Assembly (NCBI GenBank): GCA_965112735.1
Contig: OZ218965.1
Coordinates: 558,001-622,000 of the forward strand
DNA: 64,000 bases
Origin: Phaeosaccion multiseriatum
Lineage: Eukaryota > Protista > Ochrophyta, other classes
Direction of reading: 5' to 3'
In this document: positions 1 to 64,000 of the stretch, in pieces
Numbering within the stretch: the first letter of the stretch is position 1
Layout of the letters: each line of letters opens with the position of its first letter
The notes under the pieces: model-generated
What the model saw: only the letters and a program-made list of their open reading frames with translations
Databases searched by the model: none
What the model was told of the DNA's origin: nothing
Made by a program: the position numbers and the translations under genes

Positions 1-1
1 G

Positions 2-472
2 TTTTCCACCCTTCACGTCGCCGTACTGGCAGGCGCCTCGCATCCGAGTGCGCTCGCGGAGGAGACCGTTTTGGAGAAGATGAGTTTTAGCGTGGGACAT
101 GCGCCTGCTATGGAACCGAGCGTGCTGGAGGTGGTCGTCATAGTGCCGCCAAATTCCACCGTCGTTGTGGGCCTCCAGCTTTGGAAGCGGTTTCTGAAAC
201 TGGAGGACTTCCCACCCGATCCCAGCAGAGGATGGGATGTCACCGGCCCCATGGCCTGGGTGGAAGGCGTGGGCGAATGGGGCGCGCCTTCCCCTCATTA
301 CATTGCCTTTGGGGGAACAAGTACTATAGATGTGCCCCAACCGGACTTCAGCATGCCTTTCAACGTCATTACTCTCACGAGCACCCTCATTGCATTCTTC
401 CTGGGCACGACGGTGAACGTGCTGGTGCGGAAATCCCATACTGGAAGAAAGCTCAGCAAGGCCGGCCAGTGA
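2..472 (+). CDS. PIGT: GPI transamidase component PIG-T/Gpi16, 3' end (gene starts before the window)
   Basis: Frame open from base 2 to the stop at 472. Contains 'DFPPDPSRGWDV' and the PIG-T C-terminal signature 'PDFSMPFNVITLTST', followed by a TM helix and a basic tail. Confidence 0.85.
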   Translation, partial: FSTLHVAVLAGASHPSALAEETVLEKMSFSVGHAPAMEPSVLEVVVIVPPNSTVVVGLQLWKRFLKLEDFPPDPSRGWDVTGPMAWVEGVGEWGAPSPHYIAFGGTSTIDVPQPDFSMPFNVITLTSTLIAFFLGTTVNVLVRKSHTGRKLSKAGQ

Positions 473-524
473 GTGGCCCACCTGAGAGTCTGAGAAACCC
501 GCAGGACCGAGAATATAAAAACCT

Positions 525-1267
525 CTATACATCAACAAAGGAAAGGCTGCTTCCGTCACTCGCCGAAGGGGCAAGCTCACGGCTCAGGTCATACTCAGTG
601 AGGCTATGAAGTTGGTTGTTCTCCCCTTCCTCCTCCTCTAACTCCTCTCTGTCGTCCAAGGCGTGAACACTCGCGGGCATGGTGAGGGGAGAGAGTTCGG
701 CGTGCTCCTCATGGTTGTCGTCGTATGTGGCGGAGTCGTCTCCCGTCTCCCTTTTGAGCTGCAGCAGTGCCTCAGTGCCAGGCACAGAGGCCTCCGACGA
801 CCACCCCTCCGACGCTGACGCCTGCCCTCCCTCGGAACTGGTCGCCCCGTGGAGAAGTGGGGCGTGCACGTTGACTGTTGCTGAGGTGGTGCTGAGCGAC
901 ACGCCACCTGCTGTATCAGACCCTTTGCTTTCTTCGACCCCCTCGTCCAAGTGTTGTCGTCGGGCGTGAGCATTACTCACAATCGCATCGCCTCCCAGCC
1001 GCTGCCCTCTTGCTCGCTCCAGCTGCTCTTGTTGCTCCAGCAGAAGGTGTGGCTTGGGGTCGAAGCGAATTTCTCTGTCGAGGAGAGATTTGGCAAGCTG
1101 CTCCAATCGAAGTATCTCCTCGGCCAAGTTCTCATCATTGTCACTGTCGTCATCATCATACCGACTAAGCAAGCTTCTGGTGCTCCCGCTGACGCTTGCG
1201 CTGGGAGTGGTGTTATGGCTTGAGGGGGGGGGGGGCAGCAAGGGGCTGCGATTCTTGCTACTGCTGC

Positions 1268-1316
<49 letters not shown>

Positions 1317-4275
1317 GTTCGATTCGATCGCTGATTGCAGGCGTTGCATCCATACACCCACATCTGCCTCGCGTTGCAAGTCGGTGACTCCACCGCCGTC
1401 CTGCCGATGATGTACTTGCTCGTCCACGTCGGATCCAGAACTGGGGTAGTGCTGCTGTGATGACCGCAGACCATCCGTCGTATTCCTGTCGAGAAGCGAG
1501 CGAAACTCTAGCTCCATGTCCTCGGGGATGGACGGTGTGGATGATGCGACACTTGCTGGCGAGAACGGAGGCAGGGGCCCGAGGGAAGAAGCCGACGAGG
1601 ATATGCTCGACGGCGGAGGGGGCACGGAAATCTTAGACGGAGACGACGCCTTTGAGCCAGACTCATCCTCCTGTGAGCCAGACTCACCCTCCTGTGAGCC
1701 AGACTCATCCTCCTGTGAGCCAGACTCACCCTCCTGTGAGCCAGACTCACCCTCCTGTGAGCCAGACTCATCTTCCTGTGAGCCAGACTCATCCTCCTGT
1801 GAGCCAGACTCACCCTCCTGTGAGCCAGACTCACCCTCCTCCTCTCTTGTGCTGTCCTTGCCCTGCTGCCGCTGCTGCTGCTCAGATATGCTCCTCGTGC
1901 TGGTGCCAGGGCTCGTGCCGCTACTCGCAAGGGAAGGCCCAAGCGAGGGTACGCTGCTTCCGCTGCTTTCGCTGCTGCCACTCTTTGAAGCAGGATGGGC
2001 AAGATCAGTCTCAACCGCAAGCAGACTCTTGCGCTTGGACTTCGACTTTGGCATCGCAGTGGTCGAAGACTGAGCACACATTCGCTCTTCGTCTAAAAGT
2101 GGTCGGTCGTGCCGAGCAACGCTGGTGGCCTGACTGCTAAGCGTGTTCGGATCCGGAAAAAGTGAAAAGGAGATGGCCCTTAAACTTGCGTCCGCCGCGA
2201 CAGCAGCAGCGTTGTCTCGCAGGAAGCGTTCTTCTGGTGGGTCGATAGCAAGAAGTGGTGCGCAGCCGTCTCCGTAGCCCAAATCGCTTTGATTATAAAT
2301 CGCAGGCGTGTCCGGGAGACCGGTAGCGGAGCCCATCGCAGGGCTGGAGAGGGAAGACACCGCAGACTGGTGATCGGAAGTCAAGGACGCTCTGAGTGCC
2401 TCAGCCAAGCTACCAGGGAAGCTGGACAGGCCATTAGCTGGTGCTCCTCCTCCTGTCTCACTGGTGCTCAAACTGTCTGACTTGCCGCTGTCAGCGACGC
2501 TGCCTCTGCTGTTGCGGCCGCTGTCAGGTGGGGTGCCATCTCCGCCTTTCCCTGGCAGTAGAAGCTCATGCACCTTGTCATAGCCCAGCCCTTCGTTGAC
2601 GATGCAACTCCAGGCCCCCTCGTCCTCCTCTGAGTTGTCCTCGCCCTCGTCTGTAAGTCGCTGCCCAATATCGTGCTCTCCGATGGCACCACAGTCCGCG
2701 TCTTCGGTGCTTTGCTCCAGCCCTTCTTCGCCCTCTGCATCAACCCATTCCAAGGCAGTGGGGGGGGGCGCAAGACCACTCCCCAGCGTCCCTACAGAAA
2801 CGCCACCGCTGCTGCTACCGACGCCTTTGGGGGATTCCTTGGTCACACCAGCACCAGCCGCAGAGGCAGTCATGGACGTAATGGTCGCGGGAATCCCACG
2901 CGCAGCTGCCAACATTTGCTCAAAGGCGGCAAGGGCAGCCTGTCGCTCCTGCTTGGCTTCCGTAGATCTCCTCTCCAAGCTCTGCTCACTCCTCATAGCG
3001 GCCAGATTGGCCACAGCAGCAAGCTTGCCTGTGGAGAGAGATGGTGGTGCGCACGTATTGAGTTCGTTTGTCCAAACGTGTACGACAGGGGGAGGAGGGG
3101 GGCTAAGCAATGAACCAATGTACGTGGGGCTCGATTCCGTACCTCGCCGCCCCTCCCGCTGCAATGCCTCGAGTCGCTCCATTTCGTCCCGAAGCTGCCG
3201 CGCAGCCTGCTCGTCGTGCCACTCCCCCCGCGCTGCCTGACCCCTGCGCTTCTCCGCCTCGGCAGCATGCAGCGCGTGTGCAGCCTTGTCTGCTGCCACC
3301 CTCTCGGCGTTCGCCAGGTACTCGGGCGCATCATTTGTAAGAGGAGCGCAGGCCCCCGAGCCCTGCGGTCCGTGTCGTACCACGGCAGCGAGAGTGCGGG
3401 AGGGCAGACAGTCTTCGGGCCGCAAGCCGCTCTCCTGCACAGGACGGAACGAGAAAACCTACTGAGTGGAATGCGGAGTGTTCGTGTTAAGAGTAAACCC
3501 ACAGGAGCGCACCTTTGTGACGTGTCGATGGGACATCATCTCTCCTACTTGCCGGCGCGTGCTTTCCAACGCCTCTCGCCGCTTCCTCTCCAGTCTCTCA
3601 TTTTCGGCCAGGGCCGCTTTTCGACGCTCGGCATTCACTGCTGCGGCGTGCCGGCACTCGATTCCGTGTTCACGCCGCCTTTCCTGCCTCGCGTATGCTG
3701 CTCCCATAAGAAGGAAGGGAAAAGAAAGACGGCTGAGAAGAGAAAGGATGGGGGGGTGGGGGTCTTGGGATGGAAGTCGTACCTTGCTCGTGCGGTCTCG
3801 CAGCAGCAGCCAGCTCGAGCCGAAGCTCGCCTTCGGCCACTCGGGCCCTATCCTTCGCAGCTTTCTGAGCCTGCGCACTCTTGTCGGCCTGGACACGGGT
3901 GTCATACCTGGCCTGAACCACTGCGGCGGTGCCGTCCCGATGAGCCCCCCCCACATTCAACAGAACCTGCTGCAACTTTGAGTGCATGGACTTGACGTGA
4001 ACCATCTTTTCTCTTTCAAAGCTTTGTTGTTTCACTTGCAAAGCAGAGTCCCTCGCCGCCCTCTTGCAAGCCCGGTACGTCTCCCGTCGGGCAGCCGCCT
4101 GTTGTTTGGCTTGCTCCCGAACTTGCAACAGCCTCTGCACACGCAGCTGTTTCTCCATCTCCAGCTTCAGCTCCCTCCGCTCCTGCACGGAGAGACGGAT
4201 AGTCCCGTGCCCCCCATGGGAAGGAGCGAACCCATTCGGACCCATCACGTGGTGGAAGGTCTCTTTCAAAGGCAT
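525..4275 (-). CDS. CEP295/Ana1-like centriolar coiled-coil protein with long disordered tail (3 exons: 4275-3783, ~3697-3513, 3434-525)
   Basis: ATG at 4275. GT-AG introns join the three ORFs in frame. The N-terminus 'IRLSVQERR..LRVQRLLQVREQ..LQQVLLNVGGAHR' resembles the CEP295 N-terminal motif (RLS..E..RLLQVREQ..L..MG..HR). The rest is S/E-rich low-complexity sequence. Confidence 0.55.
1258..1311. repeat. (CTG)n microsatellite encoding poly-Ser on the minus strand
   Basis: Visible ctg run within the 525-3440 ORF. Confidence 0.9.
1652..1842. repeat. 21-bp coding minisatellite, ~9 copies (ESGSQE[G/D])
   Basis: Unit tgtgagccagactca(t/c)cctcc repeated in tandem. The peptide repeat is visible in the 971-aa ORF. 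Confidence 0.9.
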
Positions 4276-4427
4276 TAATTCAAACAGCCTCTTCGAAGAA
4301 CCAACAGCGTTTGACTCACAGACAGCAGCAGCGCTGAGTTGAGTTCGCTCTTCTATAGTACAAGGCCTGGCTCCGTCGCTCCGCCTTGCCTCTATGTAGA
4401 AGCAGCAGCAGCAGTAGTTACAGCAGG

Positions 4428-6183
4428 ATGGAAACTGACACACAGTGTAAGTCCTGTCGCTCACCCTCCTCCTTACCCCCTCTTCATTGCTCACTCTTCG
4501 AACCTCCCTCCATGCCCGCTTCCTCTCACCCCTCCCAGATACGGTCAAGACCTGTCTGTTTTTCAACCGAAGAGTGCCCATTCTCTGTCAAGGCGTCAAT
4601 GGACCATGTCCTTTACTCGCTCTTTGCAACGTCCTGCTCCTTCAAAACAGCTTGTCTTTGCACCCCGACTCCCCGTCTGTGTCACTTCGTGTGCTAACAC
4701 AGATGGTGGCGGAGCGTGTTCTAGAGGTGGGTCCAGGATTGCTTGGAGGAAGATGGGGCTGCTGTCATCTTACGCCTCCCCTCGACCTACAGGCCAACCC
4801 TTTGTCGGAGGACCCCTCTATTGCGGCGAATCAGCAGCAGCAGATCCAAGCTGTGCTCAGCGTGCTGCCCAAGCTCCAGCATGGCCTGGACGTCAATGTT
4901 ACCTTCAACAGCCCTTCTGGCTTTGAGTTCACTCCGGAGATGGCACCCTTTGACATGCTGGGGATCAGCCTGATGCACGCGTGGCTCCTCGACCCTCAGG
5001 ATGTCAACACCGCCAGAGAGATTGGCTCAAAGTCGTACAATGAGTTGATTTGTGGGCTGGTGGAGTATAGGGCGGCCTTGCAAGAGTTGCAGGAGAGAGG
5101 AAGGATTGTTGATAGTGTGGAGCAAGGAGCCAAAGGGAAGAAGGTTGAGGAGGAGGAGGAGGAGGAGGAGGAGGAGGAGGAGGAGGAGGAGGAGGAGGGG
5201 GAGGAGAGTGAGCAAGCGGACAGCACATCGATGGGAAACACAGAGACCCGGACGCACACAGAAATTGAGTCATCTCAGACCAATGAGGAGGCGAGTGAGC
5301 ACGCCATGGAAGTCACAGAGGCCCAGGCGAGCACCGAGAGTGAGTCTATTCAGATCAGCCCGGAAGCGTTGCACGGGGGGCAGCTGGTGGAGCAGTTCCT
5401 CAGCTCGACGGCGAGTCAGCTCACAACGCATGGGCTGCTAGAGTTGACTCAATCAGTAAAGCCCAACCAGCTGGCCGTTTTCTTCAGAAACAATGTGAGT
5501 ACACGTACGCCTCAGATTCCCACCCCACTCCCATACACGTATTCATTTCCACTCTCACCTCTCGTCTCTCTCATTCTCTCTCCTTTGGTCTCCTTCTCTC
5601 ACCCGCGCCCTCCCCACAGCACTTCTCGACGCTATTCAAGTATGAGGGATCCCTCTACCTTCTCGTGACTGACCAGGGGTATGCACACCGGCCATCCGTG
5701 GTTTGGGAAAGACTCAATTCAATTGATGGGGATACAGAGCTAGTGGACAGCTACTTTCAGAGAAGCGATGCGGTTGACAGCATCGGCCCAAGCGGGCAAC
5801 AGGACGAGGACTTGGCCAGAGCCATTGGACTATCGCAGGCGGAGGCAGATTCAGCAGCAGGGTTAAGAGGGCCAGAAGCCGAGTACGAGTATCAGCAGCA
5901 GCCGCAGCCGCCGCAGCCGCCGCCACTGGGCCCACAGTCGCCGCCGGGTATGACCGACGAGGAGTACGCGAAGGCTGTGCATGCGCAAGAGCGAGAGCGG
6001 GCACAGGCGCAGTCCCTTGAGGCCCTTGTGAGGAGCGACGAGGAAACTGCGCGGGCTATACAGCGCGAGGAAGACCTCAACTGGAGAAGGCGACAGGAGC
6101 AAGTCCCCCGGCGTCGACGCTTGCAAGAGCCACAGCCGCAGTCGCAGGGCCGGCGAGGGAGCAGCAACTGTTCAGTCAGCTAG
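4428..6183 (+). CDS. MINDY1: MINDY-1/2 (FAM63) family K48 deubiquitinase
   Basis: ATG 4428, then a gtaag..cag intron. Catalytic 'CQGVNGPCPLLALCN', 'LMHAWLLDPQ', and 'VFFRNN|HFSTL' across an intron. UIM/MIU-like helices (DEDLARAIGLS, DEEYAKAV, DEETARAIQ). Ends in CaaX-like 'CSVS*'. Confidence 0.92.
5146..5199. repeat. (GAG)n poly-Glu tract in MINDY
   Basis: Visible gag run. Confidence 0.9.
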
Positions 6184-6596
6184 GCCAGAAGGGCCTGTAG
6201 ATACGTGTATTGTATGTAGAAGACAAGTCTTTTCCCGAAAAGTGAATTAACACATGGCACCCCACAGCTGATCTCCGCACCTCCGAACACCCGCACCTTG
6301 CTACGCCGAAGGCATGAGGAATGCGCCATGACAAACACCCCCCTCACTTAGTCTTGTCCAACACACCGCACGGCCCCCAGAGAGCAGAGCGGGAGGGCTG
6401 CATGGCATCTGATGGCACCTGCCCCCTCTCCTGCCCCGCGAAAACGTCCAGTGCCCCGCCTCACCCTGGCCGCCTGCTCTGGTAGGAACAAGATGCGCTG
6501 CGCCCTCCACAGAAGCCCGTCGGATCCGGCCAGCCCGCCACTCAGCCCGCCGCTCGCTCGGCTCAGCAAGGGAACTATAGTGGGAGATCCTGCACT

Positions 6597-8597
6597 TCAA
6601 GTGGTAGCTTCTGGCTTCGCTGGCTTCGAAGCCTCGGCATGCTCTTCCCCCAGCGTCGCAAGGCCGCGATTTCCCAGGGCAATGGCTGCCTCAAGCACAG
6701 ACTGCGAGGAGCAAGGATCCGATGGTGAGGTTCGAGAGGGTCATGCAACAGTGTTCCCTCAGGGTCATGCAAAAGAAACTCGGCCCCTCTCCTTACCTCC
6801 AGGTGCTCGCATGTCAGATGTTTGTGAAGGGAAATGAGGGGAACTGTGTGCAGATGGTCTCCTCTGTGTGTGGGGTGCTTGTCTACTCCGGGTGTGAAGA
6901 GGATCTCCCCTCGGAAGCGCTGAGGGTCATCTGCGGCCTTGGTGGAGTCTTCGAACACCCTGATCACGAAGGAGGTGAGATAGCACATCTCCTGCATGTC
7001 TCCAATCTGCGTGCCCACGCGCAACACGGCGCCGTTTGTACGATTAGATTGGGGTAATTAGGCGCCAGTTGAAGTAGCAGGAGCAGCAGCAGCAGCAGCA
7101 GTAGCAGGAGGAGAGTATTCATACCTTTTTAATGGCCTCCTTGGTGCACAGCGGCTCCATGCCATCAATCGGGAAGCGGAGAATGTTGAGCAAGGTGTGC
7201 AAGTGGCTCTCGCTGGTGAAGTACAAACGGGTGCGCACTCGGCGCTCTAGGCTGTTGATGGTGAGGTCTTCTGCGTGGCTGCTGTCCAGATTGTAACTGC
7301 CAAGCAAGACGGTGAGGGAGGGGGGGGGGGGACTTCAGGCGCCTGGCAGCAAACAGGGCACGGAGCGTGGAGCCCGCCACTCACCGCATGTCGCTGGCGT
7401 TCGAGGACCGTCCTATGATGAGGTCTTTCCTCATCTTCTCCAGAAGGGCGTTGCACATCTTGCTGCCAATGTGCAGCTTCTCGTCCACCTGGTGAGGGGG
7501 GTGGAGGAAGAGCTAGTCAGTCACCATCATGAGAGGGTAGCAGCAGCAGCAGCAGCAGCAGTCGCCATCCCTCTCTCATAGACGCGCCGCCCCACTTACC
7601 GTCATGCCGTACTCCTGCGGCACAACGTAGTCGGCAATGTCCTTCGCAATGTCGTACAGCTTGCTCATGCCCTGGGGGGGGGAGGGGTCATGGCGTGTCC
7701 TTTGTTGAGACAGAAGCAAAGAGAGCTCTGATTCTGTGTGCGTGGCAACTTACTCTGAGACCGAGGTGCGCGTTGTGCAGCGCGTCGTATCTGACGGTAT
7801 CGTGCACGTCGGGCAGCTTGGTGACGTCGAACTTGTCCTTCTTGGCGTCGTAAAGCTCCTTCAGGAGCGTGCGCCACCGGTCCAGGGCGAGCATCAGCGA
7901 CTAGCGCAAAGGCAGGCGTGAAGGTGGGGTCGAGTAGCAGCAGCAGAACAAAAGGTCAGTACCCCTCTGAGTATAGCGAGTGGCGCAGCACACACAGAGG
8001 GGGGAGCTCTCACCTCGCCCCTGGCAGGCTGCCCAGGCCCTAGCTTCTCGTCCGCGTCGTCTTGGCTGGCGTGAGGCCGCGTCTCCCACTCAATAGAGCT
8101 GCTGCGCCGGACCTTTCCCTCCGACTCAGGGCTGGTGGCAGACGCAAGGACTTTGGCTTTGAGTGCGAGATACAAGAGAGCTACAAGAAAGAGACTACAG
8201 CACGCCGATACCCCACCTGTTGGAACCATGGGGAGGCAGGCTCTCCAGCATTGCGTCCTCCTCAAGAGCCTCTTTGGACAGGCAGTAGCTGCGGCGACAG
8301 CAAGGGGGGTAAGGGCTCGTAAGCAGTGCCCCATGCGCAAACAAACCGTACTTATCTCGCCTCACTGACTAACCGAACCTCGTCGTCCCCCCGGTCCTGC
8401 TCCCTCCGGAAGGCCTCCACCCGTCCGTAGGCGTTGGGGTCAGGGTAGGCCAGCACGAGCTCCTCGAGTTGCTGCACGATGTCCGCCATCATGAGGCGCA
8501 TCTCCGTCAACTTCTTGTAGGGGTTCCTGCCACCAGAGGGGAGGGGCGGCAGTGGACACGTGTGGGTGTGAGGGTCAGTGTGGGTGTGAGTGTGGGT

Positions 8598-8660
<63 letters not shown>

Positions 8661-11600
8661 GGTGTGTGAGTGTGTGAGTGGGTGTGTCGGTGCGGAGCAT
8701 ATCTTACTTGATCTTCCTGAGGGCCTTGATGACGCTGCGCTGCCCCGCTGGACAGAACTTGGCGATGTTCTCATCCGTGGTGAGGTCCATGTCTGTGTTC
8801 AGCACGTTCTCGCTGCATGCACGAAGTCACGCGGGGGGGGGGGGCGAATGAGAGAAGGAATGCCACCCCGTCCCCGGTGGGTCGGCTCTGACTCACTCAC
8901 AAGTCCACTCACAGTCCACTCACAAGTCCACTCACAGTATCTTCTTCTGGTGCGCGAGGTGGTCTTTTAGGAGGATGTCTTTGTTGCCGCTGTGGTCCAG
9001 CATGAGGTTGGCCTTATCTTTGTGCACCAGAGACACAAGGAGCGGGGTGAGCTCGCCCTCCAGCTCCAGGAAACCCTTACTGATCGGACAGGACAGCACA
9101 TGCGAGAGAGGTGGAGAGATTGGATGCGTGAGTGCCAAGCTTTCCCCTGAATCCGCCCCTCCCCCCCCCCCTCGCTTCCATTCCGACTGACCTGAAGGCC
9201 GCCGCAGTTTTCATGACCCTTCCCTCGTCTGACGTAGTGATCTTCAAGTCGTGCCGGAAGGTGCTGTGTAGTCTCAGCAGTCCACCCCCACCTACCGAAT
9301 AGAATTTGAATTTGCACCGTAGACTCTCTTGAGCTGGGGGTCTGAGGCACACACACACACAAGACCTACCTGAAATATCAGGGTAGACGATCTTCCGGAA
9401 GTGGTTCCCAAGCTCTATGGCCTGCCTCGCCCCTAGGGAAGTGAGCTCCCCACCCCTGAGTTCGTTGAAAGGGGAGGGATGGGGGCGATCAAAAGAGGGA
9501 GGTGAGCCGCCGATCGATCCACAGAGCGAGGGCTACCGAGGACGAGGAGTATCGCTCCCTTCAGTCTACGCACCACTTAAGGACAAGCTGGAGCTGCGTG
9601 GCCTTGACCCTTTTCTTGCTCTTGTCCGCCGCCGCTGCCTCGGCCTCGGCCTCTTCCTCTCGCTCCCTCGTAGTGGACGCTCTTCGCGTCGACGTGCCCC
9701 CCCCCCCCGTGTCCACAAAGAGCGATATTGACTCCATAGAAGACGTCCTTTTCATCGCCTTGTCCGCCTCATCCTGCAACTCCTCGCCCTCCTCCTCCCC
9801 CCCCTCCTCCTCTTCGGGAAGTACCTCCCAGGTGGTCGGCTTGAGCTGAAGCTTGCGATTGATGCCCGTAATCTTCCAGCGCTCCAGCACATGCCGAATG
9901 TTGTAGAGATTGGTCTTAGTCTGCTCGTCGCATTGCTGAGTGGTCCCCCCTGGGGCGTCTTGTCCCTCCCCGCCCTCCCCACTCGGTGGAGAGGCCTCGA
10001 GCCGCTCCAGCAGCGCCACTGTGACGCTGAGGAACTCGCGCAGGCCGTGCTTGTGCTTCACCTTGAGCTCCTTTGTGTGGTCACTGGAGTGTCTGTGGTA
10101 GTAATCAAGGTAGGGTTGCAACGCCACCTACGAAACACATTGCAGAAGAGGAGAAGAGAGAAGGAAAGGGCGTGTCATTGGTCTCCCTCCTCTCCCCCAA
10201 GAGCGAGAGGCACCACCACCAGCAGCAGCAGCAGCATGCACCTTCATCTTCATCTTCTGTTTGGGCGTGCGGTCTCCATGCCTCGTGACAGCAATCACGC
10301 ACAGGAGCTCCTCTGGATGCGCCCTCGCCGGCGTGCTCCCAGTGTCTTGAGTGCCACTTTGCCCCTCAGAAGCGTCCGCCTTGCGCTTGCCTCTCTTATC
10401 TCCGAATCCATTGGAGCTGCCGTCTGAGCTCATGTACTCATTCACGTCTCTCTCCCCGCCCCGTGTGGCTTTCCAGACCAAAGGCGAGCCTTCTCGAGCT
10501 GCACGCTCTTGCCGTTCCACTCGATCCTCCGGCCCTCCCTTCGCTGCCTCCCCAGGACCACGAGTCGGGGGAGACGCGGGGCTCGCTGACCCCGGGGGAG
10601 GGCTGACGCTTCCCCGACAGCTCAGGCCGCCTCCAGCACTGGTACCACGACTGCCGCCCGAGGGGAAGAAGAAAGATGGCAAGCACCCGATGAACACAAA
10701 GCCTTATGCAGGGTTCTCAGCAAATACAGAGCGCAAGGGACGGGGGGTTAACAGTACCTGTCCAAAGAAGAAGCACTGCTCGGGGAGGCGCGGCGGCTGA
10801 TGGAGCCTCGGGCATACTTGAGCAAGGGGGCAGCAGCACTGGGAGGGGCGGAGGGGTCGAGAGGAGAAGGGCATTAAGCAAAGGCCGAACGGTGAAGGAG
10901 GGGCGCGCTGCACTTGTCAGCAGCCGCCTACCTGAAGACTCTATTGTAGCTCGGCTTTACGGCGGCCTCCAAGAATTCGCACAGCAGCATGGCGCTGTCC
11001 TCGTTGTACCTGCGTTCGTCCGCCCGGGGCACCGCACGGCCAAAACGTCAGAGGGTCAAGGGACACGTGTGTCAGCAGAGAGGGTGGGCGACGGGCGAGA
11101 AGCAAGGGGCAAGGAGCAAGGGGCAAGGAACAGCTCACTCACTTTCTGCTGTTCTTGACGAAGCTCCAGCCGTTCACGTCGCACACGTAGCTCCTTCCGT
11201 CCACACGGAGAATGTCAAAGCCACACACGCACTGCTTGAATCCCAGCGTCACCCTCCGAGCCACTTCCTTCTCCTCCAGGGAGAGGATAATGGGGAAGCG
11301 TATCTCCTTGCCTTGGCTGTCACGATTCACCTGTTTGTATGTTTGTTTGTTTGGAGGGACAGCACAAAAACCAGTGTTGGGTCAGAGGAGGAGGAGGAGC
11401 AGGGCGACAAGACTCTCCTCTCTGTTTCGCACCTTTCCGTCCAGAGTGGGCGACTTTCTGGCCTCTGCGTGTCCGTAGTCAGTGCCGACGGTGTACACCT
11501 TGACGTCTGTGCCCTGCGTCTCTACAAAGGCCTCGTAGATGTAGCTCCCGTCCCGCCGAATGGAGTTCTCGTGTGCATAGAACTCACTGCTCTTGTCGCC

Positions 11601-12776
11601 CACCTGTGTTGTATGAGACGAGCGCGTCAGACAAGCGAAGAGGACCGCTCAAGCCGTGAACGAGTATAACCCGCTGCGCAGCGCAAAAGAGGGAGACGCC
11701 CGTCCACAGCGGTGCAAACGAACCTTTCTGAAGAGCCTCTTGCTCCCACCGCCGGCACTCATGGGGTAGTAAATGTAAATGTTGTGGTCCTCTGCGTTGA
11801 CGGGCTTCTCCACGAACGGCTTGCTAATCTTCACGCCATTAATCATGACGTATTCGTCGTACTCGCTGATGTCGAGGTCGTCAGGGTTGGAGCCATTATA
11901 CCCGTCCCTACTTGCGTACGCGTTGCGAGGCACTTCCACGTCAATCTCTCTGAGCTTGTCGTACACCTTCCGGCGGTCCTGAATCTCGCGCTGCGGGTGT
12001 TAGACCGCAGAGAGAGGGAGAAGACAGGAGAGTGACTTGAGCTTGGAGGCACAGCACACACGTAGCAGTCAAGAGAAGCAATAGCCTACCTGCATCCCTA
12101 GGTCATTGATCGTGTGGGGCTTCCTGAGCTCCACATACTTCTCAGCCTGCGGTGAGTATGCAGAGAGATGAGGCGGTTCAGAACATAGCAGCAGCAGCCT
12201 CCCGTTCGCTAACAACAGAGCATCGACTGGCAGGTTTTCTCTTTTCCCAGCCGCCTTCTCTGACCTTGTCAATGGGAAATCCGTCACTGTGAAAGGCGAT
12301 GAGAGCGTCCACCACAGGCCACTCTTCCACGTCCTTGTTCAGGATACAGTCGTCTCCAAATTGGACAACCTAGAAAAGGACCCACCCCCGGCAAGAACAG
12401 TCCATGTGTAAGAGCAGCAGCGAGTAAGGTTAGTGAATGTGCTAGGGTAAGAGAAAGAGGGGTTCATGGGAACAGAGTTGCTGCAGCGCCTTCCAGAGCG
12501 AACTCGAACCCTCCGATCAAGGGCTCCCTTGGCTTCTACCCAAGATTACGAGGACAGCTCCTGCTGCTGCCCTTGGCTCACCTCAAACTTCTTTGGGTCA
12601 AACTTGCTGAGTATGCGAAGCATGTGCGTGCTGGTTGCCTTCTTCTCTCGGGCGCAGATGCCCACTCGGATGATGCCATCTGACCTCGTGAGCGTTCCCC
12701 TCCACGATACCTCCTGCCCTGACCAGCTCACGCCGCGCAGGCTCGCCCCCCGCGCTTCGGGCCGGCCGCGCATCAT
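6597..12776 (-). CDS. PPIP5K: Inositol hexakisphosphate/diphosphoinositol-pentakisphosphate kinase (PPIP5K/VIP1), multi-exon
   Basis: N-terminal '[10 protein letters not shown]'. ATP-grasp '[29 protein letters not shown]', '[19 protein letters not shown]', '[20 protein letters not shown]'. His-phosphatase '[10 protein letters not shown]' and '[15 protein letters not shown]'. The last exon and stop (6597) were inferred by eye. Confidence 0.93.
8575..8690. repeat. (GT)n intronic microsatellite
   Basis: Visible gt run inside a PPIP5K intron. Confidence 0.9.
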
Positions 12777-13219
12777 ATTTAAATCCTTTCTAGCGCCTAA
12801 ATTGCTTCAATCGGGGTTGGAAGGCAAGCTACCTAGGAAACTCGGAAGGGTTGGGGGTGCTGATGAGGTTTATACAGGGAGAAATTTATCCCACATCGGA
12901 CAAACGCAGGAGTTTCTTCACGGCTCTCACCTGCTACTCGTGCGAAGATGCCGACAGGAGCGACGGAGTCAGGCCTTGGGAGCTGTTAGCGCTGGAGGGG
13001 GGGGTGCTTGCCTCACAGAAGGTGAGTGAGTTCGTGAGTTCTGTCCTAAAAGTAAAGTGTCCTTCCTGCCACCCCGTGCGGGAAACCCCATTTTGTACGA
13101 GTACAGAGCGAACATTGCTCGAGCACTTCGCTGTTGAACGGAGAGGGCCGGGAGAATTGTGCGGAATACGGGGTGAGGGAAGCTACCGAGTTTGGTGGGC
13201 CGCAACCCGACGCCGAGCT

Positions 13220-13710
13220 ATGGTAAGACGGGAGTGTGAGAAGAGAATTTCCCCGAACTACCCCTCCAACAGCTCGCCACCTCTTCCACATCCTCCACAG
13301 GCTTCCTTCCTGCAGGAGGCGGGTCCCGTCTTGACCGCCGAGGAGCAAGCCAGTCTGCTTGAGGACCCCACGCCGCTGCGGATTGTAGCCACTGGAGATG
13401 CGGCAGACAACTACTCTTTCACGCTGGACAAGGCCAACCTCTCTTTCGTCCTGGGCCAGGTCCCCGCGGGCATGGAGGTATCGGTGGTGTCCGTAGTGGG
13501 TGCCTTTAGAACCGGTGCGTAGTATATAACTGGATTTGGATTTGGGCCAACCCTCCTTCCCTTTCTCTGTTCCCTCTTCTGTCTGGTTCTCTTGCCTCTC
13601 ATTCTCTCTTGCCTTATCCCTATCTCTCTTCTCTCTGTCCCTCTACATCTCTCTCTCTCTCTGACGAGAGGTCTGCCTCTTTTCCCTAATTCGTTTCCGC
13701 TACCCTCCTT

Positions 13711-13751
<41 letters not shown>

Positions 13752-16648
13752 CCCTCTCTCTCTCCCTCTCTCTCTCCCTCCCTCTCTCTCTCTCTGGTTC
13801 TCTCTTGCTCACTCTTGCTTTGTCCCTCTATTTTCTGTCTCTCTCTCTTGCTTTACCCCTCTCTGTTCTCTCTCCCTCTCCACCTCTTTATCTGGCGAGA
13901 GGTCTGCCTCCTTTCCCTATTTCGTCTGTTACCCCCCTCTCCTCTATCTTGTTCTCTCTCCACCCTCTTGCTTTATCCCCCTCTCTTCTCTCTGTCTACT
14001 CCACCTCTATCTCTCTAGGCCCGCCTCCTTCCCTTCATTTGTCTCTGTTACCCCCCTTACATTTCTCACTCTTGCTCTGTCTTGTTTTCTCTTGCTCCCT
14101 CTCCATTTTTCTCTATCACTCTCTCTCTCATCTGTCCCTCTCCACCTCTACCTCTCTCTCTCCACCTCTACCTCTTTCTGTCTCTCACAGGAAAAAGCTT
14201 CATTTTGAGTCTCTTTTTGCGCTACTTGAGGCACGCTGGAGATGAAGCAGAGGGTGGAGGGGAGGAGGGGGAGGAGGAGAGCGGCAGCAGCTGGTTGGAG
14301 GCAGACGGGCTGCAGGTAACAGAAGGAAACTGTAATGATACCAATCAGCCCGAGGGGCAGGCACCGTTGAGGATGAAGAGCTTCAAGTGGAGGTGAGGGG
14401 AGAGATCAGACGCAACGAGACAAGTGTTGATGTTGCTCGAGCGATGCGGTATTGGCGCACTTCGAGCAGCAGAATGTGGACAGGACGGCAGCTTTCCTAG
14501 GCGTGAAGATGCTGGTGCAAAGTGTGTTTGCGAGTTGGCATTCTTATCTTCCTGCTTGCTCGCTGTTGCTCTGACGCGCAGGGGGGGGGCGGAGCGCCAA
14601 ACGACGGGCATATGGATGTGGTCGAGGCCGTTTATCAAGACGCTGCCCAACGGGCAGGAGGTGGCTGTTCTAGTGGTGGACACCCAGGGCATGTTTGACA
14701 ACGAGACATCCATGGGCCTCACTGCTTGTATCTTCGGCCTCAGCACTCTCATCTCCAGTCACCAGATCTACAACGTGGAGAAGAGGATACAGGAGGACCA
14801 TTTGCAGCAGGTGAGCGAGGCCCAGGGTGCGCAAGTGACGAAAAAGTTATGGAAGTGGAATGCTTACCCCCCCCCCCCCCCCAACCACGTCTGCCTCATT
14901 TGCTGGTGAGCGCAGCTGGCGCTGTTCAGCGAGTACGGCCGAATGGCCCTCGCTCAGGATGGCGAAGCCCCAAAAAGAAAGAGGAAGCAGCAGAAGAAGC
15001 AGGGGCAAGAGGTAGATACTGCGTCACAGCCAGGGCCAGAGGCAGGCGAAGTGGAGGGGGATGACGAGGAGGCGACGCCCCAAGCGCCCCCATTCCAAAG
15101 AGTAGAGTTCCTCATCCGGGACTGGCAGAACTTTGAGGATGAGGAGGACACCAAGGGCATGCTCAGGGAAATGGGAGGTGAGCTTTCTTTTGGGTTAGGA
15201 AAGGGGCCAATGGGGCCAAGTGGTGATTTCCTTCCCCGCTCATGTCGCGTCTGCTCCTGTCGTGGACTGCAGAGTACTTGGAGGCCGTCATCGGGGAGAG
15301 GGCGGTGAAGGACCTTAGGGAGACACGCGAGCAGATCACGTCATGTTTCGACAAGATTGGCTGCTTTGCGCTCCCGCACCCGGGCTTTGCTGTGACGAAG
15401 AAGAACTTCTCAGGGGACCTGGATAAGATAGAGCCCCTGTTCAAACGGGTGCGTGTCCCCGCCCACTGGCTGCAGACGCCGCTCGTCGCCCTGCCTTACT
15501 CATCGGCCACGCTGTTGTTGTGTTTCTGTCCGGCAGCTGCTGGACGTGTATGTACGCCGGCTCTTTGAGGACGACCTGGAAGCGAAGGTCATTCACGGGC
15601 GGGCAATCACCGCTCCGGAGCTGCAGACTTACATCGTCGCCTATGTCAAACTCTTCCAAGACGGGTAAGGCACCCGCTGACCCAGGGCTTTCCTTCGTCC
15701 GTCCCTGCGCGTCCTGTAACATCAAGCACCCCCTCCCACACGTGATTCTTGTGACCGAACAGGGCGGCCTTCCCGGAGGCGAAGACGATGCTGGAGGCCA
15801 CTGCGGGGGCCAACAACGCAAGCGCCGCACACATGGGTAGCTTAACGTAAGTGCTGCTTTTGGCGCTGTGGCCTGCATGACTTGCCTCAACCCCAGACCC
15901 CCCTACACACTCATCTCTCCTCTCTCGCTCTCTCTCTCTCTCTCCTTCTCTCTCTCGCTTTCTCTCCCTCCCTCTCTCCCTCCCCCCCCCTCCCTCTCTC
16001 CCCTCTCCCTCACTCCCTCCCTCCCTCCGTCTCCCTGCCGGGCATGTGTAGGTACTGCTCGGAGATGGACACGGTGTGCGGGGCGCGCTGCAAGGAGTTC
16101 GTCAGCGCTGAGGTGTTCCTTGAGCGGCACGAACGGAGCAAGGCAGAGGCGCTTGACACCTTCGAGACCATTGCCACCATGGGCAGGGCAGAGGCGGTGG
16201 ACAAGGCCAGGCAGGACATGCTGGCGGCCATCGAGAAGGACAGGGAGAGATACGAGGCTCTCAATTCCGCCAGAAACCCCTTCCAGGTAAAGCCCACTTT
16301 TCTACATAGTATTTATATAACCGGTCGATTGCTACCGACCAGTGCCTTGTCTCTTAAACGGTTGCTTGCCTCTCTTCTCTCCCAATGACACTGCAGAACT
16401 TGGAGTATTACATCATTCCCATGATGATTGCTGCCTCCGCCTTTGTGCTGCGGTGGATCGCCGATGTGACGTGCAGCGGGTGGAGCGACACGTGCAGAGC
16501 CGCCAGCCACACGGCCGGCCACTTGTACATGGGCATCTTCGCCTTTTTGCTCTTGGTGAGCTCCAAAGGCATCATGCTGTTCCTCAGACGACTGCGCGTG
16601 TTCTTCCCCGCTGGTTCCATGCTTGCAGAGAAGCTAAAGACGAGCTGA
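13220..16648 (+). CDS. ATL: Atlastin-like ER-fusion GTPase (GBP/atlastin family), multi-exon
   Basis: P-loop 'VVGAFRTG|KSF', 'TTGIWMWS', 'DTQGMFD', 'FLIRDW', 'CFALPHPG'. Two C-terminal hydrophobic helices and a KxKxx tail (KLKTS*). The first coding exon appears to be ATG only (13220-13222). Confidence 0.9.
13550..14190. repeat. CT-rich low-complexity intron with (CT)n runs
   Basis: Pyrimidine-rich expanded intron ending in 'ctcacag' at 14190. Confidence 0.8.
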
Positions 16649-16780
16649 GGCTGAGGCTGAGGCTGAGGGCGAGCTGCGTTGCGCGAGGCTCTTACTTCCT
16701 TCCAGCAGCAGCAGCAGCGGCACCACCACTAACTCAGGGTGTTATTGTAATGTACATACGATGAAAAGGCCTCTTCCTCC

Positions 16781-17167
16781 TCACATCGGGTAGGGCTCAG
16801 CGTCCTGTGCCTCCTCGTATTTCCGCTTGTTTTCCCTCCAATTCGGGTCCTCGTCGATCCAGTTCTCGTCGAAGGGGTCCTCCTCCTCCTCTTCCTCCTC
16901 CTCGACGTCTTCCTTCTCCGGCATCATGGAGGCCGTGAGCGCATACCGGCGGCGAGGAGCTCTGACCATTACGCCTTGCAGCCCCGGCTCCGGCTCCGGC
17001 CCATCCTCCATTGTCACATCCCCGAAGAGGCGCCTCATCTCCATCATGTTGACGTCTGAGAAATCCTCCACCACGATGTCGGCGATGTTGTAGTCGTACG
17101 CGTGCTCGCTCCCCACGTGCGCAATGACCTTCATGCTCGCTTCGTGGGCCTGAACTCAAACACACAC

Positions 17168-17213
<46 letters not shown>

Positions 17214-18381
17214 GAAAGCAGGCGAGTTTGTCAGCAGTCCCCCATGCTGCTTCTCAGCGCGCAAGCACTCCTCTCCCTCCCCAACAAGGCACCAGCGGCT
17301 CACTCACCTCAATGATGCCACGAATCCTGGAATCAAAGACGCAGCACATCTTTGGGAATCGGCTGATGGTCAAGGCGCCCTTGAGGAACATGGTGCGGTC
17401 CCCGTCGAAGATACTCTCCTTGGACACAATGTGGTGCCGCGGGAAGAACTGGTCAAAGTCCAGGGCGCGAATAACGTGCTCGACGATGGCCCTGGGGAGG
17501 CGAGACACCAAGCTGCAAGCCACATCGTGCTCCTTCAAAGCCTCGAGCCACTGCTGGCACCCCAAGCTCTTTCTGGGTTCGTAGGCCTTGAGGTACTTGG
17601 GGTCATCCATGAGGTCCCAGAAGCGCAGCATGGTCTCCCTTGCCTCCCACTGCTGCTGGTTCCAGCCAAACACCTGCGTCACGGCATCCTCGGGTATCCT
17701 CGTCCCCATTGACGTTCGGACCTCGGCCAGGCTTGGAGGCTCCTCCCCCAGCTCCGCGGCCACGTCACTCCACACAGAGGCGACCAGCCCTTCGTCAACA
17801 TCACAAAGCATATCCAGCTGGAAGATGGTCCCGATGGCTGCCACAGGGTTCAGCGCAAAGCGGTGCTTCTCCAAGTGGTCGGGCGCCATCACCTCGTTGA
17901 TTTCGGTAGCCATGAGGGAAGGCCGCTCCAGCAGAGTCTTTATTCGCAGCTTGCGCCACTGCTGCGCGTGGCTCAGCGGAGTCGTAAACTCCTCTTCATC
18001 GTCATCCTCACCGCTGCGCTCCTCAATCTCCGCCACAACAGGCACCTTATCTGCCGGGTGCCACCTGAGCGAGGTGCTGCCGGCCCCGCTCCGCTTTCGC
18101 TTCGTCGGCGCCTACTTCGAGCACAAGAAACGCAACAAGCAAGCAAAGACTGTAAGCACCAGAGCTGGGTCGAAAAGGACGACCGCCACTCGCAAGGAGC
18201 TATGCCTCCTTTTTCTTTCTGAGAGGGAAATTCCCACTTGAGGTTACCATCGCACCTTTGAAGCAGGCCCCCCACCCACGGAGATCCCTCTCGCTCCTGC
18301 TCCTCCCGCACAAAAAGCAAAAGCCCCTCTCGATCCGAGCGTCGAGCCTGTTAGCAATATCAGTAGCGTTGCTCTCTTCAT
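16781..18381 (-). CDS. Plastid-targeted HAD-superfamily hydrolase (PyrP2/CbbY-like)
   Basis: Leader 'MKRATLLILLTGSTLGSRGAFAF' is a signal peptide + AF motif. Core motifs 'GTIFQLDML..W..VAAELGEEPP', 'CCVFDS..GIIE|AHEASMKVIA..ADIVVEDF'. Motif I is atypical (QLD). Confidence 0.72.
17160..17211. repeat. (CA)n intronic microsatellite
   Basis: Visible ca run. Confidence 0.9.
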
Positions 18382-18661
18382 TTTTTCTTGAACACACCCG
18401 CGGCTTGTCTGCCCCCGTCGCCAGCTCTTTGGGAGGGATGGCAGCAGATGGGTATTTGTTTTTTGAACAACCTCCACCCCCATAATTTCTTTTCTAGTGT
18501 GTCTCTGTCGCGTGTCTGCACGGAGAACACTGTACTGAGTGCAGTTGAGGGCGTGTGCCGCCGCTGAAGCTTCTTTTATGACCGCTTCTGCTGCTGCTCT
18601 TGCTTTGGAGGGACTCTGACAACTGATTTATGATTTAGAGATTTAAAAAAAACAGGGAGAG

Positions 18662-21600
18662 ATGGCGGCGGCTCATGTGAAGAGTCTCGGGGGGAGTGAG
18701 TACAAAGCCGGGATGATCACGAAGGTGTCGATGAAGAACTTCTTGACGTACGCCGACGTGAGCTTCAGCGTGGGGCCCCGCCTGAATGTCGTGTTGGGCC
18801 CCAATGGCAGCGGCAAGTCCTCGATTGTGTGCGCCCTCGCGTTGGGGTTGGGCGGGGAGCCCAAGGTGCTGGGCCGCTCAAAAACCTTGGGAGACTTTGT
18901 CATGCGAGGGCAGATGGAGGCTAGCGTGGAGGTGACCATCCTCGACAAGGGCTTGAAGCCGATTAAGCTGTTTCGGACGTTCAAAGCGGGGAGCAACAGC
19001 AGGACCAGCACGTGGAAGATGAACGGCAGACCGACCACGCACAACGCAGTCAAGACGCTGACTGCGGACCTGGGTATTCAGGTGGGGAACCTGTGCACCT
19101 TCTTACCGCAGGATAAAGTGGGGGACTTTAGCGGCTTTTCTTCCGAGGAGCTGCTCTTGGAAACGCAGAAGGCGATTTCCACCTCCTCCCTCCACGCCGA
19201 GCACGAAAAGCTCAAGGAGATGCAAAAGACGGTGGGGGAAAGCGCCGAGCAGGTCAGTCAAGTGTGCTGCAGCAAGAGGATGTGGGGGGAGAGTCGATCG
19301 AAAGAAGGAATGGCTCCGTGCATGTAGCCCCGGTTCATTCACCCCCGCCTCCCCACCCCCTCCTTAACGCAACCAAACTCTTCAGGTGACGGCCATCGGA
19401 GCCAAGCTGAAAAACGAGAAGGAGCTGATGCAGCGCATGGAGGCGGATGTGACGGCAATGCGGGAGAGGGAGAAGAACAAGGAGGACCTCAAGCTTCTGG
19501 AGATTCGCAAGGGGTGGCTGGACGTGCATGCCAAGGTTGAGAAGGCCAGAGAAGCCTGGGCTGTGTGTGGTCAGACCGAAAGAGCTGAGGCCGCGGCCCA
19601 GCAGGAGCACCAGCCACTGGTGGTGCTCGTGGCTGACTGGAAGAAGGAAGTCGATGCAAAGAGGGGAGGGAGGGAGAAGGCCAAAGCGGCCGAAGCGGCG
19701 CACGGGCAGAACTTGGCATATCTCGAAGAAGCGGTAGACAATGCCAAAGGTTTGGGAGAACGTGCAGTGAGCAACCTTGCCAACGCTGCCACCCGCCTCA
19801 AGAAGAAAGAGGACAAGGTGACGGATTTGAAAGCCACGGTGCAGGAGCAAAAGGCCGAGATTGCCTTGAGAGGCAACGACGAGGCCATCCAACAAGCGTT
19901 GAAGCGACTGGAGGTGCCACTGAAAGAGGCCCAGGAGGAGTGTGCGCTATTTTCGGACGAAAGGGATGAAAAGCAGGCGAAGCTTCGGGACATCCAAACG
20001 ACAATCAAGGGGGAGGAGGCCCGGCTCCTCAACTTGAAGAACCTCACCAACCGAAAGGCTCGTGCGCTCGCGGAAAAGATTCGCAACGGCAACCACGCGA
20101 TGAGTGTACTGGCGTGGCTTGATGGCAATAGGGGACTCTTTGAGAAGCATGTGCACGGCCCTATTGCGCTGGAGGTGTCTGTATCCAACAAGGAGCTGTG
20201 TGCTCCCATCGAAGCGCACATCCCCCAAAACCGATGGACCACCTTTGTGACAGAGTGCATGGCCGACCACGACAAGCTGGTGGAGGAGCTGAGCAAGATG
20301 AAGATCAACATGGATGTGGTGAACATCGAAGGAGGCGGCGTCTGCAGGGGCGACAAGCGCCGCTACACGACCCAGCAGATGGCCTCTTTCCAGCAGTCCG
20401 GCGGCGTGCACGGCCTTATCGACGACTTTCTCGTGTGCAGCGACACCGTCCGGCAGGCGCTCTGGGATCACACGGGCGTGCAGAACGTGCTCCTTGGCTC
20501 TGCCGCAACCAAAGACGCCATGGCAAGGGATGAGAGCTTTGCGAACATCATCACTGGGCAGAGAGGCTCCACAATCTACCTGCCCATGGCGGACGGAAGG
20601 GGCGGCCGGGGGGGGCGCCAGGGAAATGGTGTGCAGTGGGAGTGCAGCAAGAGCGTCCCCTCTCGATACTCGCGAGACATCTCCGCGCGGAACTATGAGG
20701 TATGGTCATTGATTAGCATACCTTTGTGATGGTTTTTGGTTGGGGAGAGGAGGGGCCTTATCCACCACTTGCTCTCTCCTTCCTCTGCCACCCCACACCC
20801 CTAACCCCATGCATTGTGGTGCACCGCAGGTGTCTGGCAACGACCTTCTGAGTCACGCAAGTGCGGACGAGGCCGCGATCAAGGTGCAAGAGGACAAGTT
20901 AGTGGAGCTCAACGAAGCACTGTCGGGCCTCGAAAGCGAGGTCATGGAGCTGGAGGGGAAGGTGACGCAGGCAGAGGCAAAGAAGAAAAATGTGAACAAC
21001 GAGAGGCGAGCAAAGCTTGCCGAACTTGACGATGTAAAGAGGCTGAGAATGAAGGTATCGGCCGCGATGGGCAAGTTGAAAGCTGCCGAGAAGGCGTTGA
21101 CTGCCGAGAAGGAGGGCGCCCTTCAGAGCCGGCTGACCCAGGACCTGTCCAAGGCCGTGGTGGATACGTCGAACACCATCCGATCCATGCAGGAGACTCA
21201 GGAGAAGCTCATCAGGGCGCAGCTCAAGGTACGTACGTTCCTCCGCCCATGCGGTGCAACCGGTGTGTACATTTGTGTACATGTGTGTCCATGTGTGTTG
21301 GTTTGTATGGTCTTTTTCTTCTTCCCCGGGGCCAAATGGAAAACCAACACCCCAACCTACGCACCGCACCGCACAATGCTCTCCCTCCCGCAGACGCTCG
21401 GGGCCAACATGTCCTTCTCTTACGCCAAGAGCGCTTACGATCGAAGCGTGGACAAGCTCAGGGTGGCCGAGACTGAGCAGAAGGGACTCAGGGATGCAAC
21501 TGCGGACGCGAAGCGACGCTACCAGGAGCTGCGCAAGGAGGCCAAGGAGGCCAACAAAAAGGTGTCGCAGCACAAGCTGTACTTCGACAAGCAGCAGAAC

Positions 21601-22757
21601 GAGCCCACCCCCCTGAAGCTGCTGCTGGACGAGCTGCCCGACAAGGTGGAGTGCGTGGAAGTGCGCATCGAGAACTTGCAGCAGCTGCTGGACTCCGTGG
21701 AGCACAACCCCGAGGCCATCCGCCAGTACGAGGAGAGGGAGGTGCTGGTGAAGGACCTGGAGAAGCAGCTCGAAGGCTTGTCCTCCAACAAGAAGGCACT
21801 GGACAAGGAGAAGACCGACCTGAGCCTGAAGTGGGTGCAGGGCCTGTTGCCCATCGTGGACAAGCTCAACAAGAGCTTCACAGAGTACATGAGTGACATG
21901 GGCTGCGAAGGTAAGAACCTTCTTCCATCCCTTCCTTTGTGTGTGTTTCACTCTCAAGACCCTAATCCGCCTTTCCTGCGTGCCCCCTTTCACAGGCTGC
22001 TCGGTGCGCCTCAAGCCCGTCGGCGAAGGAGACCACCCCCCCACAGGGGCGGAGGAGCTGGACGACTACCCCAGGTGAGATTCATTTGAGAAGAGCGCGA
22101 AGCGCACTGTGCCACGTACCCTTCCTCAAACTCCACCCGCCCTCCCTTTGGCCTTTGTCCTGTGTGCAGGAGGTTCGAGGAGTGGGGCATGGAGATCTTG
22201 GTGCGCTTCCGTGCCGACGCCGACCTGTCTGTGCTGAGCCAGCACGTGCACTCGGGCGGAGAGCGCAGCGTGAGCACTATCCTGTTCCTCATGGCCCTGC
22301 AGGACCTTCAGCACAGCCCCTTCCGAGTGGTGGACGAGGTGAGAGGGCTTGCCGGGGCGGGTGTGAGGGGCGTCGTCATGGGAAAGGGAAGCGGAGCCTT
22401 GCTCCTCCTGCGTATACGACAAGTGCGCGCACACGTTCTCACCCCTCCTCAACCCCCCTCTCCTCACAGATCAACCAGGGTATGGACCCGAAGAACGAGA
22501 GGCTCGTCTTCAGCCGCATCGTGGAGAACTCCTGCGGGCCGGACAAGCCGCAGTACTTCCTCATCACCCCGAAGCTGCTGCAGGGCCTCGTGGCCATGGA
22601 GAAGAAAGACGTGACCATCCTCACAGTGTTCAACGGGCCGTGGAGTGTCGATTCCAGCCAGGCGTTCGAGACCATGCAAGTCATCAAGCGCAAGCTCGAC
22701 GCAGCGGCGGGTGGGGGTGGTGACAGCAGCAGTAGCAAACGGGCGAAAGCGACGTAG
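18662..22757 (+). CDS. SMC5: Structural maintenance of chromosomes protein 5
   Basis: 'NFLTY', Walker A 'GPNGSGKSSIVCAL', 'NLCTFLPQDKV', coiled coils and hinge, signature 'HSGGERSVST', Walker B 'PFRVVDE|INQGMD', 'QYFLITPKLL'. Confidence 0.96.
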
Positions 22758-22921
22758 ACGTGCCTTCTGTTCTACGTAGTACAAGATACATACATGGCAA
22801 AGGAGAGGGGAGAGAGAGTTTTCCGGAACGTAGTTTCATTGTTTTTACATTTTGCTGTCGGTGCGCTTCCTTCCTAAAGGCCCTCCGTCTCCCGCCCGAC
22901 CTCATACTTGTGTCCATGCGC

Positions 22922-23605
22922 TTATCTGGGGGGCATGCCCTTGGTCTGCGGGGTGGGAGGGTGAAGGATAAGGTATAGAAAACGATGAGTGAGTGCGACA
23001 GCTCGCCATGCGACGCTGAGTTACACTGCGCGCGTACCTGGAAAGCGGCGTAATCCTTGTTGGCAGCCTTCCACTCCGCGGTAAGCGTTCGAGGCTCTGG
23101 AATTCAGTGCAGAGCGAGAGGGGAGAGAAAAACGGGGTGAGTAAGCACAAACAACCCCCTGCTGGACTGCAACGATACCAAGCACTCTCTCGTGTACTCA
23201 CTCTCGTCCTGGTGGGTGGTGATCACGTAGATGGGGTAGGTGAGCACCACAGTCACAGCATCTGCAGAGGTGGAAAGAAGCAGACGAAAAAAAAAAGGCG
23301 TAAGTTCGCACTGCGAGAACGGTTTCGTGATACGCCGCGGAGGCGAGCAGCGCAGTAGGCTCTCTACATCCGAGGGACACCGCAAGAACGCCCCACAGCA
23401 AGCCGACGTCTGCACGCTCGCGGAACTCACAATATAAGGTCCACGCCTGCAGGGTCGGCATTTTGTGCAATTTCTCGAGCGTCACGTCGAGAAGCCCTTC
23501 AGCCGGGGGCGCTCCGCTGGTGCTGCTCGCATAGCGGGGGCGCGCCCTGCTCATAGACGCGGCGGCGCCTCTCTGGAGCGATCGTGCGGCGGCTAGGAAG
23601 GACAT
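22922..23605 (-). CDS. Small mitochondrial single-TM protein, putative cytochrome c oxidase subunit 4 (COX4/yeast Cox5)-like
   Basis: Arg/Ser/Ala-rich presequence 'MSFLAAARSLQRG..'. Spliced product '..AWTLY|YAVTVVLTYPIYVITTHQDE|KPRTLTAEWKAANKDYAAFQ|..' has a TM helix followed by P-x-T-x-x-x-E-W, as in COX4. The last exon is uncertain. Confidence 0.5.
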
Positions 23606-23808
23606 GCTCTCTCTCTTGGCTATTCAACCTCTGTCTTCAGGAGAAAATGTGGAGCAGCGTAAGGTTACATAAGGGAATGAGGTGCCATCGAAAGTTTACG
23701 GTTTTAGCTCGTTAGTCCTGTCTTCGGCTTTGTGAAAATGACCAACGGCCAAAGTAGCAGGCTTCAAGCTTCTTTGGCGAACACGTAATAGAGCACGGAG
23801 AAGAAAGG

Positions 23809-25846
23809 ATGTCCGTCATGTCCGCGTGCTTAGGATTGAGTGATCCCCTCTACCGCATGCGGCTCGGCTTGTCCGAGGCGAGGAAGCTCCTCGATGCGAA
23901 CCCGTGCAGCAGCCCACAGCAGCAGCAGCTATGGGAGGACACAGCGGGAGGAGCAGCAGCAGCAGAATCCATGAGCCTGTGGAAGCTCCGCCGGGCCCTT
24001 CGATGCGCTGGGGCGCCCACCAAGGGCATGAAGGCCGAGCTCGTCGCACGCCTGTCAGCTGTACGAGAGGCAAACCCTGTCGTTGCCTCGGCCGGGTCGA
24101 AGCGTAAGGCCCAAGAGTACGTCGGCAGTAGCAGAGGGGGTAGTAAACCTCACCCCATCAGCCGCCCTGCGAGTCCTCTGAGGCCCACCCCGAGCGTGGT
24201 AGTGGAGGCGGGGCAGGCAAAGCTGGCTGCAAAGACTCTGACAGGAGCCGGAGGAGGGGCGGAGAAAGCACCTGCGCTCAAGGCGTCGACGCCAAAGAGT
24301 AAGGCCACACCGTCCAAGCCCGGTGCTTCAGCTGTGGAGAAATCTGTGGGTCCCGCGTTTCGGCAGGGGGGGGTGCAGGCACAGGTGGCGCCGCCAGTCA
24401 ACCTTGAGAAGGCGGCATCTGCGGCCGTCGCCCCAAAGGCTACCGCGCTTTCGCAGAAGCGGGGGGCCGCTGCTACTGCAGCGGCTGGAGCCCAGCACGG
24501 TAAAGCCTCAGCAGCAGCGCCGGGCTGGGCAAGATCAGTAGGCGCGTCTTCTGCGGGCGCCTTTTCCACAAAGAATCCTCTGGTGTTTGGAGTCGGGAAT
24601 GGCCAGACCTCAGGCAAAGCAGCGCCGGGGAAGAGGGGGGTAAGACCGCCCGTGGAAAAGTCGTCCCGGGTTAGAGCGCTGGTGTCGAATCTGGAGACTG
24701 CCACCGCCAAGACTGGCAAGAATGTGGGAGCGGGAGTGGGAGTGGGAGTGGGAGTGGGAGGGGGAGGGGGAGGGGGAGGGGGAGCGGGAGGGGGAGTGGG
24801 AGTGGGAGGGGGAGTGGGAGGGGGAGCGGGAGGGGGAGTGGGAGTGGGAGCGGGAGCGGGAGGGACGCCGGCGCCGGTAGAGCCGGATGTTCCGCCCCCC
24901 CCCCCACCAACCTCCTCGGACACGAACAAGAAGATTATGGAGAAGAGACAAGAGATTGAGGACCGCTTCCGAAAGGAGCGAGAGGCACAAGCGTCGGCCG
25001 CAGAGAAGGCCGCTGCTCCGGCCGTTGAAGTGGTCGAGTGCCCACCTGAGCGCGCGGAGGACTGTGTCCCAGCGTCCCCTCAGGAAGCTGCCCCAACGCA
25101 GGCTGTGCTGCAGCCCATCACGGAGGCGGTGAAGAAGCCCGCCATTGAGAAGCCCCACGTCAAGCCCACACCAAAGGAGGCTGCGCCCAAGCCTGCCCCT
25201 GAGCCGGTGCCGGTGGCGGCGGCGGCGGCGGCGCCAGAGGGGGGAGAGAACAACGACGTGACAATGTCTCAGGTAAGGTTTGGCATGTATTGACGTGTGT
25301 TATCGTCCACCCAGGCGAGGAGGAGCCTCCTGGAGATGGACTGACGCATGATGCGCTCCTGTCTTGTCCCCTCTTCCCCCTGCGCTGCCCCGTTGGCTTG
25401 ACACTGGGCAGATCCCGGCGTGGGCGCGGAAGCGCAACTTCCCTGCGCTCCTCGAGAAGCAGTTTGGGGGCCGCAACCCCGTCAACCCGGACACCATCTT
25501 CCCTTCCTTCTCGCAGACGTGCGATCTGTCCGTCATTTTCGGGGACAAGAAAAAGTAAGAGGAAGCTCTTGCTGTCTCTCGCGCCACGCGTTTGCTGCAT
25601 CTGTCACCCGTGCTGTGCCCTGCTACTCCCTGGTGTCTGCTTGTCGTGTGCCCAACTCGTGCCATACGGCTCCCACTTGCTGACCTCAGCTGTGAATACA
25701 CTCTCCGTCTCACCCCCAGGTACAACAAGCCGCGCAACGACACTGGCGACTGGGGACACGCGGGAGACAACGGCACGGGCCATCCCATCCCGGTGGGGGA
25801 GAGGCGCGCCTACGACATGTCCATGGGGTACATCTCGAATTTGTAA
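23809..25846 (+). CDS. INCENP: INCENP-like chromosomal passenger protein with N-terminal SAP domain and C-terminal IN-box
   Basis: SAP-like 'LRRALRCAGAPTKGMKAELVARL'. IN-box-like 'IPAWA..LLEKQ..NPDTIFP..TCDLSVIFG..|RYNKPRNDTGDW..ERRAYDMSMGY'. Confidence 0.7.
24725..24862. repeat. Hexamer (GGGAG[T/C/G])n coding repeat (GV/GG/GA)
   Basis: Visible tandem hexamers within the INCENP-like ORF. Confidence 0.85.
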
Positions 25847-25999
25847 CGGGCGTAGCAGGTGTAGCAGATGTGAGTGGGCGACGCGGCTATTCTCACGGCA
25901 ACGCGTCGCTTCGTAGATGGCAAAGGCCCGGAGCAGCTCTGCAAGTAGTGGTCACGTGTATGTCCTGCCTTGCGGAGGGGGTTACACCCCTCACCAGGC

Positions 26000-26587
26000 C
26001 CTAACTTGTGCTGGGCTAGACTCTTCACCGCAGCTTGGAGAAGGACTGATTGAGGAGGACCGAGTAGGAGCTGCTGGCGTCCACCTGCCCCTGTCGCTTG
26101 TTGGAGGCTGCCCTGGTCCACAGCGGAAGCATCTGCGAGAGAGGAGGAGGCATGTAGCAGTACAGTAAATAAAAAGGCAAGCACATACAAAAATTACCCC
26201 AACCAAAGTGTTTCCGCCCGCCACGGCCCTCTCACCGTGGGTCGGGCACACTTTGCCGAAATATCCTCCTTGACTTTGTTGAGGATGCGTGCTGCCGCAA
26301 CGCTCTTCTCGGCCCCATCGTCCACGGCTCCGCTCGCGATGCCTCCGGGGATGGGGATGACAGCGGGGGTGGAGATGCTGTCGTCGTGCTGGCCGCGGCG
26401 AATGAGGTCCTGCAGCCCCGCGTTCTCGAAGCTCTTCAGCAGCATCCGCTTCCTGTGCACGTCTCTTCTCTGCACGGACTTGTTGGACATTGTGGCCTCT
26501 TGCGGCAAGAGCTGCTGCGCCTGCCCTGCCCCTGAGGCGCGCTTTCCCGCCTTCGAGGAGCGCTTCCCCGAACGGTGCGAGGCCACA

Positions 26588-26621
<34 letters not shown>

Positions 26622-27758
26622 GCGGCGGCAGCGTGGCGGTGGCGGGGGGGGTCGAAGACTCACTGTGGCTGCTCTTAGTGTGGTGCTGATGATGATGACG
26701 CTGCTGCTGCTGCGTGAAGCCGCCCCGTCGAATGCTGTCCAAGCAATACAGAATGTACTCTGCGTTCTCAAGGTTGTCTGTCAGATGGTAGGCGTGCAGC
26801 GTCTTCATAATGCGATCGGCGGCCTCCGCCCTCGCTTGCATGCTCTTGCCCACAAACACGCGCTGCTCCTTCTTCCTCATCGGCAGCATCTGAGGGCGAG
26901 AGGAACGCGGCGAGAAAGACGCTTGTTGGTAGAGTACAAGAGGTGCTGCCACAGACTACACTTTGCGCACCTGGCCTTCTCTCGCGTGCTCCTTGGCCAC
27001 CTCCTCTTGAAGAATGGCGAGTAGGTGATTTGCCCGCTCTCGCTCGTGCTGCAGGCCCACTTGCTGCTGCTGCACCCACGCGCTCTGCTCCTTGGTACTC
27101 GCCTCGATGTCCTCCTCGGCTTGTGCTGCGGCCCGACCGCTCGAAGCGTATCTGTTTAGCAGGTATAGTTCATCATTTGGGTTTGGCTCAACCTGGTTAG
27201 TCGCACCAGAACGAGAGCCCCAGATTCCCCTTCCCCGGCCCAACTGCTGACTGACTTGTCCTGAGAAGTGGTAATGTCTCTCCAGGCCCCTGCGTGGTGG
27301 ACGTTGGTGCCTCGGTAGCCCTTCTTGTGCCGCGTGTAGTCCTTTCGGAAGTGCTCCCCGAGCGCTTGCCCGTTACAATGGCTCGTGCGGTCGAACGGAA
27401 AGTTCAACTTGTCCGGCTGTGGGGGGACGTCGAAGGAAGGGAGGTACCGAGGCGAGACAAAGAGGATGCGTAGGGGCGAGTCAGTCATACATGCCCAGAG
27501 ACACAGGAGGCAGACAGAAGCTTGCTTTGCTTTGCTTACCCTCTTGAGATGCCCCTGGTAGTTGTGGCTGCGAAGGATCTCCCGCTTGCTTCTCTGCGCG
27601 AGCTCCTCTGTGAAGAAGTCTCGGTAGTCCTGGTACATAGAAGGCGGGTAGTACTCGCCTCCGTCTGTGCGGGCTGCGTGGTGGCCCTTTGGACCCCGGA
27701 GGATGGTGGCCGGGAACGACTCTGCAGAAACCTTCTCGACTTGCTGCCGCGCGGCGTC

Positions 27759-27797
<39 letters not shown>

Positions 27798-29398
27798 AGA
27801 GGAACGCAGTGCGCTTTCCCTGTCAGTCAATGGCACTTACTCACCACCGGGGGCGTGTCGCCCCCACAACACTCAGAGCCACGCACCAGAGTCGCTCCAA
27901 GACGAGGAAGAAGTTCTGCTCCACCGCCAGAGTCTTGTGGTTGCGAAGATGCAGGTAGCTCCTGAGGGGGCGGGGGGGCGACAGTCATGTTGTGGACAGC
28001 GGGAATCGGCGCCGGCCAAAGCTCCTCACCTACTGCTGTGGTCGCCACCCATAGTGCGAATGCCTCCTTTGGCAAGGGTGAACCCGGTGATGCGGGTGGC
28101 GGGGAGGGGCATTGCCGCACTGTCAAGGCCCTCTCCTCCTGGTGTCTCGGCCGTTGCAGCAGACTCTGTCCTCCTCGCCCGACGATAGGCAGGCCACTTC
28201 CACGTCAGAGAAGAGCGCTGGTGTTGGTTTGCGGGGAGGGAGGCTTCCCCGCTGTGCGCCTCTTCTCCGACATGGTGCTCTGTTCCCTGTCCAGCGGCCG
28301 GAGCCTCTGTGACAAGAGAGATGGTACTAGTGGCATCAATCGTCCCACGGGCAGGGGGCCCATGGCCGATAGACTTTGACGTCGCTGTCTGCGCGAACCA
28401 GGTGGGGTCTAGACTGCTACCGCTCAACTCCACGCTGCCGATGCTCTCATTCTCCAGGATTGTCCGCTTCAGCTCTCTAATCGCCGACGTGTCGATGCTG
28501 CCTGAACCCGTAAGCAGCGCTTTCGCTCCCCAAAGGAGGCCTTTGCTGCCACTCTGCCCCTGGAACGAAAGCGCCTCTGTCCCTCCTCCTTCTGTCGAAG
28601 ACAGCTGGACGACGGAGTCTCCCTCATCTGCACGGCGGGGCTCCTGGTCCGAGTCCGGTTGCGAGACGGCAACGAGCTTCCCCTTGGAGTACTCACAAGG
28701 GGGGCAGGTTCGGCAATTTCGACGAAAGTAGCCCTGTGGTGCACGGGGATGAGGACCGTGTTAGAATGGCCTTGGAGACACACATTTTCACTCCGAGTCC
28801 AGTTTGGTCTGGCTTACCCTTGCACCGCACTTATCGCACTTATACCCTTGCTTCGCGCGACGCGCTCGAGTCAAATCCTGCTCCTCGCGCCCCATCGCTT
28901 CCCACTTTGGCTGTAAGATCTCTTGCATAAGGGGAGACACCTCGTCCTGCTCCAAAAACTGTCGAACCAAAGAGAGGATGATGTTATGAATAGTTCGGTA
29001 TGCAGTGAATAGTTCGGTGCTTCGGGGCCCTATGCAACAGCACCTTCCCTACTCACGTGATCGACAACGCCGCTGCCGTCCTCATAAGACTGCGCCATAA
29101 CCTTTGCCAAGAACTTGGCCCTTCCGTCTCTGTCAAACACCTTCTCCTCCAGAGCCGTCAGTGCGTTCTCCTTGTTCGCCCCCCCAGGCACAGCACCACC
29201 CGCCCCTTGTCTCTCGAGCCGCAGCTGCTGCTTGTGCCGCAAGAGAGCTTCATGTGCTTCACGTTTCTGGCGAGCCCTGGCCTCCCTCCTGCTCGACTTT
29301 CTCTCTGCAAGCACTTGCTGCCGCTCTTCGTCCAGCCTCTTCGCCAAGTCCCGGACTTCCTCAGGCAGCAGCCCAGCTCGAGTACGGTTCCACCCCAT
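26000..29398 (-). CDS. Uncharacterised multi-exon protein (coiled coils, zinc-knuckle-like CxxC motif); 3' end approximate
   Basis: Chain of minus-strand ORFs (29030-29398, 28788-28970, ~28730-28026, 27156-27836, 26956-27243, 26194-26952) with GT-AG borders and coding-like composition. Spliced 'YKCDKCGAR|GYFRRNCRTC'. Confidence 0.6.
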
Positions 29399-29676
29399 CT
29401 CTCTCCCTCCTCACTCCCCCCTCACTCCGTCAGATCATCTCTCCTTCGTATCTACGCGCACACTGCACATAACACACCTATGCACACCTTCTGTGGGTAT
29501 GTGTGTGCAGAGGCGCCAGTTGTGAAACTGTAACGTCGACCCATATGCCTGTGGGTATCCACCCGGTTCTGACAAGGACCAATAAAAAACCTCAGAAGAA
29601 AGAGAGGGAAAGAAAGAGAGAAAGGAAGGGAGAGAAGAAAAGAGAGAGAGGGGGGGGAGGGAAATAAGGGTCGAGG

Positions 29677-31634
29677 ATGAGGCCTCCTGTCATTGCATTG
29701 CTGGCATGCGTCCCAGCGGCGTCAGCCTTTGTGCCCCAATCAGGGCTTGCCCAAGCCGGGACGCTGCGCAGCAGCTGCGGCAGCAGTAAGGCGAGGGGCC
29801 GAGTAGGCCTCCAACAGCGGGTACAATGCGAGGAGAGGGGCTCGGGGAGGGGGCTGAAGAGAACCAGGAGTAGCAGCAGCGGCGGCAGGACGGGATGGGG
29901 TACTGGCGCCACTCGGCTGCAGATGTCCACCCTCGCCCGCCTCAACAAGGCGAGAGACCGCCTGGCCGACGCCACGGGCGACTTTGCCCTTCCCGGCGGA
30001 GGCGAGGCTGACAAAATCACAGGGATTCGCAAGCAAACGAAGGTATGCGTCGGTCTGGTCTCGTGTGCTCTCCTATATCCTCATTGGGCCCTCCCCCCCC
30101 TTCCTCCTCGCCGCGATTGTCCCCCACCCCCTTCACGTGCCAAGGTGCGGGAGCTTTCTGTGAAGGTGGCTGAGCCTGAGATCACGTACGACCCCGTCCG
30201 TGCGGCGGACGCTCTGTTTAGACAGCCCGTCAAGTGGATTGTGCGCAACGCACAGCTCTTTGTTCCGCTTGCTTCCTTCACTTTCAAGGTAAGCCGCTTT
30301 TCTTCGATTGTGCGGAATGCGGTGTGTGGGTATGTATCCCAGCACATAACATATCCTCCTCTCTCGAATGGCTGGAACCCCTCTCCTCCGACGGCAGCTG
30401 TTTGTCGACATCTCGGGAGGCAAGGAAGAGGCCAACAGGAAGGTCAGGGCGCACGAGCTGCTGGAAATCATTTCGGGGTTGGGTCCTGCCGTCATCAAGG
30501 CGGGGCAGGCGCTGTCCTCTCGGCCTGACTTGCTCCCTGGCGAGTATCTGCTCGAGCTGCAGAAGCTCCAAGACAGGTGAGATGGGGTGGAGTGGACGGG
30601 TGACGGACTGGCACGAGAGCCTCTAATTCTAACGCCGCCATGGGCACTTTCTCCCCCCGCTGCAGGCTTCCCGCCTTCGACAACGCCCTGGCCTTCACTG
30701 TGGTGGAGCAGGAGCTGGGCATGCCCTTTGACGACGTGTACGAGCTACTGCAGCCCGGCCCTGTGGCCGCAGCCTCCATTGGACAGGTGTATCGGGCGCG
30801 CTTGCGCTCCAACGGCCACGAGGTGAGCCGCTGATCCCCTCTCTCCCTTCGTGCTGTCCTGACCTCCTGGCCACGAGGCCGTTCCAAAGCTGCATGAAAC
30901 AGCTCGAGGAGGCAAGCTCCGCCTTAACGGATGTTCCCGACCCCCCTTCTCACAGGTGGCGGTGAAGGTGCAAAGACCGGGCTGCGAGTCGACCATCGAG
31001 CTGGACCTGTATATCCTGCGGTGGTACAGCAGCTTGTTTAACAGATTCCTCAAGGCGCTCAAGAGGGACATTGACCTCACGAGCATCATCGACGACTTCG
31101 GCGAGCTCATCTACAGAGAGATTGACTACCGCGCTGAGGTACCAAGGGGGGCGGCGTGTGAGAAATGTGTTTTAGGCTTTGCCTTGCCTTTCGGTGGGGG
31201 ACCTGTAGACCTGTCTGCTCCATCTGCTGACAGATGTGATGAATGGCATCGCTGCCCTTCTGTGCTGTGCTGCCCTGTTGTGCTGCTCCCGCAGATGGTG
31301 AACTGCCAACGCTTCGCGGAGCTGTATGCAAACATTCCGAACGTTTACGTGCCCAAAGTTTACAATGACCTCACGTCCAAGAGGGTGCTCACCATGGAGT
31401 GGGTGGAGGGGTCTCGCCTCGTGGACAAGCAGGCCATGATGGACCTCGACCAGGACCCCTCTGCCATGGTGGACACTCTCGTCCAGTGCTCGCTCAGACA
31501 GGTGGGTAGCGAGAGAGAGGGAGAGGGAGGGAGAGAGGGAGGGAGGGAGAGAGGGAGGGGGGGAGAGACGGAGGGAGGGAGAGACGGAGGGAGAGAGAGG
31601 GAAAGGGCTGGATGCTTCGGTGTTGTTGTTGTGG

Positions 31635-31701
<67 letters not shown>

Positions 31702-33635
31702 GTTGCTTTTTTAGGCTTTTCTAGTCCTGTTGTCACGGCCCTTTCCAACAGTGTACTCACTCACTCACTCGCCCACTCACTCACTCACTCACTCACTCGC
31801 TCACTCGTTCACTCACTCACTCACTCACTCACTCACTCACTCACTCACTCACTCACTCACTCACTCACTCACTCACTCACTCACTCACTCACTCCCTCAC
31901 TCACTCACTCACTCACTCGCTCACTCACTCACTCACTCACTCACTCACTCGCTCACTCATTCACTCACTCACTCACTCACTCACTCACTCACTCACTCAC
32001 TCGCTCACTCCCTCACTCACTCACACACTCACACACTCGCTCACTCACTCTCCCACCCACTCACTCACTCACTCACTCACTCACTCACTCACTACTCTCT
32101 TTATGTGCCCAGATGCTGGAGGAGGGCTTTCTGCACGCCGATCCTCACGCCGGCAACCTCCTGGCCACCTCCGATGGGCAGCTCTGCTTCCTCGACTTCG
32201 GCATGGTGTCGTACGTGGAGGCTTCGCAGCGCTACGGCATCATCGAGGCCGTGATCCACCTCGTCAACAGGGACTTCGAGGCATTGGCGCTGCTCTACAA
32301 GAGGTTGGGCTTCATCCCCCCCAATCAGGATATCAGCCCCATCGTCAAGGCGCTGGAGGTGCGTGAGTGCTTGCCTTGTTGCTTGCCTCGGAAGGAGTAG
32401 GGGAAAGCTTGTGTATTGCGGCTGCCTGTCTCACGGTATTTCCTCTTCTCAAACCGCCCTCTCACCGTCTCTCGTTTTGTATCTATCCCCACCGCCCCGC
32501 AGGACGCGCTGCCGGACGTGCTGACGGCGTCGGTGGCGGAGCTCAACTTCAAGAACGTCATCAACAAGCTCGGTGACGTCATGTACACCTTCCCCTTCTC
32601 GCTGCCTCCGTACTACATTGCCATCATCCGGTGCCTGGGTGTGCTGGAAGGCGTGGCTATCCAAGTGGACGGCAACTTCCGCATCATCAGCGGGGCGTAC
32701 CCGTACATTGCGAGCCGCCTCTTGACGGACTCGGCGCCGGAGCTGCAGACGGCGCTTCAACAGCTGCTCTTCAAGGACGGAGAGGCTCGCTGGGAGCGTT
32801 TCGAGGAGCTTCTGGAGGAGGTGGGTGGTGCGCCGCTTGGACAAGAGAGAGGAGCCCGGGGGCGGTTTTGTAGGCGCAAGGACCTTCCATTTCTCATAGC
32901 TTAAGCTAAAGCTCACTCTCCTCCCTCTCTTTCTCTCTTCCCCCCTCTCCCCCCCTCTCTTTCTCTCTTTTCACAAAAGGCCCAAAACTCGATGGACTAC
33001 GATGTGACGCTGGCCATCAACCAGATGGTGGACTACCTGCTCTCCCCCGCGGGGGATGTGATCCGCCTCCAGATGACGGACCAGCTCATCGAAGGCATTG
33101 ACCAGCTCGGCGTGGAGAGTTTGGAGTTCCTCACCAAGAACATTGGGCAGCTCAGCACGGGGGCCGTGCCCGCTCTGTTGGCGCGTGACCAAGTGGCCCT
33201 CCGCAAGCTGCTGGAGGACAACGCGCAGCAGCTCACGCCGGCGCTGGAGTCTGCCCTGCGCATCTTAAACATGTTGGCCAAGAGCGAGGGCTTTGATGTG
33301 CGCAAGGTGGCGCCTCTGTTCAGGAGGTTGCTGAGGGAGCCGGAGGCGCAGCAGATGACTGTGCAGGTGGCCTCAAGCCTGAGTGAGCGGGCCGTCAGTC
33401 GAGCAGTGCGAGCCGTGTTTAGGTGAGACGCTGACACCCCCTCTTGCTGCGTCCCCCCCTCCCCTCTTTTCTCCAGTCTCCTGTCTGACTGTTGTTTACC
33501 ACGTACGTACCCCCTGACACACACGCACACCCTCTGCACCCACTCATCCCCCTACACAACAGGGTACCTCAACCGCAGGCAGGCGTCTTAGCCTCGGTGT
33601 CGAGCTTTGACAACAGTCAACGGGCCCAGCCGTAG
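29677..33635 (+). CDS. ABC1K: Plastid ABC1/UbiB-family atypical protein kinase (ABC1K)
   Basis: Bipartite leader '[20 protein letters not shown]'. Motifs '[16 protein letters not shown]', '[12 protein letters not shown]', 'VAVKVQRP', 'EIDY..E', 'HADPHAGN', 'LDFGM'. Confidence 0.94.
31620..32092. repeat. Compound intronic microsatellite: (TTG)n followed by (CACT)n
   Basis: Visible runs inside the ABC1K intron 31502-32112. Confidence 0.92.
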
Positions 33636-33868
33636 AGCTCAACTCTTCCTCTTCCTCCTTAAATGTAATTTATTGTTTTCGTTAAATGTAATGAAATTTA
33701 AATCCCCTTCACGCCAACTCGGCCAGTGAAGAAAGGAGTGAGGAAGGTTGGTCAATTTTGTCTCCATCCAATCCCTCTCGACTTCCTTTCTCGTGCGTGT
33801 GCATAAGTGCCTACGGAGGGTGACCTCCGAACTCATCGAATACCTAATCAACTAGTCATATATATATA

Positions 33869-33931
33869 CACCTACCTACCTACCTACCTACCTACCTACC
33901 TACCTACCTACCTACCTACCTACCTACCTAC
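33869..33931. repeat. (CCTA)n intergenic microsatellite
   Basis: Visible run between the convergent ABC1K and JmjC genes. Confidence 0.9.
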
Positions 33932-34130
33932 TTAAGTCTCATCAGACCTCATCGGATACCTAATCGAGCGTATCTAACAGCGGTATCCGTCAAAGTTCAA
34001 AGCACCTCTTCGCCTTCCGTTCCCCCAGCACCATCAAAAGTAAGACACTTCACTCCTACACCTAGCTCTCCTTATAGGCGCGAGATGCTCGGTGTTCGCC
34101 TCACTGTGCCTCACAACGCTGAGGCAGCGC

Positions 34131-37100
34131 CTAGCAGCTCGGGAATTGCGCGAAACCGCAGTAGCGGCAGTTTGTCTGAGCGATGCAGCCAAGGCCCTCG
34201 CAAGCAACTTCGACGTATGCGCATTCTTGACCGGGGGCATCGCAGCCCTCTACACCTGCACAAGACCCAACGCCTGACAGTATCACAGGTGATATGAGAG
34301 AGAAAGGTGAGTCAGTTGGAGTTGCAGGGCATGGTGGCCGTAGTAGGGCCGAGGCAGTACTCGGAGCGAGGGAGCGAAGCAAGAAAAGCAGAGTGTGTGT
34401 ATGTGGGGGGGGCGGAGAGAGAGAGAGGGAGAGAGGGAGAGGGAGAGAGCGAGAGAAAGGGGGAGCGGGGTTGAAGGGCGCCAGCCAGAGCCGAGCAAAG
34501 CACAGGAGGAGGAGGAGGAGGAGGTAGGAAGAAGACTCCGAGCAAGAGTCAGCAGAGCGAGGCCGTTGCTCTGAAGCGCACCTGATGAGACTGGACTGGG
34601 GGCCGAAGTGGTGGTCGAAGTGGGGGTCGGGGCGGTGTCTTCTCCATCACAGGCGATGGCCGAGTACACACCGAAGCCGCAGTATCTGTTGACAGATGCG
34701 CAATTTCGGGATTAGCTAGATGCGCTAGAGACACTTGAGGAGACGCCGAAACGCATCAAAGTAGAGGAGGTTAGTCGCGCGGCCGTGACATGTTTTGGCA
34801 GTCTTGTCAGCACCTGCAATTGGTGCCCGCGATGCAGCCGAGGCCCTCGCATCCGCCTTCCCCGACGTGGACGCACGACTGACCCCTTGCATCGCAGCCC
34901 GCAACCCCCACACAGGAAGAAGCGCCATCTGTGAAGTGCCACAGGAGGTGGTGCCAGACAGGCGAGGAGGGAAAGGTTCGTCGTCAGTTGCAAAGGGTAC
35001 AGCGGGGACGGATGGGTATGCGGCCCAGGCAGATCTCGGAGAGTGGGGGCGAAGTAAGACAAGCAGAGAGAAGGCAATGTGAGCCTGCAGCAGACAGAAG
35101 GATTGAGACTCGAAGCAAGAACGACGTTTGCCCTAATGCGCACCTGATGACGCTGGACTGGGGGCCGAAGTGGTGGTCGAAGTGGGGGTCGGGACAGTGT
35201 CTTCTCCATCGCAGGCGATGGCCGAGTACACACCGAAACCGCAGTACCTAGACGTACAAGACAGCGAGTGTCGGATATGCACATAGGACAAGGAGCAGAG
35301 CAAGGAAGGAAGGAAGGGAGGAGGTCGGTCCAGGATACATCCCTCTCGCCTCCTTCACTCCCTCTTACTGGCCCATCGTACCTGCAATTGGTGCCCGCGA
35401 TGCAGCCGAGGCCCTCGCATCCCCCTTCCCCGACGTAGACGCATGACTGACCGTTTGCATCGCAGCCCCCCACTCCATCACAGGAAGCGTCGCCTGCAAG
35501 AGTAAGAGGTGTGAGGCGGTTACATGTAACTGCAATAGAATGCACCCTCTTCCCTCCCTTCTCTCTCATCTCAGGAGCCCAACGGAGGAACGGAGGATGC
35601 CGGAGGGGACGCGAACCCAAGCACAAAAACCGAAAGACCCCAGGCACAGGAAATCACTCGCAGTAAGAAGCCGAGGCGAAGATGTGCGACGACACACCTG
35701 CAAGTGGCGCGGTGGTGGATGGCGTGGGTACCGGACTTGGGGTGGGAGAAATGGGCGTGGGTACCGGGCTCGGAGGAGAAGGAACGGGTGCTTCTCCGTT
35801 GATCTTGGCAAGCTCGGTGAGGACCTTTAGAGGCCGAGGAGGGGGACGGGGGCAGGAGGGGCAGCGCACGAGGTGTCGTCAACAAAATGGTAGAGGACAG
35901 AAGGAGGCACTGCCGAGCACGGGGAGAGTCCAAGGCACGGAGTGCGAGGAGATAACAAGCGCAGCACACTGTGTGTAGTCAGGCGTGGCGAGAGCGCAGG
36001 TCTGTCTCTCACCACGTCGGGGATACACTCCCTGATTCCGCAGTAGCTGGCCTCGCTCGAAAGTGTGAAGCCTGTGTGAGTGAGGAGGCACAGAGAGGAA
36101 CACAGCGAAGGGGTGGGGGCAAAGCGAGTCGAGTCATGGCAAGCGAACGAGTGGATGGAAGGAGATTAGAGGCATACGTCATAAGCAACGGCTCCATCTC
36201 TCTTTAAGGGAGATGAGAGCATCGCTCTACCGACCGTGGAGAGCGGTAGAGGGCTGAAACAAACGTAGCTCTTCCGAGAGACACAGAGACATCATTCCGC
36301 TCGCATGCGAAGTACCCGTACCTGGTTCGCACACCTCGCACCCAGCGCCGTCCACACAAAGGGCGCACCCCGTGTCGCATGCATGGCAGGGGTATGTCGC
36401 CGTGCTGCTCTCCCCCGCGGAAGGCTGGAAGAAGCCCGCGGCACACATGGAGCAGAGTCCATCCTCGCACGCCGCGCAGTTGGAGTTTGGCAGAAGCACG
36501 CTGTCGGGGGTGCACTGGCAGGGAATGCCGTCCGAAGCGCCGCAGTCCGAGGGGCAAATATTGCCCACGCGGAGCCAGCGCGCAGATGGGGCGTAGTCGA
36601 CAATGACAATCCCATTATCAGCCAAGACCTGTGCCGTCGCGCGGGGGTCGAAGAGAGCAGAGAGCTCTTGCAGAAGCACTGCGGCCAAGGACGACTCGGG
36701 CTCTCCGAGCACGATGACGACAACGGTCACGTCCACCGTCCAGGTGTTGGCTGGTGAGGCAGCTGCTTGCAAGTCGAGCGCCCCGATGGACGCCTCTATA
36801 GTGAGCCTTCCCTCCCTCACCTCGGCGGTAGTCGCGGTGATGAACCTCCTCAGTAGGAGAGACAGTTCCTCCCGCTCCGTAATGACCGAGGAGGTGAAAG
36901 TCATGAGCGCATTGAGCATGAGCTTCTCATCGTTGGCGCGCCAAATGGGATTCATGCAGCAGTCCTGCTCCTCGCGGCTGCCGAACTCCGTCACGGCGTC
37001 TGGGTAGAACTTGCTGAACACGGCATCGCAGTTGTCCATGCCGCACATGAGCAAGCCATTGCACTGCGTGGTGAGGAGGGGCGACGAGTGAGTATTGTAA

Positions 37101-40100
37101 GTCTAGCGAAGGCAGAAGGGCGGAATGGATGCAATGGCACAAGCAGCAGCAGCAGCAGTAGCAGCACTCCGTTTGAACCTTGCTTCCACGGACTCACATC
37201 GTCGTCCGCCAAGCAGGGGCCGTCGCCCTCGCCGAAGACTGCGGTGTTGGCTTGGCAATACATCATCCGCTCGCAGGAGGTGTCACCCACGGGCGCGTAA
37301 TCAGGGACCCCGGTCATGTACACCAGGCTGTAGCCTGCGTGTGCGGAGGGAGAATGGTATTAGAATGGGTGGGGTCAGTGGGTTTGCCGCTTGTTTCTCG
37401 TGTGTACGCTGCTCCCTCTTCCCTCTGCCTTTAACCCATTGATTGCTGTAACGCTTCAAGAGCAGAAGGGCTCCCACCCCTGCCTGATCTCCGGCGCGTT
37501 CTCTCTCTCACTAAATCCCTCCCTTTTCTGATGCACTGGCTGACTCACCTTCCTCGCACACTTGGCAGCCCTGACCGTCCTTACACATGTTGCACCCCTC
37601 CATCTCGCACTTGGTACAGGGGTAACCATCCGTCATCTTCCAGTAGCCAAGCGCACACTGCTCGCACACGCCGCTCTCAGCGCAAACGGCGCAGCTGTCG
37701 TCCTCAGGAGTGCAGACGCACTCGTCGCGGTCGCAAGTGTCAGGACACAAGGTGTACATCATTGAAGCATCCTCCACCTCACCACCCTCAGAGACAAAGG
37801 CGCTCCCCAGCAGCTCTTCCATGCCGCCCCCTTGTGTGCAGGCGGCCTCGAAGGTTGGGTGACCCTCTGATCCCTCTTTGAAGTACCTGTGAAGTGCCAT
37901 TGAGTTGAGGGAGGTCGCCACACAAAGTAAGCACATGCAATCCAAGGGGCGGGGGGGCGGGGGGGCGGGGGGATGGGGGGACGTCGCGTGTGAGGTATGT
38001 AAATGGGACAAAGGGAAAGGAAAGGAATGGGGAGGATTAGGAAAGGCCCTGACACGCCTCGCGCTTGACTTACTTGTCGTAGGTCATCTTGATCATGTTG
38101 AGCGTCTCTGCGTTGCTGGCGGCCGCAGTGACGTTGCTAGACGTGTTGGTATCGGGTACGAAGATAAGGCTCTCCTTGCCTCTCTCGAGTTCCCATGCGG
38201 AAGCAATAGGCTCGCCAAAGTGCTTAACCCCACGCACACTGGGGTTCTTGAGGAATGCCATCTCTTCCTCCGTCAGGGCATCCTCCAGCGCTGCAGCCAC
38301 GGCTTCGGCATCTTCCATCATGGCATCTTTGTCAGCAGCAGCACCGTCCTCATCATCGGTCTGCAGCTGTCGGCGCCTCTGTCCGATGAAATCAAGCGCC
38401 GACAACGCGCCTTGTGCGATGAAATCAAGCAACGAATCGAGATTGATGCTCGAGCTCGCGTATGTCGAGTAGCAAGTGTCCACCCCGACGCTTACCGGGA
38501 AGCCTGTGCCAGTAAAAGGAATTATGACACCTCCGCCAAGAGTGGCGCCATAGAAGGCGTAGTCACCGGTGAACTCCGCTGCGATAGTGGCTTCCAGAGG
38601 GATACCTAAGAACCCCAAATCGCCGTTAATGGAGAGAGAATGTCCCGCGCCGGGCACAACCGCGGGGAAGCGCGAGCCCGCGTTGGCGATGGCGGCCGTC
38701 ACTGTAATAGAAGTGCCGGCATCAAAGAGGTCTCCTGATGGGACGGCCGTTCCTCTACACAAGTCGAACGAGCAGAACATGTTGTCCTCGCCATTGACTA
38801 TTTCCCGCCAGACTGTCATTGAAGTTGAGAATGCGCGATCCGAGCCGCCGATTGGGAAGGCAATATCGAGTACCGCATTGACGCTCACGCTGCTCAAGCC
38901 ACCGATGGAGGAAAAAGCTTGTGTGAAGGCGAGAGAGGGCGGAAAAGCCAAGGCGCTCAATACCATGACATCACAGAGCTCCCGCAGATCCGTCGTGTCC
39001 TCCTCCATAAAAGGATCCGGCACGAAGCCTACCGTGGTGGAAAGTGGGACGAGGTTGAGGGCCGCTCTGCGGTAGTTGTCGGAGAGAGCGACAAAGTTTC
39101 TCTACGTTGTTGGTTGCCGAGAAAGAGCATCAGCCGCCGAGGCATTTGTCGCCGAAGCGGAGGGTTCAGGCCGCAGCCAGAAAGGGCACGAGAACCAAGG
39201 AAAGAGCAAGAAGGTGACAGCGTTGTTGTCAGTTCCTTCACAATCAGCCAGTCACGGGTCACGCAGCATGAACGAGGACAGGAAGGAAGTCTTCAAAGGT
39301 TCACAAGCTCTTGTGTGGGTGTCTCAGTGTTTCTCCCTTTGGCCCCTCATCCCACCAGACAGTTACGCACCTCAAGTGCGTCCGCGATGTTTTGACCTAA
39401 CTCCTCGGCTATGTCCACGACCTGGGTGATGACCTCTTCGGTCTCTTCGAAGGCTGTGATGTACGAATCCAAGTCCGTGAGTGTTCCACAGATGGAGTCA
39501 CACGTCTCTCTCAGGTCGGTGCACGTATCTCTGCATTCGTCAGCGACGTCAAAGAGAGGCACACAGATCTCGCCAAAGCATCCGTTGTAGGCGCTGTTAC
39601 AGGCGTTTTGGCAGGGAGAGCATACGTCATCACAGCCTGGCAAAAGGAGAGGGCGAGCAGTAGTAGAGAAGAGAGAGTCAAGAGCATTAGAGAAGAGAAC
39701 AGTAGGGAATACAAGAGAGGCCTTCGCTGCGGTCGGCATGTAGTGCAAGTCCTATGTGCGTACTGACTTAGGCGAGTGAGAGTGCGACGAGAGAGGGGAG
39801 GGGAAGGAGTGAGCGCTAACGGGCTGACGGACCGACTGACTCACGAAAGCAACCCAACTTACTTAAGGTGCATCCGCTATCACACGACCCGGTGCACGCG
39901 CTGTCACATGACGAGCCGAGCCCACAGCTAGAGTCACAACTGGAAATACAGCGACTGTCACAGCTTCGAACGCCCCACGAATCGCAACCTGGGGCACGGG
40001 CGCGAGGGGAACGAGTCAATGAGTCGGACGACAAGGAAGAGGCCCCTTCGAAGGAAGAGCGAGGAGAAGAAAGGAAAAGAAAAAAGGCAAGCAATACTCA

Positions 40101-41047
40101 CTTCCAAAGCAAGTTCCATCACACGAGCGGGTGCAGACTCCTCCACGATCGCAGGAGCCTATACAGCTCGAGTCGCAGCTCCTGTGGAACGGAGGAAATG
40201 GTGCGGGTGGCGGAGAAGCAAGGAGCCAGTCAGTCAGGGCTACGAAATGACAGGAGAGGACGCTGCCTGCATTACACCAGTGTACTCACGTCAAGCAGCC
40301 AGAATCGCAGCCACAAAGCCTGCATGGGGAGACGCAGACACTGCGGGCCGCGGAGCACGTGCTTTCGCAACCCTCTGCGATGAAGTCCAAACCATCGCAC
40401 CCTGTGGGAACAGCAAGAGCGAGCAAGAGAAGAGAAGAGTTGTGAGAAGGCGAGAAAGAGAAAGGGCGAACGCTGGAAGACGTGTTGATGCGTTTACAGC
40501 TGCCTCCCTACTTACCAAAGTTGCATGCGTCCAGTGCGGTGCTGCAGACCGAATTGCAAGCACCAGAAGCAAGCCTGCAACTCTCGTCGACCTTCCCTCA
40601 CCATAGCTTTGTTCTTCGTCGCAAGTCCATGCTGTATTCTACAGAACAACAAGGCAAGCAAGGCCGGAAAGAATAAGGGAGGCAAGTGAGCGCGAAAGGG
40701 GGGGTTCGGGATCAGCCGCCCCCCTCCGACGCACGAATACAGGCCAGAGCATCAACCATTCGGCTGCTGTACCACCAAGTGATCCTCCTGCTTGCGCCAG
40801 GCACCAGGCACCGCGTGTGATCACCATCCAGCAGACTTGCTCCACTCACTTGTCGTACGCAGGGTAGTCGCCCGTCTCGAGCTCCGCCTTGAGCCTCTGG
40901 AGAATGTCCTCGATCATCTTGGCATTTTCCTCGAGCTTGTCCTCGGCGGAAAATGTCCACTCGTCCACGGGATTGCGCAACGGGCACTTGGGCTGCCTGG
41001 CGTGGCGGGGCTTGTCGTCGCTGAAGCTGCCCACACTGCTGTACAGG

Positions 41048-41095
<48 letters not shown>

Positions 41096-43403
41096 CGGGA
41101 AGGGGGGGGGAGAAGCGTAGACAGAAGAAGGAACAGTCGGTGTTGTGTGAGAGAGGTGTAGCTAGTGACAAAACAACACCTGCGCTGACGAACTAACTCA
41201 ACTTCTCTCCATAACTACGTCCCTCGTCCCTCCTATGACTGCTTGCTTCACAAAGGAGAGTTTTCGTGCATGTCCCGTCGTGCCCAGCCCTGCCAGCAGC
41301 GTACCTCTGATGCTCGCTGTTGTCTCTGACTGTGTCTGCAGCAGCCGAGCAGGCACTGATGAAGGAGGAGTCGGTGCGCATAGCGGAGACGAGGGCCTTG
41401 ATCTCCATGTTCATGTCTTCCCCGTCCAAATCAAAGGGATCGCCCTTGGTCGTCATGTCCAGCGCGACGTCAAGCTTGGCCTCCATCTCGTCGATCATTG
41501 TAAGGTACGCGTTGTGCAGGGCGAGGATGCTGGCGTCTTCGCACGACGGTCCGAAACGGTGGGGCACGTCGTTCACGACCCACATGGGGAGCATCCTCCT
41601 CCAGCCGATGCCATCTAGGCTAGCTTCGACCTGTTCAGGAAGAAGGAAAGGAGGGGAGGCGGGAGGGGGAAGAGGACATTGCTTAGAGGCAATACGGCGA
41701 ACAGTTCCCAAGTGGTGTGGTGTGGTATTCCTCCCTGGCTGAGAAGACTCACCTTGGCGACGGTCTCTGCAACGACGGAGAAGGCAGGGCTCATGACGGC
41801 ATCGTCATCCTCATCCTCGTCCTGTCCAGCGGCGCCCGCTCCGCGAAGGGCTCCTCGCAGCAGATCGCTGTAGAGCAGCCCGTCGCGGATGAGGCCAATG
41901 GTAAGGTGGGTGGAGGACGGCAGCCCCTGCACGGTGGTGGCCGAGTGGATGACTCCCTTGGGGAGGTACAGCGTGTCCCCGGGAGATAGAGTGGTGTTGT
42001 GGCAGCTCAGGCTGGATCGCAGGTCGTGTGTCGTGCAGCCCTCAACGCTGTCCAGGATGGACTCGTACATCTCGCATGTCTCGGAATCGGAAAAGGTGTA
42101 GTCGGGGTACAAGGCGCGCTCCTGAAAGATGGAGGGAGGAGAGGGGAGGGAGAGACGGGAAAGAGAGGGGGGGGGCGAGCGAGTAAGGAAAGAGGCGGGG
42201 AGACATACCCAACCATGGCTGACGGCAGCATTGCAGCTTCATTGCCCTGGAGGGGGAGGCGACCAGGCCGCTCACCTGCTCGGTCTGGTGAAGGGGAGAG
42301 CAGAGCTCCCACTCCTTCTGACCATCCACCTGAAGCACCAGCACATCGTAACGATCCGTGTGGGGCTTGAGGGCGACGGCGTCAGGGCCAGAGTGGTAGA
42401 CATTGAAACTGCACGAAACAGACGACGGTGGTGTGGGCGACGGGGCGAACAAGAGGTCAGCGAGTCGGCGGATAGAGAAGAGGGGCGAAAGAGCCCACAG
42501 TCAGGCAGGGACCAGCAAAGCGGGTTGGCAAAGGGGGGAGCAGCCAGCCCTGGAGCCAAAAGGAAAATTACTACTGGCCTGATAGATACTAGACAGGGAG
42601 GTGAGAAGATTGACTTCCCCTCGACCTCTTGTAAGTATGGCAAGGAGGCAAATAAATAAGCATCACCCGCGTCTCTCGTACCTGAGTGGCACTTCGAGCT
42701 CCATTTCCAAGTCTTGATGGAAGGTCTTGGCCGTGGAGGGGAGCGTGTCTCCAGTCAAGCGGAAGACCGCCGAGCCGCCTTCGCTCACGTACTGGTCCAA
42801 GTCCTGCGCTGTGGCAGAGGCGGGGAGGGCTTCGCTACTGCCCCACTTGCGTAGAGAGATGACGTCTGTAACACCCCTCTCCTTTGCAAACTGGAACAGA
42901 CTTGGGCCGTAGAGCTCCTCCTGCATGGTCTGGAGACCGGAGCCGTGCGTGTCGCTGGAGGGGAATCGGTGGGAGCTCGACCCGAAGTGCTCGGTGAAGA
43001 AGGCTTGTGTATCTCCGACCAGCATGTGGAGGGCACCACTGTCCTTGGTGGACGAGGAAGAAACCTGTTGGCCCGGGAAGCGGCCACTTCCTTGCTCAAT
43101 CTGTGAAGTAGCAGCAAGCAAGCAAGAGCGAGGCGGAGAAAAATGGAGAGGAGCAAGTCCAAAGTAAGCAAGCGGCCGGCGCTGGTTCTCGTTGCGGAAT
43201 GTTGACTTTAACACAAAGCAAGAAGGCAGCAAGTCAAGGCGTTGGATCCCTCGCTGCACCTCGCTCACCACAGCTTTCGTCAGGTCGAAGGACAAGGGGT
43301 GGTGCAAGCCACCACCGTCACCGCCAGCACCAGCAGCTGCTGAAGCTCCGGGCAGCGCAGTCGCTCCAACAGCGGCAAGCACCGTGACGATGATGCCCGC
43401 CAT
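34131..43403 (-). CDS. Secreted JmjC/cupin-4 (NO66/RIOX-like) 2OG-Fe(II) oxygenase fused to a long Cys-rich region (xCD repeats, furin-like CxxC repeats, 3x 'GCEGLGC..CRYCGF' modules); ~20 exons; in-frame TGA at 40600-40598
   Basis: Signal peptide 'MAGIIVTVLAAVGATALPGASA'. JmjC motifs 'NVYHS..LKPHTDRYDVLVLQVDGQKEW' and 'LSPGDTLYLPKGVIHSA..STHLTIG'. Downstream exons join with matching intron phases to the stop at 34131 (checked by eye from ~41.3 kb downward). Confidence 0.7.
41049..41094. repeat. (GT)n intronic microsatellite
   Basis: Visible run next to a minus-strand acceptor. Confidence 0.9.
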
Positions 43404-44724
43404 GGCGCCTGGCTGTAGCTACTAGTACTACTGGACTTGCAAGCTGCAGCGGCATTCAGAGAAACCAACAAACAGACCAGAAGGGGTGTGTGAGTTCTTG
43501 CTTGAAGAAGACATTTGAAATACCTGCTGAGTGAACAAGACCCTCCCTCAGTCAGCTAGCCAGTCCAGTCAGCAGGGCCGGGCGGAGAGAACACAGAGAG
43601 TGAGTGAAGCCAGGGCAGGGCTGCTCCAGGAAGAAAGCAGGCTTGGAAGGAGCGAAGCAGCCAAGTGTCACCCCTCCTCCCGTGCATTCATTCCGTAGAT
43701 AGCTACTACGGCCATTCCGGAAGGAAAAGAAATCCAGTCTTCTTGACCCGGCTGCTTGATCGGACTCGGGCCGGCTGGGGACGCCAGCCACGCCCTCCTT
43801 AGTAAACGTACCTGTTGCCTGCTGCTCTCTTGTGTTGTATGCGTGTGTTGTGGCATGGTTGGACGGGAGGGGAGGAAGGAAAAGACGCGAAAAGCCCCGG
43901 GTGCCGGGGTTCTCAAATATTTGAGCACCCCCGGGGCTGCCCTGGAGCCAGGGCGCGGTATGACCCCCCCCCCCGCCTTTTTCTCTGCCAATAATGCTTG
44001 GAATGCAGCGAAAAGGGCTGAAACTTTTAGCATCCCTTTTTTGTACGCGAAAAATAGAATTGCCTGTGTCCAGGCAAACATCCTTTTAGAATCCCTTTTT
44101 TGTACGTACTGATGCAACAGAATTGCCTGTGTCCAGGGAAGGGAAAGGGATATCACTACTGCTCCAGGGGGGGGGGGGGGGATTACGTAGTACTAAGTAC
44201 TATATAAAAGAAGAGGGGATCATGAGGGGGAGAATGAGGTACGGGGCAGCTGGCTGCTGTGGCTAGAGCCTGAAACGTAGTGGCTGTCCACCTGTTGTAG
44301 TGATGAACAGAGAGAGAGAGATCGCGCCACCAGCAATCGATGCATGTCCGAGAAGAGACGATAGACGGGAAGAAAGACTCGATGGAAAGAAGAGTAAATT
44401 GTTAAGAGGGCTGAGATCGATGCTGACGTTGAGTTCTTGTGGCAAAAAAGGGATATACTTTAAGTGGGTGACTAACCGACTAATGTTCAAGTCAAGATAC
44501 TCGTCCCATAACATAAGATCCTTGACATGTATGAAACTGTAGGATGAGCACCCTCCTTTGCGATGAAGACTGCAGACTTCAGTCGCACATAAACGAGTGA
44601 TAGAGAGAGAAAATAACTATTTTTGGCGCAGCCCCCCCGGCCTAGCTAGGCCTATCGACCCTGGACAAGATTACGGTGCTGCGCCGGCCGTAATCAGTAC
44701 TCAGATAATCTTGTCCAGGGTCGA

Positions 44725-47333
44725 CTCCCTCCCTCCCCCTCCCTCCCTCCCTCCCTCCCTCCCTCCCTCCCTCCCTCCCTCCCTCCCTCCCTCCCTCCCT
44801 CCCTCCCTCCCTCCCTCCCTCCCTCCCTCCCTCCCTCCCTCCCTCCCTCCCTCCCTCCCTCCCTCCCTCCCTCCCTCCCTCCCTCCCTCCCTCCCTCCCT
44901 CCCTCCCTCCCTCCCTCCCTCCCTCCCTCCCTCCCTCCCTCCCTCCCTCCCTCCCTCCCTCCCTCCCTCCCTCCCTCCCTCCCTCCCTCCCTCCCTCCCT
45001 CCCTCCCTCCCTCCCTCCCTCCCTCCCTCCCTCCCTCCCTCCCTCCCTCCCTCCCTCCCTCCCTCCCTCCCTCCCTCCCTCCCTCCCTCCCTCCCTCCCT
45101 CCCTCCCTCCCTCCCTCCCTCCCTCCCTCCCTCCCTCCCTCCCTCCCTCCCTCCCTCCCTCCCTCCCTCCCTCCCTCCCTCCCTCCCTCCCTCCCTCCCT
45201 CCCTCCCTCCCTCCCTCCCTCCCTCCCTCCCTCCCTCCCTCCCTCCCTCCCTCCCTCCCTCCCTCCCTCCCTCCCTCCCTCCCTCCCTCCCTCCCTCCCT
45301 CCCTCCCTCCCTCCCTCCCTCCCTCCCTCCCTCCCTCCCTCCCTCCCTCCCTCCCTCCCTCCCTCCCTCCCTCCCTCCCTCCCTCCCTCCCTCCCTCCCT
45401 CCCTCCCTCCCTCCCTCCCTCCCTCCCTCCCTCCCTCCCTCCCTCCCTCCCTCCCTCCCTCCCTCCCTCCCTCCCTCCCTCCCTCCCTCCCTCCCTCCCT
45501 CCCTCCCTCCCTCCCTCCCTCCCTCCCTCCCTCCCTCCCTCCCTCCCTCCCTCCCTCCCTCCCTCCCTCCCTCCCTCCCTCCCTCCCTCCCTCCCTCCCT
45601 CCCTCCCTCCCTCCCTCCCTCCCTCCCTCCCTCCCTCCCTCCCTCCCTCCCTCCCTCCCTCCCTCCCTCCCTCCCTCCCTCCCTCCCTCCCTCCCTCCCT
45701 CCCTCCCTCCCTCCCTCCCTCCCTCCCTCCCTCCCTCCCTCCCTCCCTCCCTCCCTCCCTCCCTCCCTCCCTCCCTCCCTCCCTCCCTCCCTCCCTCCCT
45801 CCCTCCCTCCCTCCCTCCCTCCCTCCCTCCCTCCCTCCCTCCCTCCCTCCCTCCCTCCCTCCCTCCCTCCCTCCCTCCCTCCCTCCCTCCCTCCCTCCCT
45901 CCCTCCCTCCCTCCCTCCCTCCCTCCCTCCCTCCCTCCCTCCCTCCCTCCCTCCCTCCCTCCCTCCCTCCCTCCCTCCCTCCCTCCCTCCCTCCCTCCCT
46001 CCCTCCCTCCCTCCCTCCCTCCCTCCCTCCCTCCCTCCCTCCCTCCCTCCCTCCCTCCCTCCCTCCCTCCCTCCCTCCCTCCCTCCCTCCCTCCCTCCCT
46101 CCCTCCCTCCCTCCCTCCCTCCCTCCCTCCCTCCCTCCCTCCCTCCCTCCCTCCCTCCCTCCCTCCCTCCCTCCCTCCCTCCCTCCCTCCCTCCCTCCCT
46201 CCCTCCCTCCCTCCCTCCCTCCCTCCCTCCCTCCCTCCCTCCCTCCCTCCCTCCCTCCCTCCCTCCCTCCCTCCCTCCCTCCCTCCCTCCCTCCCTCCCT
46301 CCCTCCCTCCCTCCCTCCCTCCCTCCCTCCCTCCCTCCCTCCCTCCCTCCCTCCCTCCCTCCCTCCCTCCCTCCCTCCCTCCCTCCCTCCCTCCCTCCCT
46401 CCCTCCCTCCCTCCCTCCCTCCCTCCCTCCCTCCCTCCCTCCCTCCCTCCCTCCCTCCCTCCCTCCCTCCCTCCCTCCCTCCCTCCCTCCCTCCCTCCCT
46501 CCCTCCCTCCCTCCCTCCCTCCCTCCCTCCCTCCCTCCCTCCCTCCCTCCCTCCCTCCCTCCCTCCCTCCCTCCCTCCCTCCCTCCCTCCCTCCCTCCCT
46601 CCCTCCCTCCCTCCCTCCCTCCCTCCCTCCCTCCCTCCCTCCCTCCCTCCCTCCCTCCCTCCCTCCCTCCCTCCCTCCCTCCCTCCCTCCCTCCCTCCCT
46701 CCCTCCCTCCCTCCCTCCCTCCCTCCCTCCCTCCCTCCCTCCCTCCCTCCCTCCCTCCCTCCCTCCCTCCCTCCCTCCCTCCCTCCCTCCCTCCCTCCCT
46801 CCCTCCCTCCCTCCCTCCCTCCCTCCCTCCCTCCCTCCCTCCCTCCCTCCCTCCCTCCCTCCCTCCCTCCCTCCCTCCCTCCCTCCCTCCCTCCCTCCCT
46901 CCCTCCCTCCCTCCCTCCCTCCCTCCCTCCCTCCCTCCCTCCCTCCCTCCCTCCCTCCCTCCCTCCCTCCCTCCCTCCCTCCCTCCCTCCCTCCCTCCCT
47001 CCCTCCCTCCCTCCCTCCCTCCCTCCCTCCCTCCCTCCCTCCCTCCCTCCCTCCCTCCCTCCCTCCCTCCCTCCCTCCCTCCCTCCCTCCCTCCCTCCCT
47101 CCCTCCCTCCCTCCCTCCCTCCCTCCCTCCCTCCCTCCCTCCCTCCCTCCCTTCCCTCCCTCCCTCCCTCCCTCCCTCCCTCCCTCCCTCCCTCCCTCCC
47201 TCCCTCCCTCCCTCCCTCCCTCCCTCCCTCCCTCCCTCCCTCCCTCCCTCCCGCCCTCCCTCCCTCCCTCCCTCCCTCCCTCCCTCCCTCCCTCCCTCCC
47301 TCCCTCCCTCCCTCCCTCCCTCCCTCCCTCCCT
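44725..47333. repeat. ~2.6-kb near-perfect (CCCT)n/(AGGG)n array
   Basis: Visible directly, with only a few interruptions (e.g. ~44737, ~47152, ~47253). Confidence 0.98.
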
Positions 47334-47642
47334 TCGACCCTGGACAACAAGATCACGGTGTGCGCCGGCCGTAATCAGTAATCAGCCCCCGGCTGGCGCA
47401 TAATCAGTAATCAGGCCGGTTGGTCACCGGCTGTATAATCAGCAACCAGGCCGGCTGGCGCCGGCCATTTCCTCGGGCTGGCGCCATAATCAGTAATCAG
47501 GTCGGCTGCCGGCTGCGCCGGCCGTAATCAGTAACAATCAGATAGGTCGAGGCCTAGGCCTAGAACCGCCGGCCTAGGGAGAATAAATGGCCGGCCTAGA
47601 GCGGCCAACAGCCCCCGGCCTGGAGCATAGGCTTCTAGGCCA
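47334..47642. repeat. Degenerate GC-rich repeats (taatcagtaatcag / gccggc / ggcctag) related to the left flank 44627-44724
   Basis: 'tcgaccctggacaa..gcgccggccgtaatcagta' occurs on both sides of the array, and taatcag recurs several times. Confidence 0.7.
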
Positions 47643-47893
47643 GTCTGGAGCCGACAAGTGTGTGAGAGAGTGCGTGCGTGAATGAGTAAGGGGATGAGTG
47701 GTTGTGTGCGTTGGTTGCGTGGGTGGGTGCAGGATTGGTGGGTGGGTGAGTGCTTGTATGCGCGTGTGCGTCTGAGTGTGGGCTGAGTTATGCCTGCGCT
47801 GGACTGGTAAGGCCCGGCCCTGAAGAATACGAAACTGGAACTCACAGACCTAAAAGTAAAGTGTCACTCGGCCCCACACACCACAAAGAGCCA

Positions 47894-50237
47894 ATGGGAA
47901 GCACAACGCCCACAACGGCATCAGCAGCGAAAGGCTTGGCCTCGGCACTGCTTCCCCTGCTGGTGCTGGTGCTGTCTGGTGTACGCAGCAGCAGCGCCAC
48001 GGGCAGCAGAAGCAGCGCGAGCCCCATGTCTGCCGCTTCCCGTGCTGGTGCTGCGGTGGCTGCTTCCTTGCGGCGGCACGGGTCGCGGGGCTCGCCGTCT
48101 ATGGCCTTTGTTGCTCCCTCAGGCCCGCAGCTACAGGGCAAATGGAGGCACGCATGGTCGGGCAAGGCGGAGAGAAGTAGCAGGAGGAGGAGCTTCAGCT
48201 CATCACACCACCTGCGCAAACGCCGCCAATTAGACGCTGCTAGTTCCGAGGCAGAGGCAGAGATCCCGGCCGTAGAGTCGGGTGAAGCAGCTGTCGTAAC
48301 AGCTGAGCAGGTGAAGTCGCCTTTCCTCAAGACGCTCATCTCCAGAGGCTTCTTTCACCAGTGTACTGACCTGGAGGGGCTGGACGCCAAGCTCATGAAG
48401 GGGGAGCCTGTCAAGGCATACTTGGGATTCGACGCCACCGCAGACAGTCTGCACGTCGGCAGTTTGCTGCAAATCATGATCCTCAGGCATCTACAAAAGA
48501 GCGGGAACAAACCCATCGTGCTGGTCGGAGGGGGCACCACCAAAGTGGGAGACCCGAGCGGCAAGGACGAGTCGAGGCAGATGTTGGATGACGCCGCGAT
48601 TGGCAAGAACATTGAGGGGATTGCCAGCGTATTTACCAAGTTCCTGGATTTCGGCGACGGACCAACCGATGCGCTCCTTGTCGATAACGATGATTGGCTC
48701 TCCGGGTTAGTTTTGGGCGAGTATCTGCCTTTGCTTTGCCCTGCACATGCCCACAATGCTCACTTGGCTATTACTGGGTGCCTCCACCCCCTTTGCTTGC
48801 GCGCAGGTTGGGATACATTGCATTCCTGAGGGACTACGGGCCGCTGTTCACCATCAACCGCATGCTTAGCTTTGAGTCTGTCAAGACGAGGCTGTCGAGG
48901 GAGAACCCCATGACCTTCTTGGAGTTCAACTACATGCTGCTGCAGGTCCGTCTTGCCCCCGTCCCCTGCTTGAGCTACCGCTTCTACTGCTGTTGCTGCC
49001 ACCACTCCTCCTGCTGCTGCCACTGCCAGTGCTGCTGCTTCTATCTCTGACTCTGCAAACCTGCACTGCTCAGGCCTACGACTTTGTGGAGCTGTACCGC
49101 CGGAATGAGGTATGCCTGCAGATGGGCGGGTCGGACCAGTGGGGGAACATGGTCAATGGAGTGGAGCTCGGGAGGCGCGTGGAGGGGGCCAGTCTCTTTG
49201 CGCTCACGGCCCCTCTCATTACCACCAGCGACGGAAAGAAGATGGGCAAGACAGCTGCAGGTACAGTACGCAGGGAGAGAGCACGTGCGCCTCCAGTCGC
49301 CGGGAGGGGAAGCATCCTTTGTTCACCTTCGCCGGAACAAACTCACGTCACTCTGTTTTCCTTGTGTGTACCTGTACGCAGGAGCGGTGTGGCTGAACAA
49401 GGACAAGCTGTCCGAGTACGACTACTGGCAGTTCTGGAGGAATGTGGATGACGCAGGTGGGTGTCAGCCAGCCATACTCTGGGGAGCACTCTGTCATTCT
49501 CCCCCGGCGTGTCATCTCCCCTCTCTCACCTCTCCCAACACCCCTCACCCCCCGGCCCCATAGACGTGGTGCGGTTCCTGAAGCTGTTCACAGAGGTGCC
49601 CATGGACAAGATTGAGGAGATCGCAAAGGCCAAGGGGTCGGCCCTCAACGATGCCAAGGTGCGGGTAGCGAGATCTTGGCTCTTTCTCCTCTGCGGCAGG
49701 AGAGACGCGTACACACCTTCACCCCCTCCCCTCCCTCCTCTGCTTGCAGGTGGTCCTGGCTGACGAGGCCACGCGGCTGCTGCATGGCGAGGCCTGCCTG
49801 AAGAACATTCACGAGACAGTCGCCCAGGTAAGAGGGGGAGGGGGAGGGTGGCCATTCGCACGCTAAAGTAGCGTCGTACACCCAGAAAGGAGCAGCAGAA
49901 AGGGGCAGGTCTCTGAGCAGCGCACCCCTCTCCACGCACGCAGATCTTCTCCGGCAAGGGCGGCGGCTCCTCCGCTGCTCTCCCGCGAATCGTCATCCCC
50001 AGCAGCAGAGTGGAGGGCGAGGGGGCGTCCGTGGTGGACTTTTATGTAGAGCTGGAGCTTGCCACCAGCAAGGGGGAGGTGCGGAGGCTCATCAAGGGAG
50101 GGGGCGCCAAGCTCAACGACGAGAAGATTGTGGACGACAAGGTGGTGCTCACGGAGGGCGACTTTTCGTCCGAAGGGGAGGTGAAGCTTTCTTTCGGCAA
50201 GAAGAAGCACGGCATTGTTCAGCTGCAGCAGGACTGA
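47894..50237 (+). CDS. tyrS: Bacterial-type (organellar) tyrosyl-tRNA synthetase
   Basis: '[15 protein letters not shown]' (HIGH), 'GDPSGK', 'EFNYMLLQ|AYDF', '[10 protein letters not shown]', 'KMGKT' (KMSKS), C-terminal S4-like '[20 protein letters not shown]'. N-terminal hydrophobic + Ser/Arg-rich targeting extension. Confidence 0.96.
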
Positions 50238-50548
50238 TGTGAGCAAGCCAACAACCACACAACACCCCAACTAGATAGAATAGTACACATCTGCAATCTT
50301 AAAATATTTACACGCTTGAGTGTATCCATCTTGTGGCACTAGACCGTCTCGTGCTTGAACCCGAATCCTAGCCTAACCCTTTCCCTAAATCTCTTCTCAC
50401 TTTTGAGCAGCCGGTGTGCGCAGATAGGCAGGAGGCCAACGCCTTTTCAGAGCACAGGTCCGTACCGTACCATACCCTCCGTACCACCCCCTTCAAAAAC
50501 TGCTTACGTAATGCTTTCTCAAAGTAAGGATCATCAGTCCAAGTCTTC

Positions 50549-51910
50549 TCACCGCCCCACGTTTTGGTCTAGAAAGTCGTTGATGCGATCAAAAAAAGTC
50601 CCGTCTTCTCTTAGCAGCGCCTCGATATTGTTGTGCCCTGCGCCATCCACCCAGAAGGGCTTGGCTCTGTGCTTCACCTGTTCCGTTCATACGGGCAAGT
50701 AAGGAGGGGGTGGTCAGCAGCCGAAGAGCGAGACTTTGGCCAGCAAAGCAACCCCCCCACAGCCCCACACATACATTGACGGCCAGAAAGAGCTCCTGTC
50801 CGTGCCAGAAGGGCACCACCTCATCCCGGGTGCCGTGGATGATGAAGACCGGACACGCCACCGTTTGCATCCGATCGATGTTGGCGAACATGTCGCCTGG
50901 CAGGGTAAACCTGCCCGCCCATGCACGGGGGGGGGGGGAGGGTCACATTTCATGGCATGAGGAGAGCAGAGAGTGGTGCGCTTCAGCAGAGGGAGGACGG
51001 AAGGCGAAGGCAAGGTCGGCCCCCACTCTTCTCAGCGAGAGGAGTGCCTCACGGCGCCTCAATAGATGCTTCGAGTACCTAAAGTTGAATGCCACCCGAA
51101 AGGCGGAGCACAACGGACTCTGCAGAATCACGCCCCCCACTGACACGTTGGCCGCAGAGAGCTTCTCTGCCAAATAACACGTAGGCCCACTGCCTAGCGA
51201 CCGCCCATATCTGATTGAAAGTGAGTAGTATAAAGGAGTTGGGAGGAGAAGAGGACGCAGCAGTCAGGACAAGCAGGGAGGCACTCAGTCAGATGAGAAG
51301 AGTTCAGGTCGGCATTCAGACAGGAAGCAAGGCGTCACTTTCTCACTCAGTTAGAGACCCAGAGCTGCTCCACTTACAGGACAATTTGTGATGGTGGCAT
51401 TTGTCTCCGATCTACCAAGTAGCTGTACGCTGCTTCAATGTCCGCGTAGCAGTTCTCCTCCGACACCTCCCCGCTGCTCTTGCCGTACCCCGTATAGTCG
51501 TAAGCCATGACGTTCACATTCAGTTTTCTGGAGAGAGAAGAGGCGTCGTTAGGTTCACAGCCCGGGTGACTTACGGACGATACACTTGATCCCTCCCTCA
51601 CCTACTCAGCTCGCAGAACCAGTCGTAAATCATGCCCAGGTCCTCTGCATTTCCGTGGGAGAAGAGGATAGTCAGCGGACTGCTCCGATCGATGTAGAAC
51701 GCAGGGATGCGATTGTTTGTGCTTGTCTGGGACCACGGACCAAGAAGAGCACAGACCGACACAGCAGACACACAACATTTTAGTGCTCTCTTGCTTTCTC
51801 TCGGGATGAGGAGAGAAGCAGTGGCCAACCTGGAGCCAGAAGTGCTTCTTGGCGTGCATGTAGGTAAGACTAGGAGGCTGGAACACGAGGGTGGTGATCA
51901 TGCCCCCCAT
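50549..51910 (-). CDS. ABHD17: ABHD17-family alpha/beta hydrolase (depalmitoylase-like); 3' end approximate
   Basis: 'MGG..LVFQPP', 'ILFSHGNAEDLG', 'YDYTGYGKSSG..E..YADIEAAY', nucleophile 'YGRSLGSGP', 'IHGTRDEVVP..HG', 'GAGHNNIE'. Confidence 0.93.
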
Positions 51911-52160
51911 CCTGGCGTTTGGCCGCCTTGCCAGAGAAGAGTCTGCAGAGGAGCCCCAGCTCGTCCACTAACAGGAGGTATGATGAGCCTCGCACGTTTT
52001 TCTTCTACCGTCCTTCCGTAGCTTCTGCCCAAGGCCCTTAAGCGCCAGAAGAAGGAGGAAGAAAGGGAAATCGGAAGGACACGATAGGAGGTTTGCGTGT
52101 TGTAATCCGACGGTGTTCTCACAGGTCCCCTCTTAGACACAGGCACGATTCCAGGCACAA

Positions 52161-52316
52161 TGAACTCGGGATTGGGAAGCTGAGAGCGTGCTCGCAGCAG
52201 CTTTGTGGCAAGAATTAGCGGGAAAGTGGCAGAGAGGCGCACCTTTGCCGCTCACCCGCTAGTTCTTGCCACAAAGCTGCTGCGAGCACGCTCTCAGCTT
52301 CCCAATCCCGAGTTCA
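52161..52316 (+). ncRNA. Long hairpin (62-bp arms), candidate pre-miRNA/hpRNA or MITE
   Basis: 52161-52222 is the reverse complement of 52255-52316 except one position, which is a U.G pair on the + strand. The spacer also pairs using G.U. Confidence 0.5.
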
Positions 52317-52377
52317 CTATTTTTTCCTCAATCTTCCACATCTGTACACATCTCCTCTTTCGGGATTCAGCCGATGA

Positions 52378-52770
52378 GAATCTGCGCAACTGCTCCACGA
52401 GACGGGCCACTGGGTCATCACCAGCGACATCGTCAGCGCCCACAACGCGATCACAACCGCAGCCACGCTCACGGGAACCGCCCTCGTCGACCCCCACGGC
52501 CTCGACCACAACATCGCCGCCCTCGGGAAAGACCGCCTACTCATATACCTGTCTGACGACGGCAACCAGCTGCTACACACCAACCGTGGCAGCGGCGGAC
52601 AAGGCGACCCCGAGGCCAGCAAGAACTTCTGCTGCGGACTCTTCCCCCTCCAACAGAAGTGGACGAATGAAGCACGACAAGCTGGCATCCTCGCACCCCG
52701 AGCCTACCAGGACGACTTCATCCAACATGGTTTATGGGTGGGGTTGGGGGATGCAAACCAAACCCAGTAA
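52378..52770 (+). mobile_element. Truncated non-LTR retrotransposon reverse-transcriptase fragment (CRE/R2-like)
   Basis: ATG-less open frame, absent from the ORF track: 'WVITSDIVSAHNAI' (motif A), 'RGSGGQGDPEASKNFC' (motif B), 'AYQDDF' (YxDD at 52705-52716). Confidence 0.75.
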
Positions 52771-53562
52771 GGAGTACTTTGGGGGGGGGGGGGGATAGGA
52801 CAAGGGCAGTAGCAGTGCGAGAAGCACAGAAGGAGAGGGAGAGAGAGAGAGTGAAAGAGGGAGAGGAAGAGATGATCTTGCTTGCTGTGAATAAGAGCAT
52901 GCCCTAGAAGAGGCGTGTGCCTGATGTAGAGGTGTATGGGGAGAGGAGGCTGTGAATGAGACACACATCGTTTACCAACTGCTGCAGCCCCAGCCAAGGG
53001 GGGGGGGCTCAGGCTCGTCGGTACGTGGTCCGTGCCGCGTAGAGAGTGCTGCAACGTGCAGCCACGCCGAGTGACTCTGAGGTGGGTCCTCGGCCGTTGG
53101 TGATTCAGTACCTAAGTCAGCGCGCGGAGAGGGAGGGAGGTTGGCGGAAGACAGGAGGGCGGGGCGCGGGTTGTTTTCATCTCAAGGCATCAAGATCTCC
53201 GGCACACATGATATCTTATCTGTGCCTGGTCTGGGACGGTACTGCAGGCAGCCCCAAGAGAGCGAGCGTGTGGCTACCGCAGCGGGTACTCGCTTTGGAG
53301 CGGAGGAGCGTAGCTAGGGGAGGGGAGGGGAGCAGCAGAGGAATGCTTCGGAGAAAGTTACTGACTAACATTTGGAATAAGCAAGTACTGTTAATGAAAT
53401 TCTATGAAGTGCATGGTAACAAAGGGAAGAGATATATATATATATATATACACCACCACCACTGCTTGTCCTGTGAATGTCTCGCGGCGCTCTCTTCCGC
53501 TCAGCGCTCCCCGTCTTGGCGACGACTTGCCGAGCATCCGAGGGGTCGGTACCACTGCCTTA

Positions 53563-56500
53563 CTATGAAGTGCAGCTACCCTCCACGCAAAAGAGGCCGT
53601 CGGCACAGGAGTCGCCGCCGTTTAAATCTCCCGCGCAGCTCTGCCCTCCTTGGCCACGACTCGCCGAGCAAGTGCCAATGAAGGGGCCGTTGCTAGTGGT
53701 GTCGCCGATGCAGTAGCCGCCGGCACCTCGAGTGGTCAGGTCACCGCAGCAAGCTGTGAAATAAAAGAGGGATGCCGTGCACTCCGCCCCCTCCACGAGG
53801 CACTCGCTGCACGTCCCTTCGATGCAGAAAAGTCCTTTAAATAGCTCGCACGAACTCCTGCTAAAAGGGGAGTTTTCGTCCACCTCGCACTTATCACCAA
53901 CAGCTCCTCGTGCAGCGCAGCTACCCTCCATGCAGAAGAGGCCGTCGGCACAGGAGCTGTTGATCCAATCTCCCGCGCAGCTCTCCCCTTCTTGGCCAAG
54001 ACTCGCCGAGCAAATGCCACTGAAGGGGCCGTTGCTAGTGGTGTCGCCGATGCAGAAGCCGCCGGCACCAGCGGAGCTCACGTCACCACAGCAAGCTGAT
54101 TCGCCGAAGGAGGATGCCGTGCACTCCGCCCCCTCCACGAGGCACTCGCTGCACGTCCCCTCGAAGCAATAGAGGCCTGGGGCACAGGTGTCGACGATGG
54201 TACTGGTGGTGAATTCGCAAGAGTCACCGGCACCTCCTGGTTCGCTGCACGTCCGCTCAATGCACAAGAGGCCTGGGGCACAGGTGTCGACGCTGGTACT
54301 GGAAGTGGAAAAAAAGTCGCAAGAGTCACCGGCACCTCCTGGTTCGGTGCAAGTCCCCTCCAGCTGGTCGCAAAAGAGGCCTGGGGCACAGGAGTGGAAC
54401 CTGGAACTGGAAGTGCTGGTGAAAAAAAAATCGCAAGAGTCACCGGCACCTCCTGGTTCGCTGCATGTCCCCTCAATACAAAAGAGGCCTGGGGCACAGG
54501 TGTCGACGCTGGTACTGGAACTGCTGGTTAAAAAAAATTCGCAAGAGTCACCGGCACCTCCTGGTTCGCTGCACGTACCCTCAATGCACACGAGTCCGAG
54601 GCCTGATGGACATTCACGGCTACTTGTACATGTCAGAGCTGGGGTTGCAGGCACGGTGGTCGGTGTCAATGCAGGAGAGGCGGTGTCTGCAGGGGGCTCC
54701 TCGATGCCGTCGATGATGTCGAGGTCGGGTATCGCAGCAAGAACTTCCTCCACAGCCGTGAGTAGGGCCGCTGACGCGAGTGTGGCAAGGGCCTCGGTGT
54801 TCAGCTCCTCCTCTGCTGCAACGTCGTAAAACGTGGTGGCAGCTGTCGCGTAGGAGACGACATTCTCGTCCTCTTCTGGTAGCTCGATCATGGAGAAGGA
54901 GCCCTCCACAACGCCAGAGGCGGAAGCGCCACTGGGGATGGTAGTAAGAGCGACCCTTTCCACAGCGGCGCCGATGATGCTGAGCACTTGCGCACTGACC
55001 CCGGAGTCCGCCTCGTCTCCGGCGGCAAGATGGCGTCTGCGAGCGTATCGGCGGGCTACGACGAGGCGTTGGATGATGGCCTCAAAAGGGGCCGTGACGC
55101 GGACGGTAATCGCCGCCGGCTGAGGGAGGGGAAAGACAGAGAAGGGAAGGGAGGGGAACGAACGCGAATGCAAAAGCGAATACGAACAGACCAAACATAA
55201 AAACCGAACAGAAAGCGGGGAGTGGGAGTGTGCCACGTGAGCTTCAAGAGCGTGATTGCCAACACTTTCACAGTCAAGTACCTGCGAGAGCAAATCATGA
55301 GAGGAAAACAAAACCCGAGGGGCAACACAGGAGCGCGTCATATCACCTACCGGAGTCGGAGCAGCAGTCGGAACTGAAGTCGAGGGCGCGGGGGTCGGAG
55401 GGGTGGTGGTTGGAGCGACGGTGGTTGGGACCTGAGGGAGAGGGACGAGACGACGCAGGACAGGGGGAGAGCAGACGATGGGAGTATGATGGATGCATGC
55501 ATTACGCGTCAGAAGCACAGCAAGAAAACGTACCACGGAATGAATACATGCCTGAGAGGAGGAATCATCGTCTGCCGGGCAAGGATCAAAGATGCTGATG
55601 TGGAGGGTATACGGGAGGAGACAAGAGGAGAGAGAAAAGGAGCGCACCGCGTCATATCACCTACCGGAGTCGGAGCAGCAGTCGGAACTGAAGTCGAGGG
55701 CGCGGGGGTCGGAGGGGTGGTGGTTGGAGCGACGGTGGTTGGGACCTGAGGGAGAGCGACGAGACGACGCAGGACAGGGGGAGAGCAGACGATGGGAGTA
55801 TTAAGGATGCATGCATTACGCGTCAGAAGCAGCCACAGCAAGAAAACGTACCACGGAATGAATACATGCCTGAGAGGAGGAATCATCGTCTGCCGGGCAA
55901 GGATCAAAGATGCTGATGTGGAGGGTATACGGGAGGAGACAAGAGGAGAGAGAAAAGGAGCGCACCGCGTCATATCACCTACCGGAGTCGGAGCAGCAGT
56001 CGGAACTGAAGTCGAGGGCGCGGGGGTCGGAGGGGTGGTGGTTGGAGCGACGGTGGTTGGGGCCTGAGGGAGAGCGACGAGACGACGCAGGACAGGGGGA
56101 GAGCAGACGATGGGAGTATGATGGATGCATGCATTACGCGTCAGAAGCACAGCAAGAAAACGTACCACGGAATGAATACATGCCTGAGAGGAGGAATCAT
56201 CGTCTGCCGGGCAAAGATGAAAGATGCTGATGTGGAGGGTATACGGGAGGAGACAAGAGGAGAGAGAAAAGGAGCGCACCGCGTCATATCACCTACCGGA
56301 GTCGGAGCAGCAGTCGGAACTGAAGTCGAGGGCGCGGGGGTCGGAGGGGTGGTGGTTGGAGCGACGGTGGTTGGGACCTGAGGGAGGGCGACGAGACGAC
56401 GCAGGACAGGGGGAGAGCAGACGATGGGAGTATGATGGATGCATGCATTACGCGTCAGAAGCAGCCACAGCAAGAGAACGTACCACGGAATGAATACATG

Positions 56501-58938
56501 CCTGAGAGGAGGAATCATCGTCTGCCGGGCAAGGATCAAAGATGCTGATGTGGAGGGTATACGGGAGGAGACAAGAGGAGAGAGAAAAGGAGCGCACCGC
56601 GTCATATCACCTACCGGAGTCGGAGCAGCAGTCGGAACTGAAGTCGAGGGCGCGGGGGTCGGAGGGGTGGTGGTTGGAGCGACGGTGGTTGGGACCTGAG
56701 GGAGGGCGACGAGACGACGCAGGACAGGGGGAGAGCAGACGATGGGAGTATGATGGATGCATCACGCGTCAGAAGCAGCCACAGCAAGAAAACGTACCAC
56801 GGAATGAATACATGCCTGAGAGGAGGAATCATCGTCTGCCGGGCAAGGATCAAAGATGCTGATGTGGAGGGTATACGGGAGACAAGAGGAGAGAGAAAAG
56901 GAGCGCACCGCGTCATATCACCTACCGGAGTCGGAGCAGCAGTCGGAACTGAAGTCGAGGGCGCGGGGGTCGGAGGGGTGGTGGTTGGAGCGACGGTGGT
57001 GGGGACCTGAGGGAGAGGGACGAGACGACGCAGGACAGGGGGAGAGCAGACGATGGGAGTATGATGGATGCATGCATTACGCGTCAGAAGCACAGCAAGA
57101 AAACGTACCACGGAATGAATACATGCCTGAGAGGAGGAATCATCGTCTGCCGGGCAAGGATCAATGATGCTGATGTGGAGGGTATACGGGAGGAGACAAG
57201 AGGAGAGAGGAAAGAAGGCAAGCAAGGCAAGGGACACTAGAGCCCAGGGCGGAGAGGATACGCTTCAAACCTGAGTGGGTGGGATGGCCACTGGAGCTGG
57301 CGTCGGTGGCGATGTCGGGGTCACCGTGTTGGCGACCGCTGGGCAGTCCGGGAAGAAGGAGAAGTTACAGAATCTACACTCCTGTCCCAATCCTCGTGCA
57401 TTGCACCCGATGCCTATGGACATTGAAGAGAATCAAGAGAATGCGGGTAGGGGGGGGGAGAGTACATGACGAGCGATGACGATGAGAGAGGAGGTGAGCA
57501 GCGCTAGTTGACATGATGAAAACGACGGCGAGGTGAGGAAGGCACACAAAGCAGGATGGCTGGCGACGGCGTACAATCTACTCCTTACAAGAGCGAGGGT
57601 CTCTAGCGCAGTCCAGGCACAGAGGATCCAGGAAGCATGGTTCGCTGGAGTGACAGCGGGCAGAGCAGGCGTCGTCGGCTCCTCCTCCTCCTGCTGCATT
57701 GCTTGGGGCTCTTGTCGGCGCAGGAGCAGAAGGCGTGGTGGGTGCGGCGGGCACGGAAGTAGGCGTCGGAGGGGAGGTCGAAGATGAGGTGTCTGGGCAC
57801 GGATCAAAGATGCCGAAGCCACAAAACCTACAATCCCTCAAACCCCGTGCATTGCACCCGATGCCTGTGGATGCCCATTAGGCAGAGTGAGAGCAGCAGG
57901 ATAGGGGAGGAGGGGCGGGGAGGCAGGGGTGGGGGGAAGGTCAGGCCTTAGAGGGAGAAGGAAGCAAGGGCAGCAGCAGGCAGTGACTGGCGGATGGCTG
58001 GGCTGGTGCTGGCGTAGTGATGACGTCACTTACCGCCACTTGCACAGGAGGGGTCGAAGAAGCAAGGCTCCGCCGGATTCCCCTGCCGACAGAGTACGGA
58101 GCAACTGTCTCCTCCTGCGTCGCTCGGAGGGGTTGGTGCCGGAGAAGAAGGGGACAAGGTGCTGATGCTCGGAGGGCTTGTCGGTGACGCAGGAGAAGGA
58201 GGTGCTGCGGAGGGGGCTCCCGTCGATGCGTCAGCTGCCGGGCAAGGATCAAAGAAGCTGAAGCCGCAGAATCTACATTCCGTCCCAAGTCCCGCAGCAT
58301 TGCACCCGATGCCTATGGGTGTGCATTTAGGCAGAGCGAGAGCAGCAGGATAGGGGAGGGGAGGAGGACAGTCACCAGGTCACGGAAGAAGGTCAGCAGC
58401 TTCGCACTCTAGAGATGAGTAGTGATGGCTGCTGCTGAGGAGAAGGAGCGGGCGGGCCGAGAGCAGAGGGGCGTAAGAAGTGAGGGCATTTTTCCTTACC
58501 TCCACTCGCGCACGAAGGATCCACAAAGCAGGGCTCCGCAGGGTTCACCCTAAGGCATAGGGCAGAGCAGTCCTGTTCAGACAGTAGAGCTCGTTCCACG
58601 ATGGCGGCGGTGCCGCTCGCCGTCGACACGAGCTGAGCGAGTAGTAGATGGGGTAGGCAATGAACAGCAGGCCCGGCCGGCCGGGAAGAAAGAGGGAGAG
58701 ATGAGCAGGCCAGCAAAAGGAGCGAAGAAGCGGTCGTAGGTTACTTTGGCTGACTGCCCAAGCAAGAAAGCACACCAGACCTGGCTCGCTGCCTGTGCAG
58801 AGGAAAGGACTTTTTTTCACTTCTTGGATCCGCGTGATCCAACAAGCATCGCTTCACCCCCTTGCTTGCCTTGAGCGCAGCCACCTGAAAGACGAACCCA
58901 CTGCTGCTGAGCAGCAGAGCACCGAGGAAAGATCTCAT
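53563..58938 (-). CDS. Secreted Cys-rich, mucin-like protein: 3x 'PCFxDPxC..GIGCNA..CRFC[G/N]F' modules, 6 tandem PT-rich exons, C-terminal 'GxxGDSC..CAPGLFCIEGTC' repeats
   Basis: Signal peptide 'MRSFLGALLLSSSGFVFQVAA'. GT-AG-bounded exons. Long terminal exon from ~55120 to the stop at 53563. Confidence 0.7.
55330..57210. repeat. Tandem array of 6 exon+intron units (~311-318 bp)
   Basis: Anchor 'tatcacctaccggagtcgg' at ~55341, 55655, 55973, 56287, 56605 and 56916. The copies are nearly identical. Confidence 0.95.
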
Positions 58939-59246
58939 GACCGCTCAGCGAAGCTACTTTCAACAAACTCTCTCTGCTGCGCATAGCTACAAGACTTCAA
59001 CCCCTGGGGGGAATTCCTTCTTCAGTCTCAGGTCTGTTCGAAAAAACAAAACAAGGGGGAAAGCCAAGCAAAAGATGCGAAAAAATGCGGGTGCGTCGCT
59101 CCTGCTGCTCTCGGCTGCTCTCGGCCCCTGCCTGACAAGGTTCTGAGGCGACCCTGGTTCCAGCCGGCCAGGTTCCAGGTTCTGGTCGGCGCCATGTGTT
59201 CAAAAGTGCGGCCAATGGTGCGGCAGCGGCACCGAAACGGCAGATG

Positions 59247-59400
59247 GCACTTAACGCACACGTTGATAGTGTTCATTGACCAGACTTATTTACAGTCCCC
59301 GAGAAGCCAAGACAAAGTCGTGCACTTAACGCACACGTTGATAGTGTTCATTGACCAGACTTATTTACAGTCCCCGAGAAGCCAAGACAAAGTCGTGCAC
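59247..59400. repeat. 75-bp perfect tandem duplication
   Basis: 'gcacttaacgcacacgttgatag...gacaaagtcgt' occurs twice, head to tail. Confidence 0.92.
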
Positions 59401-62400
59401 CCCTTTTCCTGTGCAGCATGACGGAACCGTTATTAAGAGGGGCCTTCACACGAATGAAGCCACGATGTCGAATTTTGGTTACGCTGATGGAGAGATGACA
59501 GTCGAAGATGAAGAAGGTCCTTGGCCTCAGCCACGGAGAGGTACGAAGACAAGTAGTCAGGGAGGCACGTGCACACAGAAAGAGAGATAGAGGAGGGAGG
59601 GGGGTGAGGTAGGGAGGGAGGGGAGCAGTTGGTACGTTTCTACGACCCCTATTGCGTGGTCTGAGTGTCAGCATTTTTTCTTTTTTTCGCCCTTGATATC
59701 TTGATCTGCTTTGTCCTTATCGTACAATCCTCCTGCTCTTGCTGCTCGTCGATCATTTCAGATGAGGGCACAAGAGATGGGCAAGCTTGCGTCGGAGATT
59801 GTAGCATTTGTGGGCATGGGACCTCACGGGCACCATCACCGGCCAGCTGGGCTTCCGACTTGCTACACCGGGGGGTGATTGCACCACTGAAATGAAGCAC
59901 ATCACGGACATGTTGAGATGCCTACGCGTCTGCATTCCCTGCTTGGAGGATGTGTGGAAGAGAGTGGAGGCAGGCGAGAATATCCAATGGGAGGAGGTGA
60001 AGGCAATGTGTGACTGCGACCTCGACTGCCATTCCATTGAAGGAGGGCCCTGTGGAGAGGAAGACTGCCCCTGTAGTACACACTTCACAAAGCGTGTATG
60101 CACCACTTGCAAAGAGAGGGGCCGGGCTTGTATCAGCCTGGGGGCCATCAGCGTATCGCATGACAGCCGTGGCGCGCAGCAAGCTACTACTGTGCGTTGC
60201 TCTGAGGGGAAGCTTGGAGAGAAGGACTCTTTTGGCGACTTCCAGATCTTTGCTGATGCTGTCCACCTGGTCAAGAGCTTCAGGTCTTCTATGTATAACT
60301 GGTGGCTTGTACAGGACGGACACTTCTCGTAGGATTGCGCTCCATTCTTGCTCGGTGCGTACCACGATGCCAATCCGGTCGTGCAAGACGCAGTGCAGCA
60401 TGAAATTCCCCTGGAGGCTGTGAAGAACCAGAACAAGTTCTCCATCGAGACAGCGCTGGCCCTCATCACGCATGCGGCAACGACATCACTGCTGTCCGAA
60501 GAAGAGCGACGGTCCAAGTGTGCGCCGATTGTCAGGACCGTCGGTCCAGAGTGGGACCGCTGGTGGCGAGAGAACAGCAAAGACTTGTTTCGCAAGCCCA
60601 TGGGACTTGGGTACCACACGGGGTCGGGAATAATCTCTCTATTCTCGGCATTCTGTTGATGGTCAAAGTACAGCACGTGCCGGCGACATGCACAGTTGTC
60701 CTGCGAGATGCTCGCCTCAAGGATACCGGCGGAGTGGCAGTAGTAGCCTAGGCGACTGTGTGTACATTTGCAGCAGCAGAGACAACAAGTTGTACGTTGT
60801 TCACGTCAAGGAGTCATTGACAGGGTCTCACGAGAAGCGCGATTTTGACGAGGGTCGGGATGGGATTGACAAAGAAAGCCGTAGAGCTCAAAACAGTGCA
60901 GACTCGGCAGCAAAGTCTACGTGAGGGCCCAGGGAAGGTCGTTGAGCACTTCATGTCGCTTCGGAATCCCATTGCGGTGTGTGTTGGCTTGGGCTTGGAC
61001 AAGGACTACGATCTTTTCGTGTCTCAGCAGCTGCCGGGGGGTAAGGGGGGGCTCGTTCAGCTCTCCTTTCGAGCGCGCGACCCCACTTCTGCCCTTTGCA
61101 CCCTGGTCGCCTCGCTTCACGGAAAGCCGGCAGGTGTGACTGCTCTTTCGGCTTCTTGCTTTGCAGTACTCGTGGATAGGTCCTTGTTCGTGTTGGACAG
61201 ATCTTCCCGACAAGACGAAGAAAAAGAGGGGAGAGAAGAGGAGAAGGAGGAAGAGGAGGAGGGGGGGGGAGGGGGGCAGAGGGTGGAGGTGGAGGAGGAG
61301 GAGGATTCTGCAAAGACGGTCGAAGCGCGGAATGAGCGTCGCACGAGGAGCAGAGCTGGAGGAGAGTCTAGGGGGGGGAGGGGGGGGGCGGGAGAGGCTG
61401 GAGGGCATGTATGGCTCGCAATGGAGAGCGTTGGCGAGGCGCCCTGTGGCTTGCATGCAGCACCGACTGAGGTGTCCGAAGATGCGGATGCGAGACACGT
61501 CATGTATGGGGTTGATCAGGGCGACCACTCCGTCAAGGTGTTGTGGCAGAGTGCTGCCACAGAGCAATGGACTGTACGTGTGGTGGCAGGCGGCATCGGC
61601 AACGACAAAGCGGGCAAGAGCACTGGGAGCGGCACGGCCAAATGGTCGCTCTCTTCAAACCTACCTGGGGCTGTTTCCTTGGTGGGAAGAGTTTCCTGTT
61701 CTCAGGCAGTGGCACACAGCGTCTCCGGCTTCTTACGGACATGTACCCTCTAGCGGAGCGCCTTCTTCCAATGCTCCGGCGCTTGGCCGAGGCGTACCTC
61801 CCTTCCTGCGCTGTTGACGGCGCGGACATGCACAGAAATGCCAAGTCATTGACCGAGTCTGCAGCCAAGATGGCCTCAGAGGACGCCGCAGAGCGGACCG
61901 GGAAGTCGCTCGCATCCGTTCAGGGGCCCGAGGGCGTCATCTCGCCTTCGCTAAAGAAGAGCATCAAGGGCGCTGTAGTCGCCTTTTCGAAGCCGATGAA
62001 GAGGCTGAAGGAGGAGGTGAGTCACAAGTGCCACGACACGACGGAGGGGAAGAGCCCACTGCCTGTCTGCCTTGCTATTTTTTATCTTGCGCTGACATTT
62101 CCCCCATCTCCCCCTCCTCCTATACCGATGCTCCCTTGCTCCACTGTGGGTCTCTCTTGTCCTGCAGGGAGTTCCTGCACGTGTGACCGACAAGATTATG
62201 GCCAAGGCATTGCTCACCTTGAATGTGGAGACCAGCTTCACGCAGTACCGCAATGGGGGTGGGGGGAACACCAGCCAACGTTCCAGATGTGCTCCAAGTG
62301 CTTCCACGGCGACAGATTGCCGGCCTTGAGGAGGCGAAGCGATGGGGTGGTGGCAAGGGATGTGTCTACAACACCGACAGCAGGTCCAGCGGCCAGCAAA

Positions 62401-63660
62401 AGTTCGGCGGCCACTACCACCACTCTCTCAATTTCAGCAGGCGTGTCGCTGCCCCCGTCTATACATGAGAAGGAAAGTTCACGCACGCTCTCTGTCTCCA
62501 GCGGAGCAAACGACGCGAGAGCGGGAGCTGCGCATACTTCGTCAGGCGGCTTGAATCATGAGGCCATGATGCGTAACGCGGGTCACAGACAAGGGAAAGG
62601 CCCAAGTTGGTGCTCTTCCTCTGTCAATCGCGTACGACAACATTGAGAGTCGGGGTGACAACACGTCCGGGTATGAGCCAGGTTTTAGCAGCTTCAGGGG
62701 TGGAGGGGGGGGGCAGAGCAGCACGGCCACCCAGATCGTGCACCGATAGGGAGATCTGGTCTACATGAAGGCGGTGAATGGCTCGGGCAATGAGCTCTTC
62801 TTTGTGGTCCAGCTAAGAGAAGACGTAAAGGAGGCGTACAAGAAGGTCCGCAGAGGAGCTGGAAAGACAGTGAAGATGGGAAAGATGGGAAAGAGACCTT
62901 TTGCCGGGGCGTGCGACATTTTGTGAAGGGCAGCGCTGGTGGGGATCAAGCAAAGCGTGGCTCCGGTGATGTGGTATACAGCTACACCCATGATGCAAGC
63001 GTGAACGTGGAGGCGATGCACGGTGCGTTGACTTCGTTCGGTAACGCTGCCTACCTGCACGAAGGCTTCTCAGTTGGGACGAAGGGAAAGCAAGAAAAGA
63101 GGGGCAAGAAGAAGGGAGGGAAGGGCCCCAGCGCTTTGTCAGTCCCCGCTGATGTCGCCACCACCAGCCCGAGCATGCAGTCACTTTTGGCCAGGCGCTT
63201 GATGCGCCTCACCATCACGGAGGAGGAGCATGACAGCATCGTCGGTATTGTCAATGACTCAAGCAAAGAGAATGTCGACAGGCAAAATCGAGGCTAACGC
63301 CAACCAGATGATGAAGAGGTGGTCGCATCAGAAGGAGACGATGACAGTGAAGACGAAGGAGATGAAGAAAGCACGCCTCATCAGCGCAAGCTGGGAGTTA
63401 TGGTCAGCACGAGATCGTCCCGGGGCCGTTCGACAGGGGCGCCAGTGAGTTACAGAGATTTGCACATCGGCAAGAAGAGGAGGGGAGGGACAGTGTGTGT
63501 GGTGTGCAGGCAGGACGTCACAGAGGAGCGTCACACATGCTGCTATGTGATACTGACGCGTGTGGTGGAGAGTATCACCTCGGGTGTCTGACGCCTCCTC
63601 TCACTGAGGTACCTGAGGGGAGTGGTATTGTCCGGCGTGCCGCGAAAGGAAGTAGGCTAG
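59400..63660 (+). mobile_element. Decayed P-element/THAP9-like DDE transposase with Cys cluster, long (propeller-like) insert and C-terminal PHD finger; contains introns
   Basis: D1 'HDGTVIKRGL..FG' (59420), D2 'SHDSRGAQ' (60162), 'FADAVHLVKSFRS' (DxxH, 60255), E 'LLTLNVETSFTQYRNGG' (62228). PHD 'CVVC..LLCDTDACGGEYHLGCLTPPLTEVPEG.WYCPAC' (~63495-63645). Many stops and frameshifts. Confidence 0.62.
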
Positions 63661-64000
63661 TAGGTTGGCACTCGCGAAAGAACTCTGAACTCTCCATTAT
63701 AGAATGTACATGACGTACGCTATTTTGCGGTCCCAGCACACACGATGGGCACTCAGCAGGGCTGGGCATCAGCCCGTCACTCCCTCAGTCCCCCCTACTG
63801 TAGGTAGGTACAAACGGTCCGAAGAGCTGGGTCAGGTTCCAGGAGTTCCAGGTTCTGGGCTGGCCTGTCTCAGAACCGAGAAAGGGCTGAAGCAGATGGA
63901 GAGTGAGTGGTGTGAAGAAGCTGCTCAAGAGTTGCCTGTCTCCTTTGGAATCGACCGAGCGGCAGGGTGAGGCCCGCTCCAGTAAGAAAAGCTGAGGGCC

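Follow-up and report, generated by a model that had tools for sequence, protein, structure and literature searches.

The closest matches in sequence and in fold to the oxygenase domain described here are the ROX enzymes (NO66/RIOX1, MINA53/RIOX2 and YcfD/RoxA; Pfam JmjC_2), which are stand-alone proteins found in the nucleus, the cytosol or bacteria and modify ribosomal proteins by hydroxylating His or Arg. Asp and Asn are the residues that are beta-hydroxylated by AspH, a 2OG oxygenase acting in the ER lumen on disulfide-rich repeats, and Asn and Asp are also hydroxylated by the JmjC enzyme FIH, a cytosolic protein with HIF and ankyrin repeats as its trans substrates. In the plant BURP cyclases, the fungal borosin OphMA and the VWF propeptide, enzyme and modified segment are parts of the same polypeptide; the oxidoreductase-like pro-domain of VWF works in cis before it is removed at a furin site. 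A JmjC domain in the secretory pathway also has a precedent, since human JMJD8, in which the JmjC domain lies behind a signal peptide, is ER-resident (PMC5684140).

In the window (the whole stretch of DNA that was analysed, 64,000 nucleotides from Phaeosaccion multiseriatum, to which all coordinates refer), the region 43403-34131 of the minus strand was readable as a single 22-exon gene in a computed model with predicted splicing. The 21 junctions were all GT-AG and phase-consistent (21/21), the introns were 108-308 nt in length, no internal stop was found in the 22 exons across 5,232 nt, and the stop codon was TAG at 34133-34131. The predicted product has about 1,743 aa, or 1,753 aa if a candidate mini-exon (see below) is included. 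The features were assigned as follows.

43269..43403, minus strand: exon 1, start codon (ATG at 43403) and hydrophobic leader, likely a signal peptide; donor gtgagc
42682..43100, minus strand: exon 2, N-terminal portion of the oxygenase domain; similar to a paralogue exon (tblastn) and alignable with the N-terminal regions of P0001 and other relatives
42276..42408, minus strand: exon 3, JmjC core with the H-T-D iron ligands and the 2OG-binding Lys; Pfam JmjC_2 E = 2.4e-9, 37.3 bits
41753..42121, minus strand: exon 4, second JmjC core exon, carrying the other iron-ligand His, family-conserved Cys residues and an N-x-T sequon; Pfam JmjC_2 E = 8.8e-7, 28.9 bits
41630-41305 and 41047-40850, minus strand: exons 5 and 6, helical region after the JmjC core; exon 5 matches a paralogue (GIGWRR motif)
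40575..40631, minus strand: ambiguous junction, with the mini-exon candidate, a TGA and a short GT...AG segment
40574-40516, 40401-40290, 40181-40102, 39988-39863 and 39636-39371, minus strand: exons 7-11, Cys-Asp (xCD) module (12 C-D units) and, after it, a short acidic segment of helical character; assigned from GT-AG sites and phases
38074..39101, minus strand: exon 12, orphan domain of 342 aa; at its end QRRRQLQ, the second polybasic site (RRR at 38378-38370), with an acidic tail
37886-37549, 37334-37198, 37063-36322 and 36071-36013, minus strand: exons 13-16, orphan region with a CxxC-rich repeat block on either side; 39 Cys
34131..35824, minus strand: exons 17-22, Pro/Thr/Ser linker and three Cys-rich modules; no Pfam match

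On the sequence, the reading of this whole region as one gene for a secreted multidomain precursor is strongly supported, and the predicted order of domains is leader, JmjC, helical region, xCD module, orphan domain closing with an RRR site, CxxC-rich repeats, and, on Pro/Thr/Ser linkers, three Cys-rich modules. At the locus, no leader-bearing ATG was found that could start a separate downstream gene. No membrane anchor was found in the predicted product, in which no exon outside the leader had a convincing membrane span; with no hydrophobic tail at its C-terminus, it is predicted to be a soluble secreted protein. The leader, intact JmjC iron ligands, about 12 xCD motifs, QRRRQLQ site and three CRYCGF modules listed in the initial annotation are all present in the sequence on the minus strand. 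The CxxC-rich repeats that it had called furin-like are also present, with the caveat for this label that exons 13-16 gave no Pfam match, furin-like or related, at E <= 0.1.

The mean Kyte-Doolittle hydrophobicity of the leader was 1.89 (residues 1-19), and a hydrophobic leader stands at the start of all complete relatives too. Both core exons exceeded the Pfam JmjC_2 (PF08007) cut-off of 22 bits, and the scores of the relatives were 35-64 bits. The H-T-D ligands are at 42362-42354 (His 42362-42360, Asp 42356-42354), the 2OG-binding Lys, aligned with the Lys of MINA53 GEKHW, is at 42317-42315, the second iron-ligand His is at 41947-41945, and the N-x-T sequon of exon 4 is at 41998-41990. In the family alignment (A2), the P, D, K, W and C of exon 3 and the second His were each at least 90% conserved; the column of the ligand His was split in this alignment, with H-x-D still readable in all sequences but one, which is N-truncated. 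The JmjC domain of the family has three conserved Cys and a recurrent N-x-[ST] sequon. A structural model of P0001, the closest relative, had a double-stranded beta-helix core with pLDDT > 90 and following helices of about 80, and matched NO66 with a Foldseek E of 3e-13, the evidence of fold being that of P0001 and not of the protein encoded in the window; the same model also matched MINA53, YxbC, YcfD and, more weakly, FIH. From these residues and the modelled fold, the JmjC enzyme is probably active, and the leaders of the relatives, the conserved Cys and the recurrent sequon suggest that it is adapted to the secretory pathway.

The xCD exons (40574-39371) encode 12 C-D dipeptides among 36 Cys, a number that was reached in only 1 of 20,000 within-exon shuffles, and, of the 22 intervals between Cys residues in the module, 14 have a spacing of exactly 4. 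They resemble a paralogue exon for exon, and the core CDSWGVRSCDSRC...SCDSSC matches the equivalent cores in P0019, P0001, P0061, P0074 and P0167. AlphaFold left the module unmodelled (pLDDT about 30). As for the cargo farther downstream, the orphan domain of exon 12 had no Pfam match, a search of the genome gave no paralogue of it, the Atlas gave no neighbour that was informative, and only the motif RRRxLxTD was shared with P0019; the exon ends with ...TYD, with a TAA embedded in the donor AA/GTAAGT (the slash marks the exon border). The Pro/Thr/Ser linker lies at 35824-35698. The three Cys-rich modules (35493-35382 with 35247-35144, 34928-34814 with 34685-34582, and 34273-34131) are of about 45 aa each, with CRYCGF at the end and T/S/P-rich linkers between them.

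The family was retrieved with exon 4 (JmjC core) as the query. The initial annotation had proposed a test of whether leader, JmjC domain, basic site and Cys-Asp repeats recur together with variable C-terminal cargo, and the outcome was positive: the JmjC domain and the Cys-Asp array share one polypeptide in choanoflagellates, in an amoebozoan and in further microbial eukaryotes. In Monosiga, Salpingoeca, Hartaetosiga, Choanoeca and Sexangularia, the leader is followed by JmjC, usually by an RX[KR]R site, then by (C-[D/N]-x-x)n and by cargo that varies. P0001 (663 aa) and P0019 (1,212 aa) each lie on a genomic contig as one uninterrupted ORF that includes both JmjC and xCD, and leader-JmjC-xCD-cargo was present in complete transcriptome ORFs of Salpingoeca infusionum, Hartaetosiga balthica, Choanoeca flexa and Sexangularia, and also in five Monosiga gene models and one of S. 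rosetta. The enzyme-repeat fusion is real in other organisms. Among the 30 relatives extending far enough downstream, xCD stands directly after JmjC in 14, including choanoflagellates, the amoebozoan and this alga. The basic site just upstream of the repeats, another element of the earlier description, is common, as RX[KR]R was located 12-35 residues before the first tandem repeat in at least nine full-length relatives; it reads RSRRR in the paralogues and RRRR in P0167, and P0019 is without a clear polybasic site. The repeats had been described as Cys-Asp, which was true of most units and not of all: Cys is followed by D in 59% of the repeat units, by N in 21% and by T in 9%, D or N thus accounting for 80%. 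P0053 is a minimal form, with JmjC, RSRR, xCD and a membrane span. Linkage of JmjC and xCD in cis is frequent and not obligatory, because P0168 has an xCD module without JmjC and the sister subfamily P0005/P0017 has JmjC with a different Cys-rich tail, without xCD.

Extracellular cargo domains of the relatives include Sushi, HYR and Ephrin_rec_like; relatives also end in a membrane span together with a tyrosine kinase (P0063) or with SH2-like regions, the latter judged from a reading of the tail (P0052). Two paralogues in the same genome, on contig 1, have the same layout with 54-55% identity in the JmjC core exon, and their JmjC and xCD exons are homologous to those of this gene and in the same order. 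By their sequences, the family members appear to be extracellular or type-I membrane proteins with an N-terminal secretory-pathway JmjC domain, then usually a furin/kexin-type RX[KR]R site and xCD, and varied cargo. The initial annotation had known of no description of this architecture, and our literature searches for the JmjC-xCD architecture or family likewise found no describing paper.

We consider it an even call whether, within a secreted precursor encoded by one gene, the JmjC domain is an enzymatic pro-domain that modifies the adjacent xCD module and is then cut off at a basic site; self-hydroxylation of the repeats by JmjC is plausible from the sequences. During transit of the precursor through the ER, which offers O2, Fe(II), 2OG and ascorbate, the JmjC domain would hydroxylate residues in the xCD module next to it, either in cis or inside an oligomer, the likeliest target being the beta-carbon of the Asp/Asn after each Cys; late in the secretory pathway, cleavage at the basic site would then release JmjC from the mature part. 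Several observations count against this proposal. The known ROX substrates are His/Arg of ribosomal proteins and not Asp/Asn, and the xCD unit differs from the AspH consensus. Also to be counted are the relatives with one part alone (P0168 and P0005/P0017), P0019 with its lack of a clear polybasic site, and the polybasic mini-exon of the present gene, which is followed by an in-frame TGA whose removal would take a 27-nt segment, far shorter than the other introns.

It is unlikely, although well above negligible, that the fusion is real and the JmjC domain acts in trans on other secretory or cell-surface proteins, with xCD as an adjoining disulfide-rich or metal/Ca-binding stalk. The existence of xCD without JmjC in P0168 and of JmjC with another Cys-rich tail in P0005 and P0017, the His or Arg substrates of known ROX enzymes, and the predictions, which gave no docking of the poorly modelled xCD on the enzyme, would all suit a trans-acting enzyme; however, they have to be weighed against the position of xCD directly after JmjC in nearly half of the far-extending relatives, the extracellular part of P0053, which is JmjC and xCD alone, and the brief stay of a pro-domain in the ER, which favours a cis substrate. 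Quite improbable in our view is that the JmjC ectodomain is a sensor (of O2, 2OG or metal) or a non-catalytic folding/oligomerisation domain of surface receptors or adhesins. P0063 and P0052 have such a receptor-like layout, and the cleaved subunits of many receptors stay associated; on the other hand, the catalytic residues are all conserved over very long evolutionary distances, which argues for catalysis, this gene and P0001-type proteins are without a membrane anchor or signalling domain, and the extracellular space is poor in Fe(II) and 2OG.

The junction at 40.6 kb bears on the cleavage step of the proposed pro-domain and on the integrity of the gene. Exon 6 ends with ...AYD, and the TGA that follows in the JmjC frame sits within the consensus donor AA/GTGAGT; splicing from there to the acceptor TTGCAG/G 275 nt downstream leads into the Cys-rich frame. 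In the paralogues, too, a stop lies within the donor (TC/GTGAGT), with an in-frame acceptor 174 nt on. The candidate mini-exon (40631-40602, 30 nt), in phase with the exon-6 donor via the acceptor aatacag/C, encodes MDLRRRTKL, with LRRRTK at 40624-40607, and resembles MVQRSRRRLS of a paralogue and QRRRRLSSSC of P0167. Directly after it, an in-frame TGA (40600-40598) lies inside the 27-nt segment GTGAG...TGCAG (40601-40575), which has about a quarter of the length of the shortest other intron in the gene; this TGA was confirmed in genomic reads, with no differences in the contigs of four DNA runs of one sample. Thus, the LRRRTK site of the initial annotation exists in the DNA, and its presence in the mRNA is uncertain because the mini-exon is followed by the in-frame TGA; for that reason, the mRNA may skip the basic site by splicing 40850 directly to 40574, in which case the enzyme would stay attached. 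We regard it as very improbable that the fusion is broken here, with the TGA at 40600-40598 or 40849-40847 stopping translation to leave a free secreted JmjC protein and the Cys-rich exons as either a separate gene or a pseudogene of very recent origin: the in-frame TGA does exist in the DNA, and the apparent homology of the mini-exon to coding sequence of the paralogues and P0167 implies that the ancestral exon probably ran through the TGA point, but the 16 downstream exons, with about 4.4 kb of coding sequence, are free of stops and frameshifts with all splice sites intact, the direct splice from 40850 to 40574 is phase-correct and bypasses the TGA, the downstream part is without its own start codon and leader, and the two parts are only 275 nt apart.

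Taken as a candidate self-modifying precursor, the protein compares with the known systems in the following way. It shares with the ROX enzymes the H-x-D...H ligands, the 2OG-binding Lys in G-x-K-x-W and, judged from the model of P0001, the helical region after the core, and differs from them in its leader, family-conserved Cys and sequon and in the place of the domain at the N-terminus of a large Cys-rich secreted precursor; it appears to be a ROX relative by fold and, by its predicted location (leader, Cys, sequon and the extracellular cargo of the relatives), not a ribosomal oxygenase. FIH has the JmjC fold, with the weaker structural match noted above, and provides the JmjC precedent for hydroxylation of Asn/Asp side chains; it is of the Cupin_8 type, and Cupin_8 scores on this gene were below the Pfam cut-off. 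AspH has the function proposed here, whereas it is a membrane enzyme separate from its substrate, with an unrelated catalytic domain, and its EGF substrate is C-x-[DN]-x4-[FY]-x-C as against C-[DN]-x-x-C here; no Pfam match of the AspH family (Asp_Arg_Hydrox) was obtained in this gene or in the relatives searched. JMJD8, unlike the present protein, is a small JmjC-only protein of an FIH-like branch, without repeats or cargo and without an agreed activity. The BURP cyclases, OphMA and VWF have no sequence relationship to this protein and use other chemistry, and self-modification is demonstrated there and a candidate here. What they have in common with it, an enzyme and a repeated (here candidate) substrate in one polypeptide, is found in the P0001 and P0019 ORFs, in the transcriptome ORFs and in the phase-consistent model of the present gene.

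Extracellular proteins from distant eukaryotes share a conserved N-terminal JmjC domain that follows a leader, and a basic site and a tandem array of Cys-[Asp/Asn]-x-x repeats (the xCD module) usually come next. The genome searched for the Phaeosaccion member was a 67-Mb assembly of 22 contigs (the window is its contig 16, 558001-622000), and the base composition and GT-AG introns of the window are typical of eukaryotic nuclear DNA. The gene lies on the minus strand. Its ATG, at 43403, is the start of a hydrophobic leader (residues 1-19; mean Kyte-Doolittle hydrophobicity, 1.89), and 22 exons can be traced from this ATG to a TAG at 34133-34131; the limits proposed in the initial annotation, 34131-43403, are identical to the ends of this model. 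All introns of the gene are of the GT-AG type (108-308 nt), the phase is kept over 21 of 21 junctions, and the 22 exons, with no internal stop, total 5,232 nt (1,743 codons plus the stop). Database work was performed with single exons or with relatives returned by the tools, and the phases were verified exon by exon. Four runs of one sample contain the stretch, introns included, in a sequence identical to the window (0 differences); because the introns are present in all four, the runs are genomic DNA, and as these were the only runs found for the stretch, we infer the splicing. Short-read contigs break at a (CA)n run at the 3' end of intron 5 (41048-41103), and read depth spikes at a C/G-rich homopolymer patch in intron 12 (37946-37980).

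The gene very probably encodes a single precursor. The frame of the last JmjC exon stops at a TGA that lies within a consensus donor, GACAA/GTGAGT (a slash marks the splice site), and splicing onto the TTGCAG/G acceptor at 40574 returns the Cys-rich frame. Two related genes on contig 1 (54-55% identity to the gene in the JmjC exon) are built likewise, with the stop inside TC/GTGAGT and an in-frame acceptor 174 nt later, and their JmjC and xCD exons match those of the gene one-to-one and in the same order. The gap between the JmjC and Cys-rich parts is only 275 nt. A separate downstream gene for a Cys-rich secreted protein was rejected, because no convincing ATG with a leader was found in any frame of 40850-40400. 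Y-D-K terminates the frames of both exon 6 and exon 12, and the stop that follows (TGA and TAA, respectively) is inside the consensus donor AA/GT[GA]AGT (40847-40854 and 38070-38078); ORF-based gene callers would cut the protein short at each such point.

Related genes on contig 1 (loci L006-L009; near-identical to each other, inverted, about 60 kb apart)
~3,085,500-3,104,500, plus strand: first paralogue
~3,013,000-3,032,000, minus strand: second paralogue

In these paralogues, JmjC, RSRRR and xCD are followed by different cargo, including a stretch that looks PKD-like by eye. Five more JmjC_2 loci were observed in the genome of this alga.

Further JmjC_2 loci in the genome
C4:2661245-2661607
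C6:2403624-2403842
C8:2309748-2309963
C6:876227-876379
C15:1262545-1262703

The enzyme part is, as judged from its sequence and from the model of a relative, a JmjC oxygenase of the type of the ribosomal oxygenases (ROX: NO66, MINA53 and YcfD; Pfam JmjC_2) with an intact active site. Pfam JmjC_2 matches exon 3 with 37.3 bits and exon 4 with 28.9 bits (cut-off, 22), and the ligands of iron and of 2-oxoglutarate (2OG) are encoded as follows.

Active-site residues of the oxygenase domain
42362-42360, minus strand: iron-ligand His, exon 3
42356-42354, minus strand: iron-ligand Asp, exon 3
42317-42315, minus strand: 2OG-binding Lys in a G-x-K-x-W motif, aligned with the lysine of MINA53
41947-41945, minus strand: second iron-ligand His, exon 4

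The closest relative, P0001, is 48% identical over the JmjC exon used as the query. Its AlphaFold model (alignment of 45 sequences) has a double-stranded beta-helix core with pLDDT >90 and a helical region with pLDDT of about 80; with this model, Foldseek returned NO66, MINA53, YxbC, YcfD and then FIH, in this order, and the PDB sequence search concurs. The oxygenase domain behind the leader is thus apparently active, and the three conserved Cys residues and the recurrent N-x-[ST] sequon of the JmjC domain in the family fit an existence in the secretory pathway.

In the xCD module of the gene (exons 7-11; 40574-39371), 12 of the 36 Cys residues have Asp directly after them, a count equalled in only 1 of 20,000 within-exon shuffles, and 14 of the 22 Cys-Cys intervals have a spacing of exactly 4. 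When repeat regions of the family were delimited by Cys spacing alone (237 units), the residue after Cys was D in 59%, N in 21%, T in 9% and S in 2%. In most members, including the gene under study, the ladder is broken by a conserved core (C-D, two aromatic or large hydrophobic residues, three variable residues and then C-D-S-x-C), which argues that the xCD module is a domain and not loose low-complexity sequence. The genome search found no paralogue of the 41-aa xCD exon; tblastn does align the xCD exons to a contig-1 paralogue. The xCD module of P0001 has an AlphaFold pLDDT of about 30, a level at which fold and docking are unreadable, and the predicted complex of its JmjC and helical region with its own xCD segment scored 0.00, which counts neither way. 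A search from the xCD side (residues 455-595 of P0019, another relative) returned three proteins only, too few to gauge the linkage between xCD and JmjC.

With the 123-aa JmjC exon as the query, an exhaustive profile search returned 162 relatives, many of them long and matching at about residues 200-300. The plan suggested initially, leader-JmjC-RR-repeat with variable cargo, recurs among them: a leader, JmjC, a helical region, usually (not universally) RX[KR]R, a tandem (C-[D/N/T]-x-x)n array and protein-specific cargo. At least 4 repeat units were present in 14 of the 30 relatives that reach at least 330 residues beyond the second His, and a basic site lies 12-35 residues ahead of the first tandem unit in 9 of these 14 repeat-bearing proteins. 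Sushi, HYR and Ephrin_rec_like domains are among the cargo of relatives, with a membrane span after them, and some members, such as P0063, have a tyrosine-kinase tail; the tail of P0052 (Monosiga) was read by eye as SH2-like. P0053 represents the minimal form, with JmjC, RSRR, about 70 residues of xCD, a membrane span and a tail. The sources include five proteins of Monosiga brevicollis, one of Salpingoeca rosetta (PTSG_11500), and complete ORFs from transcriptome assemblies of Salpingoeca infusionum, Hartaetosiga balthica, Choanoeca flexa and the amoebozoan Sexangularia. The UniRef name of the Monosiga proteins, 'Ribosomal oxygenase 2', is probably misleading for the family, given the predicted secretory location. 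P0001 and P0019 are uninterrupted single ORFs on genomic contigs, each with JmjC and xCD, so that the fusion is independent of any splice model.

The basic site of the gene itself requires separate consideration. The first polybasic site of the initial annotation, LRRRTK, is present at 40624-40607; it is confined, however, to a 30-nt mini-exon (40631-40602) with a TGA directly after it (40600-40598, in frame and confirmed by contigs of the four DNA runs of the one sample). Through the acceptor aatacag/C, the mini-exon fits the phase of the exon-6 donor; entry through the obvious acceptor ctgtag/A was rejected as out of phase. Since it resembles the start of the paralogue exon (M-V-Q-R-S-R-R-R-L-S) and the junction of the relative P0167 (Q-R-R-R-R-L-S-S-S-C), it looks like genuine, or once genuine, coding sequence. 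Removal of a 27-nt GTGAG...TGCAG segment would eliminate the TGA; this segment is about one-fourth as long as even the smallest of the other introns of the gene, and it was rejected as a safe intron call, though possible. In our reading of the sequence, the ancestral exon spanned 40631-40516 and a nonsense change arose inside it; the mRNA most likely now splices from 40850 to 40574, so that the basic site would be lost. Less probably, the mini-exon is used at this 40.6-kb junction, the splicing is alternative, or the gene was truncated very recently. P0019 likewise has no clear polybasic site, and a member without one is therefore within the range of the family.

The cargo of the gene after the module consists of the following parts.

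Cargo encoded downstream of the xCD module
Exon 12, minus strand: 342-aa domain ending in QRRRQLQ (RRR, 38378-38370) and an acidic tail; no database match
Exons 13-16, minus strand: two CxxC-rich blocks
Exons 17-22, minus strand: Pro/Thr/Ser linker and three Cys-rich modules of about 45 aa ending in CRYCGF, with T/S/P-rich linkers between them

No exon past the JmjC domain was matched by Pfam, which leaves the earlier 'furin-like' label of the CxxC blocks without Pfam support. For exon 12, an Atlas feature search gave chance-level neighbours only (0.78), BLASTP against P0019 gave nothing significant besides the RRRxLxTD motif, and the genome search found no paralogue. No membrane span or hydrophobic C-terminus was found in the gene product, which should therefore be soluble and secreted. 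Around the gene, a (CTCC) x 652 microsatellite (99% matches; 2.6 kb; 44725-47333), some 1.3 kb upstream of the start codon, is the cause of an extreme GC skew of -0.68, and a (GGTA)n microsatellite that gives way to (TA)n is located some 200 nt past the stop (minus strand; ~33890-33960). The neighbouring ORF at 47750-48829 (plus strand) seems, by eye, to encode a leader or transit peptide and then the N-terminus of a tyrosyl-type class-I aminoacyl-tRNA synthetase.

As a mechanism, we propose that the JmjC domain would be an enzymatic pro-domain that alters the adjoining xCD module during ER transit, by beta-hydroxylation of the Asp/Asn after each Cys, and would afterwards be cut off. Other secretory 2OG oxygenases operate in the ER, and beta-hydroxylation of Asp/Asn is performed by the JmjC enzyme FIH and by the unrelated AspH. 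By analogy with these enzymes, the preference for D/N after Cys points to this chemistry, and we regard self-modification of the module as a plausible, still tentative reading. Less probably, the JmjC domain may act in trans, or may be a sensor or folding domain, or the locus may carry a specific truncation. A strict enzyme-substrate pair in cis is opposed by three points: the known targets of ROX enzymes are His and Arg and not Asp/Asn; P0168 has xCD without JmjC; and a sister subfamily (P0005/P0017) joins JmjC to another kind of Cys-rich tail. The leader of P0168 (726 aa; Logan assembly) leads straight into xCD with the core C-D-Y-W...C-D-S-S-C, so that the module can exist without the enzyme in cis. 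The sister subfamily (P0005, a 23-member cluster, P0007, P0017 and P0004) shares the secretory-type JmjC and helical region, and its own Cys-rich domain, in place of xCD, is present twice in P0017. Self-modification by the JmjC pro-domain, if it occurs, would be a second, independent eukaryotic route to Asp/Asn hydroxylation in disulfide-rich extracellular modules and a protein-scale case of an enzyme joined in one chain to what it modifies. A wider and more speculative proposal, which we consider rather unlikely, is that self-hydroxylating secreted precursors exist in several eukaryotic supergroups, in which a ROX-derived JmjC pro-domain would install beta-hydroxy-Asp/Asn on the (C-[D/N]-x-x)n ladder in the ER, so that the tip of a surface protein would gain a module for Ca/metal binding or adhesion, with the pro-domain subsequently cleaved off by a furin/kexin-type protease. 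Were it true, this class would provide the first JmjC enzyme with a substrate of the extracellular-matrix type, and Asp/Asn hydroxylation independent of AspH.

JmjC/ROX oxygenases have been studied for their part in nuclear and ribosomal regulation. In the present family, such a core is predicted to have shifted to the secretory pathway, where it heads extracellular proteins beside a repeat with a key Asp/Asn. Several members of the family belong to choanoflagellates, a group used for studying how animal cell-surface proteins arose. Public databases have listed the proteins for years under automatically assigned names. A secreted ROX-type JmjC, the xCD module or their fusion was not found described in the searchable full-text literature, in which few subscription journals are covered, and in a phylogenetic study of RIOX1/RIOX2 the words 'signal peptide', 'transmembrane', 'secret(ed)', 'extracellular', 'protist' and 'choanoflagellate' are absent (PMC6006756). 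JMJD8 is a precedent for an ER-resident JmjC domain (PMC5684140); unlike the present family, it is a small stand-alone protein of another JmjC branch. Compared with ROX, the enzyme of the gene is akin in sequence and fold, whereas its predicted location and context are not those of a ribosomal oxygenase, and we regard it as a catalytic fold that is already known but occurs here in a new compartment and a new architecture and has a new candidate substrate.
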